Origin: an uncultured Methanosarcinales archaeon | GTDB lineage: Archaea; Nanobdellota; Nanobdellia; Woesearchaeales; CAZYIM01 | Assembly (NCBI GenBank): GCA_964647565.1 | Contig: CAZYIM010000008.1 | Location: forward strand, 12,045-76,044 | Direction of reading: 5' to 3' | DNA: 64,000 bases | Shown: one piece after another, positions 1-64,000 of the stretch | Layout: each line of letters opens with the position of its first letter | Position numbering within the stretch: position 1 is the stretch's first letter | Position numbers and translations under genes: made by a program | Notes under the pieces: model-generated | Databases searched by the model: none | What the model was told of the DNA's origin: nothing | Seen by the model: only the letters and a program-made list of their open reading frames with translations

Positions 1-2
1 AT

Positions 3-200
3 GAATTAGAAGTATCTACTGACGAGACTGTTGTTGTTGGAGACCGGGTAAAGGAAGAGATTAAGTATGCAAATCAACTTGGATTGAAAACTGTTTGGTT
101 AAGAAAAGGTAAGTTTGCTGGAGAGCTCCCTGATTCAACCGAAGAAAAACCAGATATAACAATAACTGATCTAAGAGAGCTTAAAAAAGAAACATTTTAA
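3..200 (+). CDS. HAD-superfamily hydrolase, C-terminal fragment (gene begins before window)
   Basis: Frame 3 reads ...ETVVVGDRVKEEIKYANQLGLKTVWLR...PDITITDLREL, the HAD motif IV (VGD..E) and typical C-terminus. Confidence 0.8.
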   Translation, partial: ELEVSTDETVVVGDRVKEEIKYANQLGLKTVWLRKGKFAGELPDSTEEKPDITITDLRELKKETF

Positions 201-228
201 ATCGATATTAAAACATCGGAGTAAAAGA

Positions 229-1821
229 ATGAGAATAAAATTGTTGAAACTGCCTGTTTATGAGACAGATATAAATGAAGACACGTATGAAACAAAATAT
301 CCCATGATACCTTTAGGTTTGTCAATATTAAAGGCATCTTTAAATAAGAGTAATATTGCTGCAGTTCAAGATGATTTGTCTGTAAAGATCTTCAGGCAGA
401 ATATAAAAAATAAATTAATAGATATGAAATTGTTCAACAATGAAAAAAAAGTTAACAATTTTATTAAGACCAAGTCAGACCTGATTCTGGAAAAAGAGGG
501 TGAGAAGATGTTGGCTCTTACCAACAGCAGAGGATTTGATTTGTTCGGATTCTCTGTTGAAGTGACCAATAATCCTTCAACAAGCGGGATTGTCTCTGTC
601 CTGTCCAAGCTTATCAAGGAAAAATATTCTGTACCGATAATTTGTGGTGGGAGGGCTCCTCCAGAGGTTGTCAACAAATGGCTGAGGAACAAAATTATAG
701 ATTATTGGGTTAACGAAGGGCCTTATAATAATCAGGCTCAGGTGTTGGTTGAGGTTTGTAAACAATTTGAAAAGAGAAGCTTTGATCCCAAGAATATTCC
801 CTTGCTGAGTTATTTTCAAAATGGAAAGATAATGACCAATCAGGCATTTATGGAGAAAGATGAGTTTATAACTCCTGATTTTGATGGCCTGCCCTTGGAT
901 ATGTATAGAAAAAACAGAAAAATATTATCAGAAAAGTTTGGTCCTGTTGTAGATAACATATTGATCTTGCCTTATTTTTTTATTACGGGATGTCCGAACA
1001 GCTGTGCGTTTTGCTCCAACGGCCCTACAAAGTATTTTATGATGAAAGATCCTGAAAAAGTCAGTGCAGATCTGAAATTGCTCAGTAAGAAGTATAGGAC
1101 AAAATATTTTTATTTTCTGAATAGCAGCATAAATCCGACCAAGGTTTACGTAAACAATCTCTTGAAGTCCTTTACAAACAACAATGTCTCTGTATTATTC
1201 ACTGACTGTGCTTCTTTTAGAAATATGGATGAGAAACTCCTTGAGAAACTAAAAGCAAATGGGGCAACACGATTGATATATGGTCTTGAAACAGCTAGTC
1301 CGCGACTATTAAAATATATTAATAAGAGCCTGGATATTGCCCATGCAGAGCGGATGCTGAAAAAATCATTTGAATTGGGAATAATCAGTGAAATTGAGCT
1401 AATCCCGGGATTGCCATATGAACGTGATGAAGACATTAAAAAAACTGTTCGATTCGTCGAGAAAAATAAGAAGTATATACAGCATGCGAATATCTTTAAA
1501 TTTTGGTTGGACGGTTGGTTCCTAAAGGCGCCTGACAGGTTCGGTCTTAGGTTGTTATCAACAAAAGAGGAAAAACTATATATACCAGGAAATAAGAGAG
1601 TATTTGAGGAGATATCAGGACTTAATTACAGGCAGAAGATAGAGCAAACAGAAAAATCATATCGAGTGCTTAGGAAACATTCAATACTGTATCATATCAA
1701 TGATGTTCCAGGTATTACCATTGATGAATATTTGTTTATTATGAACATAACGCATATAATGTACAGGCAATCAGGCATATTAAAAAAACGTTTCCAAAAA
1801 TACAACCAAATTGCTGAGTAA
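229..1821 (+). CDS. B12-binding-domain radical SAM protein
   Basis: N-terminal PLGL..LKA B12-binding-like start; GCPNSCAFC (CxxxCxxC); GLETAS motif. Confidence 0.85.
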   Translation: MRIKLLKLPVYETDINEDTYETKYPMIPLGLSILKASLNKSNIAAVQDDLSVKIFRQNIKNKLIDMKLFNNEKKVNNFIKTKSDLILEKEGEKMLALTNSRGFDLFGFSVEVTNNPSTSGIVSVLSKLIKEKYSVPIICGGRAPPEVVNKWLRNKIIDYWVNEGPYNNQAQVLVEVCKQFEKRSFDPKNIPLLSYFQNGKIMTNQAFMEKDEFITPDFDGLPLDMYRKNRKILSEKFGPVVDNILILPYFFITGCPNSCAFCSNGPTKYFMMKDPEKVSADLKLLSKKYRTKYFYFLNSSINPTKVYVNNLLKSFTNNNVSVLFTDCASFRNMDEKLLEKLKANGATRLIYGLETASPRLLKYINKSLDIAHAERMLKKSFELGIISEIELIPGLPYERDEDIKKTVRFVEKNKKYIQHANIFKFWLDGWFLKAPDRFGLRLLSTKEEKLYIPGNKRVFEEISGLNYRQKIEQTEKSYRVLRKHSILYHINDVPGITIDEYLFIMNITHIMYRQSGILKKRFQKYNQIAE

Positions 1822-1918
1822 TTAAAAAATTGCCGGCATCTTTAGCAATCAAAGATCGTTAAGGTTCAAGGAAAGTAAATTTCCTAAGAACCTTCTTGAA
1901 TATGTGAAGGTGAATACT

Positions 1919-3199
1919 ATGACAATGCAACTAGCAAAGGGGGTCCGTGATTTTCCCCCAGAGGATAAGATAGCAAGACAGAAGCTTGTAGATAGTTTGA
2001 GGACTATCTTCGAGAGATTTGGATTTGTTCCACTTGAGACTCCGATTATAGAACGCTGGGAGACGCTTACTGCCAAGGGTGGTGCAGGTGAAGAATCTGA
2101 TGCTTATAAGGAGATCTTTAGGTTTTCTGATCAAGGTGACAGAAAACTAGGTCTGAGGTTTGACTTGACAGTGCCGATGTCACGGTTTGTTGCTATGAAC
2201 CCTAATCTAAAGATGCCTTTCAAACGATATCAGATAGGCCGGGTTTATAGGGATGGTCCGATCAAGACTGGCAGATATAGAGAATTCTGGCAGTGCGATA
2301 CAGATATTGTGGGCTGTAAGGAGATGACTGCTGATGCCGAGTGCATCAATGTAACCAGAAAGGTGTTTGAAACCCTGAATCTGGATGTGAACATCTTTGT
2401 GAGTAATCGAAAACTTCTTTCTGCATTAGTTGAAAAAGCAGGAATTTCTGTTGAATTGGTTGAAAGTGTCTTGGTCAGTGTGGATAAGCTGGATAAATAT
2501 GGAGAGAAAGGTGTGATTGAGGATATGATGAACAAGGGCTTTGACAAGGAAGAGGCTGAAAATGTCCTGAAGTTTATCAATGTTCAGGGTTCTAATGATG
2601 AGAAGCTTAAGAAACTGGATACGATTGTTCCTGGAAATGAAGGATTGAATGAGATGAAGGTTCTTTTAAGTTTTTTGCCCTATGATAATGTTGTTTTTTT
2701 ACCTTCCTTAGCAAGAGGCCTTAGCTATTATACTGGTCCTGTCTGGGAAGTTTACTCTAAGAAAAAAGAACTCAACTTCTCTTTAGCAGGCGGTGGCAGA
2801 TACGACAAGATGATTGGAGACTTCATAGATTCTGGCAAGGAGTTTCCTGCGACAGGCCTGGCATTTGGTCTTGAGCCAATCCTTGAGACCATGAAGATAG
2901 AAAAGAAGATTGAGCTTTCCAAGTCAACCGCACAGGTTTATCTGATTCCGATCGGAACATTGAAAGAGTCACTAGATATTGCAGAAAACCTAAGGAGCGA
3001 GGGTATAAATACAGATGTTGATATAATGGGTAGAGGTATTTCGAAGAACTTGAATTATGCTAATTCCCTGGGTATCCCTTTTGTTATTTTCATTGGTGAG
3101 GATGAACTGAAGAGCAAGATGTTTAAGTTAAAAGACATGAAAAGCGGAAAGGAAGAGACCCTGAGTAAAGAAGAGATTATTAAGAATTTGTCACAATGA
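1919..3199 (+). CDS. hisS: histidine--tRNA ligase
   Basis: KGVRDF, LRFDLTVP, GRYREFWQCD, ARGLSYYTG, GGGRYD motifs plus anticodon-binding domain. Confidence 0.97.
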   Translation: MTMQLAKGVRDFPPEDKIARQKLVDSLRTIFERFGFVPLETPIIERWETLTAKGGAGEESDAYKEIFRFSDQGDRKLGLRFDLTVPMSRFVAMNPNLKMPFKRYQIGRVYRDGPIKTGRYREFWQCDTDIVGCKEMTADAECINVTRKVFETLNLDVNIFVSNRKLLSALVEKAGISVELVESVLVSVDKLDKYGEKGVIEDMMNKGFDKEEAENVLKFINVQGSNDEKLKKLDTIVPGNEGLNEMKVLLSFLPYDNVVFLPSLARGLSYYTGPVWEVYSKKKELNFSLAGGGRYDKMIGDFIDSGKEFPATGLAFGLEPILETMKIEKKIELSKSTAQVYLIPIGTLKESLDIAENLRSEGINTDVDIMGRGISKNLNYANSLGIPFVIFIGEDELKSKMFKLKDMKSGKEETLSKEEIIKNLSQ

Positions 3200-3699
3200 A
3201 GACGATCATCTTGATCCCATTTGAACTCAAAGAAAAGAACTTACTCGGTTATCTGAAAAAAGAAATAGAAACTAGATTTGAATCAAGGGTAATAATTCAC
3301 AGTTCTACCCTACTTCCGCTTTGTCGAAAACGGGAAAACCAGAGTCATGCAGAAGATTTTTTGCCGATTGTCAGAAAGATCTGCATGGAGCACAAGGCCT
3401 TCTATGGATTAGGAGTTATGGATGGTGATCTGTACATTGATGAAATGAACTTCGTCTTAGGTTTTTCATTTATGACTTCTTCAATCATAGGCTTGGCCAG
3501 GTTAAGGGATAAGGATAAACATCTATTCTTTGAGAGGGCTGCTAAAGAATCCTTTCATGAACTCGGACATCTATTTGGCTTAAAGCATTGTAAAGACAAG
3601 AATTGTGTGATGTATCTCTCCAGCTCTATTGAAGAGACTGATAAGAAAGGGTCTGAATTTTGTATTAAATGCAAGGAATGTTCAGTTCTAAAGAATTAG
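3196..3699 (+). CDS. archaemetzincin-family Zn metalloprotease
   Basis: HELGHLFGLKHC...CVM...S...D.K...FC..C signature. Confidence 0.9.
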   Translation: MKTIILIPFELKEKNLLGYLKKEIETRFESRVIIHSSTLLPLCRKRENQSHAEDFLPIVRKICMEHKAFYGLGVMDGDLYIDEMNFVLGFSFMTSSIIGLARLRDKDKHLFFERAAKESFHELGHLFGLKHCKDKNCVMYLSSSIEETDKKGSEFCIKCKECSVLKN

Positions 3700-4043
3700 A
3701 GGATCTTTATCATTCCTCGATCTTCTATTAACTCACCTCTTCTGATAAGTTCATTTATATCTTCTTCACCAAATTTTTTCAAGGTTAGAATTGATTCAAT
3801 AGGTTGGTTGGCCATGACATAATCAAGGATCTCTGAGTATTTATCTTCCTTTTTGTCATCGCTCCCGTGTTTTGCGATAAACTCATGGACTGCAATAATG
3901 TGCTTGCATTCTGCATTCTGTTGTTTCATCCGGAAGATGAATGCAGGGCATTCGCAAAAGGGCATATGAATATCAACTTTGTAGAATTTGCCTTTCTTAG
4001 ATGATTCAACCAGGTAGAAATCCCCCTCCTTCTTGATGTTCAT
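3696..4043 (-). CDS. SWIM zinc-finger protein
   Basis: CECPAF...CKHI (CxC-xn-CxH). Confidence 0.8.
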   Translation of the reverse strand: MNIKKEGDFYLVESSKKGKFYKVDIHMPFCECPAFIFRMKQQNAECKHIIAVHEFIAKHGSDDKKEDKYSEILDYVMANQPIESILTLKKFGEEDINELIRRGELIEDRGMIKIL

Positions 4044-4102
4044 AGAATGCGATAATAGCTTGTGTTATTTAAATTTTTAGAAAAAAAGAAAAAATAAAGA
4101 TG

Positions 4103-4684
4103 CTAGACTGTATCCTTGTCTTCTTCAGCATCTGCTTCTGAAGATTCAGCTTCGGGTTCAGACTCGACCGGTTCTTCAACTGCGCTATCTTCAGAGGTCA
4201 CATCTTCCTCAACTTCTGAGTCAGTATCCTCTAATACAGGTTCAGCTACCTCTGCTTCTGCTGTAGTTTCTTCTGCTTCTACCAATGCTTCTTCTTCAGG
4301 TACTATCTCTGATTCAGGTTCTTCTGCGACGTCGTCAGCAGCAGCTTCTTCAGCTTCAGGTTCTATCTCTGTTTCTACTTCTTCTTCGGTTGTTTCTTCT
4401 GGTTCGTCTTCAAATGCTTCTTCAGTAACTTCATCTGTTGCTTCAGGTTCTTCTGCGATTTCGTCAGCAGCAGCTTCTTCAGCTTCAGGTTCTATCTCTG
4501 TTTCTGCTGCTTCTTCTGGTTCTGCTTCTTCAGGAGTTTCTTCAACTGTTTCAGCTTCTGCTTCTTCTGGTTCTGCCTCTGCTTCTTGGCTAGGGGCAGG
4601 CTCTTCTACTTCGGTAACTTCAGGTTCTGAAGGTGGTGAGATCTCCTCTTCATTTTCTTCTGGTGGAATAGTTTCTTCTTCCAT
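4103..4684 (-). CDS. very acidic Glu/Ala/Pro-rich low-complexity protein
   Basis: ATG preceded by GAGGTGA RBS and TATA box; E-rich ORF with internal repeat ETEIEPEAEEAAAD.AEEPE twice (DNA period 129 nt). Confidence 0.7.
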   Translation of the reverse strand: MEEETIPPEENEEEISPPSEPEVTEVEEPAPSQEAEAEPEEAEAETVEETPEEAEPEEAAETEIEPEAEEAAADEIAEEPEATDEVTEEAFEDEPEETTEEEVETEIEPEAEEAAADDVAEEPESEIVPEEEALVEAEETTAEAEVAEPVLEDTDSEVEEDVTSEDSAVEEPVESEPEAESSEADAEEDKDTV

Positions 4685-4820
4685 AAATAATCACCTCGTG
4701 TTCTATTCTGCTATCAGATGGTTTATAAAGTTTGTTAAAATTTCGAAACAATTATATCAACTTCAAAATTAATAAAGAATTCTGTAATTTTTTCTACATT
4801 AATCAGAAAGAATTTTAAGA

Positions 4821-6713
4821 TTATTTAATCAGTACCATACGTTTAGTCTTGACTCCGTTCGGTGAAGTCAATTTAGAAGTATAGATGCCTGATGCGACAT
4901 GTGAGCCTGCTCTGTCAGTTCCGTCCCAGGTAGCCTGGTGTTTGCCTGGCTGAACATATTTATCAAAAACAGTCTTTATCCTTTGTCCTGCAGTATTATA
5001 GATCTCGAGTTTTGCTGCGCCTGACTTTGAGGTTTCGAACATCAGCTTGGTTGTGTTGTTGAATGGATTGGGATAGTTCTGGTATAAGAAATTCTTTGGC
5101 ATCTGATGATCCTCGCCATCAACGCCTGTAACAGGTATTTCGTAGGTCCACAAGATGAGGTTTGCCAGGCCTGTTTCATCACTGCTTCCTGCAAGATTAT
5201 TCAAAAGCGTATATTCCCTGTCTCCGTCAGCATTGACACACATATTTGCATTGTATGTTAATTTGGTACCTGTGATTGGATAGGTGAATTTTCTTGGACC
5301 GATAGCTGCGAACTTGTTGATCAACTCTAAAGCAGTTACAGCACCATCTGTGTTAGTATCTATGTCAAAATAGTCACCTGTCTTTTTTATGGAGTTTAGG
5401 AACATGTTTGGAAGATCATTTTGATACATTAGCCAGTCATTATGTGGTGCCAATGAAAATGCAGCTATGCCGTCTCCATAGAAATTATCCAGGAAGTCGC
5501 CTCCAAAATCAGAACCTATAAGTGGTATGACCACTTTTGCATGATCTTTAAGTTTTTGGAAGAGTTCTGCAACTTCGATATCTATTGGTGAGATGGGATA
5601 TATTTCAATTCCGCTTTTCCACTGGTAATGTACAACATCATCGATTTCATTCCGATTCCAGTCCACTCCCTTAAAGCCTCCCTGGTTGTCTTCATCCAGA
5701 CCATTGACTTGCAGATCTTCTAAGTTAAGGGTGTTCAGGTCAACATCGCCCATGTCTACTGCGATGGCTGCTTTATAGCTGCCGTTTTTCTTAAATGCGA
5801 AAATGATATCATTAAAATTATTTTGGTTCTTGTCTACATCAAAACCATATATCTCTGCTTTGATTGCCTCATCTGATATAAGTGCTGTGTGCGATGAATC
5901 ATTAAGCACCTTATCGAGAAAATCAGCTCTCTTGGCTGGATCTACGCGTCCATCTCTGTCACTATCGAATTCTGGTTTTAAAAGGTATTCTATCTTGTAG
6001 ATGAGTTTCTTGGTTGCTGTAGTGTCTGGATCATGTAGAACTAAGTGACCTGGAAGTTTCACTCTGTCTGGAGTTGCTGTATAGACTATTCCTTTGGCTG
6101 GATCGCCATTCTCTCCCAGGCTCCAGTTGATCCAGGGCATATCTAATCCTACATTCCTTTGGCTGCCGCCATAGACTACAAGAGATTCAGTATAATCCTC
6201 GCTTTCCAGAAGATCATTGTCAAATATGGGACTCTCTGTAGGAGTGACCAAACCATTGACATAAGTGTAACCTTTAAATGAGGATTGACTGTCCTTGTCA
6301 AACTTGCCATAGCCGTTGGTAAGTAGCATCGGACCTAAGACGACATTCCATTTGCCATTGGTCTCCATTATAGCTGCAATCTCGTTTATGCTGGAATCCA
6401 GGCTTGCATAAGTTGCATCTCCTGAAATAGGCACGTTACCAATGACAGTTGTGTCTGGCCTTGGTACGTGCACATAAAAATTCTCAGGTTTTACAATGTT
6501 GTTGCTTGTAAGTTCATTAAAAATCTCTTCGAGTTCCTCATGGCATTTTTGAGTATTTGCCTTGTATTGGTGATCATTAGCATAATAGACAAACCAGTTT
6601 TCCCTCTCTTCGATAGCTTGGTTTGGTTGTTGTGCTTTTGCTGTAGAATTAAGCATGAATGGTAGTGCTAAAAGTGATAGCCAACTAGCTGCTTTGCGAA
6701 ATATTTTCTTCAT
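4821..6713 (-). CDS. secreted protein with C-terminal FlgD-Ig / T9SS-type sorting-like domain
   Basis: Signal peptide MKKIFRK...AKA|QQ; C-terminus QNYPNPFN...IYNTAGQRIKT...WDGTD..G..VASGIY...KRMVLIK; DxDxDG-like Ca loops. Confidence 0.8.
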   Translation of the reverse strand: MKKIFRKAASWLSLLALPFMLNSTAKAQQPNQAIEERENWFVYYANDHQYKANTQKCHEELEEIFNELTSNNIVKPENFYVHVPRPDTTVIGNVPISGDATYASLDSSINEIAAIMETNGKWNVVLGPMLLTNGYGKFDKDSQSSFKGYTYVNGLVTPTESPIFDNDLLESEDYTESLVVYGGSQRNVGLDMPWINWSLGENGDPAKGIVYTATPDRVKLPGHLVLHDPDTTATKKLIYKIEYLLKPEFDSDRDGRVDPAKRADFLDKVLNDSSHTALISDEAIKAEIYGFDVDKNQNNFNDIIFAFKKNGSYKAAIAVDMGDVDLNTLNLEDLQVNGLDEDNQGGFKGVDWNRNEIDDVVHYQWKSGIEIYPISPIDIEVAELFQKLKDHAKVVIPLIGSDFGGDFLDNFYGDGIAAFSLAPHNDWLMYQNDLPNMFLNSIKKTGDYFDIDTNTDGAVTALELINKFAAIGPRKFTYPITGTKLTYNANMCVNADGDREYTLLNNLAGSSDETGLANLILWTYEIPVTGVDGEDHQMPKNFLYQNYPNPFNNTTKLMFETSKSGAAKLEIYNTAGQRIKTVFDKYVQPGKHQATWDGTDRAGSHVASGIYTSKLTSPNGVKTKRMVLIK

Positions 6714-6776
6714 AGATCTCGGAAATGCATCTATATTTATATATTTTTCCAAGATATTGACTTGGGAGTAGTAATT

Positions 6777-7799
6777 TTATTGGGGATAGGCTTCTTCAAT
6801 CAACTTTTCATGACCTTTTATAGCCTCTCTAACAGGTTCCAATAGTTTGTTGATCTCCTTGGCTAAAGCCATTTTCAGGTCAAGTGGATGCAGTTGCTTA
6901 GCGACAAATGCATCTTCCAGTTCTTGATAGTTCTTGAAAGTCAAGTTACCGCCAAACTTTTCAGGTCTTTCAATAAGGAAATCCTCTCCTTTGTCATCTT
7001 TTATGACCATAAGGATGTGTTGGATGAAACTTAATATTCCATTTTCTGCAACTTCTCCTTCAGGGCAAAATGCCTTGTTGAGCTTTTTCTTAATATCTTC
7101 TTCAGAGTCAAGCAGATCGATTTTGGAGTCTGCGACAGATGCAGACATCTTCTCTCCAATCAGGCCGGGTATTATAGGTGTCATTACCTCAATCCTGCTC
7201 TTGTAACCAACCTTAGGATTGTACTCCCTGGCAAACATGAAAATCTTTCTTTGGTCAACGCCGCCGTACTGGACATCTACACCGAGATATTCCTCATCAA
7301 GTGCCTGTTTGATGGGATAGATGAGACCAGAAAGCTTGGGGTTGTCAGATTGTTTTACAACATCAGAGCTTGCCTTCATGCAATCGTGAACAGAAGCATA
7401 GGTTGACATCCTAAGTACGTCATAGTAATATTTTCCATTCTTCTGAATATCAGATCCCTTGACCATCTCAAAGTTGTTTATATCTGCGCCGATTGACTTG
7501 AACATTGCAGGAACAACAATCTTGTAATATTCGAATCTTTTTTCAAGTAGATCCCAGGGTGTGTTATCCAAAGCCCCATGCAGGTCTGCTAATAGTAGGA
7601 TTGTTCTAAATCCTGCTTTTAAGAAATCAGCAAGCTTGAGTACCCAGAGGAAATAAGCTACGTGTGGTCTGCCTGTGATGGCTGTGCCAAGATAGACAGA
7701 AGGCTTTTCCTTTTTCTTGAGCAGCGCTCTAAACTCATCTTCTGTGATTATTTCCTGAGTATTTCTCTTGATAAGATTAAATCTTTCTTCGACATCCAT
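6777..7799 (-). CDS. tyrS: tyrosine--tRNA ligase (archaeal/eukaryal type)
   Basis: YLGTAITGRPHVAY (HIGH variant), LADLH, IYP.KQALD, GGVDQRK, KMSAS. Confidence 0.95.
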   Translation of the reverse strand: MDVEERFNLIKRNTQEIITEDEFRALLKKKEKPSVYLGTAITGRPHVAYFLWVLKLADFLKAGFRTILLLADLHGALDNTPWDLLEKRFEYYKIVVPAMFKSIGADINNFEMVKGSDIQKNGKYYYDVLRMSTYASVHDCMKASSDVVKQSDNPKLSGLIYPIKQALDEEYLGVDVQYGGVDQRKIFMFAREYNPKVGYKSRIEVMTPIIPGLIGEKMSASVADSKIDLLDSEEDIKKKLNKAFCPEGEVAENGILSFIQHILMVIKDDKGEDFLIERPEKFGGNLTFKNYQELEDAFVAKQLHPLDLKMALAKEINKLLEPVREAIKGHEKLIEEAYPQ

Positions 7800-7877
7800 T
7801 GTAGAGAAAAGTTATTGAACTATGTTTAAATTGTTTTCTGTTTTAAAGAGGCCAAAGATTTATATAATTAAAGATTT

Positions 7878-8318
7878 ATGATTAAGATAATGTCCGAAAA
7901 TTACAATGGAGTCATAGGAATTATATTTCAAAGAGGAAATCCATTCAAATTTCTCTTGATTCATAATAAAAAAACAGGTAACATCTCTTTTATAGCAGGC
8001 GGAAAAGACGGTGATGAATCTTCTAGCAGACAAACTTTAGCCAGAGAGGTGAAGGAAGAAACCGGATTAGTTCCGTCAGATTATTTAGTTATTGAAACAC
8101 CTATTTTTCACGAATTCATCTATAATTCTAAGAAAAAAGAACGAGCTGGCCAAACGGCCAGACAATCAGTTTACCTGATTGAAACTAATAAAACAGATTT
8201 GACACCGGAAGATTCTGACTCAAAAATTGATGGTTGGTATATTGCTGAAGAAGTTACTCAAAGATTAACGTTCTCTGATTCTAAAGAATTATTCAAGAAA
8301 GCTATAAAATATATCTAA
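7878..8318 (+). CDS. NUDIX hydrolase
   Basis: GGKDGDESS...AREVKEETGL Nudix box. Confidence 0.9.
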   Translation: MIKIMSENYNGVIGIIFQRGNPFKFLLIHNKKTGNISFIAGGKDGDESSSRQTLAREVKEETGLVPSDYLVIETPIFHEFIYNSKKKERAGQTARQSVYLIETNKTDLTPEDSDSKIDGWYIAEEVTQRLTFSDSKELFKKAIKYI

Positions 8319-8326
8319 TTTCTGTT

Positions 8327-8593
8327 TTACTCTTCATCTTCGTCATCTCTGTTACGAAGCAGCCAGTATGCACTTGACGAACTTGCTGCGGCAATGGCCG
8401 CAATGACAGCAGGACTAAGCCCGCCATCATCGCCATTACCTGCGTAAGCTGGGGTTGAAATTACTAAGAACGGGATTGTTACAAGACCTAGATACTTGGC
8501 TCTATGTCCGAAGTTCTTGACTTTATCTCCGATGTCATAAAGTCTTTCCTTGTAATTGGTGACTCTTTGATATAGGTCTTGCAGGATGATCAC
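8327..8593 (-). CDS. small membrane protein
   Basis: Two hydrophobic segments; overlaps the stop codon of the upstream gene by 4 nt. Confidence 0.55.
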   Translation of the reverse strand: MIILQDLYQRVTNYKERLYDIGDKVKNFGHRAKYLGLVTIPFLVISTPAYAGNGDDGGLSPAVIAAIAAASSSSAYWLLRNRDDEDEE

Positions 8594-9120
8594 CTTAAGT
8601 CTTCATATTCTGTGAGGTTGGTCAATATTCCATCGAGTGTTGAGGAAAGGTTGTTATTTGGCATAGGTTCTACTTGTATCCAGCCCTTTTTTTGCAGAAA
8701 CCTTTCTACAAACTCTTCTGCAGTATAAGGCTTATCTGGATTCAGGGTTTCATATTCTAATCCATATCTACTGTTTATCTCTAGTGATTCTGAGTAGGGA
8801 ATTAATAGGTCTATTTTGCCTTCTGTTGTTTCAAATCTTGCCATCTGGTATGTGTGGGATCCTGCTGTCGAATTATAGTTGTAACCCACATCTCCATAAT
8901 TTACAGCTATCAATTTGGCGTTATCTATCTTTTCTTTAGTGCTGATAAATTCAGAGGTTGCATATGGTGATGAGTATGGTGATGATTCAACTGCTTCTGT
9001 TTGTACAGGTTCTTCTGTAGATTCTTCGTTAGGTTCGCATGCCATCCATACGCCTGCTGAGCCTGCCAGGAACAATGTTGATAAAATAATATGTTTTAGT
9101 CTCCTGTTCATTTTTATCAC
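8590..9120 (-). CDS. putative lipoprotein
   Basis: Basic N-terminus, hydrophobic stretch, VWMAC lipobox-like Cys followed by acidic linker. Confidence 0.6.
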   Translation of the reverse strand: MIKMNRRLKHIILSTLFLAGSAGVWMACEPNEESTEEPVQTEAVESSPYSSPYATSEFISTKEKIDNAKLIAVNYGDVGYNYNSTAGSHTYQMARFETTEGKIDLLIPYSESLEINSRYGLEYETLNPDKPYTAEEFVERFLQKKGWIQVEPMPNNNLSSTLDGILTNLTEYEDLR

Positions 9121-9285
9121 CTTTGAATATATTATGTGGGATTAGAGATATAAAACTTTTCTCAAGAATTTTATTGAAATAATAGAAAAAACGAGGATAT
9201 TTTAGTCAAAACAGAACAATTTGGTGCAGTTTTAAGCATTTTAATGCTCATAAACTTTATAAACATAGCTGTGTAGGAACTATTC

Positions 9286-10155
9286 ATGTCATGGGTTTTA
9301 TACTGTCTGGGTGCAGTTGTTGTTTGGGCTGTAGTCAATATTCTAGATAAATTCGTGATGTCTAAGGAGGCTAAGGATGCATATCTGGCGGCAGCAGTCT
9401 CGGGTATCACATCATTTATTGTTCTAGGTATAATATCGATGGTTAAAGGACCAATTTCGCTGCCTGTTGACATGATCATTCTTGCGCTTGCAGCAGGTTC
9501 GTGCCAGGTAATAGGGGTCTGGTTCTACTATCAATCTATACAGGATGAGGATGTCTCAAAGATGATGCCTCTTTACTCGATAGCACCTATTTTTGTTGCT
9601 CTTCTCTCATGGGCTTTTTTAGGGGAAGTCTTTTCCAAGCTGATTTATCTTGGGATACTGCTCATAATTGCAGGCTCGTTCATACTTTCATATAAGAAAG
9701 GCAACCACAAGATAACCTTGAATCCTTTACTCTTTATTGTAATATTGTCTACCTTGATTTTTGCCTTCAGAGCTTTATTTATCAAGATGGCAACTTTACA
9801 GGCAGAACTCTGGCCTGTTTTCTTCTGGATAGGATTAGGGACGTTAATACCTTCGATAGTGTTCTTGGTTATCCATCGTATACGCAGGAACCAGCTGAAG
9901 GCTATAGAACATTTCTTTATTGTTGATATTATAAGCCAAGGAGGTTATATTCTGAATCTCCTGGCCATCTCAGCAGGTCCAATAGCCCTTGTTAGTGCAT
10001 TGACCCAGACCAAACCTCTGCTAGTCTTTATATTTGCAACCTTTGTAACTTTGTTCAAACCTAAATTCATAAAAGAAGATCTTACAAGAACATTGGTTAT
10101 CAGGAAGATAATAGCTATAGTGCTTATTATTGCAGGTTCTTTGTTGATAATATAA
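9286..10155 (+). CDS. EamA/DMT-family transporter
   Basis: About 10 TM helices in two repeats; PIFVALLSWAFLGE...GILLIIAG motif. Confidence 0.9.
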   Translation: MSWVLYCLGAVVVWAVVNILDKFVMSKEAKDAYLAAAVSGITSFIVLGIISMVKGPISLPVDMIILALAAGSCQVIGVWFYYQSIQDEDVSKMMPLYSIAPIFVALLSWAFLGEVFSKLIYLGILLIIAGSFILSYKKGNHKITLNPLLFIVILSTLIFAFRALFIKMATLQAELWPVFFWIGLGTLIPSIVFLVIHRIRRNQLKAIEHFFIVDIISQGGYILNLLAISAGPIALVSALTQTKPLLVFIFATFVTLFKPKFIKEDLTRTLVIRKIIAIVLIIAGSLLII

Positions 10156-10176
10156 ATTCAAGAATTATTTTCCTAT

Positions 10177-10596
10177 CTATGGCTGATTCTCAAATGGATT
10201 TGGGAATGCTTTCATGTCTGCTCTGCTTTCATACATCTTTCTGAGGTTGATCATGTCCTCTTGTTCAAATGGCATGAATGTGCCTGGTGCCAAGGCTTCG
10301 AAATCAGTTATATCTGGGCCAGGGTATTTTCCTGGGCTCTTGCTTAATAGAATTTTCTGGTTCAGCTTGACAGAGCTGCAAAGATCTTTCAATGATCTAT
10401 CTAATGTATCATATAGGACTGGACAGATTGCATCCAATGTGGCGTATTGTTCTGAGCCATTATCTTGGACATATCTGCCGATAAAGATGTGGCAGCCGTA
10501 ATCTTTGTATCATCTTGGGCTGAAATTGCCCTGGTCAAAAGGGGTGTGATTCAATTCATCTAAGGCTTGTTGTACTAACTCTTTTCCGCTTTTCAT
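10177..10596 (-). pseudogene. hypothetical gene interrupted by one in-frame TGA (codon 29)
   Basis: ATG at 10596, downstream of a TATA-like box, reads MKSGKELVQQ...FSPR*YKDYGCHIFIGRY... in frame with ORF 10177..10437. Confidence 0.55.
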
Positions 10597-10728
10597 TTGT
10601 TGGAAAAATCGTCATCCCTTTTTAAAGTTTTCGATGTTTTTATCACTATTTAGTAATTATAAAATTAGATGTTGTTTAAGCAAAAGGTTTTTATAATTAC
10701 CCAACTACCATAACCTGGGTGGTTTAAT

Positions 10729-12171
10729 ATGGTGAAATTGATAACTAATTTGAATGTACTTTCTCAGAGATATGCAACAGATCAGATGAATGGCATATTC
10801 CAGGAATATGAGAAGAACCTCTTGGAACGAGAGCTATGGCTTACAGTGATGAAATCACAAAAAGAGCTTGGCGTTGATATTCCTTCAGAGGACATCGAGA
10901 AGTATGAGAGATCCTTTGGGAGCTTGGATCTGAATCGAATAGCAGAAATAGAAGCCAAAAGGCGGCATGATATCAAGGCCAAGATTGAGCACTATGTTGA
11001 GGTGTCTGGAGCAGGTGAGCACATCCACAAGGGCATGACCAGCAGGGACCTGACTGATAATATAGAGCTGATCCAGAACAGGCAGGCTGCCAGGATCATC
11101 TTTGGAAAATATGTAGCAATCCTTGACAAGTTCATCAGGCGTGCAGACGAATACAAGCCTATTATTCTTACAGCCAGGACTCATCACCAGCCAGCCCAGC
11201 CTACTCTTCTTGGAAGACGGTTTTCAATGTGGGCTGAGGAATTGCTGTTGCATCTTCCAGAGTTCGAGACCTTTATTGAGAATATGCCTTTTAGAGGCAT
11301 AAAAGGTGCTGTGGGAAGCCAGTTTGATCAGGTCACTCTTTTAGGCGGCTATGACAAGGCGGAAAAACTTGACAGGATGGTAGCAGATCACTTTGGCTTC
11401 AAACGTCTGCTTGACTCTCCTGGCCAGGTCTATCCAAGATCGCTCGACTATAGCCTTGCAAACAAGCTTGCACAATTGACTTCTTCATGCGAGAACTTTG
11501 CAAAGGGTATGAGATTGATGTCTGGCTATGAGCTTGTTACAGAAGGTTTTAAAGACGGACAAGTGGGCTCGACAGCTATGCCGCACAAGATGAACACAAG
11601 AAGCTCTGAAAGGATATGCGGTTCTTCAGAGTTAGTCAAGATGTATGCTGATGGTGCTTCAAGGATTTCAGGTGACCAATGGGAAGAGGGTGATGTTTCA
11701 TGTTCCATAGTTAGGAGGGTTATTGATCCTGACATCTTCTATGCCTCAGAGGCTGTATGCGAGACCACTCTTACTGTGCTGAGGGAGATGGGTGCTTATC
11801 CAGTTGTTATTGACAAGGAGCTTGACAGGTATCTTCCTTTCCTTGCTACAACTGAGATATTGATGACAGCTGTAAAAAAGGGTATGGGCAGAGAAGAGGC
11901 TCACAAGATTATCAAGAAGTATGCAGTTGAAGAAGCATTGAAGATGAGGGAAGAAGGTGAAGATCCCTGGCTTGTCCAGAAACTTGCACTAGATCCCCTT
12001 TTCATGGAGTATGATATTCAAAAAACAGATCTTGAGAAGATCCTTCAGGACAAGCAGCATTTCATCGGTAATACTTACAGGCAGATGGACCGAGTCAAGG
12101 CAAAGGCAGTATCATTGATGCTGGACAGGCATGGAGATGTGGCTGTATACCAGGGAAAAGACATACTCTGA
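10729..12171 (+). CDS. purB: adenylosuccinate lyase
   Basis: RHDIKA, HKGMTSRD, ARTHHQPAQPT, GSTAMPHKMN signature. Confidence 0.95.
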   Translation: MVKLITNLNVLSQRYATDQMNGIFQEYEKNLLERELWLTVMKSQKELGVDIPSEDIEKYERSFGSLDLNRIAEIEAKRRHDIKAKIEHYVEVSGAGEHIHKGMTSRDLTDNIELIQNRQAARIIFGKYVAILDKFIRRADEYKPIILTARTHHQPAQPTLLGRRFSMWAEELLLHLPEFETFIENMPFRGIKGAVGSQFDQVTLLGGYDKAEKLDRMVADHFGFKRLLDSPGQVYPRSLDYSLANKLAQLTSSCENFAKGMRLMSGYELVTEGFKDGQVGSTAMPHKMNTRSSERICGSSELVKMYADGASRISGDQWEEGDVSCSIVRRVIDPDIFYASEAVCETTLTVLREMGAYPVVIDKELDRYLPFLATTEILMTAVKKGMGREEAHKIIKKYAVEEALKMREEGEDPWLVQKLALDPLFMEYDIQKTDLEKILQDKQHFIGNTYRQMDRVKAKAVSLMLDRHGDVAVYQGKDIL

Positions 12172-12212
12172 TAGGAAAGTATTATAAAAAATAGCAGATT
12201 ACCTAAATTAAA

Positions 12213-12779
12213 ATGATGCCTGAATACATAGCTTCAAGTGTAACTGGTCTGGGATTATTACTATATTCTGCATGGCATGCAAAGGAAATAACCAATCGTA
12301 AACTCCAGTCTCTGGAGTATGCTTTAAGTGATGATACTTTAGATATTGCTGATAGGTTTTTACCCCGCAGTGTTCTCAAGAAAAAAACAAGAGTAGGTCC
12401 AAGAACTTCACAAGGTATATTGGAGTATGAAAATCTTGAAGCTGCACTTAAATCATCTGCACGTTATCTGCTAGGTTACAGGAAATTGAGAAAACATTTC
12501 AATATCTCTGATAGGAAAGACGACACTAAAAAAAGTCTGAAGGGGGTATTGGCAAACGATTCTAATCAATGGTCTGGATTCATGACTTTAGTCATGATGG
12601 GCGCTAGCAAACTACAAAATTCTGATTCATTAAAGATTCTCGGTTATGGCGCGGGTACAGCTTTGGTCACCAAGATTGGCACTAAGATTGGTGAATACAG
12701 GGCGGTATCAAAATACATAAAACAAGCCAAAAAAGTTGAAGCTTTAATAAAAGAACGTCGAACCCAAAGGAGTAACTAG
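12213..12779 (+). CDS. hypothetical (possibly membrane-associated) protein
   Basis: 188-aa ORF after a TATA box; hydrophobic segments. Confidence 0.6.
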   Translation: MMPEYIASSVTGLGLLLYSAWHAKEITNRKLQSLEYALSDDTLDIADRFLPRSVLKKKTRVGPRTSQGILEYENLEAALKSSARYLLGYRKLRKHFNISDRKDDTKKSLKGVLANDSNQWSGFMTLVMMGASKLQNSDSLKILGYGAGTALVTKIGTKIGEYRAVSKYIKQAKKVEALIKERRTQRSN

Positions 12780-14149
12780 ATTTTCTTAACAGTTCCTTTT
12801 TTTGAATCTATCTGGATTGTATCTCCCTCTTTGATTACCTTTGTGGCGATCCTGGTGCCGACAATGCAGGGCTTTTTCATCTCTCTTGCAAGAACAGACG
12901 CGTGGCATACTAGGCCGCCTTCATCAGTTACCCAGCCCACTGCTTTTTCCATGGCAATAACAAAATTGGGCGAGGTCATTGAACAGACTATTATATCGCC
13001 TTTTTGGACCTTTTTTAGGTCTGCATCCTCATTGATTATGACTGCCTGTCCTTTTACAACACCTTCAAAGACACCCTTACCTTTAATTTCAGAAATCTCT
13101 TTATCAACTGCTGTAAGCGTTTCTGACCATTTCTGAAACTGTTTGAACTCTTTTCCAAGCAATAGAATGGGTTTGACACCAGTTCTGACATAGCCATATC
13201 CTTTTTTCTTCAGTTCTAAGTGTTGTTTATCAATCTTTTTTAAGGCTATGATCTCCTGGCTTGTAAGATATTTCATATCCTTTAGCTTGATGCCAAGATC
13301 TACCTCTGCTCTTTTTAGGATCTGGTTGAAGATGAAACAGGCTTTATAGATGGTCTCCACACTCCAGTTTAGCAGGTAGCCATAATCTTGTGCAAGTTTT
13401 ATTCTCTCTTTTGACTCATCATCTAACTGGTTGATTAATTGCTCTGTTGTTTTTCTTTCATGCTCTTCCTCTTTCTTTTTAGTTTCTAACAATTCTTCGG
13501 GATCTTCAATTTCAGATATTTTTTCTTGAAAATAATCAATTGGCAACTCATCTTCCATGTTGAAGAACTTTTGAGACAGCCAGGAGAATTTCTTATGATG
13601 TTCTCTAAGCAGCATCTGAAAATTCGGTTGGTTCTTTTTGGTTGCCAGCTTTAGCAGTTCAAATCTTTCCTGTTGAATATAATCTTTTCTAAGATTGAAA
13701 AGAAGGATTTTCTCTATCTTTTTTTCATCATAATCTACCCCTTCGAATATCAGATTATATTCTGTGACATACCAGGGAAGCCAGAAAAAAGAGACTGCAT
13801 TATAGAATTCCTCGAAGCATAATAAAATGGCTTCAAGGAGATCAGGATTTCTTATATTTTTCTGCACTGTGTCTAAAAGCAGATTGCATTGTCTTATAGT
13901 TTTATCATAGAGCTTCTTATAGAAATCAAAACCTTTCTTTCTTAGGCATTCTACGATAAGTTCATCCTGGTCTTTTGGAACAATGACTGATCCGACAATG
14001 ATCATTTCATAAGGGCCTTTGAAATCTGACTCAATTGCTTCTGAGAAATATTTCTTTCTTCCAATCAAAGAGACATCAGCACCTAGAAGAGAAATCTCTC
14101 TCTTATAGGAACGTTTCCAAGAGTCTGGATTTGGTAGCTTAATCCCCAT
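12776..14149 (-). CDS. PEP-utilising enzyme mobile (phospho-His) domain protein
   Basis: C-terminal GDIIVCSMTSP...VTDEGGLVCHASVLAREMKKPCIVGT; helical N-terminal region. Confidence 0.88.
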   Translation of the reverse strand: MGIKLPNPDSWKRSYKREISLLGADVSLIGRKKYFSEAIESDFKGPYEMIIVGSVIVPKDQDELIVECLRKKGFDFYKKLYDKTIRQCNLLLDTVQKNIRNPDLLEAILLCFEEFYNAVSFFWLPWYVTEYNLIFEGVDYDEKKIEKILLFNLRKDYIQQERFELLKLATKKNQPNFQMLLREHHKKFSWLSQKFFNMEDELPIDYFQEKISEIEDPEELLETKKKEEEHERKTTEQLINQLDDESKERIKLAQDYGYLLNWSVETIYKACFIFNQILKRAEVDLGIKLKDMKYLTSQEIIALKKIDKQHLELKKKGYGYVRTGVKPILLLGKEFKQFQKWSETLTAVDKEISEIKGKGVFEGVVKGQAVIINEDADLKKVQKGDIIVCSMTSPNFVIAMEKAVGWVTDEGGLVCHASVLAREMKKPCIVGTRIATKVIKEGDTIQIDSKKGTVKKI

Positions 14150-14173
14150 AGTGTGGATTATCCTTCGCTCTAT

Positions 14174-15166
14174 TTAAACTTTTATATTATGCTTCTTGTA
14201 GCCTTTCTTCTTTAGGAATTTGAAGAAGTCCTTTTCTGTAAAGAAGAACTTGTTTATCATGTGTTTCTCAAATGGTCCGTAGAAGCGGTCTGGGCATATC
14301 ATCCAGACATCTTTTGTGGTCTGGAATGCATGAGTCAGTTCAGTCAAGACGCCTGCTGAGAAAACAAGGGTTGGCAGGAAATAGACAATTATCTTCCTTG
14401 ATTTGCCTGTAAACCATTTCAAATCTCTCTGAACTGTCTGGGCTGCCTGTGCATCGTTGAAAGTTTTAGACAACTCTATACTTCTCGGATTTAGTACAGC
14501 GAAATATTTGTTAAGCTCTACAATGAAATCATCAATTTTCTTTGCATCTGCTTTACTCTTGATATTGCTCATAGGGAAGCTTGCATATACCAGCTCTATC
14601 TTGGGTTTGAACATTAGCTTGAAGAGCAGATCTCTGGATTCAGATCTTGGCAGAATAAAGTGGGGTTTACCCATCAGTTCTGACATGCCTTTGGTCACAC
14701 TGACTTCGACATCCTGCCACGAAAGGATCTGATGCTTATGTACTTTTTGGTCTGCCCATTGTTCAGATGCAGCCATCTTTCTTTGTATCCTTTCTGAATT
14801 ATCGATAAGAGTAATAAACATGTCTGGTTTGATGTCTTTAAGGTATTTCCAATTGAATGCATTTGAGAAGTTTTGCTTCCACCAGAACGTAACGTGGCCT
14901 GCAACGATTACATGTTCATGCTTTTTCATCTCTTCTTTGAGGTCTTTTATGATGTTTCTCATCACAACTGCCCTGAATGAAGGGTCTATGTTCAGGACAT
15001 TTTTTTTCACAAAAGTAACTCCGAGGTCAGACTCGAGTTGCTTCATCAGCAGGTCTCCGAGAGATATATATTTTATGTTTATGCCGTTTTTCTTGGCAAC
15101 CCTGATGGTTTCCTGGATAAATCCTTTTTTGTCAGCTTCTGATATTGCGGTTAAAAATATTTTCAT
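14174..15166 (-). CDS. archaeal adenylate-kinase-like domain fused to nucleoside-deoxyribosyltransferase-like domain
   Basis: N-terminal IFLTAISEADK (degenerate P-loop), VIVAGH, PDMFITLID; C-terminal VYASFPMS...RDL...SAGVLTELTHA. Confidence 0.6.
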   Translation of the reverse strand: MKIFLTAISEADKKGFIQETIRVAKKNGINIKYISLGDLLMKQLESDLGVTFVKKNVLNIDPSFRAVVMRNIIKDLKEEMKKHEHVIVAGHVTFWWKQNFSNAFNWKYLKDIKPDMFITLIDNSERIQRKMAASEQWADQKVHKHQILSWQDVEVSVTKGMSELMGKPHFILPRSESRDLLFKLMFKPKIELVYASFPMSNIKSKADAKKIDDFIVELNKYFAVLNPRSIELSKTFNDAQAAQTVQRDLKWFTGKSRKIIVYFLPTLVFSAGVLTELTHAFQTTKDVWMICPDRFYGPFEKHMINKFFFTEKDFFKFLKKKGYKKHNIKV

Positions 15167-15315
15167 TGATTATCACCTGTAGACGAGAATCTTATCAGTT
15201 TTAAAAAAGTTTCTATAATATTGTATTTTTACTACTATCGAATGGTTATAAATCGAAATCTTTATAAAGGAGAAATTCTTTTTCAATAAAATTAGTTATG
15301 AAGGAGGTAGATATT

Positions 15316-15690
15316 ATGAATCAACTTGAAAAAAACCTTGTAGCATCATTTAATCTGGTCAGAGAGGATGTTATTAACTTAAAAAGCGAGATGGCTGCTC
15401 TTAAGCAGACCAACCAGCATCTGAATGAAGTTCTTAGAGACACAAGGCGGCAAGAAAAACAACTCTATCAAAGAGTCAAGACCTTGAGCCAGAAAAAAAC
15501 TTCTAAAGTTGTCAAGAAAGTGTTGGTTACAGCTCAAAAAACTTTTGTGGCTTCAAAGACAGGTAAGAAAGTCCATAATTCCAGCTGCCCCTTTGCAAAG
15601 AACATCAAGCCCAAAAAGAAGATGGTCTTCAAGTCAAAGGCAAAAGCACTGAATAAAGGATTCAAGTCTTGTGAATGCCTGAAGAGATAA
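15316..15690 (+). CDS. coiled-coil protein with C-terminal Ada-like metal-binding domain
   Basis: AGGAGGT RBS; FVASKTGKKVH..SC...I......F.S...A...G.K.C.C. Confidence 0.7.
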   Translation: MNQLEKNLVASFNLVREDVINLKSEMAALKQTNQHLNEVLRDTRRQEKQLYQRVKTLSQKKTSKVVKKVLVTAQKTFVASKTGKKVHNSSCPFAKNIKPKKKMVFKSKAKALNKGFKSCECLKR

Positions 15691-15715
15691 TTTCTTTTAT
15701 TTTTAATATTCCTGA

Positions 15716-16759
15716 TTGAGAATGAGCAGATTCCCCTCTTTCAAAGAAATAACAGCTGTTCTTAAAGCTGACAAGAAGCATCTATTGCCGACACTTTTTA
15801 TCTCGATTCCAAGTTGGTTGAATAGGATTAATAATTGTGAACGTCAGGTTCTATCATTACATAAGCATTTCTCCAGCAATGAAGGTATGAACACATTGAT
15901 GTGGATGTTTATCCAGACTGAAACTGCTTATCTTACAGAAACCCTTGGAATATTTGATGTTGAGGAGAACGATTACAGGAGCCTAGCTGCTCCAAAAGAA
16001 AATCAAGAACTCTATAAAAATGTGGGTCTACGTGATACAGCTGCTATTGATGGATTAATATCGGAATTATCAGAACAATTAAAAGTACTGCATCAAATGG
16101 ATGCAACTCAACACTGTGAAATTAATCAGAAGTTTATGGATGATCTGATTCATTACAGGGATGGGGGTGGCGATCACGACAACATTTTATTTGATCTGAA
16201 AAAATATCTTGTTTCGCACACTCATTACCCCGACAACATAAACCACTCAAAAGAGATTGTGCTGCATGTCCATAAATTGAATGACAAGAGTGATGAAGGT
16301 AATTATTCTGAGCCAGATAGGTCAACCAGCTATTTTAGGGCGTTGGGTCTTGTATCTTATTTTCATGAATTAAATGGCGAGGGTGACAGACACGTCATGA
16401 ATATTGATTTTTATGTCAGGCATAGGATCTGGACAAAAGAATATAGTTTTGGTCCGATCAAGGTTACTCTTGATGAAAAAGAGAACAAGATGACATATAC
16501 TCTGGCAGATGATAGTCAAGCAACAAGTAGTGTAACGCCGATGGAACTTTCAAAAAAGGATGTAAGCTTCTTTCTTTCCATCTCTCCTGACGTGCTTCCA
16601 TTCATCTGTTACGATCCGAGCAAGGATCTCGAATCAGATATGCAAAATCCCGGTATCTTAGAAGGTATTGAGAACCTCTCGTCTGTTGCCAGAGAATTTG
16701 TGCCTAAGGTCTGGGGAACAAAATGTTCATATCTTAAGAATATGGACGGAATTCTCTAA
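15716..16759 (+). CDS. hypothetical protein
   Basis: 347-aa ORF, no recognised motif. Confidence 0.65.
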   Translation: MRMSRFPSFKEITAVLKADKKHLLPTLFISIPSWLNRINNCERQVLSLHKHFSSNEGMNTLMWMFIQTETAYLTETLGIFDVEENDYRSLAAPKENQELYKNVGLRDTAAIDGLISELSEQLKVLHQMDATQHCEINQKFMDDLIHYRDGGGDHDNILFDLKKYLVSHTHYPDNINHSKEIVLHVHKLNDKSDEGNYSEPDRSTSYFRALGLVSYFHELNGEGDRHVMNIDFYVRHRIWTKEYSFGPIKVTLDEKENKMTYTLADDSQATSSVTPMELSKKDVSFFLSISPDVLPFICYDPSKDLESDMQNPGILEGIENLSSVAREFVPKVWGTKCSYLKNMDGIL

Positions 16760-17187
16760 TAATAGCTTTTATTGGGAGGATTCTTTAGCACTTCTTCCAT
16801 TATCTCCCATTTGCCGTTTAATACAACTGGCTTCATAGCTGCAATCTCATCCTTATAATGGATGTCTGGGACGGGATTCATGATGAAGATTGGCAGTTCA
16901 GCATCAAAGGCCTTGCCCATCTCTAGAAACGTGTTGCCCCCGATATAGTTCTTTTTCTCTTCCTTATCATAGTTCAAAACAAGAATTGCATCAGACATCT
17001 CTATCTTTTGAAAATGGACTTTCATAAGGTCGCCCTTGAAATCCTCTTTCTCTTTTTTCAGCTTGAACTCGTCATCCACATCCTCAATAGTGGGAATATA
17101 GACCTCGTGGCCTCTCTCTTTAAGGATATTCTTGATCTCAATGATTTTGTCAAGGAAGGCATAGCTTGCGCATATGGTTATAATCAT
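16756..17187 (-). CDS. nucleoside 2-deoxyribosyltransferase-like protein
   Basis: IITICAS...KIEMSDAILVLN...YIGGNTFLEMGKA. Confidence 0.7.
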   Translation of the reverse strand: MIITICASYAFLDKIIEIKNILKERGHEVYIPTIEDVDDEFKLKKEKEDFKGDLMKVHFQKIEMSDAILVLNYDKEEKKNYIGGNTFLEMGKAFDAELPIFIMNPVPDIHYKDEIAAMKPVVLNGKWEIMEEVLKNPPNKSYY

Positions 17188-17241
17188 AAGAACATGTAAT
17201 CAACTGAATTATTTAAAGATTACTGAAAGCTTAAATATGAG

Positions 17242-17841
17242 TTGATATTCCCCTTGTCTATGCAGGAAGAAGACAGGAAAATACTGGAAGAATTGAATCA
17301 TCAGCCATATCATTTTAAAAATGAAACTTTTATAAGATTGGCTGACATAGGGGTATTTAGCTCGTATGCTGATACTGTTGTTGGAGGTAAGGGGAGTATT
17401 ATTCTTGTTGGAGATATGAATTCAGGAAAATCCGCTATAGGTGATTTGTTTGTTGTGGATGGATGGTTTTCAACCCACATTCAAGACTCACAAACATTAT
17501 ACTATCATAATAAAGGTCTTTTTGCAGTGAGAAGAAAAGGTGATAATAGAGTGCATTATGACTTTGATGGCTTGTTAAAAGATCCCATGGATATTTATAG
17601 AACGATTGCCATATTCTATATGCAAAAGAAATTGCAGGGTAATAAGATTGAAGAAGCCAATCCTCTGTCAATCCTGGACATGATGTTTTTTTCAGGTCCG
17701 GGAAGAGAAAAGACTCCTGAACTGGATGGGCTTGTCTATCCTCTCCTAAAAGACATTCCTGCTTTTGCAGTAGACAGATTTGAATCTCCTATGTTGAAAT
17801 ATCAGGCTATCCAAGATGTAGTCAAGGATCTTATCTACTAG
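17242..17841 (+). CDS. P-loop protein (HPr-kinase-like)
   Basis: GSIILVGDMNSGKS Walker A. Confidence 0.55.
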   Translation: MIFPLSMQEEDRKILEELNHQPYHFKNETFIRLADIGVFSSYADTVVGGKGSIILVGDMNSGKSAIGDLFVVDGWFSTHIQDSQTLYYHNKGLFAVRRKGDNRVHYDFDGLLKDPMDIYRTIAIFYMQKKLQGNKIEEANPLSILDMMFFSGPGREKTPELDGLVYPLLKDIPAFAVDRFESPMLKYQAIQDVVKDLIY

Positions 17842-17870
17842 TGTCTTTGGGTTATTAGATTAAATGTTAT

Positions 17871-18887
17871 TTATGCCTTAGAAAGTGTTCTTATAATATC
17901 TGATCCTGTATGTGGAATAATACCTTTCTCGAATTTCTTTGGTTCTTTTAGATATTTGGTAAGGGCATATGCTGAGAAAATATAACGATTATCAAGTTTT
18001 TTTATGTTGTTAGGAATATGCAGCTCATATTCCAGCTCTTTGGTAAACTCATATAGTGTTTCTGTGTCGCCTCTATGCAGCACAAAGCCTGAACACGAAA
18101 CAAGTTGAGATAGGAATGGGCTATATTTTGTTTCAAAGAGGTCACCTTTTTCTGGAACCCAGATTTCTTCTATGAGTTTCTCAACTTCTGTTTTCCATTT
18201 CTTATTGGGCAGTTCTGAGAGATTTGAATAGTTAGGATATAGGCCTCTGAATCTTGCATAGTGTGATTCTGCTGTTAAGGGAGTTTCCAATTCAAAGTTT
18301 CTTTCGCTGTTCAGGTTTCCTATTTGTGTGAACTCCTCATTCTTGGCAGCTACGAGCTCAATCTTTTTTATTTCATCAGGAAACAAGTAAAGATTCTCTG
18401 GGCGGTGTCCACCATATCCTGCATCGATTGTAAGGAATGTGAGCAAGCCTTGGGCATAATCAGTTTTTTGAAATTCAACCAGCCTTTCTTCAAAAGGAGA
18501 TTTGGTATTGTCATATGGCAGGTGTTTTATGAATTTGAAATCAACTGTTTCTGGAAGCTTTTCTTTTCCAAGAACTGTCTGCAGGAACTTTCTGAGCTTG
18601 TCCCTTTGTGGGGATTGCTGTAACCTTCCTGAATCTGGCCGGTCTATTTTTATAGAGGTTTTAACCTGGACAGCTGTGGCATCAGCCGCATAATCTAATA
18701 TTGCACTATAGATGATCTGGTTCATGCTTGTTGCAATCGATGCTGCTGCCACACCAATGAATTCAGAAATATCTTGTGATAATGATTGGTCATTTAGTCT
18801 TTCGAGATCTGGTGCAAGTTTAAAGGCTCGCAGCATCTGACTCAGTCGAACATTAGCAACTCGTGGATTATTAGGTAGGTAGTACAT
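17871..18887 (-). CDS. hypothetical protein
   Basis: 338-aa ORF after a TATA box. Confidence 0.65.
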   Translation of the reverse strand: MYYLPNNPRVANVRLSQMLRAFKLAPDLERLNDQSLSQDISEFIGVAAASIATSMNQIIYSAILDYAADATAVQVKTSIKIDRPDSGRLQQSPQRDKLRKFLQTVLGKEKLPETVDFKFIKHLPYDNTKSPFEERLVEFQKTDYAQGLLTFLTIDAGYGGHRPENLYLFPDEIKKIELVAAKNEEFTQIGNLNSERNFELETPLTAESHYARFRGLYPNYSNLSELPNKKWKTEVEKLIEEIWVPEKGDLFETKYSPFLSQLVSCSGFVLHRGDTETLYEFTKELEYELHIPNNIKKLDNRYIFSAYALTKYLKEPKKFEKGIIPHTGSDIIRTLSKA

Positions 18888-18979
18888 TTTCTAGAGAATA
18901 ATGCAGGATATTTTATAAATTTGTTGTTTGTTCACTACTTTTAAATGGTATTTGGCGGGGTGTTGGAAGCATTAAGTGT

Positions 18980-19038
18980 TTATTCCCCTTCAAAATCTAT
19001 CATGTGGAAGACTTTGTGGCGTCCTGAATTTTTTTTCT
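18980..19038 (-). pseudogene. displaced relic of an apt 3' end
   Basis: Minus strand encodes ...HKVFHMIDFEGE*, matching the apt C-terminus KVHSMIQFEGD*. Confidence 0.75.
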
Positions 19039-19152
19039 CAATTTATTCATTTAATTGTCATAACTCTAAAATTTATTCGGTTTTTCCGAAACACTGGACA
19101 TGTACACGTAAGACTTTAATATTCTCTATTTTATTATTTTTATCAATTTTTC

Positions 19153-20127
19153 TTGCATTTGAAATCCAAGAAGTTAATTGATGATTTCAAAATGAAAAAA
19201 GATAAAAATCATATCAAAATGAGAAATAAAGTTGAACTTCTTTTAGATTTAGGTTTTTCAATTGAAGATATAGCTGCCAAACTTCATTTATTAATTGGAA
19301 CTCGCTTTATTAGAAAATCAGTAAAATGGTATAAATACTGCATCATGGCAAAGAAAAACCAAAAGATGGCTATTTCCAAACATCCTGGCCTTTACAGCAA
19401 GGCAGGTAAAATCGCACAACAAAAACATCCCTGGTTGGGGAGAGAATTGGGAAAGAAATATGGGCCGATCCAAGGAAAGAAAAATGCCGAAAGACTTCGA
19501 GGGAATTCTAAATATTTTTCAAAAATAGCCAGAAGATTACATGAAATTAATCCTGAACACTCTAGAAGAAATATGAAAAAAGCTCACAATACTATGAAAC
19601 GTGAAGGGACCTTCTACAAACATCAATTTAATGCATCCCTGAAATGCATGGAAAAACATCCTAATCAACTTAAAGAAATGTCAAGAAAAGCCCACGCTTT
19701 ATACCCTCTTGCCCAATTGGCAAGAGAAAGTAGAAGAAGGCATTACCCTTATAGATTTATGGATTGTTTTTTTGATTCATTCAATGAAATGAAATTATGT
19801 ATGTTGTTAGTTGAAAACGGATTGATGGAAAAACCGATAGAAGGGAAAAACGTGCATTTTCATTTATATAATCATCATATTGATTTCTTTGTTAAAAAAA
19901 CGGTCTTTATTGAATATCATCCTCCAATACAGTATGGTGGTAAAAACGAGACTCTAAAAAGTTATTATAAAGAACGCAGGAAACTTTTAGATAGTCGCGG
20001 ATATAAAGAATATCCCTTAATTGTATTTGACAGATTGAATCGTACCGAAAGTAAAATAAATAAAATAAAAAAACTAATCGCCCTCAAATTGAATCATAGA
20101 ATGAACTTTCAATCCTTGCTTTTCTAA
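19153..20127 (+). CDS. putative free-standing (homing-type) endonuclease, C-terminal PD-(D/E)xK/DUF559-like domain
   Basis: Basic repeated helices (KHP..., NUMOD-like); C-terminal FDSFNE...HIDFFV...FIEYH; AT-rich; overlaps apt 3' end convergently; start may be ATG at 19192. Confidence 0.7.
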   Translation: MHLKSKKLIDDFKMKKDKNHIKMRNKVELLLDLGFSIEDIAAKLHLLIGTRFIRKSVKWYKYCIMAKKNQKMAISKHPGLYSKAGKIAQQKHPWLGRELGKKYGPIQGKKNAERLRGNSKYFSKIARRLHEINPEHSRRNMKKAHNTMKREGTFYKHQFNASLKCMEKHPNQLKEMSRKAHALYPLAQLARESRRRHYPYRFMDCFFDSFNEMKLCMLLVENGLMEKPIEGKNVHFHLYNHHIDFFVKKTVFIEYHPPIQYGGKNETLKSYYKERRKLLDSRGYKEYPLIVFDRLNRTESKINKIKKLIALKLNHRMNFQSLLF

Positions 20128-20601
20128 TTTATTTCTACCTCCTAAATCTGGCAATTCGATTACAAAAGAACATTCGATAAGATCTCCTCCTATTTTTCTT
20201 ATTAACTTAGCTGAGGCCCCCGCGGTACCTGCGGTCGCAATCAGATCGTCTACAAGCAACACCTTGTCACCTTCCAGGATAGCATCTTTATGGACCTCGA
20301 CTGCATCCTTGCCGTACTCCAGCTCATACTCTTCCTTGACGGTTTCTGCAGGCAGTTTGCCTGGCTTTCTTATCAGCACAAAACCTAGTCCTAGTTTGTA
20401 GGCAAGCACAGAGCCAAAGATAAAACCCCTGCTCTCGATACCCGCAATCTTGTCTATCTTCATATCCTTGTATCTTTCGTAGAATTGATCGCAGGTCTGC
20501 TTGAAGGCCTCTGGATGCTTTAGAAGCGTTGTAATATCCCTAAACATAACACCCTTGATCGGAAAGTCGGGCACTGTTCTGATAGTTGATTTTAAATCCA
20601 T
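20074..20601 (-). CDS. apt: adenine phosphoribosyltransferase
   Basis: PDFP..GVMFRDITTLL, GIESRGF, RKPGKLP, YELEYG, LLVDDLIAT; GGGGTGA RBS. Confidence 0.96.
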   Translation of the reverse strand: MDLKSTIRTVPDFPIKGVMFRDITTLLKHPEAFKQTCDQFYERYKDMKIDKIAGIESRGFIFGSVLAYKLGLGFVLIRKPGKLPAETVKEEYELEYGKDAVEVHKDAILEGDKVLLVDDLIATAGTAGASAKLIRKIGGDLIECSFVIELPDLGGRNKLEKQGLKVHSMIQFEGD

Positions 20602-20691
20602 ATTGATCACCCCGATTGAAGTTTCTTGTACTGATTTATATATTTTACCAAAGGGAGATGAAGGGGGGATGTATTTTATTAAATGGTGATA

Positions 20692-20776
20692 GAAAAATCA
20701 CAACAACATTGGCACAGACGGATTCCTTTACGGAATCCTACTTGCCTTTGGCTCGCCTGGCCATGTTGTGATTTTC
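20692..20776 (-). ncRNA. structured element copy A: unknown three-way-junction motif
   Basis: Minus strand UGGC-CAGGC-GA-[GCC AAA GGC]-AAGUA-[GGAUUCC GUAAA GGAAUCC]-GUCUG-U-GCCA closed by a 12-bp outer stem. Confidence 0.55.
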
Positions 20777-20848
20777 CAGCGCTTTGGCTGCCCACGAATG
20801 TTTCTTCGATGAGTAAATATTATATATTAGCTTTACTTCCCCTCTTCC

Positions 20849-21322
20849 ATGGAGGGTTGTACTTTTTGTGAAATCTATGAGAAGAAGGTGAATATTATCA
20901 ACGAGAATGAACATTTCTATTCTAGGTTTGACCTCTTTCCAGTCTCTCCAGGTCATGTAGAAATAATCCCTAAGAAACATATTGTCTCGCTTTTGGATCT
21001 TACTAATGAAGAGTGGGCGAATCTGCAGCAAGCCATAGATCATACGTGGAAGATCGTTCAACTGGCTGACAAGGCCAAGGTCTATGAAAATCTGTTAGAG
21101 AGTCCGTATAACAAGAAATCAGAAGTGTATCTTCGATTGATGCTGGAACATCCTGCTATTGATTTAAAGCCAAGAGATTTCAACTCAGGCAATAATGATG
21201 GGCCTGCTGCTGGCAGGACAATTGACCATCTGCATTATCACATAATTCCTAGATACGCGGGTGATATGGAGAAACCTCTTGGCGGCATTAGGAATATCAT
21301 CCCTGGTATGGGTAGATATTGA
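20849..21322 (+). CDS. HIT-family hydrolase
   Basis: CTFC, PVSPGH..IIPKKH, AGRTIDHLHYHIIPR (histidine triad). Confidence 0.92.
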   Translation: MEGCTFCEIYEKKVNIINENEHFYSRFDLFPVSPGHVEIIPKKHIVSLLDLTNEEWANLQQAIDHTWKIVQLADKAKVYENLLESPYNKKSEVYLRLMLEHPAIDLKPRDFNSGNNDGPAAGRTIDHLHYHIIPRYAGDMEKPLGGIRNIIPGMGRY

Positions 21323-21399
21323 TTCTATTGGTGGTTATTTATCTACTTCTGAGTGGTAAAAACAAAACATTTATAAACTCATTCTATTGCTTTAACATC

Positions 21400-22227
21400 A
21401 TGGTTAAAATTGAAGCTCCTTTGTTGACAACGTATTTTGTCAGGCACCAGGAATCAGTCCAGAACAAACAAGGTTTTGGACCTTCTGATACTGATCTGAC
21501 TGAGGAAGGCAAGCAAAACGTCAGGGATATAGTCAAATTGTTCAACCATGTTGGTGTTGATAATATCGACTATATATTTTGTGGCGATCTGAAAAGACAT
21601 GATCAGACGTTAAATGCACTTCTTGATCAAATAGATTTCAAAGGACATATACGATTTGATGAAAAATTGAATGCATTCTTTAATCATCCTATGTTAGAAG
21701 GTGATCCTGAAAAGACTGAAAAAGAGTATGATCTTGCAAGATTCAAGAGAGGAGACAATGGCCTTTACGAAATCAGATTATCTGATAATAAAACTCTCGG
21801 CTTTGATCCCCAAGGAACAGGCGTTTATCCATTTGATCCTCTTTATTCCTGGGCGTATTTTGATAAGGATATAAGACAAGCAGTATTTCCTGATGTGCAG
21901 GATTTGGCTACGTTTGATGAAGTTGAGAGGAAGGTAAAAATGTTCCAGGCCTCATTGATTCACGAGATCAAACCTGCAAGACCGCAGAATGTGGTTGCAA
22001 TCTCTTCCTGTTCGCCAAGCGGTTATAATCTGGAATATTCTGCCTTTGAAACTATTGGTGAAAACTTGTTTGTATCTTTGGGCAGTGAGAATAATTCGAT
22101 TTTCTATCAAAAACATGATGAACTGATGATTCTTGGATATTCTCGAGAGGATTATCTTCAGAACAATGATAAACTTAGAGTAATAGAAGGAAATATAAAG
22201 ATCAAGAATTTTATTAATAGAACATGA
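21400..22227 (+). CDS. histidine phosphatase superfamily protein
   Basis: YFVRHQES...LTEEG...DLKR..QT (RHG-like motif). Confidence 0.75.
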   Translation: MVKIEAPLLTTYFVRHQESVQNKQGFGPSDTDLTEEGKQNVRDIVKLFNHVGVDNIDYIFCGDLKRHDQTLNALLDQIDFKGHIRFDEKLNAFFNHPMLEGDPEKTEKEYDLARFKRGDNGLYEIRLSDNKTLGFDPQGTGVYPFDPLYSWAYFDKDIRQAVFPDVQDLATFDEVERKVKMFQASLIHEIKPARPQNVVAISSCSPSGYNLEYSAFETIGENLFVSLGSENNSIFYQKHDELMILGYSREDYLQNNDKLRVIEGNIKIKNFINRT

Positions 22228-23684
22228 AGCCTTTCATCAATCTGGGTACTAGAAACAAAGGCACTTTCTGGGAATATTTGAGCGCTTATTCTTTTCGGCA
22301 TACCAAACTTCCTATAACTAAATATGAAATTTCCTCGTTTCTTGGTTATGGGGCTGGCGAGCCAAACATGCATTGCCATAATAAAGATGTGATTGAGCAA
22401 ACCATTAAATTGATGATGGCTGAATTCAACCAAGGCAAATACAATCAGAAATTCTTTAATATTCTGGATGCAGTCTATCGTTTGCCATATGATGATATTA
22501 AAATAAAACTGAAAACATCTCTACCTAAGAATCTGCTTGATATAATAAATCTCTTTGAGACTGTTTTCAAAGCAATGGCAGAAACTCATAAGCCCATGTT
22601 GTTGGCATTGAAATCACAATACCTGAACAATTTTTTCCGTGAAGAACTAAAAAAGGTTTTGAGTAAGAGTGAAAAAAACAGGCTTGTTGAATATACAACA
22701 CTGCTTCTTACACCAACCAAGCTAACATTTGTTCAAATGGAAGAAACCAAATTGTTCGAGCTTCATAAAGAATTTGAAACCTTATATGAAACAAAAAGCA
22801 AATCTTTGTTTAAGGAATTTTGTCGATTACCAAATATTCAGAAAAAATTAAAGACATTGGCTCGAAGTTATGGTTGGTTTCATATGGAATACTCTCAGTT
22901 GCCCTGGGATGTTAAAGAGCATGAAGCACACTTATGGAACCGGATTGAAAAAAGTTCTGAAATTAAGGCGCCAGCAATTAAGATAACAGAAGCAAAACTT
23001 GCACAAAAAGAATTCTTTAAGCGACATCCGGATTCAGAAAGATTGAAAAAATTGACTTTCGCTCTACAGGAATTCTCGATGATTCTAGACTTTTCAAAAG
23101 CAATTGTGATCCATGAGTCTTACCTTGCAAGGCCATTGTTTAATGAGATAGCAAGAAGATTAGATATTAGCTGGAATGAGCTGCTCTATTTGACCATGCC
23201 AGAGATAGTGGATCTTCTGAAGAAAGATTGCAAGGCCGACAAGACACTAATCGCTCTGAGGAAGAAACACAGATTAGTCTTGCAGCGGGATGGCAAGATT
23301 CGTGTCTATCAGGGGCCAGAAGCATTGAAGCTTGCAGAACAGCTGATTGATGACCAATCAGATCAAGAAGAGATCCGTGGCGTTATTGGTTGCCAGGGAA
23401 AATATAAGGGTGAGGTAATAATCATTCGCTCGATAAAGGATAAAGCTAAGTTTCGCAAAGGCGCTGTCTTAGTGACACATGATGGATCTGCAGAGATGAC
23501 CATGTTCCTTAAGCAGGCAGGTGCAATTGTTACAGAACAGGGAGGTATGATCTGTCATGCTGCGATTGTTGCCAGGGAGATGAAGATTCCGTGTATTGTG
23601 GGCACTAAGAATGCAACAAAACTTCTGAAAGACGGTGACCTGGTCGAAATCGATGCGTTTAGGGGAACAGTGAAAAAGATCTGA
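22224..23684 (+). CDS. PEP-utilising enzyme mobile (phospho-His) domain protein
   Basis: AIVTEQGGMICHAAIVAREMKIPCIVGT..AT..LKDGDLVEIDA..G. Confidence 0.88.
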   Translation: MKPFINLGTRNKGTFWEYLSAYSFRHTKLPITKYEISSFLGYGAGEPNMHCHNKDVIEQTIKLMMAEFNQGKYNQKFFNILDAVYRLPYDDIKIKLKTSLPKNLLDIINLFETVFKAMAETHKPMLLALKSQYLNNFFREELKKVLSKSEKNRLVEYTTLLLTPTKLTFVQMEETKLFELHKEFETLYETKSKSLFKEFCRLPNIQKKLKTLARSYGWFHMEYSQLPWDVKEHEAHLWNRIEKSSEIKAPAIKITEAKLAQKEFFKRHPDSERLKKLTFALQEFSMILDFSKAIVIHESYLARPLFNEIARRLDISWNELLYLTMPEIVDLLKKDCKADKTLIALRKKHRLVLQRDGKIRVYQGPEALKLAEQLIDDQSDQEEIRGVIGCQGKYKGEVIIIRSIKDKAKFRKGAVLVTHDGSAEMTMFLKQAGAIVTEQGGMICHAAIVAREMKIPCIVGTKNATKLLKDGDLVEIDAFRGTVKKI

Positions 23685-23689
23685 TCACT

Positions 23690-23968
23690 TTACTTTTGCC
23701 CGCAACAGTTCTTGTTTAATGGCTTGTATAACAATTCCCCTTTGTCGTCGACTGCTCCACATCTGGTGATCATCATGGCCATGTTTTCTTCGACAGCAAC
23801 TTTAAAGAGTTTACTAGATGTTGGACATGAACTATAAGGTGGATTATCTTTTTTCCTGTCGCAATTGTAACAGAGGCATTCTTCTCGCCTGGCCTCATCC
23901 ATTTCTTTATTTGCCCAGATCTTAGGAGGAATCTCCTTTTTTGGGTTTGCAATTAATTCTATTCCCAT
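23690..23968 (-). CDS. small Cys-rich hypothetical protein
   Basis: GGGAG RBS; ECLCYNC...SCP...RC. Confidence 0.6.
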   Translation of the reverse strand: MGIELIANPKKEIPPKIWANKEMDEARREECLCYNCDRKKDNPPYSSCPTSSKLFKVAVEENMAMMITRCGAVDDKGELLYKPLNKNCCGQK

Positions 23969-23986
23969 TTTTTAACTCCCCCACCT

Positions 23987-24721
23987 CTATTTTTTCTTAA
24001 CAACCTCTCCGAAAGCATCTCCATAAAGAGTGTAACTAGTGATGCCCATAAAACCCGAGTAGATGATTGATAGTATGAAGTAGATTAAGAAAGCAAATCC
24101 AGTCCATATTAGCGGTATAGTGCCGCTGCCCATCACTATTGAGGGTAATGAGATCAGCCTATAGATTATCTGCAGTACGGTGGATCCTACAATGGAATAC
24201 GCAAGGATTATCAGCCAGGCAATAAGATATGATTGGGTGAATGCACGTTTGAAGATCAACTTAAAGTTAAATGCATCTCCAAATTTATTCTTATTGATAA
24301 AATGCATGATCGCCATTGGTGATATATAGCCATAAAAGACAGCAAAGATCACGAAAAACAGTAACAATACAAGGAAGATCAGTATTGCAACAACTATCGT
24401 TCCAGTACCAGTTAATGTTGATGCGCCTGTGCTGAACAATTTTAGTGAGAGTACAATCACAATAGCAATTGCTATTACAATTAGTATGGGTATACAATAG
24501 ATGATAAGTATTATAGAGCCTAAAAGTCCGTTTACCCAGAGCTGGCTCCAGTTTTTCCATTCTGGCAGCTCAAACTTTTTTTTCATAGCAGACTTTGCAC
24601 ATTCAAAAAAATATCCTATTGTCCAGAAATTAATAATTGGTAGCCAACAAAGAAGAATCGCGATCAGGAGTTTCTTGAAATCTTTTAGAGGCCTTTTTAG
24701 TGCCAGAACAATTTCAACCAT
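23987..24721 (-). CDS. DUF4013-like membrane protein
   Basis: PIINF..IGY...LPEW.NW..L...G pattern and multiple TM helices. Confidence 0.75.
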   Translation of the reverse strand: MVEIVLALKRPLKDFKKLLIAILLCWLPIINFWTIGYFFECAKSAMKKKFELPEWKNWSQLWVNGLLGSIILIIYCIPILIVIAIAIVIVLSLKLFSTGASTLTGTGTIVVAILIFLVLLLFFVIFAVFYGYISPMAIMHFINKNKFGDAFNFKLIFKRAFTQSYLIAWLIILAYSIVGSTVLQIIYRLISLPSIVMGSGTIPLIWTGFAFLIYFILSIIYSGFMGITSYTLYGDAFGEVVKKK

Positions 24722-24784
24722 TTTGTTATTCTTTTCCTTTGATTAATACTTTATAAAATTATCGAAACACATTCTATCAGAAAC

Positions 24785-24927
24785 GACTCTATCCAGAAAG
24801 GAGGATTTATCCCGCCTAGCGTAGCCGAGTGTTTAGGATCTGATTAAAATAGGATCGGTTTACAGTCGATAACATAATGGGTGCGAAGCGCGGGAAAATT
24901 CTCTGCGTGAGCATTCTGGACAGAGCA
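24785..24927. mobile_element. 143-bp MITE, copy 1
   Basis: Imperfect TIR gactctatccaga/tctggacagagca; perfect 8-bp target duplication TCAGAAAC (24777-24784, 24928-24935); highly similar to 27358..27500. Confidence 0.85.
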
Positions 24928-25032
24928 TCAGAAACGAAAAATTTATATATATTATTTGTTAGAATCTTAGTATTGTAATGAACACGCAAAACAATTTCTG
25001 TAATTTTTATAAACAAGAAACATGTCTATAAA

Positions 25033-25137
25033 ATGAGTCCGCTGGATGAATCCCAACCATTAGATCGATGTAAGCATTGTGGAGCAAAGATTTCTCCTGA
25101 TGATGTAATCTGTCCCAAGTGTGGTGCAGATATATAG
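25033..25137 (+). CDS. 34-aa zinc-ribbon microprotein
   Basis: MSPLDESQPLDRCKHCGAKISPDDVICPKCGADI*, with CxxC...CPxCG; TATA (tttataaa) about 25 nt upstream. Confidence 0.7.
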   Translation: MSPLDESQPLDRCKHCGAKISPDDVICPKCGADI

Positions 25138-25149
25138 AATTTGTTTTTT

Positions 25150-25926
25150 TTATTCTTTCTTGTCTGCTTCAGGCTTTGCATCAGCTGGTTTTCCTTCTTC
25201 AGCTTTACCTTCACCAGGAGCAGCCGCAGCTTCTTCAGCAGGCACGACCTTGTTGATGACAACCTCTGAGATTTCAGCTTCTCGCATCTTATCAACAATG
25301 GAAGACCTTGTCTTACCGGTCATAGATGCTAGTATCTCTTTGGCTTTCTTTTCTTCTTCTTCATGTTTCTTGACAAGCTCTTCTTGGAGTTTCTTTTTCT
25401 CTTCTTCCAAAGCAGCTCTCTCTTCATCAGACAACTCTGTCTTTTCCTCTTTGATTTCCTTGTCAAACTTACCTTCATCAATCAGCTTAAAGGCTTCAGA
25501 TGCCTTGACACCTTCAACCATGATGCCCATAGAATTACAGGTTCCGACTATTTCCTTGATTTTCTCTTTCATGGTTTTTCCTAAAAGAGCGTCTTCCTTC
25601 ATCTTAGCGATCTTGATAACTTGAACAATGGCCAGGTCTGCAATAAGCTCTGATTGAGGTACTCCTGATCCTTTTTCAACGCCTGCTTCTTTCTTGATTA
25701 GTGAAGCTGCGGGTGGAGTTCCTATAGAAATCTCGAAAGCCTTGGTGTCAGAGTCTATGATGACTTTGACTGGTACCTGCATTCCCTTAAAGGCCTCGGT
25801 CTTTTTGTTTATCTCTGCAACTACTTCGCCGATATTTACGCCTTTAGGTCCTAGAGCAGGTCCTAGTGGAGGTGCAGCTGTTGCCTTTCCTCCTTCTACC
25901 AATGCTTCTACAGTTTCCTTTGCCAT
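25150..25926 (-). CDS. rpl11: 50S ribosomal protein L11 with about 100-aa C-terminal extension
   Basis: GGKATAAPPLGPALGP, GMQVPV, PPAASLIKK, EIVGTCNSMGI. Confidence 0.95.
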   Translation of the reverse strand: MAKETVEALVEGGKATAAPPLGPALGPKGVNIGEVVAEINKKTEAFKGMQVPVKVIIDSDTKAFEISIGTPPAASLIKKEAGVEKGSGVPQSELIADLAIVQVIKIAKMKEDALLGKTMKEKIKEIVGTCNSMGIMVEGVKASEAFKLIDEGKFDKEIKEEKTELSDEERAALEEEKKKLQEELVKKHEEEEKKAKEILASMTGKTRSSIVDKMREAEISEVVINKVVPAEEAAAAPGEGKAEEGKPADAKPEADKKE

Positions 25927-25974
25927 AATAGTTCTCAGGAAAAACAGGGCATTTATAAAGGTTATGAAAACCTG

Positions 25975-26163
25975 GGCTATTATGAAAACCTCTGGATTTT
26001 TATGTTCGTCTGTGCCATTGTTGTCATTGTTTTCGACTGAAAAGGAGAACAACAATGGAAAGGCCAGACGTAATCGACGAGGTTAAGCTATAAAATAGCT
26101 TTGTTCTCGTCGATGTAGTAGGACATGAAAATCCTAAAAGAAGTAAAGGGTTTCATAATAGCC
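25975..26163 (+). mobile_element. 189-bp MITE carrying a permuted copy (C) of the three-way-junction motif
   Basis: TIR ggctattatgaaaacct/agggtttcataatagcc (1 mismatch); 9-bp direct repeat GAAAACCTG at 25966-25974 and 26164-26172. Confidence 0.8.
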
Positions 26164-26179
26164 GAAAACCTGTAACTAA

Positions 26180-27313
26180 TCATCCAAGCTTTTCTGTGAT
26201 CAGACACTTGGGTTTATCAATAAAAATGTGTGCGCATTTGTCTCCTTTTAGTTCTGATTCCAGATTGTTTCTGATTTTCCAGTATTCATCTGGAGGAAAA
26301 CTTGCGTGTAGTACTGCTTTACCGTAATTCATCTTTTCCAATTCTTCTTTTAAGTCTGTAAATATACATGATTTGATCAGTTTAAACCCTGTCAAGAAAG
26401 TATTATTTATTTGCGCATCACAGGTTATCAAGACCTTGCCGAAGTCGAGTTTTTTTGCATTTGGAGTATTCTCTAAGGATCTTAAAAGGATGTCAAGCAT
26501 ATTTGCTTTAAGTATGGCTTTGTCCGGATCATATATGAATTTCCTTGGTGTTTTTGAAAAACCTGAGCATTCTATAATTTTGCCGTCCCAGTTAAGCATT
26601 GCTTCTTCTGGTAGGGCTACTACTGAGGTCCTACACTTAGCTAGCTTACCGAAATAAGTGGTAAGTCTATTTAGAGAGTTATTAATAGATATATATTCAA
26701 GTTCACAATCTTCTGGAGGCTCTTTGAGCTGGGGTGGAAGCTCAAGTGAAAGATTGGCCTTGATTTTTTGGCTTGTGCTTAAGAGAAATCCGAGCTTGGG
26801 TGAAATGTTCTCGATATTCCTCGATTTTTCACTTGGTGCTCTTTCTGGATCACAGAATACAATATTAGCATCTTTTATCTTGCTTAGTTCTTCTTCTGCC
26901 AGCCCATGGATAAAAATAACATTATGTGATCCTGCTTGTTTGATATTAAATTTAGCATACTCTATTTTTCTTTTATCCTTCTCAATAGCATATACCTTGT
27001 CACATTTTTTTGCAAATGCAAGAGTTTGGATGCCAATTCCACATCCAACATCCACAAGGGTTTTGCACTTTAACCGTCTTGCTCTGTATTCTGCTACCAG
27101 AGGATTGGTTGCAAATCTTAGGTCATTTTTTTGATAGATAAAATTATCAGGTAGGTGTTTGGTCTTTTTTCCAATTATCCTGGCTTTGGCTATCTCATAG
27201 GCTTCTGAATCATACTCTTTTCCCAGATTGTCAACTATCTGTTCTTGAGAATATCCTGCCCTAAGCCAATCCTCTATTCTTCTGGCTGTTTTAAGAAGAG
27301 ACTTAAATCCCAT
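26180..27313 (-). CDS. class I SAM-dependent methyltransferase (RNA methyltransferase-like, C-terminal THUMP-like region)
   Basis: VDVGCGIGIQ, AIE.D, FCDPER. Confidence 0.8.
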   Translation of the reverse strand: MGFKSLLKTARRIEDWLRAGYSQEQIVDNLGKEYDSEAYEIAKARIIGKKTKHLPDNFIYQKNDLRFATNPLVAEYRARRLKCKTLVDVGCGIGIQTLAFAKKCDKVYAIEKDKRKIEYAKFNIKQAGSHNVIFIHGLAEEELSKIKDANIVFCDPERAPSEKSRNIENISPKLGFLLSTSQKIKANLSLELPPQLKEPPEDCELEYISINNSLNRLTTYFGKLAKCRTSVVALPEEAMLNWDGKIIECSGFSKTPRKFIYDPDKAILKANMLDILLRSLENTPNAKKLDFGKVLITCDAQINNTFLTGFKLIKSCIFTDLKEELEKMNYGKAVLHASFPPDEYWKIRNNLESELKGDKCAHIFIDKPKCLITEKLG

Positions 27314-27357
27314 AAGGTATGGTCAAGATATTTGGATTAAAAAAGTTATTGATTATG

Positions 27358-27500
27358 GGCTCTGTTCAGCAAGGAGGATTTATCCTGCCTAGCGTAGCCA
27401 AGTGTTTAGGATCTGATTAAAATAGAATCGGTTTACAGCAGATAACATAATGGGTGCGAAGCGCGGGAAAATTCTCTGCAAAATCATTCTGGACCGAGTC
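27358..27500. mobile_element. 143-bp MITE, copy 2
   Basis: TIR ggctctgttcag/ctggaccgagtc; flanks TGATTATG / TGATTATC (7 of 8 match). Confidence 0.85.
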
Positions 27501-27544
27501 TGATTATCGATACATTTTTATTATCTTATTTAATTCTCAGATTC

Positions 27545-27733
27545 ATGGTTGTGCTTGAGGATAACGGCCGATGTGTGATTCGCTATGAACAGGGTTGGAT
27601 GAAAGCCAGCTACCATACTATCGGTAAAGAGACTATTGATGATAACACCAGACTCCAAGCAGCTAAAATGATGATTTATTCTTCAATCAAGCTATTGTTG
27701 GGTGCTTATACTGATCGCATCAACCATGATTAA
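27545..27733 (+). CDS. small hypothetical protein
   Basis: 62-aa ORF after an AT-rich promoter-like stretch. Confidence 0.4.
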   Translation: MVVLEDNGRCVIRYEQGWMKASYHTIGKETIDDNTRLQAAKMMIYSSIKLLLGAYTDRINHD

Positions 27734-27775
27734 AGATTGACAAACTTTAAAAGATAATTAATCTTTCTTAGGTGC

Positions 27776-28642
27776 ATGAAAGTTCTTATCCTTGGAGGTA
27801 GCGGATATCTGGGTTCTAAGCTTATGGAAAAATGGAAGAATAGGCATGATGTATTGGGTACCTATTTTAACAATGAACATGAGGGCTTGGTGGAATTAGA
27901 TATTCGAGATAAAGACCGGTTGGTCAGGACAACAGTCGGTTTTAAGCCAGACATCATTGTGAACACCTCTGCTTTTTCAAGTGTTGATTTCTGTGAAGAT
28001 CATCCTAAAAAAGCATTAGATCTCAACACAAAAGCTGTAAGGACATTGTCAGATCTTTGTGAGTATGATGGTATTAAATTGATCCACATCTCGTCAGGTT
28101 CTATTTTTAAGGGTGATGTTGGCAACTATTCTGAGAATGACCTTCCTGATCCTATAAATACGTATGGATTAACAAAGGGTCTTGCTGACAGGCATCTGAT
28201 AGAAAAAAATGATAACTATATCATTGCCAGAGTCAGTCTGTTATATGGTCATAAGGATCCTGAAGGTAAGAAATTTGCAGATTGGATATTGAATAATTTA
28301 CGCAATGGAACTGAACTTGACCTCGCTGTCGATACTTTTTGCAGTCCAGGTGTTACAGAAGATGTTGCGAGTGCTCTTGAAACCCTTATAGACAAGGGAA
28401 GAACAGGGATATACAATATTGCTGGCCCTGAAATAATAAGCAAGTATGATTTTGCCATTAAGATTGCACAAATATATGGTCTGAATGAGAATCTGATAAA
28501 ACCCATTAAACAAGCAGACTTAAGGGGATTAGCTCCCAGGGCTGCAGATGTTTCATTAAACATCAATAAATTGACTTTAGAAGGGATCAAGATGCGAAAT
28601 ATTTATGAAGGTATTAATTTTATGAAAGATTGTGGGGTGTGA
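27776..28642 (+). CDS. rfbD: dTDP-4-dehydrorhamnose reductase-like SDR
   Basis: GGSGYLG, VDFCE, PINTYGLTK (YxxxK), GIYNIAG..ISKYDFA. Confidence 0.85.
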   Translation: MKVLILGGSGYLGSKLMEKWKNRHDVLGTYFNNEHEGLVELDIRDKDRLVRTTVGFKPDIIVNTSAFSSVDFCEDHPKKALDLNTKAVRTLSDLCEYDGIKLIHISSGSIFKGDVGNYSENDLPDPINTYGLTKGLADRHLIEKNDNYIIARVSLLYGHKDPEGKKFADWILNNLRNGTELDLAVDTFCSPGVTEDVASALETLIDKGRTGIYNIAGPEIISKYDFAIKIAQIYGLNENLIKPIKQADLRGLAPRAADVSLNINKLTLEGIKMRNIYEGINFMKDCGV

Positions 28643-28644
28643 AC

Positions 28645-28947
28645 ATGGAAACGAATGATAAAGATTTTGAGACTGACATTAACAAAGGTAAGGTGATAGT
28701 GGATTTCTGGGCTTCATGGTGTTTTCCGTGCAGGGCCTTTGGGCCTGTTTTTGAGGAGACCTGTAAGGATTATGAGGATATTAAGTTTCTTAAGATGAAC
28801 ACAGAGGATAATCCAGATACTGCAACCAAGCTTAATGTGATGAGCCTGCCTACAATAATATTCTTTAAGGATGGCCAGGAAGTTAAACGCGAAGTTGGAT
28901 TGCAGTCAAAGGACGCATTTAAAAGCCTCATTGAGGAAGCATTCTGA
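28645..28947 (+). CDS. trxA: thioredoxin
   Basis: VDFWASWCFPCR, VMSLPT..FFKDG. Confidence 0.92.
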   Translation: METNDKDFETDINKGKVIVDFWASWCFPCRAFGPVFEETCKDYEDIKFLKMNTEDNPDTATKLNVMSLPTIIFFKDGQEVKREVGLQSKDAFKSLIEEAF

Positions 28948-29714
28948 TGTTTATTCATAATATTAATCCGGTGCTATTGCAGATAGGGCCTTTAGCTATT
29001 AGATATTATGGTCTGGTTTATGCAATAGGATTTTTATTTGCATATCTTTTCTTTATAAAAAAATATAAAGAAGTGAAAAATCTGAAGAAGAATGATGTTG
29101 AGAATCTTATTTTATATCTTATCTTAGGCGTCATTATCGGCGCTAGGTTATTGCTTTTTGTGTTCTATGATCCCTCTGTATTCTGGACAAATCCTTTGCA
29201 GATATTTAAGATTTGGGAGGGTGGTATGTCTTTTCACGGGGGATTGATAGGGGGGATACTTATTATTTGGTGGTTCTCAAGAAAACACAAGATTAATTTC
29301 TATGAAATAACAGATCTTTTAACCATTCCTGTGGCTATAATGCTTGGCATTGGCAGGATTGCTAATTTTATCAATGGAGAACTTTATGGAACCCTGACTA
29401 ATGTATCCTGGTGCTTTAAGTTTCCAGCTGCTGAAGGCTGCAGGCATCCATCGCAGCTTTATGAGATGGCGAAGAACTTCTTTATTGCAGGATTTTTAGC
29501 TATTCTGAAAACTAAGAAAAGTTTTGTTCCTGGCGTCCTGACATGGATATTTGTCCTTATGTACGGAATCTTAAGATTTATAGTTAATTTTTGGAGAGAA
29601 GAGACCAGATGGCTGGGTATTAGTATGGGGCAGTATCTTTGCCTGGGTATGATCGTGGTTTCAGTCTTTTTCCTGATTAGACTACATAAATCCCACACTA
29701 AAAGCAAAAAATAA
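28947..29714 (+). CDS. lgt: prolipoprotein diacylglyceryl transferase
   Basis: IGPLAIRYYG, IGARL, WEGGMSFHGG, GRIANFINGELYG, RHPSQLYE. Confidence 0.93.
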   Translation: MFIHNINPVLLQIGPLAIRYYGLVYAIGFLFAYLFFIKKYKEVKNLKKNDVENLILYLILGVIIGARLLLFVFYDPSVFWTNPLQIFKIWEGGMSFHGGLIGGILIIWWFSRKHKINFYEITDLLTIPVAIMLGIGRIANFINGELYGTLTNVSWCFKFPAAEGCRHPSQLYEMAKNFFIAGFLAILKTKKSFVPGVLTWIFVLMYGILRFIVNFWREETRWLGISMGQYLCLGMIVVSVFFLIRLHKSHTKSKK

Positions 29715-29741
29715 ATATAATAGAAGTTCTTTAAAAGTAAT

Positions 29742-30032
29742 ATGAAGTGTGAGCTACACGATTTTCCATTGAAAACCTATTGTAGCTGGTGTTCAAAACC
29801 AATGTGTACTGTCTGTGTTGCAGAATCAGATGGTAAGAAATACTGTAGAGGCTGTTTTTCTAAGCTTAAACCTCATGCAAGGCAGAAATTCTTTAAATCA
29901 GGTGGAACTGGTGTTATTCAGAATGTGGATCCTTCGCTTAATGAAGATGCCATTAAAGAAACCCGGGAAGAGATGGAAGATAAATATGGGGATAAGCCAG
30001 AAAGAAAGGGATTTATCTTAAACGAGCCATAA
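29742..30032 (+). CDS. B-box-type zinc-finger protein
   Basis: C..H......C..C.KP.C..C......YC..C. Confidence 0.7.
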   Translation: MKCELHDFPLKTYCSWCSKPMCTVCVAESDGKKYCRGCFSKLKPHARQKFFKSGGTGVIQNVDPSLNEDAIKETREEMEDKYGDKPERKGFILNEP

Positions 30033-30114
30033 AAAACTAAATCATTTCTAAATTACTCCTTTTTAGTGGTGAAGATTAGAAAATTTTATATAAGGATAAT
30101 GAATACTACTACAC

Positions 30115-31284
30115 ATGTCTAGACAGAAGATAAAGCGAGAGCCCCCTGAGGAAACTCTAAGGGCCATTGCTGAGAAAGCCATTGAAAAGCATTTTGATAA
30201 TGTCAGGACTCCTCTAATTAGAGCTGTTGGTGGGGAAAGCTTCTATAATTTATTCTGTAAAGGGCGTGAAAATATGTTTAAGCTTCTCGAAAAAATCAGG
30301 GACCTTGATTCTGAGAGGTATGGTCATCTCTATTATGAACCCTTCAATAAAAAGAAATCAGATAAAAACCATCATTTAGAAGAGAACGAAAGAGACATTA
30401 TTACCGAAACTTTACTGGAACTAGACGAGAAACATCCTTTAGATAGTGGCAGGATGCCCACTGGTTCGCGACTTGAAGTGTGCAAAAGATTAAAAAGTGC
30501 GGGATACAACAGGAGCGATGATTCAACCTATTACCATATGCGTGCTATTTGGAATGGACAATACCCTTGCTCTGATGGGCATATTCCCCTAAGGATGAGG
30601 CGTACTTCGAAAAAACTTGGAATAACTATCGACAATAAGATTAATGATCTTGAAAAAAGCGAACCTACTATTATCAGCTCCATATCAGGCGACAAAAAAG
30701 AGAGGAAAAAAAGGAGATTCAATCTCAAAAGGAATGTTCCTCTTGGTCATCAGAAACTGATTGCTTACATGATGGATCCTGAGAACTACCAGGTTTTTTT
30801 TGGAGAAGGCTCAAATCTGATTGCAGTAGATTTCAGGGAGACAGACACAGACTCGAAGCTTTATGAAGCTTTCAAGAAAAAGCTTGATTGTATTGAAGAT
30901 GCTGTGGAAGATCAAGAGCTGATTGAATTTGTCGATGGTTGGCTAAGATGTGATATGATTTTCAAGAGAGCTAATGGTGTCTATGCTATTGCTGAGATAA
31001 AGCAGAATGCTATTGATACTAAACAATATAGCAACGCCCAAAAAGCTCTACAACAGATAGGAGCATATACTGGGGCAGCAGAGGAGGTAGTCCGTCTGAT
31101 TGATTTTAATAACAAGAATAATCCAGAACATCAGGTGCTTAAGAACCCTGTGGAGGGTTATCTGGTGGCTTATACAATTCAACCTGATTTGCTTCTCTAT
31201 CTGACTATGACAGAAGCAAGAGGTGCTTTTGTACTAGAGAGAACCAAAGTTGATCAGTATATTGAGAAAGCAATTGGAAAATAG
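30115..31284 (+). CDS. protein with C-terminal PD-(D/E)xK (NucS-like) nuclease domain
   Basis: E...RCDMIF......IAEIK......ALQQIGAY. Confidence 0.65.
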   Translation: MSRQKIKREPPEETLRAIAEKAIEKHFDNVRTPLIRAVGGESFYNLFCKGRENMFKLLEKIRDLDSERYGHLYYEPFNKKKSDKNHHLEENERDIITETLLELDEKHPLDSGRMPTGSRLEVCKRLKSAGYNRSDDSTYYHMRAIWNGQYPCSDGHIPLRMRRTSKKLGITIDNKINDLEKSEPTIISSISGDKKERKKRRFNLKRNVPLGHQKLIAYMMDPENYQVFFGEGSNLIAVDFRETDTDSKLYEAFKKKLDCIEDAVEDQELIEFVDGWLRCDMIFKRANGVYAIAEIKQNAIDTKQYSNAQKALQQIGAYTGAAEEVVRLIDFNNKNNPEHQVLKNPVEGYLVAYTIQPDLLLYLTMTEARGAFVLERTKVDQYIEKAIGK

Positions 31285-31286
31285 AT

Positions 31287-32336
31287 TTATTTCATGACAT
31301 AGACAGTTCTGGTGGGGAATGCCATGTCAATCTTGGCCTTGTCAAATCTTTTTTTGATCTCCATGTTTACATTGTGCTGGGCTCCTAAAATATTGTCAAG
31401 GTTCTTAACCCAGTAGATAATGTTGAAGTTGAGCGAAGAATCTGCAAATTCCATAAAATTCACCAGAGATTTGTCATCTGTATCCTTTACAGAGATTATT
31501 GCTTCTTCGAGTATCTTTTTGGCCTTTTGCATGTTTTTGTAATTCGTATCATAGGTTACGCCCACTGTTATCTTGACTCTTCGCATCCTTTCTTTTGAGA
31601 TATTCTCTATTACAGAATCAGCAACTTGCGAATTAGGTATGATGATCTGGGTGCCTCCAAAGGTCTCTATCCTGGTAGTCCTTAGGCCTATTTCCCTGAC
31701 AAAGCCGTCATTATCTCCTACTTTAATCCTGTCTCCAAGCTTAAACGGCTTGTCTGTAAAAATGGCTGCGCCTCCAAAGAGGTTGGCCAATAAGTCTTTG
31801 GCTGCAAATGCAAATGCCAGTCCTCCTATACCTAGGCCAGCGACTAGTGATGTGACATCATAACCAAACCTGTCGATAATAACTATTAATGCTATGAAAA
31901 ATATGATGAACCTGACAACTTTTTTCAATATGGGCATTAAAGCATCGTCCATGGTGGTCTTGCTTTTTTCAGTCAAAGGCGTGATATAGTGTGTCAGTAT
32001 CGCCTCCAAGATAAATACGATGAACCATGCAATGTCGAGTATAAGCAGGATGCTGATGACGTTGCTGATAAATAATGAGAAGCCTGCGCTGACATTCAGG
32101 AATTTTGAACCAAAAAATATACCGCCTATGACCAAGAGAAAAACAAATGGCTTTTCTATTAAGCCAACAATGATGTCATCCACTTTGCTTTCAGTCTTCT
32201 CGGCCTTTGCTTTCATAATGGTGGAACTGATCCAGTGAATGATTCTGCCGATTAGTACGCCACCAATGATGAATGCACAGAATATCAGATATCTCCAGAG
32301 TTCATTACCAAGATAGATATTGTATAAAAAATCCAT
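31287..32336 (-). CDS. mscS: small-conductance mechanosensitive channel
   Basis: GLGIGGLAFAFAAKD...DKPFKLGD.I...G.V..IGLRTT.I, IPNS, AFPTRT. Confidence 0.93.
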   Translation of the reverse strand: MDFLYNIYLGNELWRYLIFCAFIIGGVLIGRIIHWISSTIMKAKAEKTESKVDDIIVGLIEKPFVFLLVIGGIFFGSKFLNVSAGFSLFISNVISILLILDIAWFIVFILEAILTHYITPLTEKSKTTMDDALMPILKKVVRFIIFFIALIVIIDRFGYDVTSLVAGLGIGGLAFAFAAKDLLANLFGGAAIFTDKPFKLGDRIKVGDNDGFVREIGLRTTRIETFGGTQIIIPNSQVADSVIENISKERMRRVKITVGVTYDTNYKNMQKAKKILEEAIISVKDTDDKSLVNFMEFADSSLNFNIIYWVKNLDNILGAQHNVNMEIKKRFDKAKIDMAFPTRTVYVMK

Positions 32337-32453
32337 AGTGTGCGTTGGAAACAGATGATTTAAAAAATTTACTATTTAAACCCCTCTATTTGGAACTACT
32401 CAGGAGTGATTAGTTTGACAATATTTATAAATGATGCTTTTTTCACCTATTGT

Positions 32454-32987
32454 ATGAACAAATTATTATCTTATGGGATGGTTCTTTTGACAACTGTTGC
32501 TATGGCAGGAGCTGCAAGAAGTCAGACCTATACTAAACCGTCAGAACTAGTTGAGAAAGTGCAGCAATATCAAAGAACTCATATTAATAAAAAAAGAAGA
32601 GATACATATCATACTATAACTGGATTTCCGAATGTTGATTGGGTGCTGCCAAAAGGAATTCCTTTGGGACCTGTTAAACTATTGGCTGTTAAAATAGAAT
32701 ACAAAGACAGTAAATCCGATGGACCATCAAACAAAGATCAGCTTAGATATAGTGTGAAGATAAGAACTAAAAACGGACAAGAAAAAACAGGCCGCTACTT
32801 GGTAAAGTTCAAGAAAAATAATGATTATGAGATGAAAAGGTTAGTCCGCAATGGCAAGAAACTCAAAGAAGCACATATTGAAAAAAGTGACGAGCTTTCT
32901 TCTGTGATCAGGACCATAATTGGCTCTGCATTGGATGTTGAGCTTTTCATGCAGAATCTTAGTTCAAAAACTGTATTAGGAGAATAA
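32454..32987 (+). CDS. secreted hypothetical protein
   Basis: Signal peptide MNKLLSYGMVLLTTVAMAGAARS|Q. Confidence 0.6.
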   Translation: MNKLLSYGMVLLTTVAMAGAARSQTYTKPSELVEKVQQYQRTHINKKRRDTYHTITGFPNVDWVLPKGIPLGPVKLLAVKIEYKDSKSDGPSNKDQLRYSVKIRTKNGQEKTGRYLVKFKKNNDYEMKRLVRNGKKLKEAHIEKSDELSSVIRTIIGSALDVELFMQNLSSKTVLGE

Positions 32988-33701
32988 TCATTGTAAGAAA
33001 AAGCCATCTTTTAGGGCATAACCACCCTTATATTCTTTGACCAAATCAGATTGAGATGCCATAAGCATAGTCTTGAAATATATCTCTGTCATCAAGGCTC
33101 GGGTCATTGAGCCGCTACGATGCCCGAAAGACAGATCACCTTTCTTGGACTCTTTTTCCCAATTAAGATTACCATTATTATTTTCTTTTTTCCACTTCTT
33201 AACCATCTTCCTGTCAAAATCAATCATAGTTCCGTTGTTTCTTGGATGGAACATATCATGGACTTTAATCTGGATGTAAGGAATGTGATCATACATGTAC
33301 CGCATGGTTAACTTAGCCTCAAAAGCCTTTGAATTGGTCGGCGTATCAAGTTCCTGGCTGAAAATTGGGATTGGGTCGAAAACAAAATCCTTGTAAAAGA
33401 ATATCTTGCCTTTGTCAAAGGCATTTTTTAGGCAGTGTTTGTAGGCACTCTGGACATTGTTATCCAGGCTGTCTCGGGCAGTCAATCCAAGATCGATTTT
33501 TGTGTCAAGATTATAATCCTTAAATACTCTGCCTCTATATGTATAGGTGAGGTCAGTGCCACCCATCTGACTTTTGAAAACCTTAATCTCTCCGACACCA
33601 ATATCATCTTTTGCAGAAAAACTTTTAATACCAGAACAACCGGTCATATAAAGAGTTAAAGCAGTGCAAAGCCCAACAAACAATCCCCCCAACTTCTTCA
33701 T
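32988..33701 (-). CDS. putative lipoprotein
   Basis: MKK + hydrophobic stretch + YMTGC lipobox-like motif. Confidence 0.6.
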   Translation of the reverse strand: MKKLGGLFVGLCTALTLYMTGCSGIKSFSAKDDIGVGEIKVFKSQMGGTDLTYTYRGRVFKDYNLDTKIDLGLTARDSLDNNVQSAYKHCLKNAFDKGKIFFYKDFVFDPIPIFSQELDTPTNSKAFEAKLTMRYMYDHIPYIQIKVHDMFHPRNNGTMIDFDRKMVKKWKKENNNGNLNWEKESKKGDLSFGHRSGSMTRALMTEIYFKTMLMASQSDLVKEYKGGYALKDGFFLQ

Positions 33702-33789
33702 AACAACAAGAAATGGATTAAGATATATAAAAATTGTGCTTGGGATATCACAATATTTTAATAATAGTTAGTTCAGATTTTGTTTTAGG

Positions 33790-35172
33790 TTGAAAGAGAA
33801 GAGGTTTGTTAGTTTTTTGTTAGTTGTAGTTTTATCTATGGCTTTGGCTCTTGTTTTTTTGGATTTTGTTCCTTCTGGTGGTTTGGCGGGTGTTGGTTTG
33901 AGTTGTGATTCTGTTTGTTTTGATGGTGGTTATAGTCGTGGTTTTTGTTTGCCTGAGAGTGCGGGTTGTGTTATTGAGGGTAGTGTTCATGAGGGTGTTG
34001 GTGATGTTTTTTGTTCTGAGCGGTTGTCTGTTGATGCTGTTTGTTGTTGTCTGAGAACCAGAAGTTTTGGATCTGGTCAGGAACAGGATGTTCTGACTAA
34101 GTTTGGTGGTGTTGAGTTTGTTTATGCTAATGGCCAGAGGGTTGCGAAGGTTGAGGGTGGTGATGTGTTTTTCTTTGTGAATGATCATTTGGGTAGTCCG
34201 CGGAGAGTGCTTGACTTGACAGGCAATGTTGTGAACGAACTTGACTTTTTGCCTTTTGGTTCTGAGATGACTGCTAGTGGTGAGGATTTTAAGTATACTG
34301 GCAAGGAGTTGGATCTTGATAGTGGTTTGCATTATTATGGTGCTCGTTATTATGATTCTGTTGCAGGCAGGTTTATTACTCCTGATACTGTCGAGAAGTT
34401 CCCCAATCCGTATGTCTATGTTGCTAATAATCCTATGAAGTATATTGATCCAAGAGGGCAACAACAGAAATCCGCAATAGTTTTCTTGGCAGATGCAGGT
34501 GATTTCTCAAAAGGAAAAGGATTCATCAGATCTTCCACAAAAAAATTGAAAAAACAATTTAATGGTTTTCTTTTTAATAGTTTTATTATTAGGCATACAG
34601 CCAACTATTTTGTTAGGAGTGCTCAAAACCTAAGAGATGCTTATCAAAATGAGGGTTATGAAGTACAAATCATATCAGGGCATCAAAGCTCACCTATAAT
34701 AAAATCTATAATTGAGAAAGTTCTTGAAATAGATGTGCCCACTGATGTAGAAAGTGGATGGACTGTTTCAGATTTAGTAACTGAGAATCCTGGGAAATTG
34801 GTGGGTGTTATTGGTCACAGTTCTAGAACTGATGAGCGAATTTCAGTTGATATGAAATATACTCGAAATAGTGTAGGTGCATTAAGAACTGAAGAAGCAT
34901 TTATAATGGGACAAGACAGTTCATATGTTGAAATTTTTGGGTACCCTACTGATACTGCTCACTCTAATACTTGTTTTGAGATATATGGATGCGGGCTGGT
35001 GAACTCTGTTGCAGAGAAAAAAGGAACTGTGAGTAATAAAGGTCTAAGCCTGGCCACTAAAATGAGAGGGAAATATTCTTGGGAACAAATACAAGACTAC
35101 TTTGATGAATCGGCGAATTATCCTTGGTTTAAGTCTTATGCTGGATATAAAACTGTTAAAAAAAGTGAGTGA
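33790..35172 (+). CDS. mini-Rhs protein: N-terminal TM/signal, Cys-rich domain, Rhs core, variable C-terminal domain
   Basis: DHLGS.R, PFG, YTGKELD..SGLHYYGARYYD...GRFITPD, NPY.Y..NNP.KYIDPRG. Confidence 0.9.
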   Translation: MKEKRFVSFLLVVVLSMALALVFLDFVPSGGLAGVGLSCDSVCFDGGYSRGFCLPESAGCVIEGSVHEGVGDVFCSERLSVDAVCCCLRTRSFGSGQEQDVLTKFGGVEFVYANGQRVAKVEGGDVFFFVNDHLGSPRRVLDLTGNVVNELDFLPFGSEMTASGEDFKYTGKELDLDSGLHYYGARYYDSVAGRFITPDTVEKFPNPYVYVANNPMKYIDPRGQQQKSAIVFLADAGDFSKGKGFIRSSTKKLKKQFNGFLFNSFIIRHTANYFVRSAQNLRDAYQNEGYEVQIISGHQSSPIIKSIIEKVLEIDVPTDVESGWTVSDLVTENPGKLVGVIGHSSRTDERISVDMKYTRNSVGALRTEEAFIMGQDSSYVEIFGYPTDTAHSNTCFEIYGCGLVNSVAEKKGTVSNKGLSLATKMRGKYSWEQIQDYFDESANYPWFKSYAGYKTVKKSE

Positions 35173-35248
35173 TATGCTATATTCATAGGGAAACCTATAA
35201 AATTGTGTTACAATTTTAAGGTTTGTAAATCCTTTGGATTTCCATAAC

Positions 35249-35258
35249 TTTTATAAAT
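35249..35258 (+). promoter_or_regulatory. TATA box of the rpl7ae operon
   Basis: ttttataaat about 25 nt upstream of the K-turn leader. Confidence 0.65.
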
Positions 35259-35278
35259 CATCCAGATTTCCTTCTGCT

Positions 35279-35318
35279 TACCAATGATTGATGAAGCCCT
35301 TAGGGGCTGAATGAGGTA
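35279..35318 (+). promoter_or_regulatory. tandem kink-turn in rpl7ae 5' UTR (L7Ae autoregulatory site)
   Basis: UACC-AAU-GA-UU-GAU-GA-AGCCC-UUAG-GGGCU-GA-AU-GA-GGUA: two 3-nt bulges, each followed by tandem G.A pairs. Confidence 0.8.
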
Positions 35319-35372
35319 CTTTTTTCTAGTATCTCTTAATTTAGCTATAAAAAACCTTTGGAGGTTAATAAA

Positions 35373-35687
35373 ATGAGTGAGAAAGCATATGAAACAATAG
35401 AGCTTGCAAGAAAGACTGGCAAGTTGAAAAAAGGAGTCAATGAAGTTACAAAGACCTTAGAAAAAGGCACAGCAAAGATAGTGTTTGTTGCTAAGGATAT
35501 CAATCCACCTGAAATTTCAATGCATCTTCCATTACTAGCAAAGGAAAAAGGCATCACCTGTATCGAGGTTCCTAGTAAAGAGGAGCTCGGAGCAGCAGCT
35601 GGTCTTACTTTAGGCACAGCAGCAGTTGCCATTGTTGATGAAGGGGACGCAAAAGACTTAATCAAAGATCTTGGAACTAGTGAGTGA
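35373..35687 (+). CDS. rpl7ae: 50S ribosomal protein L7Ae
   Basis: [27 protein letters not shown]. Confidence 0.96.
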
Positions 35688-35689
35688 AA

Positions 35690-35944
35690 ATGGCAGAAGA
35701 AAAGAAAAGCAGTGGTATTCATTTTTCCATGGGCTTTCCTGCTAGTGTAGAAGAAGTTGTGGGTAGAACAGGTACAAGAGGAGAAGCTACCCAGGTGAGA
35801 TGCAAAGTCCTTGATGGAAGGGATAAAAACAAGATCCTGAAAAGGAATGTCAGAGGCCCTGTACAGGTCGGTGATATCCTTATCCTTAGAGAGACTGAAA
35901 TCGAGGCTAGAAGCCTTTCAAAGTCTGGAAGAGGAAATCAATAG
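35690..35944 (+). CDS. rps28e: 30S ribosomal protein S28e
   Basis: [17 protein letters not shown]...RNVRGPV..GDIL.LRETE.EAR. Confidence 0.96.
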
Positions 35945-35952
35945 AGGTGTTC

Positions 35953-36147
35953 ATGATGGCAAAATGTGATTTTTGTAAAACGCATATAACTCCTGGTACA
36001 GGAAAGAAGTTTATTAAAAAAGACGGCAAGATACTGGATTTTTGCTCAATGAAATGTGAGAAGAATCTGTTAAAGCTTAGACGCAAACCAAGGACCACAA
36101 AGTGGACCAAGGAGTTTGAGCAGGTCAAGAAAGGGGTAAAGAGTTAA
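35953..36147 (+). CDS. rpl24e: 50S ribosomal protein L24e
   Basis: CDFC...I.PGTG.....DG....FCS.KC......R.PR...WT. Confidence 0.96.
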   Translation: MMAKCDFCKTHITPGTGKKFIKKDGKILDFCSMKCEKNLLKLRRKPRTTKWTKEFEQVKKGVKS

Positions 36148-36148
36148 A

Positions 36149-36637
36149 ATGATCGAAAGAAGTCTGGTTGCATTAAAGCCTGATGCAGTGCAGAGGGCAT
36201 TTATAGGAAGGGTCATCACAAGGTTTGAGGATGCAGGCCTTAAGATTATCGGCATGAAGATGGTCTGGATCGATGAAGAATTCGGCAAGAAACATTATGC
36301 TGACCTTGGAGAACGTAGAGGGGAAGATGTGCTTAGAAGGATGCTTAAGCTGCTTACTTCGGGACCTGTTGTTGCCATGTGCATCGAGGGTGTCAAGGCA
36401 GTTGAAGTTGTGCGCAAGATTGTTGGAAGCACTGAACCAAGAGCAAGCCTGCCAGGTACGATTCGAGGGGACTTCGCTCATATGAGTTACGAGTATGCTG
36501 ACAATAAAGATATAGGAGTACCGAACCTGATACACGCTTCAGGCAATGTTGAGGAAGCCGAAGCTGAGACCAAACTTTGGTTCAAGGACGAGGAGCTACA
36601 CTCTTACAAGACAGTGCATGATGTACATGTGCTATAA
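36149..36637 (+). CDS. ndk: nucleoside diphosphate kinase
   Basis: KPDAVQR, GPVVAM, PGTIRGDF, NLIHAS. Confidence 0.95.
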   Translation: MIERSLVALKPDAVQRAFIGRVITRFEDAGLKIIGMKMVWIDEEFGKKHYADLGERRGEDVLRRMLKLLTSGPVVAMCIEGVKAVEVVRKIVGSTEPRASLPGTIRGDFAHMSYEYADNKDIGVPNLIHASGNVEEAEAETKLWFKDEELHSYKTVHDVHVL

Positions 36638-36661
36638 AAAACTAGGAAATAGGTGATTATT

Positions 36662-38848
36662 ATGGGAGAAAAGATGGTGGAGAAGGTCACAAGAATCATG
36701 ACCAATCCTGAACAGATAAGAAATATTGCAATATGTGCTCATATTGACCATGGAAAAACAACATTTTCAGACAACTTGTTGGCTGGATGTGGTATGATGT
36801 CAGAAGAGCTGGCAGGTAAGGCTCTTCAATTGGATTTTCATGATGATGAACAGGAGAGAGGTATTACTATTGATACTGCTGCTGTGAACATGGTGCACAC
36901 ATATAAGGAAAGAGAGTATCTGATCAATCTGCAAGATACGCCAGGACACGTTGATTTTGGTGGAGATGTAACAAGGGCTATGAGAGCTGTTGATGGTTGT
37001 ATAGTCTTGTGCTGCGCAGTTGAGGGTATAATGCCCCAGACTGAAACAGTGTTGAGACAGGCTTTAAGAGAGCGTGTCAAACCCATTCTCTTTATTAATA
37101 AGGTTGATAGATTGATCAAAGAGGTTAAGCTAACCCCTGAAGAGATGCAGAACAAGTTTGTAAAGATCATCACTTCTGTAAATAAGCTTATCAAGCAGAT
37201 TGCAGAGGAAGAATATGGTGAGAAATGGCAAGTCAATGTCCAGGACGGCAGCGTCTGCTTTGGCTCTGCATTCCACAACTGGGCCATGAGCATCGATTAC
37301 ATGCAGGAGAAAGGCTTGACTTTTAAGGATGTTATTGATGGTTATCAAAGTGAAAGCTGGAAAGAGCTTAGAAATAAGGCGCCATTGCATGAGGTAATTC
37401 TTAATGCAGTTATTAAGCACCTTCCTGATCCCAAAATCGCCCAGAACTATAGAATACCCAAGATCTGGCATGGAGAATTAGAGGGTCCTGTTGGAAAAGC
37501 GCTTCAATCCTGCGATCCAAATGGTCCTGTGATGTTTATTGTGACCAAAGTTGTTGTTGATCCTCAGGCAGGAGAGATCAGTGCTGGAAGACTTTATTCA
37601 GGAACCCTAAAGAAAGGGGAAATGGTCACGCTTTCCAAGGCCAAGCTCCAACTTAGGACACAACAGGTTTATATCTACAATGGTGCCAAGAGGGAGATTG
37701 TCGAGAATGTGCCTGCAGGCAATATTGTTGGTCTAGGAGGTATGAAAAATGCTTATCCTGGAGAGACCGTTTCAACAGATATAGGAGTGACTCCGTTTGA
37801 GGAGATCAAGCACCTGTTTGATCCTGTAATTACCAAATCAATTGAAGCCAAGAATCCTGCAGATCTTCCTAAATTGATCGATGTTTTGGTTCAGGTCTCA
37901 AAAGAAGACCCATCCATCATAGTTGCTATCAATAAGGAGACAGGCGAGCATCTGTTGAGTGGCATGGGAGAGCTTCATCTTGAGATTATTGAAAACAGAA
38001 TACGAGATACTAAGAATGTTCAAATAGAGATGGGTCCGCCTATTGTTGTATATAGAGAGGCCATCACCAAGACCACACCTTCTCAAGTTGAAGGAAAATC
38101 TCCTAATAAACACAACAAGCTGTATTTTATTGTCGAACCTTTATCTGAAGAGATGAAAACAGCACTTCACGAGAAGAAGATCAGTGAAGGCAGGATCAAG
38201 AAAAAGGATGAAGAGCTCTGGAAAGCTCTATCGGATGCAGGTATGGATTCCAAAGAGACTCGGAAAGTCAGAGATGTCTTCAAGGGATGTCTTTTCGTAG
38301 ATGGAACCAGAGGTATTGTCCATATTGGAGAGATTATGGAAATGGTCCTTGATATGTTTGAGAATGTTATGAATGCCGGTCCTATTGCAAACGAACCTTG
38401 CATCAATATCAAAGTTACCTTGACTGATGTCAAGCTTCATGAGGATGCAATACATAGAGGTCCTGCTCAGTTGTATCCTGCAATCAGGGAGGGTATCAGA
38501 GGTGCAATGCGACTGGCTGGCCCTTTGATGTATGAGCCTTTGCAGATCCTGCAGTTTGAAGCTCCTAATGAATTTATGGGTGAGATTAGCAAGTTGATAT
38601 CCAATAAGAGAGGTCAGCTATTGGATATGCAGGAAGAGGGTGGTTTAGTAATTGTGAAGGGTAAGTTGCCAGTTGCAGAAATGTTTGGACTGAGCTCAGA
38701 TTTGAGAAGCGCAACTGGAGGCAGAGGAAATTTCTCTGTGATTGACCAGTCATTCGAAAGATTGCCTGATGATCTCCAAAACAAGATTAGCAACCAGATA
38801 AGAAACAGGAAAGGCTTGAAAGCTGATGCTAGCGAGGGAACCGAATAA
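36662..38848 (+). CDS. fusA: archaeal elongation factor 2
   Basis: AHIDHGKTT, RGITI, DTPGHVDF, NKVD, HEDAIHRG diphthamide loop. Confidence 0.97.
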   Translation: MGEKMVEKVTRIMTNPEQIRNIAICAHIDHGKTTFSDNLLAGCGMMSEELAGKALQLDFHDDEQERGITIDTAAVNMVHTYKEREYLINLQDTPGHVDFGGDVTRAMRAVDGCIVLCCAVEGIMPQTETVLRQALRERVKPILFINKVDRLIKEVKLTPEEMQNKFVKIITSVNKLIKQIAEEEYGEKWQVNVQDGSVCFGSAFHNWAMSIDYMQEKGLTFKDVIDGYQSESWKELRNKAPLHEVILNAVIKHLPDPKIAQNYRIPKIWHGELEGPVGKALQSCDPNGPVMFIVTKVVVDPQAGEISAGRLYSGTLKKGEMVTLSKAKLQLRTQQVYIYNGAKREIVENVPAGNIVGLGGMKNAYPGETVSTDIGVTPFEEIKHLFDPVITKSIEAKNPADLPKLIDVLVQVSKEDPSIIVAINKETGEHLLSGMGELHLEIIENRIRDTKNVQIEMGPPIVVYREAITKTTPSQVEGKSPNKHNKLYFIVEPLSEEMKTALHEKKISEGRIKKKDEELWKALSDAGMDSKETRKVRDVFKGCLFVDGTRGIVHIGEIMEMVLDMFENVMNAGPIANEPCINIKVTLTDVKLHEDAIHRGPAQLYPAIREGIRGAMRLAGPLMYEPLQILQFEAPNEFMGEISKLISNKRGQLLDMQEEGGLVIVKGKLPVAEMFGLSSDLRSATGGRGNFSVIDQSFERLPDDLQNKISNQIRNRKGLKADASEGTE

Positions 38849-38968
38849 ACCGGTTCATCGAGGATAATTAGACGAGATTAAACAATAAAATTTATAAAGG
38901 AACAAAATTTCCTGAGAAGAGAACTAGATTAATAAAAACACGTTAAAAAATAGATATGGAGGATAAAA

Positions 38969-40261
38969 ATGGCAGAAGGAAAACCACATGTAAACCTGGT
39001 CTTCATCGGACATGTTGACCACGGTAAGTCTACAACAGTTGGTAGATTATTGTTCGATACAAAGAATATTGATGAGCAGACCCTTAGAAAACTAAAAGAT
39101 AAGGCTGCAGAGCTTGGAAAAGCAGGATTTGAGTTTGCATTCGTCATGGACAACCTAAAAGAAGAGAGAGAAAGAGGAGTAACCATTGACTTAGCTCATA
39201 AGAAATTTGAGACAAATAAGTACTACTTCACAATAATTGATGCTCCCGGGCACAGGGACTTTATCAAGAATATGATTACAGGCGCTTCACAAGCAGACTG
39301 CGCAGTTCTGATAGTCGCTGCAAATGACGGTGTTAATGCACAGACAATTGAGCACACCAGGTTATCTAAGATCTTAGGTGTTGGTCAGTTATTGGTTGCA
39401 GTAAACAAAATGGATATCTCCGGCGTTGATTACAGCGAGGAGAGATACAACAAGGTTGTTGAGGAAGTGAAAACTGTTGCTATCCAGGCAGGATGGAAAG
39501 AGGACGCACTTAGATTTGTTCCAATTGCAGCACTTACAGGAGATAATATCGTTGAAAAGAGCGAAAAGATGTCCTGGTGGGCTGGAGACACACTTGCACA
39601 GGCTCTTGATAAGTTTGCAGAACCTGATAAACCTACAAATCTTCCACTGAGGCTTCCAATCCAGGATGTTTATAACATTACAGGTATTGGTGTTGTTCCA
39701 GTAGGAAGAGTGGAATCCGGTGTCATGAAAATCGGAGACAAGGTTATTGCAGTTCCAGGCAGAGAAGGAAAAGGTGTGCCTGGAGAAGTAAAATCCATAG
39801 AGATGCATCATGAGCAACTACAGAAAGCAGAACCCGGCGACAATGTCGGATTTAACATCAGGGGCTTTGGTAAGAAAGATATTGCCAGAGGAGATGTTAT
39901 TGGTCCTGCAGACAACATCCCTACAGTAGTAGAGGAGTTTACTGCTCAGATAATTATATTAAACCACCCAAGTGTTTTGACTGTTGGCTATACGCCGGTC
40001 TTCCATATACATACAGCACAGGTTGCATGCCAGATTACTGCTATTGAAAAGCAGCTTAATCCTGCAACAGGTGAAGTTGTAAAGGAAAATCCAGACTTTG
40101 TCAAGAATGGCGATGCAGCAGTTGTAAGGGTAAAACCAGTTCAAGGAGTAGTTATTGAGAGCCAAAAGACAATTCCTCAGCTGTCAAGATTTGCTATCAG
40201 AGACTCTGGAGCAACAGTAGCGGCAGGAATGTGTATTGATCTCAAGAAAAAAACAGCTTAG
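38969..40261 (+). CDS. tuf: elongation factor 1-alpha
   Basis: [36 protein letters not shown]. Confidence 0.97.
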
Positions 40262-40347
40262 AGTCTCAAAAAAAATTTGTTTTATTTTTTTTAGACTCAT
40301 GGTGAACTGAGTTTATCATGTGGGTAAGCAAATAAGGTAACAGAAAA

Positions 40348-40659
40348 ATGCAGAAAGCCAGAATCAAACTAGCAAGTACAGATATTAACAAGATAAATCA
40401 GACTTGCGACTATATCAAGGGAATTGCTGAGAAGACAGGCGTAGTAATGAGAGGACCTATTCCTATGCCAACAAAGAAACTTAAGCTTACCACGCGAAAA
40501 AGTCCTTGCGGAGATGGTTCCGCAACTTGGGACAGATACGAGATGCGGGTTCACAAGCGTCTTATCGATTTGGGTATTGATGAGCGAGCCCTAAGGTTGG
40601 TCATGAGAGTGCCTATACCTGAAGGTTTGAACATTGAGATCGAGATGATCGAGGATTAG
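40348..40659 (+). CDS. rps10: 30S ribosomal protein S10
   Basis: [35 protein letters not shown]. Confidence 0.97.
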
Positions 40660-40700
40660 TGCCTTTATTTCTTCTTTTTTCATATACTAAATTATAGTCT

Positions 40701-40775
40701 AGAGTCCCGAATGGTTCCGCAATCATTGATTGCTTGTCATCTGAGGGACTCAATATTGAGATGATCGTTGACTGA
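40701..40775 (+). pseudogene. relic copy of the rps10 3' end
   Basis: Reads in one frame RVP-NGSAIIDCLSS-EGLNIEMIVD* versus S10 [17 protein letters not shown]. Confidence 0.65.
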
Positions 40776-40937
40776 GCTTGTCTATGGCAACCTCAAAAAC
40801 ATTGTTATGTTTTTGTTGGTATATAAAGTTGAGCTTTATATGCCCCAAAATATTTATTTAACAAATTTCTCGTGTAGGAGTAATTCTTTATTTTTTTCTA
40901 TTAAATATTTAAACATAATTAGATTACCCCTTATAAA

Positions 40938-41522
40938 ATGGAGATGAATCCGCCATATAAGCATATAAAACAGCTTCCATACTGTTGTGTTCCTGCCTCT
41001 TTGAGTATGATTTTAGATAGGCGAGGTATAGCTCATGATAGCCAGGAACAGATAGGTTGGGAATTAGGTCTTGTCATTCCTTCTGAAGTTGTAAAACAGT
41101 TTACTCTTGCTAGGACTGCGAAAATAAAGCCTAAGGCTGGTTGGGGTACTCAGGTAAATAAGCCAAAATATTCTCTTAATAACTATTTTATCAAGAAAGG
41201 TATTGATCTTGTTGAGCAAAACTATTTTATAGGCGATATAGGAGATGTTCCTGAATTTATCCTTGGTAATATTAAAAATGATATTGATATGGTGGTCTGT
41301 TTTAACCATAAGCAGCTAAGACCAGACAAAGATGATACTGGACATGTGGCTGTTATCCAGGAGTTTAGGGATGCAGAAGTAGTTCTTGTTGATCCGAGGA
41401 TGGATGAAGAACAATCTATAGTTGAGTATAAGAAGCTGATCCATGCTATGCAATATCACGGTAGAAAAAATGGTGCGGGATTCTGGTGTATTGGTGAGAG
41501 AAAACAACACGGTCTTGGGTAA
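40938..41522 (+). CDS. C39-like cysteine peptidase
   Basis: Q..YCCVPASL.M.L, GHVAVI, VLVDP (papain-like Cys/His/Asp). Confidence 0.7.
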   Translation: MEMNPPYKHIKQLPYCCVPASLSMILDRRGIAHDSQEQIGWELGLVIPSEVVKQFTLARTAKIKPKAGWGTQVNKPKYSLNNYFIKKGIDLVEQNYFIGDIGDVPEFILGNIKNDIDMVVCFNHKQLRPDKDDTGHVAVIQEFRDAEVVLVDPRMDEEQSIVEYKKLIHAMQYHGRKNGAGFWCIGERKQHGLG

Positions 41523-41606
41523 GGAAGTGACAGGAGATACTTAGATTGCTCTGAGGAATTGTTGTTCTGGGTAAACTTTTTAATATTAGTTGTTTTTCTT
41601 TTTCTC

Positions 41607-43014
41607 ATGGTGAAAGTTCTTTTCATCCAGAATATTCAGAGGGAACATTATGCAGTCATGCTTTTATCTGCAGTATTGTTGAAATACGGACATGAGACAG
41701 ATTTAGTTCTAGGCAGTTTTAAAGAAATAAGGTGCAAAATCAGGAGCTATAAACCTGATTTGATTACTATATCTGCAATGTATCCTGAGAAGGCTTGGGT
41801 CGAAAGGGTATGTAGATATATCAAGAGGTTTGTGAATATTCCTATTGTGGTGGGCGGAGCAATTGCAATGTCAACACCAGGTCTTGTAAATGATCCGAAT
41901 ATTGATGCATTGGTCTGTGGGGAAGGCGAAAAAGCTGTTGTGGCAATTGCAGATAGGATACATACGGGCAGGGATCTAACTAACATACACAATGTGTTGC
42001 TCGAGCTCAGCTCTGCGAAAATCCCTGCTAAACATGCAGTCGTGGCTGATCTGGATGGCTTGCCCTTTGCGGACAGAGTACATCTACGCCAGGAATAAGG
42101 GTGTAGACCCGTTCAATGTTCCTTCCTTTGAAGGATCTAGAGGATGTCCGTTCTGCTGTACTTTCTGTATGTATAATCAACTGAAGTTAAAACATAGCTA
42201 TCCGATCCAAACAAGAAGAAAGGCGGTTGAGAATATTATTCAAGAGCTTAAATCAGTCAAGGCAAAGCAAAATCCGAGGATGCTGCGGTTTATCGACAGC
42301 ATTTTTACCTCAGATAGAAAATGGCTGTTAGCTTTCCTTAAACGTTATAGATGTGAGATTGATATTCCCTTTATTTGCGATGCACATTTTAACCTTCTGG
42401 ATGAGGAGATTATTATGGAACTTAAATCCGCTAACTGTCACAACCTAATGCTGGGCATAGAGTCTGGAAATGATTTTGTCAGAAATAATGTTCTTGGAAA
42501 GAAAATCGAGGCCTCTCGTATACTTGCCATTTCTAAGCTGTTGCAAAAACATAATCTGGCATTTGGGTCTTTGAACATGATGGGCATGCCTGAAGAGAGA
42601 TTTTATCAGGCTATCCAGACTATTCGCATAAATCAGAAGATCCGGCCAGACTACCTTTTCGTCGAGTTATTTATGCCATATCCTGGTCTCGATATAACTA
42701 AACGTGCTTTGGCAAAGGATTTGCTGGATGATGAAAAACTTACCTTGTTGTCTTCCAGGAAACATAAGATGATGCGAAGCCTGCTTTCACAAAAAGACAT
42801 ATGTAAGGTTTCCAATCTCCACAAGTTCTCAATCTGGCTTGTCCGATTCCCTTTCCTCGAACCTTTGGTTCGTTTCTTGGTTCTTCTTCCAGAAAACAGG
42901 ATTTTTGATTATCTATACGCGTTTTCTTTGTATGTAGAATTTAAAAAATATTCAGGATTCAGTTTTTTTAAGACCTTGAGTGCTGCTTTCAGGAATTTCA
43001 AAGCATTAAACTGA
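41607..43014 (+). pseudogene. B12-binding radical SAM protein split by a frameshift at about 42077
   Basis: Frame 1: B12 domain ...GEGE...DLDGLPFADR; frame 2: EYIYARN...SRGCPFCCTFC...GIESG. Confidence 0.8.
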
Positions 43015-43059
43015 TCGGTGTTGTGTTACGGCTGGCATATCAGTGAGCGGACATAATGA

Positions 43060-43332
43060 TCATTTCTTTCTTGGATCATATTTTTTGTATTGGCAGCCAT
43101 CCTTTTCTACAATCCAGACTGGATCACCATGATCTTGTCCGAACCAAGGCACAATCTTGTAGGTTAGTTTATAGGCTTCTGGAAAGTCTATGAAATCAAA
43201 AATATGGCATTCAATCACATCCTTGGCTTTTTCTACTGAACTGCTTAGAATGGGTTTGCGCCCTCCGAGAATGCCAGAAGAATTCTCTATATCAGGATCT
43301 CCAACAATAATTGCATATAGGTCGTCTGCCAT
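43060..43332 (-). CDS. hypothetical protein
   Basis: 90-aa ORF, 7 nt after the upstream gene. Confidence 0.55.
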   Translation of the reverse strand: MADDLYAIIVGDPDIENSSGILGGRKPILSSSVEKAKDVIECHIFDFIDFPEAYKLTYKIVPWFGQDHGDPVWIVEKDGCQYKKYDPRKK

Positions 43333-43339
43333 CTTAGAA

Positions 43340-43681
43340 CTATATTAAATCACTGAACATGTCGTTGAAATAGGCTTTTCTGTAGGTCTCTTTTACTGGA
43401 TCATGATCTGGTAGTTCAGATTCTTTGATGATAAAATATCCCATATCGAGCATCTGGCCAAGGATGGTGTTCAATGTGTTTTTCTCACCGCCCACTTGGT
43501 TTCGGACCATGATTGGCAGGTTAAATGCCTCTAGAAAGGTTTCTTGTGCTGATTTCAACATATTAGCATCAACATCATTTGTTTTTCTTGCTTCTAATAG
43601 TTTGTGATAGGTCTGGTTTACCTTTTCATTAAGTTGTTCAGCTTGTTTATATAGGTCCGATTGCTGGTTTATTTCAGCCAT
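43340..43681 (-). CDS. hypothetical protein
   Basis: 113-aa ORF after a TATA box. Confidence 0.6.
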   Translation of the reverse strand: MAEINQQSDLYKQAEQLNEKVNQTYHKLLEARKTNDVDANMLKSAQETFLEAFNLPIMVRNQVGGEKNTLNTILGQMLDMGYFIIKESELPDHDPVKETYRKAYFNDMFSDLI

Positions 43682-43774
43682 ACAGATTAGAAATGTACTT
43701 GCATATAAAATAGTTATGTATTTTTACCTATAAAATTCAAAAAATTTAAAAATTAAAGTAATCATTAATTTTAT

Positions 43775-44104
43775 ATGGGTGTTTCAGAAAGGACATTAGA
43801 AGAGGACGAGGCCAAGATAGACAATATATTGCATAAGATTCTAAAACTTAATGAGAAGATTGAGTTTCTCTCTAAGCAGGCAGATGAGGCGAGTGAAAAG
43901 AAGTTTGTTCGGGAAAGGATGAGGATGATCAACATCATGACTCAGACTGTACACAATCTTGCCTGGCTAGCTGATGATATCGAGCTCAAGGACATGGAAC
44001 TTACCAAGGAACTTGAGACTAAGATAAAGGACCGGCTCAGATCAGCTATTACCAATATCAACAAGGCTACTGAGATGTTTGGCAAGGAAGAGGGAAATAT
44101 TTAG
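43775..44104 (+). CDS. coiled-coil hypothetical protein
   Basis: 109-aa charged helical ORF. Confidence 0.6.
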   Translation: MGVSERTLEEDEAKIDNILHKILKLNEKIEFLSKQADEASEKKFVRERMRMINIMTQTVHNLAWLADDIELKDMELTKELETKIKDRLRSAITNINKATEMFGKEEGNI

Positions 44105-44134
44105 CGAGTCTTTCCAGAGCCATAAAGAGGTTAT

Positions 44135-47100
44135 ATGATTAAAAATCATGTTTATTCTTTGTCTGTCGTGGCGATTGTTGCATTGGTTGCAATTGTCGTA
44201 ATGATAATTCAATCGATCTACAATCCTGTTTATCCTAACTTTGACAAGACTCTTGCAGGCCAGGCTTATAGTGATGGGAATGTTCCTGATCAAACAGGCC
44301 CCTTTTCAGGGCATGTACAAGAGATTCATTTGGATAAGCGTCAGATATATCTGATTTCGTTTAATGTCCTGCCAGAGGATACACGCATTTCAAATGTATT
44401 TAAAGAACATCTGGGTGATATCATTTTTCAATCAGCAGATAGAAGCCAGACTTATTCTGGCGAAGAAAATATAGACTTTAAACAACCATACTTGATCTAT
44501 CCAAAAAGCACTCCATTAACAATAGAAATAACAGGTAAAAAAGTGGTGGCAGATTATGTTTTTAGGTTAAATAAAGGTACGAATTATCTTGCATATCCTT
44601 TAGATGTTGAAGTCAGTACTGATGAATTCTTTGAGGAGTTTAAAGAAAAAATATTGTTAGTCAAGGATAGTCATGGGACGACATATATCCCTGGTTATAA
44701 TCTGGATACACTGAAAGTCATTAAGCCCGGCGATGGCTATTATGTTGAAATGCTGTCAGAGGCAGAGATAGATTTTGGTGATTATCTTCCTGATTGTGGA
44801 GATCAATCCGGAATAATTTGCAGTAAAAACAAGATCTGCGAAGGGGACATAGTGGAGGCAAGTGATACAGAAGAATGCTGCATGGGAACATGCGCCCTGC
44901 CTAAACTCGAAGATACAATAACCGTATATGTCAGCAGTATGCCTTCAAATATTATTTGTGCAAATCAAATGGACGGACCGCATAAAGCAGAACTTACATT
45001 GACTGGTACATCTAAAACAGATCCTCGATTCACAGTTGAAGCCAAAGTTTCGTACGAATCTCAAAACAGATTTCATTCAGACACCATAAAAAATCTTAAT
45101 GGTGAGTGGATAATTGATGATATTGAATATTCTCCAAATAACTTTGATTCCCCAATTCTTATCGCTACAGAAATTGACTATCCGGGTTTGTCAGAATGCC
45201 TTGCAGTTCAAACTCAAGGTGAAGAATATATGATGGATTGGCACATCTCAGGTATGGCAACTCCTAGTGTAAAACCCGTATTATTGCCAAGGTTAATGTC
45301 AAAACCCTTTGCAGGAAACAAGAAGATTTTGGTAATCAAAGGAAGACACACTCCTGAATATGATCCTGATGCCTACCCCTATCTGAATAATGCTGAATAC
45401 TATCAAAACCTGTTTGATTATTTTTCTCTTGCAATGAAACGAATGTCTGACAACCAACTAAATTTGAACTATGAATTCAAGGAAGCTTTTTATGAGATTC
45501 CGTTTGAAAACCCGTCTGAAGTTGACTGTCTTGGAGACAACCAGTGCAAGACAGAACTGACCAGGAATTTGTTGACAGACCTGGGAATAACTGAAGACAA
45601 TTATATGGATGATGACTATGACATGATTTTTATCACATTCTACTATTCTATGATACAACAATTCAAGCGAAATGCATATATGTCTGGCTCAGTAGTATAC
45701 AGAGAAGGCTGCCCCCAGTGTGAATGGGTGTCATTCAATCCTGATGTAAGTCAGAACCTTCCTAACTTCATACACGAATTAGGACATACTTTTTTCAGTC
45801 ATCCTGTTATGCGCCACAGCATACCTGATGGTTCTCCAGACAAAGTAACGGATATACACTTAGGATTAGATGGAACTAAGGGATTTTATGATCCTGAAAA
45901 ACCAACATGGTATGCACATCCTTATGCTATGGGCCAAGGTGGTTTGCGATTTAATCTTTTGCATCAAGCTGCTCTTGGTTGGCTTAAAGGTTCTCAGGTA
46001 ACAACAATCACAGAATCAGGAGTGTATGATGTATATTCAGACAATCCTGATATGACTTCTGATCCTGCAAAGCCATTAATCCTTCAAATTTTAGTACATT
46101 ACCAAGGAAAACCTGTCTATGTGTATATAACTCTTCCAAACATCGAATTCACTGAACCTTTTAAGGGAACCTCACCTATGCCCTGGGAATATACAGAGTA
46201 CAGTAGCATTGAAAGTAACCTTGCAGATCACCTTCGCAAGGGCATCCAGCTTTGGTCTGTTCCACTTAGGTCTGATTACCACACCCATGGCCATACAGCC
46301 CATTTATACAGTTACAATAATGACCAAGAATACTATCTTGACTTTTGGGATAGTGCAATTCTACCTGGAAAAGAAGTCCATCTGCAATGGGAAGGAACTG
46401 ATCTTATTCTTAGGAATATTGAACGTAATGGAAACCATGCAAAGGTTGAGGTGATCTATGATCCAGTTCCGTTGATTTGTTCAGACCAATCAGGAGTGAT
46501 CTGCGCGAGTAATGAGATTTGTGATGGAGAGACAGTAGAAGCTGGCGACACAGCTGAATGCTGCATGGGAACATGTAAAGAGGCACACAAAACATTATTC
46601 ATACTTGCAGAGTTTATTGGACAACCTATTGTCAGCATGGCTGATACTGAAAAAATGGTATCTATGTTCGAGGATTACATGAAGGAGAACTCTTATGGTA
46701 AATATCTGATTGACAGTGAGATCCTTGGCCCTTACCAGATTGATGTTGATATCTGTGAGTTGAAGAATAACAGGCAGGAAATAGTCAGGCTGGCTTTGGC
46801 TGCTGCAGACCAAGAATATCATATAGATGATGATGTGAATGTTGTTGTGATACACAATCAGGGCAATGACTGCCTGATACACGGAGGAGAAGCCTATTCT
46901 TATAAAACATATAACATACCACGGCCTGTAAATATCAACCCTATACGCGTCAACCCAGGGGCTTTTAAATCTTATATTGAAATCGCGGTTCATGAATTTG
47001 GTCATGCCTTGACATTGCCTGATCAGGGCATTGGGCATCCTAGCGGCATATATTGTCCGCTTGAGGGGAGGAATGATGTCCTTCTGAGCAATTCCTGTAT

Positions 47101-47614
47101 TTCTGGTCTTGGAAGTAATTTTGAATTTGGTCCGATGGGTAAAGGCGGTTTACTCCAATTGCCTCTTCCACATTATAGGGCTTGTGTAAAATTAAGAAAA
47201 GGATTCCTGACAGAAGAGGATTTCATTGTATCTGACCAGGGAACTCACACCATCATCCCCATTGAAAGCCAGAGTGCAGGAAAGAAATTAATTATTATCC
47301 CTGTTCCACAGATTTTTAATACAGTCAGCACCAATTATGGATATGACTTTAATGATATTGGCAATATAACTCTGGAGTTCAGGGAACCAGACAAGATATT
47401 AACACATGTACTGTATGTTATTGAGCATGATCCTGGTGGCTGGGGCTGCAACAGGGTTTTAGCAGAATACGACAGACTCTGGGCAAATCCTGCTTCTCTT
47501 GAGGTTGGAAAAACTTATTATATTAACAATAATGGAGTAGATGAGATATCGATCACAGTCAATGAGATTGTAAATAATGACCACGCATCGATAACTGTGA
47601 ATCGGCTTGTGTGA
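44135..47614 (+). CDS. large membrane-anchored/secreted protein with two zinc-metallopeptidase domains
   Basis: N-terminal TM; FIHELGH and AVHEFGH HExxH motifs; duplicated Cys-rich module. Confidence 0.8.
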   Translation: MIKNHVYSLSVVAIVALVAIVVMIIQSIYNPVYPNFDKTLAGQAYSDGNVPDQTGPFSGHVQEIHLDKRQIYLISFNVLPEDTRISNVFKEHLGDIIFQSADRSQTYSGEENIDFKQPYLIYPKSTPLTIEITGKKVVADYVFRLNKGTNYLAYPLDVEVSTDEFFEEFKEKILLVKDSHGTTYIPGYNLDTLKVIKPGDGYYVEMLSEAEIDFGDYLPDCGDQSGIICSKNKICEGDIVEASDTEECCMGTCALPKLEDTITVYVSSMPSNIICANQMDGPHKAELTLTGTSKTDPRFTVEAKVSYESQNRFHSDTIKNLNGEWIIDDIEYSPNNFDSPILIATEIDYPGLSECLAVQTQGEEYMMDWHISGMATPSVKPVLLPRLMSKPFAGNKKILVIKGRHTPEYDPDAYPYLNNAEYYQNLFDYFSLAMKRMSDNQLNLNYEFKEAFYEIPFENPSEVDCLGDNQCKTELTRNLLTDLGITEDNYMDDDYDMIFITFYYSMIQQFKRNAYMSGSVVYREGCPQCEWVSFNPDVSQNLPNFIHELGHTFFSHPVMRHSIPDGSPDKVTDIHLGLDGTKGFYDPEKPTWYAHPYAMGQGGLRFNLLHQAALGWLKGSQVTTITESGVYDVYSDNPDMTSDPAKPLILQILVHYQGKPVYVYITLPNIEFTEPFKGTSPMPWEYTEYSSIESNLADHLRKGIQLWSVPLRSDYHTHGHTAHLYSYNNDQEYYLDFWDSAILPGKEVHLQWEGTDLILRNIERNGNHAKVEVIYDPVPLICSDQSGVICASNEICDGETVEAGDTAECCMGTCKEAHKTLFILAEFIGQPIVSMADTEKMVSMFEDYMKENSYGKYLIDSEILGPYQIDVDICELKNNRQEIVRLALAAADQEYHIDDDVNVVVIHNQGNDCLIHGGEAYSYKTYNIPRPVNINPIRVNPGAFKSYIEIAVHEFGHALTLPDQGIGHPSGIYCPLEGRNDVLLSNSCISGLGSNFEFGPMGKGGLLQLPLPHYRACVKLRKGFLTEEDFIVSDQGTHTIIPIESQSAGKKLIIIPVPQIFNTVSTNYGYDFNDIGNITLEFREPDKILTHVLYVIEHDPGGWGCNRVLAEYDRLWANPASLEVGKTYYINNNGVDEISITVNEIVNNDHASITVNRLV

Positions 47615-47638
47615 TTAATTTTAAGAATTATTAGTTGG

Positions 47639-47736
47639 TTTTCTTTATTTTGGCTACAAAAAAACCTTGTCACTTTGTTCCTTGAGTTTTTTCGTGCGTA
47701 TCTATATTTTCTTTATTTTGGCTACAAAAAAACCTT
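47639..47736. repeat. 30-bp perfect direct repeat duplicating the 3' end of the RsmB/NOP2 gene
   Basis: ttttctttattttggctacaaaaaaacctt at 47639-47668 and 47707-47736. Confidence 0.9.
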
Positions 47737-48652
47737 CTGTGTCGTTGTCCTGGGGGTAGATTCTTAGGCAATGCTTAACAGACGGATGGATATCTATGTT
47801 CTCCCATTTTGTGATCGGGTCTGACTGCTTTATTTTCAGTTTTATTGGCATCAACTTGGCGTTATCAAAGTTTTTTAGTAAGCTGCTGACCATGCCTTCA
47901 TCTTCAAGAGGCTCAAGGGTGCAGGTTGAGTATACCAAGGTTCCGCCTGGCTTGAGTACTTTGAATCCTGATTCTAGTAATCTCGACTGTAGTCCTGCCA
48001 TTTGTTTGACTGAGTTGGGAGACCACATTTTCAGGGTTTTTAGGGATCTTCTGATAGTGCCAGTTGCACTGCAGGGTGCATCTACAAGCACTTTATCAAA
48101 CTCTGTTTTCTTGAACCAGTTTCCAGACATCTGTGTTAGGATGGCATTGTGTACTCCGCATCTTTCCATGTTAAGGCCAAGAGCCTTTATCCGGTCGCCC
48201 AGTAGTTCATTGGAAATAAGAAGTCCCTTATTTTTCATCATGCCTGCGATTTGGGTTGATTTTGAGCCTGGAGCTGCACACATATCCAGAACCATTTCAT
48301 CTGGCTTGGGATCCAGGACAACAGGAGGTATCATGGATGCAGCATCCTGCACATAGATATAGCCGAGATTGTGTTCTGGTGTGTTGCCAATGTCAAATCG
48401 TTTCTTGTCTTTGTATTCTATCCAAAAACCCTCTTTGCACCAGGGAACTGGGATTAGCTTCCAGTTTCTAGAAAGACGTTTCTTTAGATTGGGGATAGGG
48501 ATCTTCAGAGTGTTGACCCGGATGCATTTTCTGATGTATGATAATGAGTATTCCATGAACTCATCATATCTATTTCCAAGAAGCTGCTTGTAATGTTCAA
48601 CAAACTTATCCTTGATCTCAATCTTTTCACGGTCAGGGATTGGTTCTAACAT
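47702..48652 (-). CDS. RsmB/NOL1/NOP2-family RNA m5C methyltransferase
   Basis: YVQDAASM, LDMCAAPGSKSTQ, DAPCSATG, YSTCT...EDE, GFFVAK. Confidence 0.93.
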   Translation of the reverse strand: MLEPIPDREKIEIKDKFVEHYKQLLGNRYDEFMEYSLSYIRKCIRVNTLKIPIPNLKKRLSRNWKLIPVPWCKEGFWIEYKDKKRFDIGNTPEHNLGYIYVQDAASMIPPVVLDPKPDEMVLDMCAAPGSKSTQIAGMMKNKGLLISNELLGDRIKALGLNMERCGVHNAILTQMSGNWFKKTEFDKVLVDAPCSATGTIRRSLKTLKMWSPNSVKQMAGLQSRLLESGFKVLKPGGTLVYSTCTLEPLEDEGMVSSLLKNFDNAKLMPIKLKIKQSDPITKWENIDIHPSVKHCLRIYPQDNDTEGFFVAKIKKI

Positions 48653-48653
48653 T

Positions 48654-49517
48654 TTAATATAGAAAAAGTATATTATTAAATGTTTTTTGGAAACTTTGGA
48701 GATTTTTTTTCTCAGGTAGTCGCGGGTCTAGATAAAATGGATTGATTTCTGATTTCAAATAGGCTATTGAAACTTCAAGCTGGTAATTCTCATCCATCTG
48801 CTTTTGCCTTTCCAAGATTCCTGGAAATCTCTTGGTTACGTTCCTATTGATCCCATCTGGCAAGGGTTGGATATAAGTTGAGTACAGGTTTTCAGCAGCA
48901 GCCACATATCTTTGTTTCATGGTTTCTAAAGAGTCTGCTATCGTAGTAATTTTACCAATATCTAAATCCAATACGGGGATTCCTGCGTCTATCAGACTAA
49001 GAAGAATTGATGAAAAGCTGTTGGTGCCTCTGGAGTAGAAATCAGTTGTGAATTTTATCTTGTTTACAAGAGCATCTATCTGGATCGTTTCATAATTATT
49101 TGATATTGGTGTGTCGACAGATACAAGAGCTTTGATATCCTTAGCTTGATACTTGTTCATCCTTATGCAGCCATGGCTCATGGCATAGCCAAGGGTGTAA
49201 TCCTCGTGAAAACCGTGTACTGCAAATGCTGCCTTTCTGTTTTCATCAAACACAAGTACTGTGCCGGAATATGCTCCGCCTGTATCTTCAATACGGATTA
49301 TCTTATAATCGCCGATTGGTGTTGGAGTGGACGGCTTGCCTACTGCAATCTTGTGATGGCTTACAAGTGAGTCGTTCTTGAAGAACTCCAGTTGGAACTT
49401 AGGGATATTTGTGGTTATCTTATAGGAATCTTTTTTTGGTTTATCCTGAGCAAATCCAGTACCTAATGATAACATAGAGAAAAGAAAGGTGAAAGCTGCG
49501 GTCTTCCATCGCTTCAT
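48654..49517 (-). CDS. L,D-transpeptidase (YkuD-domain) protein with signal peptide
   Basis: IAVGKPSTPTP.G.Y.I, AVHG......G.AMSHGCIRM (HxxxxSHGC catalytic motif). Confidence 0.85.
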   Translation of the reverse strand: MKRWKTAAFTFLFSMLSLGTGFAQDKPKKDSYKITTNIPKFQLEFFKNDSLVSHHKIAVGKPSTPTPIGDYKIIRIEDTGGAYSGTVLVFDENRKAAFAVHGFHEDYTLGYAMSHGCIRMNKYQAKDIKALVSVDTPISNNYETIQIDALVNKIKFTTDFYSRGTNSFSSILLSLIDAGIPVLDLDIGKITTIADSLETMKQRYVAAAENLYSTYIQPLPDGINRNVTKRFPGILERQKQMDENYQLEVSIAYLKSEINPFYLDPRLPEKKNLQSFQKTFNNILFLY

Positions 49518-49585
49518 ACTGTTTTTAAGAATAACTACTATTTAAACCTTAGGGATAGGAGATGAGACCTTTTTTAAATCAAATT

Positions 49586-49723
49586 AAATAATAAGCATTC
49601 ATACATGGCACAGACGGCCAAATAAAGATTTGTCCTACTCGGCTAAAGCCTCGCCTGGCCATGGTTCGCAAGCTTCTTTGCGAACCCGAGAACAAACGAA
49701 GTGACCATGAATGCTTATTATTT
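49586..49723 (-). ncRNA. structured element copy B: unknown three-way-junction motif inside a 17-bp perfect inverted repeat
   Basis: aaataataagcattcat/atgaatgcttattattt; minus-strand core UGGC-CAGGC-GA-[GGC UUUA GCC]-GAGUA-[GG...CC]-GUCUG-U-GCCA. Confidence 0.6.
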
Positions 49724-49731
49724 TAGAAGTA

Positions 49732-51399
49732 CTATGCTAATTTCTTAACCATGTAGAATCCTTGTTTCTTATAACCGAACTTTCTGTAATACTCCCTGAC
49801 ACCGACACCCGAAATGACAACCATCTTGCTTTTTTTCTTTTTCTTGGCTATCTCTTCTGCTTTCTTGAGTAATTGTCTGCCAAAGCCTTTATGTTGGATC
49901 GCACCTTTTTTTCCAATCGCAGTTGCAGCACCATAAACATGCAGTTCTCTGATGATAGCCTCTTTATTATCCTGGCTGGGAAATCTCATCCTGCAAAAAC
50001 CAAGCAACCTGTCTTTATTAGTTAGAGATATAAAGTACTCTCTGCCTTTTGAAGCCTGGTAATCAAGGATTTCAAGCTTTATGCTGCCTTTGATGGCTTC
50101 GTGCTTTATCTCTCTGCATCTGATGCAATTGCATATCAGCTTTTTCTGTTTCATCAATGCAGAGATCATCTGTCGAAGATTGGTCCTGTCAACACCAGCA
50201 GACCTAACATAAGTTGGGATATCTCTTTGCACTCTCATGATCCTGCAATACTTGGGTACGACTTTTTTTAGTTCTATGATGATATCCATTGCCTGCTGTG
50301 TGCTCAGCGGCTTAAACTTGCCTTGTTTGTATAACTTGTAGAGTTTAGTACCTTGCATGATCATGCATGCATATATCTTTAGCATGTCTGGCCTGAAGTG
50401 GGGATTGAAGAAGAACTCCTTTAGACCGTCTATATCCTGTTTTTTTGAAATGTCTGGAAGACCAGGCATCACATGATAGTTGATCTTAAGACCCATATCC
50501 TTAAGGATTCTTGTGGCATTGATAGAGTCTGTGACTGTATGTCCCCTTTCAATATTTAATAATGCTTTGTCATAGACACTCTGTACTCCAAGTTCTACTC
50601 GTGTACATCCATATCTCAGCATCTCCAACGCATGTTTTTTATTTGCATAATCGGGTCTGGTCTCGATGGTCAGGCCAACACACCTGATATTGGATTTCTC
50701 GTTCAGCTGCTGTTCTTTTTCAATGGTTGTGTTCTTTTTCTTTAGCTGTCTTAGCTGCTGCTTTATCATTGAAACTCTCTTTTTATCACCGACTTTGCCT
50801 GGCAGGCCAAAGAACTTTCTAAACTTTTCAATATCAAGTTCATTTTTCCTATAAAAAAGCCTGGAAAAGTCATTCATGGCCTGATAGCAGAGCCTTATGA
50901 ACGTATCTCTATATTGTTTTGGAAAGCTTATGAAGGTGCCTCCCATTATGATCAGCTCAACTTTTTCCGGATTCTGGCCTAAAACAACATACTGCTCGAG
51001 CCTGTTCATGATCTGCAAATATGGATCGTATTCATTCCGAATAGCCCTCATGGTGGCTGGTTCTTTTCCTGTGTATGATTGGGGTATTTTTCCGAAAAAA
51101 GACTTAGGGCCGCCCGGACACATGATGCACTTGCCGTGAGGACATTTGTATGGCTTGCTCATTATGGCAACTACTGCGACCCCGCTCATAGTCCTTCCTG
51201 GCTTGGTATATAGATATTTTCTAAGGAAATTTAAGTCCTCTTTCTTGCAATGCATCAATACCTGGATGTCAGTAGGGATGTTCTTTACTTTCAGCTCTTT
51301 GCAGAGATCTATCTTCTTTTTAGAGATCTGCCTCTTGGATGGCTTGTTTAGCTTGATATAAGAGATAAGTTCTATATAGTAGTCATCTTCTTTGGACAT
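49732..51399 (-). CDS. elp3: tRNA uridine(34) acetyltransferase Elp3
   Basis: RTMSGVAVVA, CPHGKCIMCPGGP, QSYTG.EP, ETRPD, ELGVQ, RELHVYG, QHKGFG, ISGVGVREYY. Confidence 0.96.
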   Translation of the reverse strand: MSKEDDYYIELISYIKLNKPSKRQISKKKIDLCKELKVKNIPTDIQVLMHCKKEDLNFLRKYLYTKPGRTMSGVAVVAIMSKPYKCPHGKCIMCPGGPKSFFGKIPQSYTGKEPATMRAIRNEYDPYLQIMNRLEQYVVLGQNPEKVELIIMGGTFISFPKQYRDTFIRLCYQAMNDFSRLFYRKNELDIEKFRKFFGLPGKVGDKKRVSMIKQQLRQLKKKNTTIEKEQQLNEKSNIRCVGLTIETRPDYANKKHALEMLRYGCTRVELGVQSVYDKALLNIERGHTVTDSINATRILKDMGLKINYHVMPGLPDISKKQDIDGLKEFFFNPHFRPDMLKIYACMIMQGTKLYKLYKQGKFKPLSTQQAMDIIIELKKVVPKYCRIMRVQRDIPTYVRSAGVDRTNLRQMISALMKQKKLICNCIRCREIKHEAIKGSIKLEILDYQASKGREYFISLTNKDRLLGFCRMRFPSQDNKEAIIRELHVYGAATAIGKKGAIQHKGFGRQLLKKAEEIAKKKKKSKMVVISGVGVREYYRKFGYKKQGFYMVKKLA

Positions 51400-51456
51400 A
51401 ACAATCAAGGTTCAGAAATGATTTAAAAGTTTTATTAAAACACTTTGTATGTTTTT

Positions 51457-53205
51457 TTAGATCCAGGCTTTTCTTTTTGGTTTTTTATCAGATAAGATAT
51501 CTCTGGCAAACTGTATCTTCTTCTCATGCGACCAATATTTCTTGACATGGAATGTTGTTCCTTTATATATGATGAACTCACTATCGCTGTCAATGCCTCT
51601 CATTTGTCGTTCTGTCTCGGGATCTAATGAGCCGCTGGAACTACTGAACCTCTTATTATTGATATTGTCGTAGCATCCTGGCTTGTCCCCGTTGATCTTT
51701 ACTTTTCTATATGTGTCTAATGCGAGTGGTGGTGTTGTATCGTATGGATATGGTGTTATCGGGGCATAAGTTTGCGGCACATCCCATTTGTCAAGCTTGT
51801 TCTTATCCTGGACATACCGAAACACTTTCATATGCTTATTTTTATTTCCAGGGTCATAAATGGTCAACTCCAATGCGGGCGCATCGAGATTGATTATCAT
51901 CTCAGCAAACATTTGCTCATCAAACAACTGGGAGCTGGACTCTTTGAAGACAATCTCATCGAGTTTTTCCGAGTCAGTTCGAGGGCTGCCGATGATATTT
52001 AATACATAATCTTTCTTTAAGGTATGGAAGATCATTGATGTTCCGTTTAATGTCTCTTCTGAAAAATGCATTCTGAAACAATATTGCTTCTTGTCTATGA
52101 TCTTCTTATGCAGATCAAAATATAGTCTCGGATTTTTACCTATGATCTTGGCATAGCTTTCAAGTGTGGATTTTCTCTCTGATACAGAAATCCTTGTAGC
52201 GATCCTTTTGAAGAACTGAAAAATATCTGTCCTGAAGAAAGTTGACATGTCTGTTAGCTTTTCTGAATCTGTGAATTCAATAAACTCGTATTCCCCGTCC
52301 CGAGGTTTTCTTTCTTTCGGGAAAATCTCTAAGATATTATTCCACAATTCTTTAACAACTGCGTACAGTTCTGGGTTGTTCTCTATTGGTTTTAATTTTA
52401 CATATTCCTGGTGGTCTGGCCAGAGATAGTCTGCTTTGTCAATTCTGTTATGTAGTGTCCTGTCAACATCATTTAGATGCCTGAACTCAAGGCCCATTTG
52501 GGTCTTGCCTTTTTTTTGTGATTCCAGAACCTTGTGAATCACAAGATCTGAAATATTTTTCTTCAAGAGTGCATTATCAATTTCAAGAAAGTCTGTAAGC
52601 TCATTCAAAGAGAAGCCATCCGGATCAAGATAGTTTAAACACCAATGGAACTCTTGTTCTATATTGTCTTTGATCAAGTCTGTAGTTGAATAGATGATCG
52701 GCCATACTTGATTCTTGTGTGCAAGAAAATAAGTAATCGCATCTTCTTCCTCTATCTCCTCAACAACGAAACATCTTTTATTGAATACAATCTTAAAGGC
52801 AGGTGTTAGGTCTGTCAGTTTATCAACACCAAACTCTTTGTTGAGCTCAGCAATCTTTTTCTGTAAATAGCTGTAGTCCCTATTTAACTTGTAAGGATGT
52901 TTTTTCAGATCCTCAAGTTGAGACAGGCATTTGCTTACTTCTGGGTAGATATTCCTGTTTTCAAAAGCAAGGGTATAGACTTTTTTATCCTTGTTCCAGC
53001 CTATCTTGGTCAGATCGTAATTTAACTCAGGAACCTTATCAAGAAACTTATTGAGCAAATCAAAGTTGGCGTGGACCAGTTCGTTCTGGATATCGCCAAA
53101 TCTAGCTGGTTTGCCATCGAAATCTGCCACCAGTTTCTGTCCTTCTCTTTTAATAGAAATGTTAGCAGATCCATAATCATTTAAAAAAACAGTCTCCATT
53201 TTCAA
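51457..53205 (-). CDS. hypothetical protein, paralog of 53255..55654
   Basis: Shared segments, e.g. LNRDYSYLQKKI / LNKDYSSLQQNI and KDYVLNI / KNYVINF. Confidence 0.75.
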   Translation of the reverse strand: MKMETVFLNDYGSANISIKREGQKLVADFDGKPARFGDIQNELVHANFDLLNKFLDKVPELNYDLTKIGWNKDKKVYTLAFENRNIYPEVSKCLSQLEDLKKHPYKLNRDYSYLQKKIAELNKEFGVDKLTDLTPAFKIVFNKRCFVVEEIEEEDAITYFLAHKNQVWPIIYSTTDLIKDNIEQEFHWCLNYLDPDGFSLNELTDFLEIDNALLKKNISDLVIHKVLESQKKGKTQMGLEFRHLNDVDRTLHNRIDKADYLWPDHQEYVKLKPIENNPELYAVVKELWNNILEIFPKERKPRDGEYEFIEFTDSEKLTDMSTFFRTDIFQFFKRIATRISVSERKSTLESYAKIIGKNPRLYFDLHKKIIDKKQYCFRMHFSEETLNGTSMIFHTLKKDYVLNIIGSPRTDSEKLDEIVFKESSSQLFDEQMFAEMIINLDAPALELTIYDPGNKNKHMKVFRYVQDKNKLDKWDVPQTYAPITPYPYDTTPPLALDTYRKVKINGDKPGCYDNINNKRFSSSSGSLDPETERQMRGIDSDSEFIIYKGTTFHVKKYWSHEKKIQFARDILSDKKPKRKAWI

Positions 53206-53254
53206 AGGGTAGTGGAATATAATTTATATTCTTATGGATTTGATTGAGAAAAAA

Positions 53255-55654
53255 TTACTTGCCAGGTTCCTTTGCATACCTGTAAACAATAGGCTTCTTT
53301 TTTGGAACATAGCAGGTCATCTCAATCTTGTCAGCCCCAGAATTTGCCACTAGCTCAGTGAACTTTTGGTCATCGGTCAATTCCCTGGAAACCATCATGT
53401 TCTGATTGAAAAGACAGTTTGGTTTATCGCCAAATATATGTTCAGGATGATCTAGCTTGTCTGTGCTCATGAAATTAATTACATAGTTCTTTTCAGGTGT
53501 GTTCATCAACACAGAGACCATGAAATACTTATTGTCTTCGCTGGTTGTTTTATCAAGGAAAAAGTAATCTTTCTTGTTTATTTCGTGGAAGGTGCCATGG
53601 AACTCAGAGACCTTGCCTCTTAGCTCAAGCACTTGCTCAAGCAGTTTTTGCTGAACCTCTTTTTGGCTTTCATCTTTGGCATCAACATATAGTTGTCCGA
53701 TCTCATCTTCTTGTTTTGGTGTGTATCTCTGGCCGCTTTTATCAACTCTGTACTCAAAATCTACTACATAAACATAACCAACAATGTCTCCTTTCATACC
53801 TTCTTTTAATTGATCGCCTTTTTCTCCAGGATATTCGAAATCAGCAACAGAACCTTTCAGCTCGATCTTATCATTGATCTTAAACTCTTGAGCATCGTAC
53901 CATTCAGGCAAGTCCTTGGCTGCTTCAGTGACTTTCATCTCTGATGAATCGAGACAGACTTCCTGGCCTTCTCCGAGTCGAACATAAAACTTACCCTTGT
54001 CGAGTTTAAGAACAGGTCCATAACTTCCCACCCAAAGATGCTCTTTGAACTCATCAGTATTAATCTTGTCATTGGCAGTCACAACAACTCCTGGCAGTAT
54101 TCCATACAAAGGGGGGTTGCTATTGAATTTTTCGAATATTGCTTCTATTTGATCATAGACTTTTTGGAAGCCAAGTTTGAAGTTAATTGCTTTAACATTG
54201 ATTGGCAGGTGCCATTCCTTGAAAGCCTTTTTTAGGGCTCCTTCAAGTGATTGTACGTTCTTATCCATGATTTTCTTGTATTTTAGATTGTCTTTTTCAG
54301 ATTCCCTGGGATGTTGTTTGATAACGCTATGATATCCGTCTTTTTTGAAGAAAGGATAATTAAAGTCTTTTGCAAGGGCTGTTTTGTTTAATGAATTGCC
54401 AAAGGCAATTGCATTTCTATTCCCGCCAGTTGTTTTACCTTTACCCAATGCTTGAATCTCAGAGTAGAGTTCTGCAACAACCTGGGTGACATCTTGGTCC
54501 TCTGCTGCTTTTGGCACTACGAACTGCAGCAGGTTGTAGTTGAAACCAGGCTGATAGAAATTCTTGTCGTGATAAAGGTTCACAAGATTATCAAAATAGC
54601 TTCCTATGTGCTCTACGCCGACAGTCTTGGCATTCTCTACAGACGAACTGACCAGTTTTAACATCTGTTCTTTTATAGAATCAGTGTCAACCTCCAGATA
54701 TTCCTTAATCCTGTTAAGCACTCTGGATTCATTTGCGTCGATTGTGATTATGTTCTCTGCCTTTGACCAAATACCCTTGCTATTGGTTGAGAAAAACATG
54801 GGTGTTTTAAGCTCATCTGAATATAGGAAATAGTTTTTTTCGTTATTATTTTCGAGTATGAATGCTTTCTTTGTGATCTGAGTTTGTGTTATAGGCAATA
54901 GATCTTGGACTGAATCGATACCGTAAGTTGTGATTAGATTCAATATATTCTGTTGGAGACTGCTATAATCTTTGTTTAAATTTTCAGGGTTCTCAGACAG
55001 CTCATTAATGGCTGCATTGAACTCTAGTGCCCTTTGCATGTCGCCTATGCCTTTGAAGTTCAATACGAAGTTTCTATCCTTGTTGTTGATTGTGATTTTA
55101 CCTAGTTCATATCTGATACCTGCTTTTTTTGCCAGGATATGTTCAATGACAGGATAGTTTTTATCGACGAATTGGTTAAGATGTGTCGAGAAGAAGTCTG
55201 ACATCCTTTTCTGATCGACTTCTATATCTTTTCCTTTGATATTAAATCCGATCTTGTTCTTTTCAATACCAGTTATATTGATGGTTTCAGATGACTGTCT
55301 GAAAAGATTCTCTGCAGCGGATATATCATTATAGACTGTTGAAACGATCTCCCTATCCTCCTTGTTTTTGAAGGTGTGGAAATCATCGAAAATCCTTGGA
55401 AGTGTGTTATAGTTAAGGTCGTTGGTGGATGATAAAGCCAGCAGGACCTCAGATTCATATCTCTTTATTTTTTCAGGACTGTACAAATTGTTAAGCTTGG
55501 TTCCTTCTGGAAAGATTCTGCTCAGGATATGCAATAGAACAGCATCGCTTATTGCGCTCTCATTGTTCTTTGCAGCTGCTGTCCTTACATTCTTGAGCTC
55601 AGATTTCATCTGGTCTAGAGTGATGTTCTCTTTCATCTTTTGATCCTTCTCCAA
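53255..55654 (-). CDS. large hypothetical protein
   Basis: 799-aa ORF overlapping the upstream gene. Confidence 0.75.
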   Translation of the reverse strand: MEKDQKMKENITLDQMKSELKNVRTAAAKNNESAISDAVLLHILSRIFPEGTKLNNLYSPEKIKRYESEVLLALSSTNDLNYNTLPRIFDDFHTFKNKEDREIVSTVYNDISAAENLFRQSSETINITGIEKNKIGFNIKGKDIEVDQKRMSDFFSTHLNQFVDKNYPVIEHILAKKAGIRYELGKITINNKDRNFVLNFKGIGDMQRALEFNAAINELSENPENLNKDYSSLQQNILNLITTYGIDSVQDLLPITQTQITKKAFILENNNEKNYFLYSDELKTPMFFSTNSKGIWSKAENIITIDANESRVLNRIKEYLEVDTDSIKEQMLKLVSSSVENAKTVGVEHIGSYFDNLVNLYHDKNFYQPGFNYNLLQFVVPKAAEDQDVTQVVAELYSEIQALGKGKTTGGNRNAIAFGNSLNKTALAKDFNYPFFKKDGYHSVIKQHPRESEKDNLKYKKIMDKNVQSLEGALKKAFKEWHLPINVKAINFKLGFQKVYDQIEAIFEKFNSNPPLYGILPGVVVTANDKINTDEFKEHLWVGSYGPVLKLDKGKFYVRLGEGQEVCLDSSEMKVTEAAKDLPEWYDAQEFKINDKIELKGSVADFEYPGEKGDQLKEGMKGDIVGYVYVVDFEYRVDKSGQRYTPKQEDEIGQLYVDAKDESQKEVQQKLLEQVLELRGKVSEFHGTFHEINKKDYFFLDKTTSEDNKYFMVSVLMNTPEKNYVINFMSTDKLDHPEHIFGDKPNCLFNQNMMVSRELTDDQKFTELVANSGADKIEMTCYVPKKKPIVYRYAKEPGK

Positions 55655-56853
55655 GGGGTTTTTTTCTTACTACCTTTCTCGTCCGGGTTGCCTATTTTTG
55701 TTTCGAAATCAATCTTTTTTACTGCAGGAACAACATACTCTGTTACTGGCATGGTCAAGTTGTTTAGATCTATTTCTAAATTCTCATTATTTGATACAAA
55801 CCGGACATGTCTTTCAGGAGTACTGCCTATGCTGACAACCTCTTCTTTAATAGCTAGAAAATGTGCATCCGTTCCATATTTTAAATGAAAATTTTTTTGG
55901 CTGTCGAGTTGAGGGAAAATGTCTTGGAAAATCTTGTAGTTATTTATTCCGGGATGATAGAACGGACCTATATTGATGGCTCGAACTGTGTTCAAACTTT
56001 CAGGAAAGTTGAGTTTCACTGTATGCCATACAGCTTCAATACCTATAGCCACCAAATCCTTCAGACTATTTTGGAAGATCTTGTTCATCACTAGATTGTA
56101 TTTTTGCTCTTCGCCTTTTTTCTTTTCTGCTTTTATCATTGAATATGGAGTGACGATAGGTTGAGCATTACGATTTCTTCCCCCCCAAAGCATAAGGCCT
56201 CTGCTTCCATTGTTTTCTTGACTTACTGCTTCTTCAGTCATTTCGATTTGCCAATGGACTGGCTGGTTTCTTATCCCATTATAGGTTGAATGTTTGAGGG
56301 TAATCTGAGGTGGTTTTTTCCAGTCATGAGCTCCATTTACCTTTTTACCGTCCGCATAAACATTGTATATTTCATAGTCAGGAAACTCGTCTTGTTTCTG
56401 GGTTTGTTCAACTTCATGATGGAATCTTATGTGCCTATAATATTTTTGTTGAACTTGAGGTGATTTTCCCTTAGCCAGAAGTTCTGCTGCTTTTTGTGCA
56501 AGTTCGTTCTCTTTTCTTTTTCTTGATTCATCATTTGTTAAGTCAGAAAATATGGTCTGATCCCTTTTAATAATATCACTGATCTCTGCTTTCGTTGGAA
56601 ATCCTGATCCTGCATCGACACATATTCTTTCTTTAATACCGCCGGTTTCTGTATACATCAAGAAGGGTAATGCTGCAGTCAATCGTGAATCATAATCATC
56701 CGGAACAATCTTTTTTGCACTAGCTGCTACAAGCATATTTCTCAGACAATCAAGATAAGTATTTTGGTTAGGATTTTTAAAGGTTAGAATATTTATATCT
56801 ATATGATCTCCCCCAATAACCTTCTTGACCAGATTATAATCTGACTTCTCCAT
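55633..56853 (-). CDS. hypothetical protein
   Basis: 406-aa ORF with GAGGGG RBS. Confidence 0.75.
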   Translation of the reverse strand: MEKSDYNLVKKVIGGDHIDINILTFKNPNQNTYLDCLRNMLVAASAKKIVPDDYDSRLTAALPFLMYTETGGIKERICVDAGSGFPTKAEISDIIKRDQTIFSDLTNDESRKRKENELAQKAAELLAKGKSPQVQQKYYRHIRFHHEVEQTQKQDEFPDYEIYNVYADGKKVNGAHDWKKPPQITLKHSTYNGIRNQPVHWQIEMTEEAVSQENNGSRGLMLWGGRNRNAQPIVTPYSMIKAEKKKGEEQKYNLVMNKIFQNSLKDLVAIGIEAVWHTVKLNFPESLNTVRAINIGPFYHPGINNYKIFQDIFPQLDSQKNFHLKYGTDAHFLAIKEEVVSIGSTPERHVRFVSNNENLEIDLNNLTMPVTEYVVPAVKKIDFETKIGNPDEKGSKKKTPWRRIKR

Positions 56854-56886
56854 GAAATCCCCTCTGTCTGCTTAAATGAACAATGC

Positions 56887-58116
56887 TTATTTGCCCTGCG
56901 AATCTGCTTCGTTTACGACTTCGTAGCTTGCTTCTTCAATATCCTTGTCATCGATCACACTGCTGATCTGGTTTTCAACATATTGTTTAGGATTTTGCAT
57001 AGCACCGTCTTCTAGATCTATATGATCTGCAGCTTCCAAGAAGCCCCTTGCTACAGACTTGACATCATCAGTGATCAATTTCTTTGACAATTTCTGATTA
57101 GCGGCTTTCAAGAAGAGTTTTATTGCTCCTCCCTGCAAGGTTGCTGTGTTTATGCATACTCTTGTTTTAGTGTAGATATCTGCAGCTGCCATTCCGATCT
57201 GACCAGCGCTTAGTGTAAGCTGTTGTATTGGCGTGACTGCTTCGAGATGACTGTAATGGTGCTTTAACTTTTCTTTTATCTTGTTGATCTCTTCATAAGC
57301 CCCTGGCAGGATCTCATCAGCAAACATTTCATAGGTATCTTCATAGTCGCCCATGTTTTCGAAGATCTCATCAATAGCACCTATCTTGGCTTTATATTTC
57401 TTTACCATCAGTCCAGATGTTCTGGCGTCTTTTTTCAAGCGTAAGGTTTCTTGTTGGTAGTTAAGATCTTTAGTATCGCCTTCGTAGTTATCTATGTATG
57501 TTTTGAGCTTACTCTCAGCTACTGTATTAATTTCCAACGCTTTATCCATTTCGTCCTTGAAAGTTTTTTTATCTGTAAGCATCTTTTCTCGCATCTTAAA
57601 TAAATTCTGATAGACATCTTTAGCCCTGTCTATCTCTGCTTCCATTGCAGAGACTTGCGAGTCCAGGTTTGTATCCATTTGCTTTATTCCTAAAAGTGCA
57701 TCCCCGATCAATTCTTGAGTTGTTTTATCGATCTCTACTTCGATAGTCTCTTTTTGTATCGGTGGCCATGCTTGAGCATCAGTACCTTTCCTAAATACCT
57801 TCATAATGGATAAAGGGTGTTTTTTAAGATAAGGATTTACTCTCCATTTGTCTTTTTCTTCTGTTACTTTGACATTTGCACCTTCTGTAGGATCATGTTC
57901 TTTAACTTGTTCTGCTACTTTGCTTAACTTGTAGAATTTTTCTCCAACATCATTCATCATATTTGTTGCAGATTCATGCACATTATTGAATGTCTGTAAA
58001 TCCTCCATATAATCAGATCGAACATTTTCAAGCGCTGTTGCTGCTTGGTTTGACCAAGTCTTTAGAGCTTTTTCAGTTTTTTCTATAACTGAATTTTTTT
58101 TACCAGTTTTTGCCAT
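56887..58116 (-). CDS. long coiled-coil protein (TelA/PspA-like architecture)
   Basis: GAGGA RBS; continuous heptad-like charged helices. Confidence 0.65.
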   Translation of the reverse strand: MAKTGKKNSVIEKTEKALKTWSNQAATALENVRSDYMEDLQTFNNVHESATNMMNDVGEKFYKLSKVAEQVKEHDPTEGANVKVTEEKDKWRVNPYLKKHPLSIMKVFRKGTDAQAWPPIQKETIEVEIDKTTQELIGDALLGIKQMDTNLDSQVSAMEAEIDRAKDVYQNLFKMREKMLTDKKTFKDEMDKALEINTVAESKLKTYIDNYEGDTKDLNYQQETLRLKKDARTSGLMVKKYKAKIGAIDEIFENMGDYEDTYEMFADEILPGAYEEINKIKEKLKHHYSHLEAVTPIQQLTLSAGQIGMAAADIYTKTRVCINTATLQGGAIKLFLKAANQKLSKKLITDDVKSVARGFLEAADHIDLEDGAMQNPKQYVENQISSVIDDKDIEEASYEVVNEADSQGK

Positions 58117-58331
58117 TTTTCATCCTCGTATCTAGTTTTATTTAATTATTACCCACTCATTTTTTTGTCAATACGTCTTAGTAGTAAAACGTTAATTGGG
58201 GTAATGTTAGCTTATTTATAAAGATTTCTATTTGAAGATGCTGATTAATGCTTTAAATTAGTGCTGTTTCCGTCTGAAAACCAGCTCAATAACGAAATAT
58301 TTAAATTGCAGTACAGAATACTTAATCACTC

Positions 58332-59045
58332 ATGGGTGGCAATGATTTGGCTGAGCAATTAGGGCTCAAAAAAGACATAGAAGATATACTCTTAAAACTT
58401 GAAGAGCAGATTCCAGATAAGATAAAGACTCTTAAGAGCAAAGCAGAAAAATTACTGACTGAAACAACACAGAAAAAGATCAAACTGCAATACTTCTCCT
58501 TCCTACAATACCTGTGTGCAGAAGATCGTTATGGATCGATGTTGATGGGTATTGAAAACGTCTGTTTTGATGATGAGGATGCATTTACAGATGATGAAGA
58601 TAATGATTTTCATGATATCATGTCAGATCCAACATCACTAGGCTATCTTCTATTTGTTGACGATAAGCCAATGGGCTATTTTGTGGGCTCAAATGATACC
58701 GAAGAGCTGCCAGAGGAACTTGTTGGAAATTCTTTCTATATAGCGTCCTGGGGTTTGCTGCCAGAGATCCAGGGCAAGGGAGTCTCTAAGCCAATGATGG
58801 ATCTCTATGTTGATACAATCAAGGAGACAGGATACACAAATATACTTTTTCACACAAGGAACACTGCCGTAAACATAAGGATGTTTCGGTCTATGGGCTT
58901 TAGATTGTACAAAGTTATTGAGAATTATTATATTGATGAGACTGAAGGACTTCCTGATCCGACCATAGACCAGGATGCAGCCCTTATGATTATGGGACCA
59001 GGAGAACCGGGCGAGGTAAACGAGTGCCAGAAACAAATAACCTGA
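58332..59045 (+). CDS. GNAT-family acetyltransferase
   Basis: YIASWGLLPEIQGKGVS (motif A), N..NIRMFRSMGF....I.NYY. Confidence 0.85.
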   Translation: MGGNDLAEQLGLKKDIEDILLKLEEQIPDKIKTLKSKAEKLLTETTQKKIKLQYFSFLQYLCAEDRYGSMLMGIENVCFDDEDAFTDDEDNDFHDIMSDPTSLGYLLFVDDKPMGYFVGSNDTEELPEELVGNSFYIASWGLLPEIQGKGVSKPMMDLYVDTIKETGYTNILFHTRNTAVNIRMFRSMGFRLYKVIENYYIDETEGLPDPTIDQDAALMIMGPGEPGEVNECQKQIT

Positions 59046-62000
59046 ATCTAAAAACGCCACATCCAGATCTTGAATTGACTCTTGTAGATGAAACAAGAAA
59101 AAAACGGATCAACAAGATATATCATAATCTAAAGAAGCTAGAGGATCTTACAAGGGAAGAGATCAAGAGGGATCTTGCAAGGGATTATGAGATCAGTACC
59201 AGTTTGAATAGTGCTTTGGATCCATTTGTAAATAACATACAAGACATCATGATAAAAAGTCATGATGACGAGACCAAGGATCTTCTTTTAGATTTTATTG
59301 ATGCTGCCGCTGGCAGCTATGATGCTGCATGGACTGCCTGGGATGATTGGATGAGGATGCAGGGCAGGAACTATCACACTAGTTCACCTGATGCTTCTAA
59401 CTTTAACTATGGATTGAGAACAGTACTTAAGGGTGTTCCAAAGACTCTTGAATTTGTGATAGACAATAATCTTGTTGAAGATTATAAAACACTGGTTAAG
59501 ACAGGTATAAAGACAGCTTCTTTTGTAAAGAGAATAGGCAATGTGAACTATATCTGGAACGGAGCCAAATACCTTGTGGCTAGTGAAAATAGATGGCGTA
59601 AACCTGTTAACATGGTAAAGGCTATCAGGGATAGGGGTGAAGACAGGTATGCGGACCTGATCCTGGATATAATGTACAATAATGTCGACATAGAGCCTCT
59701 CCATCTGGAATCAGGCATAGATGATTTTGTAAAGTATTATATTGACATGGCACAGAACGGATTTAGGAAGGAGGTTGATGCAATCCTTGATTTTGTACAT
59801 GGGATGGAAGGATTTGGAAGCCAGATGCATGTAGTATTTTCCACATTTCATCGAACCCTTAAAGAGTTGACCACCAACAAGAATGGCAAGACCTACAAGA
59901 AGAGGATCAGGAAAAAAAAGACCAAGATCCTTATGCGATACATGCAAGAATTCAAGCCACTGATCCAGTCAATAGAAACTGGTTATCGTCTTTCAAATAT
60001 TCCTGCATTCAGAAAATCCATTGATAAATATAATAAACTAGGCCTGAAGAGTCAGATTGAAGAAAACATAATCTATGCTAGGGCATTGCAGGATGGTATG
60101 GATATCAAGGATCCTATGAACCAGCAGGCTAAATTACCTGGCCTTGAATTTATGCTGGATTATCCCACTTTTGTTGAAGCATTTGGACGACAAGGCGCTA
60201 GAAACTTTGGGAAATATATCGAAAAGCTGACCAAGCTGGATATTGAGAAGCAGGATACATATGCATCTGTTGGCAACATCCCTAATTGCTTGCTCTGGAA
60301 TCTTAAGGGCATGGATGAAAAGGAAAAAGGCAGCCTGAAAAAACTGTACAATGACAAGCCAAGATTCCAGTTATATCTAAAGCTTGTTGAGTTGATTGCA
60401 GAACAGGCCAGGAATAATAAACATGGTCATGATATCAGGGATTATTACAGGGACTTTGAACTGAATTTTGTTGAAAAGACAATATTGGAGATTAAGAATC
60501 CTGGTTTCTTCCTGGAACATGCAGAGACCTTGGTGAACGCAAAGATTGTCCGGGAGATGGACAAGGTTGAATATTTGCTGAAATCTCCAAAACTTAGGAA
60601 TGAAGCAGAAAAAAGGCTTAGGCATTATTCTGTTTTTAGGGATCTTAAGAGTTTGCACAAGCTTGAAGACGCTGAAAACTGGTATGCTGCCCTTGCAGAG
60701 AGGGTTGGTTTTGATTCTGAAAAAAGCCTCGAGCAATACGTTGACAAAGTCCATGAATCAAAGCATTTCAGTCACATGGTGGAGCTGGTCAATGAGATAT
60801 TTGACTGCAAGATCAATCCTTTCAAGGCACTTGATACAATGGACCTTCTTAAAGAATTCTGGATGCGGGACCGTGTTGTGAATTTGAATTTCCTTATAGA
60901 GTCTGATGAACCTTATGAAAAGAAATTTAAGACTTTGGATAAGATACGAATAGACAAGAATGAGAGATTGCTCACAATCATGCCTTTGGACAGTTATGAT
61001 GTTGATGACTGGACTGAGCGGGCAACCAAAAAGGCTGAGGATTATTTCAGGGAGGAGTTCAAGGTCAATGTCCAATATCCGACTGAAGTCATTCTAAGAA
61101 TAGCTGAAATAGTACATCGGACTGAAACTAAAGATATGGTTAGACAATTGCTTCAGATGGAAGAGAAAAATGATCATAACCTGGCTATGTTCACTCCTGG
61201 AAAGATCCATGGCCAGAGAGATGTCTCTAATCTGCTTGTCCAAGCTGATTATGTCGAGGGTGTAAGGACATTGGTGGCAGGCTTGATAAGCAGCAGGCCA
61301 AAGAGCATCAGTGCAGCCTATAAGTTATTTGATCCGCCTATCCTTGATTCCGCCCGTATATATGTCTGTGGTTCTCTTTCCCCACAATATTTCTTCTATC
61401 AGATAAAAGACATGCTAAAGATCATTGATTCTCCCTCATTTGAATATAAACACAAAAAGGAAACTGCAGAGATCTTGATGAACACAATCAAAGAGACCTT
61501 CCTTATCTCAAAAGTGTACAATGAGAACAGGAATAATCTGCTCAATCTTGTCAGGGGTGTCGAGGCCTTGAAGACACCTGCAGAGAATTTTGATGCAATA
61601 GTCGCCAAGATGCAGGACTTTAAGTTGATTGATAACTTTGATGGTGTAAGATTGATGTGTTGTGCATTTCTTTCAGAAGACAAGGAGCGGACAGAGGCAG
61701 CATCAATCTATTACAACGCAGATCCATACATTGGTCTTGAACATATTGTGCCGAGCAGTTCAGGTATGATCTCTGGAAAACCTTTAGGGGTTGAGATCCT
61801 GGCCAACTGTGAGACAGGCAGGAACATGGATGTACTTTTGCTGGACTCTGCTGAAGGAGGACACCTGATGCAGAGGGTTCCAGAAAAAAAATACCTGAAT
61901 CTTTTCCTTGAAGGCCTGATAGGTGCGGCTGAAGATTCAAAATCTGACCTGCTCTTTGTGCCTGAGAAAGCTGTGAATGGAACTGCAAAAAAGTTTCAAA

Positions 62001-62215
62001 GCTATTTCAAGAGTTTCATCTGCGCCCAGAGTCCCCAATCCCTGCATCTGTCAAAGAAGAGAGGCGGGAGCAAGATAGAGACTCAAAATCAACATAGATA
62101 TCTGGAAGCATTTAAGGACAGGGAACAGTTGAGCGAGACCATCTCTGGTTATTATGCGCCAACAGTCCTACTCAGGAATGCATTCGATCAGAAGTTCAAC
62201 AGCCAGGTCTTTTGA
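59024..62215 (+). CDS. large hypothetical protein (1063 aa)
   Basis: GTG start with GAGGT RBS; long uninterrupted ORF. Confidence 0.75.
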   Translation: MPETNNLNLKTPHPDLELTLVDETRKKRINKIYHNLKKLEDLTREEIKRDLARDYEISTSLNSALDPFVNNIQDIMIKSHDDETKDLLLDFIDAAAGSYDAAWTAWDDWMRMQGRNYHTSSPDASNFNYGLRTVLKGVPKTLEFVIDNNLVEDYKTLVKTGIKTASFVKRIGNVNYIWNGAKYLVASENRWRKPVNMVKAIRDRGEDRYADLILDIMYNNVDIEPLHLESGIDDFVKYYIDMAQNGFRKEVDAILDFVHGMEGFGSQMHVVFSTFHRTLKELTTNKNGKTYKKRIRKKKTKILMRYMQEFKPLIQSIETGYRLSNIPAFRKSIDKYNKLGLKSQIEENIIYARALQDGMDIKDPMNQQAKLPGLEFMLDYPTFVEAFGRQGARNFGKYIEKLTKLDIEKQDTYASVGNIPNCLLWNLKGMDEKEKGSLKKLYNDKPRFQLYLKLVELIAEQARNNKHGHDIRDYYRDFELNFVEKTILEIKNPGFFLEHAETLVNAKIVREMDKVEYLLKSPKLRNEAEKRLRHYSVFRDLKSLHKLEDAENWYAALAERVGFDSEKSLEQYVDKVHESKHFSHMVELVNEIFDCKINPFKALDTMDLLKEFWMRDRVVNLNFLIESDEPYEKKFKTLDKIRIDKNERLLTIMPLDSYDVDDWTERATKKAEDYFREEFKVNVQYPTEVILRIAEIVHRTETKDMVRQLLQMEEKNDHNLAMFTPGKIHGQRDVSNLLVQADYVEGVRTLVAGLISSRPKSISAAYKLFDPPILDSARIYVCGSLSPQYFFYQIKDMLKIIDSPSFEYKHKKETAEILMNTIKETFLISKVYNENRNNLLNLVRGVEALKTPAENFDAIVAKMQDFKLIDNFDGVRLMCCAFLSEDKERTEAASIYYNADPYIGLEHIVPSSSGMISGKPLGVEILANCETGRNMDVLLLDSAEGGHLMQRVPEKKYLNLFLEGLIGAAEDSKSDLLFVPEKAVNGTAKKFQSYFKSFICAQSPQSLHLSKKRGGSKIETQNQHRYLEAFKDREQLSETISGYYAPTVLLRNAFDQKFNSQVF

Positions 62216-63173
62216 GTTTCTTATCTTTGAAGATCTGTTCTACTATGTTGGGTATGTTCCTGGCTATCATCCGGGATTTGACATTCTTGAGAACCATGGT
62301 GCCTCTTCTTAATGAGTGGACCAGGAACACGTCATAGTTGCCCTCTTTCTTCCAGGTCTCCCTCCAGATATGTGATTCCATGTTCTTGAGGGAGGTCTGA
62401 TATGCATAGATCAATCCGTGTGCAGGCTCGTCGCATGCAATTATCCTGGAACTGGAGATAGACTGAATAACAAGGGCGTCCCATGCAATATCCAAAGGGC
62501 CTGTGAACTTTGGACATGGCTTGCGCTTCTTTTTCCAGGGAATATCTTGGGCATCATCAGTTACTTTGGTGAGGGTAGTCTTGGGCTTTTTTAAGGGTTT
62601 AGTATGATAGATATAATGTGACATAGGTACCAGGTATTCCCAGTTGAAAGCATAGAGCCTGAAGAGATCCCTGATCTGTTCATCCGCATCAAGATTCTGG
62701 TAGAGCAGATGAAACAACTTTTCTGGTTGTATTCCCAGTCCCTTTTGCCTTAATATGGATGTTATAATCTCATTTCTGTTCTTACCCTGTAATTCATGAA
62801 TGTGTGATTGCTTAATATAGTGAGAGATTGCAGGAACTTTCTTTGGAGAGTTAAGATACAGGAATTCATCAAGAGCAACAGGATTCTTAACATCACTCTC
62901 TGGGATGCCCATTAGGGTAGCAGCACAAAAATTAGGATTGATATTGGCTGTCTTGTGGTGCGAGCAATCCTTGAGATCTGTCCTGCCGAGGTAGCTGGTG
63001 CACATACTGTCTTCTACTGTCAGGAAAAATTTTCTGATCTTTTTATCTTCAATTACAGTCTGGACTGTAGGGATATTAAAACTGTCTTCGTATTGTAATA
63101 TCTCATAGAGTCGATCTCTGTAGATAGGTCTGTCAGAACCTAGCATACTTTCAATTCTAGTTATTTCAGGCAT
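62196..63173 (-). CDS. hypothetical protein
   Basis: 325-aa ORF after a TATA box. Confidence 0.6.
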   Translation of the reverse strand: MPEITRIESMLGSDRPIYRDRLYEILQYEDSFNIPTVQTVIEDKKIRKFFLTVEDSMCTSYLGRTDLKDCSHHKTANINPNFCAATLMGIPESDVKNPVALDEFLYLNSPKKVPAISHYIKQSHIHELQGKNRNEIITSILRQKGLGIQPEKLFHLLYQNLDADEQIRDLFRLYAFNWEYLVPMSHYIYHTKPLKKPKTTLTKVTDDAQDIPWKKKRKPCPKFTGPLDIAWDALVIQSISSSRIIACDEPAHGLIYAYQTSLKNMESHIWRETWKKEGNYDVFLVHSLRRGTMVLKNVKSRMIARNIPNIVEQIFKDKKLKRPGC

Positions 63174-63220
63174 GTATTAATTTAGAACTTTACTACTATT
63201 TAAAATAATAGGATAAATAG

Positions 63221-64000
63221 CTAGACAAATACCACTTTTCTCTTTTCAACAGCTCTAACAATCATTTTTCTTATCTCGTCATAAACAAGGATTGCAAGGC
63301 TCATCCCAAGAATAAAGAGCCAATCGCCAAGTGTTAGTGGAACTGTCTTGAACCAGTTCTGCATGAATGGCAGGTAGAGCACTGCAAACTGTAATATCAA
63401 AGAGATTAGTACAGCACCAATCAGCTTCATGTTGGTGAAGAATCCCATCTTAAACAGGGATTTATTTGGGCTTCTGCAGTTGAAGACATTGAATAATTGA
63501 TACATGACAAGCAGTGTGAAAGCAACACTTCCAGCTTTCATCAGCATTGGCTCTGTTGCGCCTGCAGGTGCATATCTCCAAAAAGCAAACAATACACCAA
63601 TGGCCATGACCAGGCCTCCAAGCCCCCATTGTAGGAACTTGGATGTAGAGAGAACCCTCTCATGCTTGTCTCGAGGTTTTCTATCCATGATGTCTGCTTC
63701 TGGTGGTTCAATACCCAAAGAGAGTGCTGGCAACATATCTGTAATAAGGTTGATCCACAATATCTGGGTGACTGTTATTATCAGTAATTTAGGGAACAAT
63801 AGCAAACCAAAGAAGATGGTCAGTATCTCCCCCAGGTTGGATGAAAAGACGTATCTCATAAATTTCTTGATATCATCATAGATGTTTCTTCCTTCTCTAA
63901 CAGCACTTACAATAGTTGCAAATGAATCATCCATCAGTATCATATCAGAGGCTTGTTTTGAAACATCTGTGCCGGTTATTCCCATAGCAACTCCAATATC
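63221..64000 (-). CDS. cation-transporting P-type ATPase (Ca2+-ATPase-like), C-terminal part
   Basis: DIGVAMGITGTDVSKQASDMILMDDSFATIV.AV.EGR, QILWINLITD.LPAL.LG.EP. Confidence 0.93.
   Translation of the reverse strand, partial: DIGVAMGITGTDVSKQASDMILMDDSFATIVSAVREGRNIYDDIKKFMRYVFSSNLGEILTIFFGLLLFPKLLIITVTQILWINLITDMLPALSLGIEPPEADIMDRKPRDKHERVLSTSKFLQWGLGGLVMAIGVLFAFWRYAPAGATEPMLMKAGSVAFTLLVMYQLFNVFNCRSPNKSLFKMGFFTNMKLIGAVLISLILQFAVLYLPFMQNWFKTVPLTLGDWLFILGMSLAILVYDEIRKMIVRAVEKRKVVFV

Follow-up and report, generated by a model that had tools for sequence, protein, structure and literature searches.

A probable free-standing homing-endonuclease element carrying a replacement apt gene end in a DPANN archaeon

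We found that the apt gene (adenine phosphoribosyltransferase) in the stretch of archaeal DNA analysed here (64,000 nt, referred to as the window) meets a convergent ORF at its 3′ end, with the relic of a second apt end lying beyond that ORF, and that this apt-ORF-relic architecture recurs in dozens of unrelated contigs. The best reading, to which we give a probability of about 0.75, is a free-standing element of the homing-endonuclease type that brings a replacement end for the gene with it. Its mobile unit would extend from ~19092 to ~20214 (~1.1 kb), comprising an antisense endonuclease-type gene together with its own copy of the last ~45 apt codons. A homing element had been the original prediction, and the alignment of the relic, the trees of the two apt halves and the fold of the ORF protein are all in its favour. 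Gene-end replacement with a stranded old end was previously described mainly in fungal mitochondria; the host here is a small (DPANN) archaeon.

Composition of apt and the relic of its displaced end

The window apt occupies 20074-20610 on the minus strand (178 codons plus stop; ORF list, NCBIfam and Pfam Pribosyltran), its protein ending in ...KVHSMIQFEGD at 20074 as anticipated, and is a true apt by its match to the NCBIfam apt equivalog NF002634 (E 5e-79; apt equivalogs overall 5e-79 to 1e-70). It is apparently an intact hybrid gene. Codons 1-132 (20215-20610, minus strand) form a host-type 5′ part, as judged by a GC3 of 0.54, the change point and the interleaving of alleles on trees, and codons 133-178 with the stop (20074-20214, minus strand) form an AT-rich 3′ part with a GC3 of 0.20, which we read as element-borne or co-converted. 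That the last ~45 codons are AT-rich had been noticed by eye; the GC3 scan suggested for placing the junction located the drop after codon 132 (support interval 130-138; permutation p=0.001). Among 28 apt genes from ORF-free loci the N-minus-C GC3 difference is -0.003 +/- 0.058, and change points with LLR>5 were detected in 10 of 40 ORF-linked apt genes versus 0 of 28 ORF-free ones; the mean N-minus-C shift did not differ significantly between the two groups (Mann-Whitney p 0.07). GC3 of the ORF correlates better with the N-part of apt (rho 0.66) than with the C-part (rho 0.37).

An assembly chimera is unlikely because the junction is bridged by identical independent Logan contigs from other runs (X3 record 9, 20049-20572; X5 record 15, 20077-20288). 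Logan contigs over the region, at a depth of 2-5, contained no joints and no empty-site forms; since such contigs drop rare variants, the absence of empty-site forms is uninformative on polymorphism.

The relic of the native apt 3′ end was located at 18980-19088 on the minus strand by tblastn, HMM search and DNA alignment. Its clear portion, 18980-19042, encodes a peptide ending in HKVFHMIDFEGE followed by a stop, and homology possibly reaches ~19088 in a decayed, indel-ridden form seen in gapped local DNA alignment, which was used after blastn-short had returned 4-mers only; the repeat finder also did not pick up this diverged duplicate. Among 3880 six-frame fragments covering the whole window, 18980-19042 is the second-best match to an HMM of ORF-free APRT C-termini (E 4e-4, 18.1 bits; next match E 3.1), it scores better on this profile than on the ORF-linked one (E 0.055), and tblastn against APRT gives E 3.8e-4. 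The second, diverged APRT C-terminus proposed for 18980-19038 is therefore real by the alignment test that had been named as able to refute it, and only the frame slip postulated ahead of it proved unnecessary, because the in-frame reading IEKKNSGRHKVFHMIDFEGE aligns equally well.

The window relic is short (12-20 residues) and its significance is moderate when taken alone, and we found the same feature at other loci. APRT C-terminal relics (E<0.01) are present just past the ORF promoter in 27 of 49 ORF loci, compared with 0 of 49 in a reversed-sequence control. All 27 lie on the apt strand and match residues 137-178, mostly 40-260 nt ahead of the ORF start (411-808 nt in four loci; at L009 the relic overlaps the start of an ORF remnant), and the longest reach 42 codons (E 2.5e-19). 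The only relic among the 28 ORF-free loci is at L068, which also retains a remnant of the ORF. One locus, L012, does not fit cleanly, its relic resembling the ORF-linked tails.

The convergent ORF and its nuclease-like fold

The ORF, a putative free-standing homing endonuclease, runs on the plus strand from 19192 to 20127 (311 aa, or 324 aa from an alternative upstream TTG at 19153). In line with the original description, it is rich in AT (GC 0.32), converges on apt and overlaps the apt 3′ end by 54 nt in antisense (20074-20127, both strands). The right end of the element, 19092-19191 on the plus strand, contains the conserved motif CACTGGACAT at 19092-19101, a TATA-like TTTAATAT at about 19116-19123 and then a leader. 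The motif, a putative promoter or operator, was found in 16 of 49 loci at 55-192 nt ahead of the ORF start, with the relic directly following it. Over just 6-7 nt it is also similar to the loop codons of apt read from the opposite strand.

In the protein model, an N-terminal HTH is followed by basic helical NUMOD3-like repeats and then, at the C-terminus, by a Vsr/DUF559-like PD-(D/E)xK domain (residues about 187-300), bearing out the PD-(D/E)xK-like domain first proposed. The top PDB structural match is the homing endonuclease I-Bth0305I (3r3p), others being 3hrl, TnsA and Vsr, and DUF559 clusters account for 17 of 30 Atlas matches. The model contains the alpha-beta-beta-beta-alpha-beta core of PD-(D/E)xK nucleases (H197-208, E221-225, E228-234, E238-242, H255-268, E276-279). 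D231 provides the acidic residue of the second strand (228-234), and the (D/E)xK position on the third (238-242) is taken, at the strand end, by E241-F-H243, where His substitutes for Lys. E199, D231, E241-x-H243 and E253 are invariant in the ORF family. The predicted fold together with these invariant acidic and His residues supports a putative nuclease.

Pfam, NCBIfam and PHROGs gave nothing useful for the ORF, with no LAGLIDADG or GIY-YIG match in Pfam, and a profile search against PDB sequences at E<=10 retrieved no nuclease, only a designed HTH repeat and noise. NUMOD3 clearly exceeds the Pfam threshold in 4 of 35 distant relatives and is borderline in one more. The ORF is a member of a DPANN family that lacks annotation and has 99 close homologs, and 503 representative clusters share the nuclease domain at E<=0.001.

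Distribution, phylogeny and competing explanations

Among the 47 informative loci (at least 200 nt of sequence downstream of the ORF homolog), apt is tail-to-tail with the ORF in 43, and 42 of these 43 pairs share an overlap of 17-132 nt (median 24). The ORF homologs thus do sit convergent to a housekeeping gene with a duplicated end, as suggested at the outset, at a fixed position beside one conserved target gene and outside any intron or intein. At L019 the ORF and relic are accompanied by a xanthine/hypoxanthine-PRT-like gene where apt would be. The distant homologs L008, L056, L058, L004, L010 and L011 have other contexts. apt is carried by 71 of 151 genomes of the order, and a sample of 400 other genomes of the phylum contained two full-length ORF homologs, spread across different families, plus two further degenerate or partial copies.

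Presence of the ORF is closely tracked by residue 127 in the PRPP loop (codons 121-129, DDLIATAGT, 20224-20250 on the minus strand; codon 127 is GCA, Ala, at 20230-20232). The loop is DDLIAT[A/S]GT in every one of the 43 ORF-linked apt alleles (40 of 40 full-length, plus L009, L033 and L047) and DDLIATGGT (G127) in 24 of 28 ORF-free alleles, the four exceptions being the remnant-bearing L068 and L060, L063 and L064, which carry A/S127. Column 127 is the strongest ORF-linked column in apt (z 25.6), the synonymous ACC of codon 129 reaches z 9.9, and columns with z>4 number 11 of 52 at residues 127-178 versus 8 of 121 upstream. In an independent-pairs test, 4 of 5 pairs were concordant for ORF and residue 127 (p 0.125). 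The PRPP-loop region is a candidate recognition or immunity region.

On the tree of the apt N-part, ORF-bearing alleles are polyphyletic and interleaved with ORF-free ones, requiring 13 state changes, compared with 7-8 on the C-part tree. A single ORF-bearing clade was rejected by the AU test for the 5′ part (p 0.00015, dlnL 211.6) and not for the 3′ part, which has fewer columns (p 0.12), so that the halves differ in the congruence test proposed for them. One allele, L014, is mosaic: its N-part is 82% identical to that of ORF-free L064, whereas the nearest relatives of its C-part are ORF-linked alleles. At some loci, L015 and L012 among them, nothing about the present 3′ part looks foreign, and that of L015 shares a 2-aa deletion with ORF-free kin. 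The element may have been mobile in the recent past; the ORF tree largely matches the apt N-part at shallow nodes, ORF identity follows apt N-part identity with rho 0.56, divergent hosts yielded no nearly identical ORFs, and the L036/L037 incongruence, the one case tested for recent horizontal transfer, lacked significance (p-AU 0.317). At shallow depth, ORF and apt have for the most part diverged together, so that recent homing is no more than a possibility.

This co-divergence is also what would be expected if apt and the ORF were a domesticated, long-resident pair, which we consider unlikely: one ancient insertion, inherited vertically and made patchy by many losses, with the ORF having since acquired a host role such as that of a DNA-binding regulator or of a repair nuclease tied to purine salvage. 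Such a history is favoured by the matching shallow clades, the single ORF copy per genome, the conserved operator-like motif at the promoter, an ORF dN/dS of 0.12-0.15 (strong purifying selection) similar to the 0.07-0.10 of apt, and similar ORF and apt dS in close pairs (e.g. 0.58 vs 0.68 in L030/L034), although the purifying selection fits an active gene equally well. However, a loss-only history predicts A/S127 and relics in ORF-free alleles, whereas 24 of 28 have G127 and 27 of 28 loci have neither relic nor remnant. It also agrees poorly with the AU rejection of one ORF-bearing clade on the apt N-part, with full-length ORFs in only 2 of the 400 sampled genomes and in different families, and with composition change points confined to ORF-linked genes, while the NUMOD3-bearing relatives and the homing-endonuclease-like fold point to selfish ancestry.

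The content of the insert was determined by comparing an occupied locus, L015, with an empty one, L070, which are syntenic on both flanks and differ by ~1.05 kb containing the ORF, the promoter motif, a short decayed relic and nothing else. For the other occupied/empty pairs (L005/L060, L039/L088, L014/L064, window/L061 and others), homology was confined to apt or to one flank. Att-site integration, too, characteristically leaves an insert flanked by a duplicated gene end, and the N-terminal HTH would suit an accessory DNA-binding protein of an element that integrates site-specifically at an attachment site containing the apt 3′ end, as do elements that insert at gene ends and rebuild them, and that is moved by a recombinase encoded elsewhere. 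We regard this as very improbable, given that the ORF is the sole gene of the L015 insert and has a nuclease-like C-terminal domain, that no recombinase family was matched in Pfam, NCBIfam or PHROGs, and that the gene-end copies are diverged in DNA instead of being exact repeats, with no terminal repeats detected by the repeat finder. Rfam gave no intron RNA, its one sub-threshold lncRNA match being judged chance, and apt is uninterrupted, in keeping with the intron-less and intein-less element first envisaged.

Several loci represent later stages: L068 and L009 retain just the C-terminal 40-65 ORF codons beside apt, the ORF copies of L043, L046 and L047 are frameshifted, and those of L043 and L046 have internal stops. 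Together with the ORF-free alleles that carry A/S127, these remnants and frameshifted copies are the stages of a cycle of invasion, degeneration and loss. Lastly, mis-assembly combined with an opposite-strand ORF arising spuriously in AT-rich spacer DNA and an FEGE-like peptide arising by chance, an explanation for which the shortness and moderate score of the window relic might speak, is effectively refuted by 99 ORF homologs under purifying selection, the three-part architecture with far longer relics in dozens of loci and the independent contigs across the junctions.

A model of gene-end replacement and its relation to known systems

Under the homing-endonuclease reading that we prefer, the protein would use its HTH and basic repeats to bind a long site around the PRPP-loop codons of an ORF-free apt (...ACN GGN GGN ACN...), and its Vsr/DUF559-like PD-(D/E)xK domain would cut at the bound site. 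Repair off an occupied allele would then copy the G127A/S codon, the element's apt tail, the ORF and the promoter into the recipient, whose own tail, after pairing with the donor relic as a presumed homology arm, would be left stranded downstream and decay. apt would remain whole as a hybrid gene. Deletions removing the whole ORF would be selected against because its 3′ end overlaps the apt stop region.

The closest parallels are fungal mitochondrial mORFs that make gene hybrids, reported for Glomus atp6/atp9/cox2/nad3 and Endoconidiophora cob/atp6 and, as cited in the same papers, for Allomyces macrogynus atp6 (PMC3630166, PMC6279837). In these hybrids, the endonuclease ORF travels with a foreign C-terminal gene part that is in frame with the host gene, the native C-terminus stays downstream as an unexpressed or decaying duplicate, and the inserted and native tails have different affinities in trees, all as here. 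The in-frame C-terminal part, endonuclease ORF and downstream native duplicate are found in the window and at other loci. The present case differs in being hosted by an archaeal chromosome instead of an organelle genome and in targeting apt; its ORF is antisense with its end overlapping the gene end, whereas mORFs follow in phase on the same strand; the nuclease is Vsr/DUF559-like in place of LAGLIDADG or GIY-YIG; and an active-site-loop substitution, G127A/S, tracks occupancy.

In its predicted fold the ORF protein resembles the EDxHD family (I-Bth0305I and the phage Hef type), with which it has a Vsr-like catalytic fold in common. I-Bth0305I (PDB 3r3p) is described as intron-encoded in phage recA, and E199, D231, H243 and E253 of the ORF compare with its composite catalytic motif E170/D196/H213/D222 in order along the chain only (PMC3239194). 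HMM searches against PDB sequences and Pfam found no sequence similarity between the ORF and the EDxHD family or Vsr, and no ORF family member reaches a Pfam match to PF04480, the DUF559/NGO0050-like endonuclease domain (3hrl). DUF559 proteins are mostly single-domain, and their role is unknown.

Like the ORF, the free-standing homing endonucleases SegF, SegG and MobE of T4-like phages adjoin their target gene without an intron or intein, a mode called 'intronless homing'. They spread, as is proposed for the ORF, when double-strand breaks are repaired and flanking markers are co-converted. Those elements, in contrast, use collinear flanking homology without a duplicated gene end, are GIY-YIG or HNH enzymes and are active when phages co-infect a cell. 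Most of the documented free-standing homing endonucleases come from phages and organelles, as a 2018 Haloferax paper states. Our literature search returned no paper tying apt to a natural homing endonuclease and, among the records it listed, none on such an element in Woesearchaeota or Nanoarchaeota.

It is possible, with a chance slightly short of even, that the ORF represents an undescribed homing endonuclease family (HTH, NUMOD3-like repeats and DUF559/Vsr-like nuclease) that spreads between DPANN chromosomes as an autonomous cassette lying between two copies of the target end, the stranded tail acting as a portable right-hand homology arm. The carried tail would then keep apt working, homing would be possible into genomes that share only apt, and the element would be hard to delete because its ORF runs antisense over the region of the apt stop. 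Because the G127A/S change falls within the PRPP-binding loop, the enzyme might also be altered with each invasion.

If the homing-endonuclease reading is correct, the gene-end-replacement strategy of fungal mitochondrial mORFs would be at work in cellular archaeal chromosomes, and an unannotated protein family (99 close homologs, 503 representative clusters) would gain a function as well as being a candidate long-site nuclease scaffold. The 3′ ends of apt would be unreliable for phylogeny in this DPANN group, and the element would offer a natural marker for DNA exchange among uncultivated DPANN archaea.

Apt, the convergent ORF and a second apt 3' end

The adenine phosphoribosyltransferase (APRT) gene apt lies on the minus strand of the window at 20074–20610 (178 codons, C-terminus ...KVHSMIQFEGD) and is an E 5e-79 match to the NCBIfam apt equivalogs. 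Converging on it is a plus-strand ORF of 311 aa (19192–20127), single-copy in its genome, which starts at the ATG at 19192 according to the family alignment and overlaps the last 54 nt of apt. Past the upstream end of the ORF, 18980–19042 on the apt (minus) strand codes for ...HKVFHMIDFEGE and then a stop, the relic of a second APRT C-terminus. When an HMM of the C-terminal 42 residues of ORF-free APRTs was run on the full six-frame set of 3880 fragments from the 64-kb window, this fragment was the sole match besides apt (E 4e-4), the next best having an E-value of 3.1. Along apt, GC3 drops from 0.54 to 0.20 past codon 132 (support interval codons 130–138; permutation p 0.001), placing the change point at window coordinate ~20209–20215; the GC3 of the ORF is 0.28. 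The original prediction had reported this apt end, the orphan C-terminus, the overlapping ORF with a PD-(D/E)xK-like domain and, by eye, the AT-richer last apt codons. Because identical contigs from other public runs bridge the junctions, all four observations, backed by the evidence in the window, are real.

The surroundings of apt are loosely nucleotide-salvage-flavoured, with a weak nucleoside 2-deoxyribosyltransferase-like ORF (16756–17187), a HIT-family hydrolase (20849–21322) and a histidine-phosphatase-family protein (21319–22227); the 338-aa gene adjoining the relic (17871–18887) had no family match. Another contig of the assembly carries a divergent second apt-like gene (G000:C72:5312-5782; 40% identity over residues 10–166). 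The assembly totals 2.68 Mb over 86 contigs (completeness 87%, contamination 1.85%), listed relatives of the same order having 0.6–2.3 Mb, and the sampled genomes held no other member of its family.

Distribution of the ORF and of apt relics

We found 99 homologs of the ORF (~300 aa, 50–69% identity), and those with source names are all labelled as Nanoarchaeota, Woesearchaeota or Micrarchaeota MAGs. Among 400 other genomes sampled from the phylum, two (G173 and G242) have a full-length ORF, one (G335) a remnant with three stops and one (G286) a partial, diverged copy; in the order, apt is present in 71 of 151 genomes, commonly without the ORF. Scanning metagenomes with the family alignment contributed 47 further loci, for a total of 53, of which 47 were informative, with 200 nt or more of sequence past the ORF. 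As predicted, the homologs converge on a housekeeping gene: in 43 of these 47, apt and the ORF face each other tail-to-tail, 42 of those pairs overlapping by 17–132 nt (median 24). The four loci without this arrangement are those of three distant homologs (L008, L056 and L058; 35–39% identity) and L019. The L056 protein (L056:1509-4486; 343 aa, 36% identity, more basic repeats) is flanked by an rfaE-domain-I kinase gene on one side and on the other by an rfaE-domain-II adenylyltransferase gene, whose start it overlaps; bifunctional HldE is a fusion of these two domains. At L019 (2773-4572) the ORF is full-length and the apt relic (residues 138–175) well preserved, with a 221-aa xanthine/hypoxanthine-PRT-like gene abutting the ORF in the place of apt and an MTAP gene past it; either the locus lost or exchanged its apt once the element had invaded, or the element inserted ectopically. 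Several relatives have apt as the C-terminal domain of a longer protein (open frames of 374–468 aa in G013, G446, G428, G437, G014 and G324), and at L002:4886-6226 the element likewise sits at the apt end of a 446-aa methylthioadenosine-phosphorylase-like/APRT fusion.

The duplicated gene ends also recurred. A survey of 1.5 kb upstream of the ORF in 49 loci, using 68 APRT C-terminal queries, found a second APRT C-terminus in 27 at E<0.01 and in 29 at E<0.02, counts that include the duplicate rows L006=L013, L024~L025, L028=L044 and L017=L057; the reversed-sequence control gave 0 of 49 below 0.01 (best value 0.019). All surveyed relics share the strand of apt and match within residues 137–178, mostly 40–260 nt from the ORF start (four at 411–808 nt). 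The longest are open frames of 39–42 codons in three separate lineages (L032/L024/L025, L014 and L019), beginning at residue 137–138, which coincides with the composition change point in the window. The L012 relic resembles ORF-linked tails, and that of L009 overlaps the beginning of the ORF remnant there. Of 28 ORF-free apt loci of the order (including, here and in the trees, L074 from genome G451, which is flagged unpublished), L068 alone has a relic (E 3.6e-7), and it alone has an ORF remnant (HMM positions 258–298, E 4.5e-10). At L009 (G335:C93), where the ORF is degraded, apt aligns in two frames (residues 4–48 and 42–178), indicating a frameshift or sequencing error within apt.

The conserved motif CACTGGACAT (19092–19101, plus strand) marks the extreme right end of the element, ~12–20 nt before a TATA-like box of the ORF. 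This partly palindromic motif was found in 16 of 49 loci (the window, L002, L005, L006, L012–L018, L022, L038, L048, L053 and L057), with duplicated or inverted copies in L005, L016 and L022, and may act as an operator bound by the HTH of the ORF protein. Occupied and empty sites could be compared directly in L015 (with the ORF) and L070 (without), whose apt 5' parts (N-parts) are 90% identical and which are syntenic on both flanks (L015 1–683 aligned to L070 822–1504 and L015 1732–2229 to L070 1525–2022, then upstream blocks). The difference is a ~1.05-kb insert containing the ORF, the upstream motif, an apparent short, internally deleted relic and nothing else, which excludes a larger integrated element. 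The L015 tail and its ORF-free kin have a common 2-aa deletion.

Histories of the two apt halves and the PRPP loop

Separate trees had been expected to give the two parts of apt different histories, and the N-part did reject a single ORF-bearing clade, whereas the tail did not. In the tree of residues 1–120, ORF-bearing and ORF-free alleles are intermixed, requiring 13 state changes, at least five of them forced by well-supported branches (AU test, dlnL 211.6, p 0.00015). For the tail (137–178 or 130–178), 7–8 changes are enough and the test does not reject the single clade (dlnL 26.1, p 0.12), with lower power because only 42–49 columns are available; the penalty per column is ~3.4 times smaller than on the N-part. 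Tail identity follows ORF identity when N-part identity is controlled (partial rho 0.27; reverse 0.10), and the identity drop from N-part to tail is -0.135 in close ORF+/ORF- pairs versus -0.080 in ORF-/ORF- pairs, these pairs being non-independent. The clearest mosaic is L014, with an N-part 82% identical to ORF-free L064 and a tail nearest to ORF-linked alleles (79% to L054). A composition change point with LLR>5 was present in 10 of the 40 ORF-linked apt genes versus 0 of 28 ORF-free ones, with no significant difference in mean GC3 shift between the two groups (p 0.07).

The PRPP loop reads DDLIAT[A/S]GT in all 40 full-length ORF-linked alleles (26 Ala, 14 Ser) and in the partial alleles L009, L033 and L047, versus DDLIATGGT in 24 of 28 ORF-free alleles (23 of 27 without L074). 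The exceptions at residue 127 are L060 (S), L063 (A), L064 (A) and the remnant-bearing L068 (A). Column 127 is the top ORF-associated position of apt (z 25.6), the synonymous ACC at codon 129 is also strongly associated (z 9.9), and columns with z>4 number 11 of 52 from 127 onward versus 8 of 121 upstream. Among independent pairs, ~4 of 5 show the association in the same direction and none in the opposite (p 0.125), five pairs being too few for significance.

The ORF is under purifying selection (dN/dS 0.12–0.15 where dS is unsaturated). Its GC3 tracks the apt N-part more closely than the tail, and its tree is largely congruent with that of the N-part at shallow nodes; the sole incongruence tested, L036/L037, was not significant. 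This strong conservation and the shallow co-divergence with apt leave some room for a domesticated role of the ORF, which we consider improbable.

Predicted fold of the ORF protein and a candidate homing cassette

Searches with the ORF against Pfam and NCBIfam gave no match, and PHROGs gave none of use. An AlphaFold model from a 24-sequence alignment (mean pLDDT 82.8) predicts basic helical repeats at residues 70–183 and a beta-beta-alpha-beta-beta-beta-alpha-beta-alpha domain at 187–300. In line with the nuclease domain originally proposed, the top Foldseek PDB match is the catalytic domain of the homing endonuclease I-Bth0305I (3r3p; prob 0.97, TM 0.67 on target, E 0.14), followed by 3hrl, and an independent all-against-representatives alignment returned 3hrl (7.6; 87/94), 3r3p (7.5; 96/98), TnsA (7.2), PspGI (6.6) and Vsr (1cw0; 6.0). 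Language-model features place the nuclease-like domain beside DUF559 clusters (17 of 30 matches, score 0.93). A profile search of 1.84 billion representatives gave 503 clusters at E<=0.001, most sharing the nuclease domain only. NUMOD3, a Pfam family of nuclease-associated DNA-binding modules typical of homing endonucleases, was clear in 4 of 35 scanned clusters (up to 131 bits) and borderline in one more. In the model, the family-invariant E199, D231, E241-x-H243 and E253 occupy the canonical helix-E, strand-D and strand-(D/E)xK places, and they follow one another in the order of the E-D-H-D residues described for I-Bth0305I (PMC3239194), to which they may correspond. The protein is like EDxHD/Vsr-like homing endonucleases in both its fold and its domain plan, but it is not filed as a member because homology to them was not found at the sequence level.

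The unit from ~19092 to ~20214 most likely behaves as a free-standing homing-endonuclease cassette, for which we infer the cutting, the target and the direction of copying. The ORF protein would recognise ORF-free apt around the PRPP-loop codons and break the DNA there, and repair from an occupied allele would copy the resistant loop codon together with the apt tail carried by the element, the antisense ORF and the ORF promoter. The recipient tail, being homologous to the donor relic, would serve as the second homology arm, become stranded and then decay. Such a mechanism would account for the common relic boundary at residue 137, for relics at every stage of decay and for the occupancy of apt in genomes with differing downstream genes.

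The same architecture appears in the mORF gene hybrids of fungal mitochondria (Allomyces atp6; Glomus atp6/atp9/cox2/nad3; Endoconidiophora cob/atp6; PMC3630166, PMC6279837). Relative to these, the apt element differs in its archaeal chromosomal host, its target, its nuclease family, the antisense ORF overlapping the gene end and the loop substitution that tracks occupancy. Searches of a collection of open full-text papers brought up no description of the element among the matches listed, either for APRT with homing endonucleases, where all those listed concern gene targeting, or for homing endonucleases with DPANN, Woesearchaeota, Nanoarchaeota and Vsr-like/DUF559 proteins.

Since the end of the ORF overlaps the apt stop region, deletions can take most of the ORF but must spare its last codons, and exactly these are kept in L068 and L009. 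The ORF-free A/S127 alleles of L060, L063 and L064 fit a final stage of the homing cassette, in which the ORF has been lost.

Follow-up and report, generated by a model that had tools for sequence, protein, structure and literature searches.

The window, by which we mean the whole stretch of 64,000 nucleotides that was analysed, holds three copies of a hairpin-shaped element centred on a three-way junction. Copies A and B have the ordinary form and lie on the minus strand, and the third copy has its parts in another order (Table 1). The first-pass annotation had described three copies of an unrecognised RNA-like motif. All three are real, and the strings shared by the minus strands of A and B read as it described them, UGGCCAGGC-GA-(hairpin)-RAGUA-(hairpin)-GUCUG-U-GCCA. 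The count itself was too low, the source genome having approximately 32 copies, and the annotation had not foreseen that the third copy lies on the plus strand and is a circular permutation within a non-autonomous DNA transposon (MITE).

Table 1. Positions of the motif copies and their parts in the window (TIR, terminal inverted repeat; TSD, target-site duplication; R1, covariance model)
Feature	Position	Strand	Details
Copy A, whole element	20692..20777	-	MFE fold -41.6 kcal/mol (plus strand -34.4), z -7.0
Copy A, layout			P0 outer stem of 14 bp, A/U-rich; asymmetric internal loop; P1 with bulged U; three-way junction
Copy A, three-way junction core	20710..20763	-	R1 score 73.9 bits
Copy A, core parts			P1 UGGCCAGGC/GUCUG-U-GCCA; P2 GCC-AAA-GGC closed by G.A/A.A; linker GUA; P3 GGAUUCC/GGAAUCC
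Permuted copy, one complete 189-bp MITE	25975..26163	+	Fold -80.6 kcal/mol, z -12.8
Permuted copy, part order			TIR, P3 3' strand, P1 closed by hairpin, P2, P3 5' strand, TIR
TSD GAAAACCTG, left copy	25966..25974	.	
Left TIR GGCTATTATGAAAACC	25975..25990	+	Conserved in G055, G098, G138
Permuted P1 (CGUCUG-U-GCC ... GGCCAGACG)	26007..26070	+	Closed by hairpin AUUGUUGU...ACAACAAU
Permuted P2 (UCGACGAG...CUCGUCGA), junction UGUAGUA, P3 5' strand GGACAUGAAAAUCC	26074..26134	+	
Right TIR GGGTTTCATAATAGCC	26148..26163	+	
TSD GAAAACCTG, right copy	26164..26172	.	
Permuted-type terminal repeat			GGCTATTATGAAACCC (carriers e.g. G098, G138)
Copy B, whole element	49586..49723	-	Fold -56.9 kcal/mol (plus strand -47.5), z -6.3
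Copy B, outer stem			AAAUAAUAAGCAUUCAUGG / CCAUGUAUGAAUGCUUAUUAUUU; extra 5' hairpin module present
Copy B, three-way junction core	49606..49661	-	R1 score 68.9 bits
Copy B, extra hairpin GGUUCGCAAAGAAGCUUGCGAACC	49663..49686	-	Within P0/P1 insert; CAUGG direct repeat flanks the insert

The window contains the 11-mer CGTCTGTGCCA at three places (20710-20720, minus; 26007-26017, plus; 49606-49616, minus), against an expectation of 0.34, and a count of three was reached in none of 100 shuffles. Exact matches to TGGCCAGGCGAG in the window were confined to A and B. The unit of copy B that runs from AAATAAGCATTCAT to ATGAATGCTTATT is common to four further copies of the source genome, and its extra hairpin module recurs in the copies S1, X1, X2 and X3 of that genome. 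Inspection of the three window copies by eye gave no sign of a conserved small ORF, as the AUG within CAUGG opens no conserved frame. The elements do create spurious ORFs, for example at 20683-20871 and 20738-21061 in the window.

We then surveyed the source genome (G000; a 2.68-Mb assembly of 86 contigs, 38% G+C, 87% complete), where an exact pattern found seven copies. A covariance model, R1, was built from 16 short copies of this genome and gave 33 matches in it, which represent 29 elements and one weak hit, the other three being additional rows of split elements. A DNA search added three permuted copies, one of which is cut by a contig end. The resulting set of about 32 comprises 17 short copies (52–56 nt), eight long copies (86–90 nt, with a long P2), one medium copy, three extra-long copies (137–197 nt, each matching R1 as two halves) and the three circularly permuted ones. 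The family consists of non-coding, hairpin-shaped intergenic repeats of 85–230 bp, in which a long A/U-rich outer stem is capped by the three-way junction. The elements also break assemblies, with copies at contig ends in contig C20 of the source genome and in G015.

All 28 of the source-genome copies examined were intergenic. The 56 ORFs that flank them belong to unrelated housekeeping families, among them S6e, S7, eIF2-gamma, eIF1A, GINS, Hsp70, a topoisomerase, thioredoxin, an ELP3-like protein and a HIT protein, and 16 loci of relatives were likewise intergenic with unrelated neighbours. Among 44 copies compared with the genes on either side, 15 had the orientation of both neighbours, 13 were opposite to both, 15 lay between divergent genes and one between convergent genes. 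By crude gene calls, the 26 placed copies of the source genome divided into 18 in tandem, seven in divergent and one in convergent intergenic regions, where the background of 2370 intergenic regions has 1579 tandem, 389 divergent and 402 convergent. That so few copies have convergent neighbours argues against a plain terminator, the signal from the source genome alone being weak. Some copies start 1–30 nt past a stop codon, as at the Hsp70 gene. An A-run and a U-run bracket the stem of approximately 22 bp, with the U-run 3' of the outer stem, and no TATA-like box was found at a fixed distance upstream of the copies inspected. Where two copies are adjacent they stand head to head (4/4 pairs). 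In genome G015, an Mrr restriction-endonuclease gene, next to a tyrosine recombinase gene, lies between two copies that have an identical 45-nt flank.

The three-way junction is real, strand-specific and strongly covarying. It had been observed that the stems of A and B change in sequence and keep pairing, and further copies covary in the same manner. In the 16 short copies of the source genome, 93.1% of cells were paired compared to 78.3% after shuffling (0/500 shuffles reached 93.1%), with 11 of the 19 pairs altered on both sides; when the partners were slid by 1–3 columns as a control, pairing was only 34–45%. For 44 distinct sequences from other genomes, whose alignment leans towards the structure because it was fitted to the model, the values were 95.0% compared to 74.2%, with 14 of the 19 pairs altered on both sides and a covariation score of 0.501 against 0.171 (0/500). 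RNAalifold, given 10 whole elements of the source genome and no structure, predicted the same three-way junction, adding the 14-bp A/U-rich P0 and an asymmetric internal loop of 1–2 bases against 5; in this consensus 19 of the 32 pairs were altered on both sides. The first-pass annotation had fixed the strand by a single G.U pair, and this assignment extends to the family: G.U cells exceed A.C cells (49 versus 3 in other genomes, 23 versus 7 in the source genome) and the fold therefore belongs to one strand. In the window the sense strands of A and B fold better than their complements (Table 1).

These alignments also allowed the core to be refined. P1 ends in G-R-Y, P2 is closed by tandem G.A pairs, the linker is R-U-A, P3 starts with G-G and ends with C-C, and an invariant G-U-C leads back into P1. 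Column by column, the continuous strand reads C-C-G-U-C nearly without exception. The junction nucleotides GA and RAGUA had been singled out as conserved. They are, except that they are not all unpaired: the "GA" lies opposite the first two bases of "GAGUA" and forms tandem G.A pairs that lengthen P2. The unpaired junction bases are R-U-A only (U in 42/46 rows, A in 46/46), and the three junction strands measure 0, 3 and 0 bases. Watson-Crick pairs replace the tandem G.A in 5/46 rows and in a source-genome copy on contig C27 (G-C/C-G, G-C/U-A, U-A/C-G and G-C/A-U). The partners of the G and U of the continuous strand keep pairing, with C or U opposite the G and G or A opposite the U, and P3 often has a purine-purine mismatch as its third pair (7/16 source-genome rows, 16/44 rows from other genomes). 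This core is the only part of the element that is conserved between genomes.

Positions 25975-26163, the permuted third copy of the window, match a second locus of the source genome (C40:2679-2867) with 96% identity over exactly 189 bp, the flanks being unrelated. The termini of the unit are the inverted repeats GGCTATTATGAAAMCC and GGGTTTCATAATAGCC, and the second locus has a 9-bp direct repeat of its own, GTAGAATGA. Three copies in the source genome are of this type, which has TIRs of 16–17 bp and units of 186–237 bp, and the permuted element was found in 5/150 other genomes of the same order at 68–76% identity; the terminal repeat has 26 hits in G098, and G102 has further permuted copies with other outer parts. 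Eight of the 10 permuted copies with both flanks (from four genomes) carry a 9-bp duplication, perfect or 8/9, and flank pairs mismatched as a control had any hit in 12/756. The permuted type is therefore a classical non-autonomous DNA transposon, its mobility shown by the TIRs and the target-site duplications.

In the permuted wiring, a hairpin closes P1, P3 is left open, P2 is extended by purine-purine pairs and the linker is G-U-A. The closing hairpin of P1, AUUGUUGU/ACAACAAU, corresponds to the outer stem of ordinary copies, and the junction UGUAGUA ends in the GUA linker, with the P3 partner at 25994-26007. A consensus fold of 10 permuted copies from four genomes had 24 of 65 pairs altered on both sides. 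The core common to both wirings is GGCCAGAC-GUA-(P2)-GGA-GUA-GG...CC-GUCUGUGCC, and the conserved strings GGCCAGAC, GGAGUAGG and CCGUCUGUGCC of the permuted copies are those of the long ordinary copies. That the junction is kept in two wirings argues that it is the junction itself that matters and not the ends of the molecule.

Ordinary copies differ from the permuted ones. Their outer stems act as inverted repeats and yet differ between copies, so that the ends vary and the centre is constant, the reverse of a transposon dependent on its TIRs. At 26 ordinary copies no target-site duplication of at least 6 bp was found, except for one 6-bp candidate and one hit likely due to chance, the control rate being 12/756. 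A pair of permuted-type TIRs at a spacing like that of an insertion sequence was not found in G000, G098, G138 and G055, whose assemblies are 59–93% complete, and DDE_Tnp_1 (PF01609, IS4/5-type) had no match in the incomplete assemblies of G098, G138, G055 and G102, four other carriers of the permuted form. The source genome has a single PF01609 transposase, which was rejected as the partner because its inverted repeats differ from the permuted-type TIRs. The Y1 transposase PF01797 had no match in G000 (87% complete), G020 (99% complete), G016 and G021, and one match in G080. A SINE-like retroelement was rejected, as the reverse transcriptase PF00078 had 0 matches in five genomes. No tyrosine recombinase genes lie near the copies of the source genome.

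A covariance search of the genome and its relatives, which the first-pass annotation had proposed, extended the family from the approximately 32 copies of the source genome to other genomes of the same order. R1 matched in 8/40 of these and in 20/150, the latter count including the unpublished G131, which enters no other result; samples of more than 40 genomes were run with stricter filters and 36 candidates scored per genome, so their counts are lower bounds. Carriers mostly have one or two copies, with 11–12 in G020 and nine in G080. A phylum-wide sample gave matches in 8/150 genomes, all eight in the same order, and the record titles of carriers are mostly Candidatus Woesearchaeota. When one genome per species was scanned with a pattern, at least 121 stretches were found, 80 of them among the matches listed. 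Among these listed matches the strong hits after rescoring (≥55 bits) were 10 Candidatus Woesearchaeota stretches and one titled Methanosarcinales, and weaker, well-folded hits bore the titles Woesearchaeota, Methanosarcinales and Omnitrophota. The five genomes behind the Methanosarcinales and Omnitrophota titles are all of 1.1–1.5 Mb, and two of the five share match places with genomes of the order; we therefore did not take these titles as a wider range. GC-rich bacterial hits among the matches listed scored no more than 26 bits, and those inspected form no such fold. In viral contigs a 22-base pattern found two stretches, neither with the stems. As far as searched, the family is confined to one order of small-genome archaea.

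We saw no conservation of copy positions between genomes. Comparison of flanking ORFs across genomes gave only six weak pairs, and the sole close pair is the eIF2-gamma gene (63% identity), at which the motif positions differ. With filters off, no motif was found at seven metagenome loci encoding relatives of the ELP3-like protein (34–55% identity).

The motif is absent from Rfam 15. The Rfam scan, also proposed at the outset, gave 0 matches by gathering score across the whole window, and in E-value mode nothing lay over the motif in window 20500-21000 (ribozyme models at E up to 10 included), in 11 loci of relatives or in six source-genome loci with long, extra-long and permuted copies. The earlier failure to match a known class thus stands, and the hammerhead signature is lacking as well. 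The literature, mostly at the level of abstracts, yielded no prior description of the three-way junction motif. Known housekeeping RNAs were set aside: the genome's own 5S rRNA (C16:2897-3012), SRP RNA (C4:72228-72550; 94.4 bits, just under the cut-off) and RNase P RNA (C4:43480-43776) sit elsewhere, and derivation from the SRP Alu domain was rejected as the 5' domain of the SRP RNA has no sequence likeness to the motif. ARAGORN found no tRNA in the window. RNA evidence was looked for as well: no RNA dataset was listed for window 19000-28000, and four sequencing runs of the same studies gave no contig for window 20300-21100.

Our analyses point to a repeat family that is dispersed and in part mobile, and whose centre, the conserved part, acts as a folded single strand, probably RNA. 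Pairing is kept on one strand only, and therefore the junction would work as a folded single strand, most likely a transcript. We regard the chances as evenly balanced for a composite explanation, in which mobile DNA repeats carry a junction module that acts in the transcript for the benefit of the element. The elements would multiply and move as small mobile DNA, the permuted type demonstrably and the ordinary copies presumably. The junction may be a module carried for the element's own, conjectural benefit: its compact RNA fold could bind a conserved partner, or could process or end read-through transcripts. The copies of the source genome are old and their outer stems wholly different, with 93% of cells paired, which suggests selection on each copy and so perhaps a host function and not a selfish one, a point against the composite explanation. 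A riboswitch, gene-specific regulator, terminator or housekeeping RNA is unlikely.

The ordinary copies could instead be independent genes for hairpin RNAs of about 100 nt with a U-run end, bound by a host protein as an RNP, with mobility limited to the permuted subfamily. This would agree with old copies keeping their pairing by compensatory changes, with a core conserved across many families of the order and with the 3' U-run after the outer stem; the 13/44 copies antisense to both neighbours would need transcription of their own, and archaeal C/D box sRNA genes are also scattered and often lack a promoter of their own. We nevertheless consider such genes unlikely. No TATA-like box was found at a fixed distance upstream. 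The variable parts are double-stranded, so the approximately 30 variants add no guide diversity; presence in only 20/150 genomes means that this is not a core RNP; and no recurring protein gene lies beside the copies. Members of the family can do without the tandem G.A pairs, and for a k-turn of the L7Ae type the loop is on the wrong strand.

The junction might also be the core of a small self-cleaving ribozyme of a class not yet described, which would cut transcripts through the repeats. Hammerhead, twister and HDV-like ribozymes cut transcripts in other repeats and mobile elements, and circular permutation is a hallmark of hammerhead and twister. The small size of the junction (about 50 nt), the invariant bases that surround its variable stems, its natural circular permutation and its multi-copy, patchy, repeat-associated distribution would all suit a ribozyme. 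So would the tandem G.A closing one hairpin together with GUC at the P3/P1 boundary, which echo domain 2 of the hammerhead and its cleavage triplet. However, only three bases are unpaired, and the GUC is paired, its partner changing in ways that keep pairing (G.U/A-U and C-G/U.G). CUGANGA and GAAA boxes are absent, no Rfam ribozyme model matched at E up to 10, and the tandem G.A can be replaced by Watson-Crick pairs and so would not be catalytic residues. Self-cleavage would accordingly be doubtful on this structural model, and we see a slim chance that the junction could be the catalytic core of a new self-cleaving class, naturally permuted and carried on MITEs and related repeats of DPANN archaea.

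An equally doubtful reading has the fold used as single-stranded DNA, as a recombination or transposition site read by a putative recombinase (cf. attC, IS200/IS605 ends and REP/RAYT). Pairing that is strand-specific and independent of neighbouring transcription would fit such a site. So would a GTAG immediately 5' of the P3 hairpin, a conserved GTAG also being present next to the stem of REP sequences, the head-to-head arrangement of adjacent pairs (4/4), which resembles REP doublets, and the G015 copies that bracket the Mrr gene beside a tyrosine recombinase gene. Yet no Y1/HUH transposase was found in G000 (87% complete) or G020 (99% complete), no tyrosine recombinase genes lie near the G000 copies, and the copies form no cassette arrays. 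The 9-bp duplications of the permuted type point to double-stranded DNA as the substrate and to a DDE transposase as the enzyme. The conserved bases are not simply transposase-binding DNA sites, a possibility raised in the first-pass annotation, being central and not terminal, with strand-specific pairing.

It is very unlikely that the elements are mere transcript-end hairpins, that is, bidirectional terminators or 3'-end stabilisers like REP or ERIC, with the junction having no role. The A-run and U-run around the ~22 bp stem and the several copies 1–30 nt past a stop codon, e.g. of the Hsp70 gene, are what such hairpins would show, but copies between convergent genes are scarce (1/44 overall; 1/26 versus a background of 402/2370 in the source genome), 15/44 lie between divergent genes, where nothing is to be ended, and were the element a plain hairpin, its junction would not stay invariant throughout an order. 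Finally, the idea of a riboswitch core, which the first-pass annotation drew from the conserved junction bases and variable stems, can be given up almost entirely, as can any other gene-specific cis-regulator: the 44 copies have unrelated neighbours with no recurrent family and either orientation, seven related loci lack the motif downstream of the ELP3-like gene, and the motif also sits inside a MITE.

To our knowledge, few non-coding RNAs are known from DPANN archaea, whose genomes are very compact. Here many families of a single order retain a strand-specific fold, which has two permuted wirings and is carried on demonstrably mobile DNA. At 52–90 nt, the junction is a candidate for either a new ribozyme or an RNA that binds protein. 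The clear target duplications of the MITE family give a handle on an as yet unseen transposase in these archaea, and the repeats are relevant to annotation, as they give spurious ORFs and broken assemblies.

Among known systems, the hammerhead shares with the motif a three-way junction of ~50 nt, natural circular permutations, a hairpin closed by tandem G.A, occurrence in repeats and a GUC where the third helix meets the first. In the hammerhead consensus, CUGANGA separates stems I and II, GAAA separates stems II and III, and H17, which follows U16.1, is unpaired. The motif differs in having neither CUGANGA nor GAAA, in pairing its GUC with G-R-Y, in its three unpaired bases and in matching no Rfam model. 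Archaeal C/D box sRNA families also occupy tens of intergenic loci in any orientation, with a conserved core and a variable remainder; unlike them, the motif has no C/D boxes and no single-stranded guide, its variable parts are helices, and it is patchy and not universal. In a k-turn, a three-base bulge lies 5' of the G.A on the bulged strand and is followed by tandem G.A/A.G pairs. The motif likewise has tandem G.A next to three unpaired bases at a three-way junction (on k-turns and k-junctions see PMC4005666 and PMC10573300). Its three bases differ in following the G.A on the strand that would not be bulged, and its G.A is replaced by Watson-Crick pairs in 5/46 rows.

Compared with REP/RAYT systems, the corresponding Y1 (HUH) transposase was not found in G000, G020, G016 or G021. 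The motif also resembles prokaryotic MITEs and REP/BIME/REPIN, ERIC and Correia elements, which are likewise short, non-coding, multi-copy, intergenic and hairpin-forming, with uneven copy number. Unlike in MITEs, REP, ERIC and Correia elements, the conserved part is a central three-way junction and not the termini, there are two permuted wirings, ordinary copies lack target duplications, no cognate transposase was found and the host is a DPANN-type archaeon. An autonomous partner with the same TIRs, as a MITE would have, was not found in G000, G098, G138 and G055 (assemblies 59–93% complete). The permuted subfamily shares with MITEs its TIRs and target-site duplications, and in ERIC elements RNA-level pairing is reported to be kept in old copies, as it is here.

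Copy B of the three-way-junction motif contains an extra stretch between its outer stem and P1, with the hairpin GGUUCGCAAAGAAGCUUGCGAACC, and the same stretch was found in the own-genome copies S1, X1, X2 and X3 (loci L008 and L031-L033). The stretch resembles a nested insertion, with a CAUGG direct repeat on both sides. Copies of the medium length class have an insert in P2 that follows the pattern GGGGG-NNN-CCCC(C)-UNC-GGGG, and its CCCC/GGGG hairpin is backed by covariation. The free G-run of this insert could enter an alternative pairing, and a switch is therefore possible. Another repeat, whose hairpin loop contains CGGCGAGCCGUAGGCGAGUAGGC, was found in Clostridia-titled records, including at two contig ends in one such MAG. 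This repeat differs from the motif in its fold and scored only 22-26 bits with R1, the covariance model built from 16 short own-genome copies.

Only one IS4/5-type transposase ORF was found in the window's own genome, G000; one arm of a 17-bp inverted repeat, GGTTGTGTAGAAAAAGT, lies directly upstream of this ORF and the other within it. An ORF adjoining copy S4 encodes an AAA/Mg-chelatase-like N-terminus and an intein splicing domain. The mechanical ORFs crossing copy A are most likely spurious ones created by the repeat. In another genome (G015:C25:11363-14955; loci L040 and L049), two motif copies about 2 kb apart, with nearly identical downstream flanks (~45 nt), bracket an Mrr-type endonuclease gene. 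A XerC/D-like recombinase gene lies just past this pair, and the contig ends within the second copy.

The G000 assembly (2.68 Mb) exceeds in size the genomes of the same order that these searches listed, which measure 0.6-2.1 Mb. The G+C content of six of its small contigs (C58, C65, C76, C77, C81 and C84) is above 45%, compared with a median of 38.7%; these six may be foreign. The public titles of loci L093, L084, L099, L142 and L101 (Methanosarcinales, Omnitrophota) are at odds with their small genomes, and for two of these the title also conflicts with the listing of the matching handles as same order.

Coordinates of modules, repeats, ORFs and paired copies (G020, another genome of the order; C, contigs; L, loci)
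Feature	Position	Strand
GGUUCGCAAAGAAGCUUGCGAACC stretch	window 49663-49706	-
Medium copies with P2 insert	L038, L039, L040, L041, L044, L084, L099, L101, L144; G000:C27:9623-9690	
CGGCGAGCCGUAGGCGAGUAGGC-loop repeat	L085:16-59; L148:1-40; L077:201-239	
IS4/5-type ORF, 318 aa	L231:1131-2121 = G000:C3:36514-37504	
ORF adjoining S4, 685 aa	L011:3130-5184 (G000:C6)	
Mechanical ORFs, 51-107 aa	window 20683-20871; 20738-21061; 20616-20771	+; -; +
Head-to-head pair	G000:C19:8319-8403/8447-8499	-/+
Head-to-head pair	G020:C59:7760-7818/7844-7912	-/+
Head-to-head pair	L204:1501-1583/1624-1709	-/+
Head-to-head pair	L211:1386-1466/1501-1585	-/+

Where copies were closely spaced (at most about 45 nt apart), all four pairs were arranged head to head, minus then plus, with no tail-to-tail or tandem arrangement among them. 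These head-to-head pairs look similar to inverted REP doublets.

Follow-up and report, generated by a model that had tools for sequence, protein, structure and literature searches.

A mobile MITE with a circularly permuted three-way-junction core in Woesearchaeota-like archaea

Introduction

MITEs are usually viewed as structural junk that is conserved only at the ends. The stretch of DNA analyzed here (64,000 nt, called the window in this paper) carries, between a methyltransferase gene and the ribosomal protein gene rpl11, an element that is opposite to this view: across an order of DPANN archaea its ends vary, and the inner three-way junction of 50 nt is kept. An original prediction, made from the sequence alone, had described the interior of this element as a circularly permuted copy of a structured motif and the whole as a mobile RNA module. 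The locus raises the question of what kind of element this is, whether its interior is a selected structure and, if so, whether that structure acts as RNA. We examined these points with repeat finding, folding, covariance models and comparison of several hundred genomes belonging to the order.

Results

A MITE inserted upstream of rpl11

The features found at the locus are as follows.

25150-25926, minus strand: rpl11, ribosomal protein L11, 258 aa (Pfam Ribosomal_L11_N 1.6e-22, Ribosomal_L11 3.9e-19)
25953-25960, minus strand: TATA-like TTTATAAA, 14 nt from the MITE end (inspection)
25966-25974, unstranded: left copy of the target-site duplication, 9 bp, GAAAACCTG (repeat finder)
25975-25991, plus strand: left terminal inverted repeat GGCTATTATGAAAACCT, 17 nt (repeat finder)
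26147-26163, minus strand: right terminal inverted repeat, GGCTATTATGAAACCCT as read on the minus strand (repeat finder)
26164-26172, unstranded: right copy of the target-site duplication, GAAAACCTG (repeat finder); contigs of the other copy diverge at 26164
26180-27313, minus strand: upstream class I methyltransferase gene, 377 aa (ORF list, protein domain search)

The stretch 25975-26163 is 189 bp long and non-coding, and it is a genuine MITE, having inverted ends, a target duplication and multiple copies. All the sequence pieces named in the original prediction are present at their positions, and its 17-bp inverted ends with flanking duplications were confirmed by the repeat finder and by second genomic copies. 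The two 17-nt ends are 94% complementary to each other according to the repeat finder, and the end motif, allowing at most 3 mismatches, occurs three times in the window against 0.27 expected. The ORFs over the element are only read-throughs from the flanks, and it contains no transposase gene.

The genome to which the window belongs (2.68 Mb in 86 contigs, 38.4% G+C, 87% complete) holds three copies of the MITE: the window copy, a 96% identical copy on contig C40 and one that is cut by the start of contig C20. The first two are flanked by independent 9-bp target duplications, GAAAACCTG in the window and GTAGAATGA on C40, and a homologue in genome G055 is flanked by the duplication TTATTTATA. 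In public contigs of four DNA runs, those of the second copy depart from the window sequence exactly at 25975 and 26164; these contigs show presence only, and among them no empty-site allele was seen and no contig joins across the element. That the element is mobile, as had been claimed, is supported by the two independent duplications, by this divergence of contigs and by an IS5-family element with the same ends in relatives.

Read on the minus strand, the order is the methyltransferase stop codon (26180-26182), 7 nt, the duplication, the MITE, the duplication, ATAACC, TTTATAAA, 26 nt and the rpl11 ATG at 25926, and the spacer before the insertion was about 55 nt long. Inspection thus agrees with the predicted position just upstream of the rpl11 TATA-like box, and the BRE/TATA region of rpl11 is left intact by the insertion. 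The sense strand of the module is antisense to both the methyltransferase gene and rpl11. We do not think that the module regulates rpl11, and nothing suggests such control.

An IS5-family partner with the same ends

With at most 1 mismatch, the same ends were found in 61 of the 401 genomes of the order, a count that includes the own genome and G315 (flagged unpublished; no conclusion rests on it); a control with the reversed pattern gave isolated single matches only in the 401 genomes. Some end pairs are spaced by 150-224 bp and represent MITEs with various interiors, and three pairs are spaced by 1019-1023 bp, corresponding to elements of about 1.02 kb in G267, G223 and G013. The G267 element has the 9-bp duplication CTACAAAAC, read at this one of the three elements, and its transposase gene is split (193 and 128 aa). 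The G013 element carries an intact gene for a transposase of 305 aa, which matches Pfam DDE_Tnp_1 (9.2e-14) plus DUF772, and which scores 145 bits against NCBIfam NF033579 'IS5 family transposase', the cut-off being 140 bits. Judging from these protein families, the 1.02-kb partner element in related Woesearchaeota is a member of the IS5 family. The likeness between the MITE and the G267 element goes beyond the 17-nt ends, with 87% identity for the left 31 nt and 79% for the right 39 nt of the MITE. A transposase borne by elements with the MITE ends, the search for which had been advised, was found in relatives.

In the own 87%-complete assembly, no autonomous element with exactly the ends of the MITE was found. 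The only DDE_Tnp_1 gene there (36% identical) lies in an 890-bp IS on contig C3, having ends GGTTGTGTAGAAAAAGT, which are related to those of the MITE, and the duplication GTTTTTTAT. As a lead only, the IS 5' leader hairpin has an 11-mer and a 9-mer in common with arm B of the MITE, in swapped order (BLAST E 0.24 and 3.2). We infer that this marine Woesearchaeota-like (DPANN) archaeon carries the MITE as a non-autonomous transposon of the IS5 family, on which an IS5-family DDE transposase would act in trans; the transposase so supplied would move it and leave the 9-bp target duplications.

Layout and fold of the module

The interior of the MITE is composed of the following parts.

25994-26006, plus strand: arm C, 3' strand of the module and 5' half of the closing stem (pairs with 26122-26134)
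26007-26016, plus strand: core strand CGUCUGUGCC (sequence, fold, covariation)
26017-26061, plus strand: arm A extension, closed as a hairpin (ATTGTTGT/ACAACAAT), with GGAAA bulge (fold)
26062-26072, plus strand: core strand GGCCAG-ACG-UA (covariation)
26073-26114, plus strand: arm B, with outer stem ATCGACGAG/CTCGTCGAT, GUU/(U)GUU internal loop and inner hairpin AAGCTAT-AAA-ATAGCTT (repeat finder, fold)
26115-26121, plus strand: conserved junction strand GUAGUAG, consensus RAGUAG (sequence, alignments)
26122-26134, plus strand: arm C, 5' strand of the module and 3' half of the closing stem (repeat finder, fold, covariation)

The conserved words are CGTCTGTGCC(A) at 26007-26017, GGCCAGACG at 26062-26070 and GTAGTAGG at 26115-26122. 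In arm A, GGCCAG serves as the 5' strand and CUG-U-GCC as the 3' strand, where U26013 is bulged; in the core strand CGUCUGUGCC, G26008 and U26009 belong to the junction, and C26007 probably pairs with G26121. Covariation of other copies, given below, suggests that A26068 pairs with U26119 and C26069 with G26118, and that G26070 stands opposite A26117. Both of the predicted long stems are present: the 9-nt outer stem of arm B, ATCGACGAG/CTCGTCGAT (26073-26081 with 26106-26114), is 100% complementary, and the closing stem C, about 25994-26006 with 26122-26134, contains two G.U pairs by inspection. Arm A is a closed hairpin in the MITE and an open end in copies of the other order, which we call arm-A-open.

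The unconstrained minimum-energy fold of the plus strand is a three-way junction of -80.6 kcal/mol (z = -12.8) and agrees with the junction proposed for this strand; the minus strand gives -71.3 kcal/mol. With DNA energy parameters the same fold was obtained (z = -11.95). The window contains the ordered pair CGTCTGTGCC-N20-50-GGCCAGRCG a single time, and 100 shuffles yielded no occurrence. When taken alone, GTAGTAGG (1 occurrence, 0.70 expected) and CGTCTGTGCCA with at most 2 mismatches (9 occurrences, 7.44 expected) are not significant in the window; the three exact matches to CGTCTGTGCCA in the window correspond to the three copies noticed originally.

Arm-A-open copies

The order GGCCAGGCG..GAGUAG..CGUCUGUGCC was found repeatedly in the own genome with exact and relaxed regular expressions. 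Of 34 matches to the relaxed expression, 26 were kept; the other 8 lacked arms, came from GC-rich contigs or fell in coding sequence, and were put down to chance. A covariance model constructed from 15 short arm-A-open copies (R1) gave 29 matches at E <= 1 in this genome, or about 30 copies, two of which lie in the window.

20709-20764, minus strand: arm-A-open (type 1) copy of the module (R1, 72.8 bits)
49605-49662, minus strand: arm-A-open (type 1) copy with an extra 5' hairpin (R1, 68.4 bits)

In the 15 short copies, 95.2% of the cells are paired, a share reached by 0 of 500 shuffles, and 9 of the 18 pairs change on both sides; the fold is also upheld by covariation in 51 copies from 21 genomes. 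The minimal core is 52-56 nt, arms B and C range from 3 bp up to multi-hairpin insertions, and these copies have no inverted ends. Across the order, R1 matches 21 of 151 genomes, mostly with 1-2 copies (G020 has 12 and G080 8); this count includes the own genome and G131, which is flagged unpublished and supports no conclusion, and likewise alignment A5 includes one row (L030) from a genome flagged unpublished, on which no conclusion rests. When the ORFs flanking the copies at 26 loci of relatives were compared by all-against-all blastp, no protein neighbor was common to them at E 1e-8, showing that the arm-A-open copies are not placed at one conserved locus. Several of them sit shortly 3' of stop codons.

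Permuted copies are the usual form in the order

A BLAST search of 61 relatives gave one MITE of 74% identity, in G055, which has the same ends and the same permuted order with a different stem C; a third lineage of permuted MITEs was found in G138. Four permuted MITEs from three genomes have 96.8% of their cells paired, with 9 of the 40 pairs compensatory, and the covariance model constructed from these four sequences (R2) matches 22 of the 151 genomes of the order. A single genome holds up to 21 copies, and a few of the lowest-scoring matches are cross-matches to arm-A-open copies. Separate models for the two permutations, as had been recommended, therefore both detect many genomes (21 and 22 of 151). 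When 151 genomes were sampled from the phylum instead, 10 had a match, and every one of these belongs to the same order. The exact permuted pattern was found in 59 stretches of named public genomes, and nearly all of these have labels of Woesearchaeota, Nanoarchaeota or 'archaeon'; we take the other labels for binning or naming errors. In viral contigs the permuted pattern had 0 matches, and the arm-A-open pattern had 2, both in GC-rich coding sequence and judged to be chance.

Alignment A6 contains 79 permuted copies aligned to R2, of which 74 are distinct. In these 74, 95.3% of the cells are paired and 33 of the 38 pairs are compensatory. The covariation score reaches 0.722; shuffles score 0.169, and slid partners no higher than 0.118. 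By helix, arm C (helix 1) is 92.8% paired with 12 of 12 pairs changed on both sides, the arm A extension (helix 3) 94.2% with 8 of 8, and arm B (helix 4) 95.0% with 9 of 9. A5 and A6 were fitted to the structures of their models; 59 of the loci in A6 were picked by exact core motifs, so that the invariance of the core in A6 is partly due to selection, and the copies are kin, so that the counts overstate the independent events. Throughout the order, it is the permuted, arm-C-open arrangement (type 2) that forms the standard core of a MITE superfamily. The MITE copy, which had been regarded as the exceptional one, accordingly has the usual form.

The two orders are homologous and only one looks transposed

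Both alignments keep the CAG/CUG helix with a bulged pyrimidine, the R-Y-G-A strand, the G-A-R-Y-A-G strand and CGUC. The 'medium' architecture of arm B in the MITE (an outer stem, a GUU/GUU loop and an inner hairpin) is also seen in several arm-A-open copies of the same genome, and the GUU/GUU loop is kept in copies of this medium type. The words of the arm A extension are the same in the open form and in the hairpin-closed form, namely GCATTCATGG with CCATG.ATGAATGC. These findings strongly support that the MITE interior is a true circular permutation of the three-way-junction module and that the two orders are homologous; the permutation with a preserved core was rightly predicted, both orders keeping the core and the permuted structure itself covarying. 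Abutted junctions of a right end and a left end that would link both orders were not found in 401 genomes.

The two orders differ in their flanks. Exact direct repeats of at least 8 nt lie symmetrically at the flanks of 13 of 35 permuted copies; re-pairing the flanks as a control gave 0.1 on average and never more than 2. Among the misses are 7 nested copies of G093 and copies whose inverted ends pass the 14-nt limit of the search. For arm-A-open copies the corresponding number is 1 of 53, the control mean being 0.94. Only the permuted form, therefore, looks transposed. Its ends differ among genomes (GGCTCTGTCC.., GGCTCAGTAG.., GGCTGCGTTC.., (G)ACATTGTTT..) and form the outer part of arm C. 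The own genome contains a second family of permuted MITEs (C25:26036-26156, 121 bp, and three more loci, two of them at contig ends), in which the inverted ends, GGCTTTGTAGAAAAAGT, are arm C itself and resemble the ends of the IS5 element in this genome.

Revised pairing at the junction

A loose regular expression used for junction covariation gave 272 rows, which were mostly spurious, and it was replaced by the model-based alignments. Positions below are columns of alignment A2; the numbering in L004, a short copy, runs one lower from position 16 on, as indicated. In 51 arm-A-open copies, position 10 and position 25 (24 in L004) are C-G in 39, U-A in 11 and U-G in 1, and position 9 and position 26 (25 in L004) are G.U in 30, A-U in 18 and G-C in 3. 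Position 28 and position 50 (45 in L004), i.e., the last G of the junction strand and the first C of CGUC, are G-C in 48, G.U in 2 and A-U in 1. Two genomes have G-C and C-G in place of the tandem G.A / A.G oppositions. The pairs originally given to these bases never change on both sides in arm-A-open copies, and 74 of 74 distinct permuted sequences are compatible with both new pairs.

It is more likely, according to these alignments, that the top three pairs assigned to 'stem A' (ACG with CGU) rather extend stems B and C through the tandem G.A pairs, and the data suggest the GUAGUAG strand, along with the first base of stem C, as the partners of these bases instead. Both pairings may occur, as alternative states or as base triples, and the MITE satisfies either. 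The originally described three-armed topology and its permutation are unaffected, and what falls short is the part of stem A next to the junction, whose three pairs (ACG/CGU) have no covariation support. The junction then consists of the CAG/CUG helix with a bulged pyrimidine, R9-Y26, Y10-R25, the tandem G.A, A27, G28-C50, G51 and U52, and only A27, G51, U52 and the one bulged pyrimidine are unpaired. About 15 junction positions are conserved, and the arms are freely variable.

One strand is under selection

In the helices of permuted copies, G.U exceeds A.C by 146 to 13 (about 11:1), and in those of arm-A-open copies by 51 to 2 (about 25:1). Symmetric decay of a palindrome would give about 1:1, and the excess therefore indicates that one strand has been selected as a single-stranded fold. 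This strand probably acts as RNA, as far as can be judged from such base-pair statistics. Of the phrase 'mobile structured-RNA module', mobile and structured hold, and the RNA nature has indirect support from the excess of G.U over A.C.

Around 29 + 24 arm-A-open copies, comparison of the sense and antisense sides revealed no TATA-like motif at a fixed distance and no asymmetry of T-runs. With respect to neighboring ORFs in the own genome there is no orientation bias (co/co 11, anti/anti 9, anti/co 9, co/anti 3), these counts including two MITE copies and depending on crude ORF calling, which misjudged the rpl11 side. No RNA run was listed as containing positions 20000-27500 of the window.

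Known RNA families do not account for the fold

Rfam 15 at the gathering score gives 0 matches in the window, and at E <= 10, for window positions 20500-26400 and for 20 loci from at least 15 genomes, nothing beyond matches to unrelated families at the level of chance. Having no covariance-model match in Rfam 15, the families twister, twister-sister, pistol, hatchet, HDV-like and Y RNA were rejected; for a Ro60-associated Y RNA, in addition, no TROVE-domain protein (PF05731) was found in the own 87%-complete genome, and control genomes were positive. Inspection also led us to reject a K-turn, because there is no 3-nt bulge beside the tandem G.A pairs, a bulge-helix-bulge splicing motif, the closing stem being bulged on one strand only, and an integron attC. 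A mimic of the L11-binding region of 23S rRNA was rejected on inspection, its likeness going no further than short words. No published description of the fold was found within the literature searched.

Discussion

What the module may do

A MITE with a selected, permutable structured core is a real finding, and the fold is a candidate for a new functional RNA that would travel on transposons. As the best explanation of the whole, which we favor with restrained confidence, the element is an IS5-family MITE having a selected, RNA-like three-way-junction core and not regulating rpl11. According to this explanation the module would work as RNA, and its active part would be the conserved junction, which would explain why the position of the chain ends does not matter. 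If we had to guess, the junction would serve the element itself as a site that is recognized or processed, whether through a bound protein or through self-processing. In the permuted order the paired ends of the transposon extend or form arm C.

The fold might also act as single-stranded or cruciform DNA, either helping the ends and the transposase to meet or being recognized in replication or repair, and this we regard as unlikely, though several observations favor it. DNA parameters give the same junction (z = -11.95), the inverted ends of permuted copies are part of arm C and in one family arm C itself, target duplications are limited to the permuted form, no transcription signals were found around the arm-A-open copies, and G.T is tolerated better than A.C in DNA too. 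However, arm-A-open copies without inverted ends keep the fold, the compensatory changes and the G.U excess, and other MITEs with the same ends carry unrelated interiors, which means that the module is not needed for mobilizing those ends. Furthermore, IS5-family DDE transposases act on double-stranded ends, and we know of nothing in IS5 transposition that needs a specific junction sequence.

Quite improbable, in our estimate, is that the module is a new class of small self-cleaving ribozyme, whose permutations would resemble hammerhead types I-III and which the MITE would spread as an RNA cutting read-through transcripts. Put more generally, it would be a class of catalytic or self-processing RNA specific to Woesearchaeota (DPANN), with at least two permutations, one of them in IS5-type MITEs with the inverted ends as an arm; if true, this would be a DNA transposon spreading a ribozyme. 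The small minimal core (52-56 nt), the three-way junction that keeps about 15 positions while its arms vary freely, the two natural circular permutations, the many dispersed and transposon-borne copies and the strand-specific selection are all in line with such a class, and tandem G.A pairs beside one helix at the junction resemble those of hammerhead domain 2. Hammerheads are defined by a conserved core, CUGANGA / GAAA / UH, around a three-way junction. By inspection this core (CUGANGA..GAAA..UH) is absent from the module, whose junction strands are RY-GA, GA-RY-A and GU, and identity with the hammerhead was rejected on this ground and for lack of a match to Rfam hammerheads at E <= 10; no other Rfam ribozyme family matches at this threshold. 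The revised pairing, moreover, leaves few unpaired bases for an active site (A27, G51, U52 and one bulged pyrimidine), and many conserved structured repeats are not catalytic.

That the interior is neutral fold-back filler, the copies being alike through common descent and recent spread and the fold having no function, is already disfavored and very improbable. MITEs commonly fold back, the copy number is patchy (0 to about 30 per genome, with 21-22 of 151 genomes positive), and neighboring genes are not conserved among 26 loci, as expected from filler; but the arms are wholly different between genomes and yet keep their pairing, with 33 of 38 pairs compensatory, the junction bases are constant throughout the taxonomic order, and G.U:A.C of about 11:1 and 25:1 departs from the 1:1 or so that symmetric palindrome decay would give. 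We can hardly believe in a domesticated cis-regulator or terminator that ends methyltransferase transcription or tunes rpl11, despite the position between the methyltransferase stop codon and the rpl11 TATA-like box and the several arm-A-open copies placed shortly after stop codons, because the module sense strand is antisense to both flanking genes, tandem-gene contexts have 11 co-oriented against 9 anti-oriented copies (the 9 including two MITE copies), T-runs are symmetric around arm-A-open copies, and the other two copies of the MITE sit in unrelated places.

Comparison with known systems

The closest known systems are the IS5-family MITEs, of which the IS1106/IS5-related Correia elements of Neisseria are a prokaryotic example. 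The present element is like them in being short and non-coding, in having ends in common with an IS5-family IS, in target duplication, in its many intergenic copies and in folding back. Unlike them, it has an interior made up of a conserved three-way junction that has kept its sequence better than the inverted ends have; this junction also exists without inverted ends in circularly permuted form, and different sets of inverted ends carry the same core. REP/BIME, ERIC, BOX and RUP are, like the module, dispersed intergenic repeats that fold as RNA or DNA, some of them derived from transposons, whereas they form simple or branched hairpins; none among them is known to have permuted isoforms or a junction conserved across an order.

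The hammerhead, like the module, has tandem G.A pairs next to one of its helices. The conserved hammerhead core and an Rfam hammerhead match are absent from the module, and its self-cleavage is hypothetical. The module is like hammerhead types I-III and retrozymes, which are non-autonomous elements carrying hammerheads (PMC4918200), in being a three-way junction of about 50 nt, in having permutations according to which helix is open and in using a repetitive mobile carrier, and it is unlike retrozymes in that the carrier is a DNA transposon and not a retroelement.

A census of prokaryotic MITEs names 'IS1106_IS5' among the MITE matches in its text and places a Woesearchaea genome among the highest archaeal MITE densities, with 105 per Mb (PMC11602168). 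From this density it appears that MITEs of this lineage have already been counted in bulk; the census passages cited here describe no conserved fold, junction or permutation (PMC11602168).

The combination of compensatory changes, strand-specific G.U and two permuted orders is the signature behind past discoveries of ribozymes and functional RNAs. If the module is RNA, it would be among the few structured RNA families known from DPANN archaea and would show an RNA device traveling on a DNA transposon; otherwise, the case shows that a single-stranded DNA shape can be selected in IS5-type MITEs. The analysis has brought out the order-wide permuted family, the IS5-family partner, the strand test, the revised junction and the contrast in target duplications between the two orders.

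Left flank and surroundings of the MITE

A 12-nt stretch just left of the MITE (window 25975-26163), GGTTATGAAAACCT at 25962-25973, repeats positions 25980-25991, which are the inner 12 nt of its left end. Judging from this repeat, either the MITE would have been inserted into a site resembling its own end, or the flank would be a remnant of an older end. Farther to the left, on the minus strand, the L11 protein (25150-25926) is 258 aa long; its two Pfam L11 domains stop at residue 137, and the C-terminal extension of about 120 aa has no family match.

Summed contig depth is raised 2- to 5-fold in two stretches of the window, 24769-25019 and 27279-27500, and many variant letters and loose contig ends are clustered at 24823-24926 and 27357/27358. 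ARAGORN found no tRNA in 24000-28000, and Rfam gave no match at gathering score in the window, the two raised-depth stretches included. These stretches could be conserved or repeated non-coding DNA common to other organisms in the samples.

Copies of the module and their possible relation to MITE ends

In the same genome, several copies of the module in the other, arm-A-open order, which lack inverted ends, have an arm C (for example GACTTTTCTATAGGAAAAGG) that looks like the inner halves of the GGCTTTGTAGAAAAAGT ends joined back to back after loss of their tips. Such copies are as follows.

Arm-A-open copies with end-like arm C in the own genome
C32:24663-24717, copy at locus L016
C29:11145-11196, copy at locus L014
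C19:32858-32912, copy at locus L011

If this likeness is real, the arm-A-open copies would be descendants of end-to-end junctions of the MITE; an intact junction of this type was not found in 401 genomes of the order. A medium and a short arm-A-open copy are found elsewhere on contig C19 (8319-8499, L009), divergently oriented on opposite strands with 43 nt between them.

In another genome of the order, G093, there are seven near-identical copies (L103, L123 and L126-L130) in which a permuted element sits inside arm B of a second element on the opposite strand; the flanks, ..CCCTACTCC.. and ..CTACGTCTGGCCATG.., are reverse complements of the junction words. This arrangement looks like a MITE-in-MITE composite that was later multiplied as a single unit.

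MITEs with the same ends as the one at 25975-26163 and other interiors (L083 and L089-L093; genomes G396, G291, G250 and G363) carry a G-rich hairpin motif, GGGGG-UUG-YCCC-loop-GGGG, on either strand, and the same motif constitutes arm B of low-copy arm-A-open copies in many relatives.

Module-like hairpins in IS5 elements

The IS5-family element of G267, which has the same ends as the MITE, carries a leader hairpin immediately 5' of the transposase start codon (L059 1540-1600); the elements at L094 and L065 have it too. The hairpin arms, GTTCTCGTC .. ATCGACGAGGT, correspond to both arms of MITE stem B in swapped order (BLAST E 0.24 and 3.2), and the hairpin may be a trace of the origin of arm B or a chance likeness. 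On contig C3 of the own genome, a small hairpin GTCTGG-TGTG-CCAGAC (L205 2085-2119) adjoins the right inverted end of this genome's IS5 element; its sequence looks like arm A of the module (CGTCTG-T-GCC with GGCCAGACG) in collapsed form.
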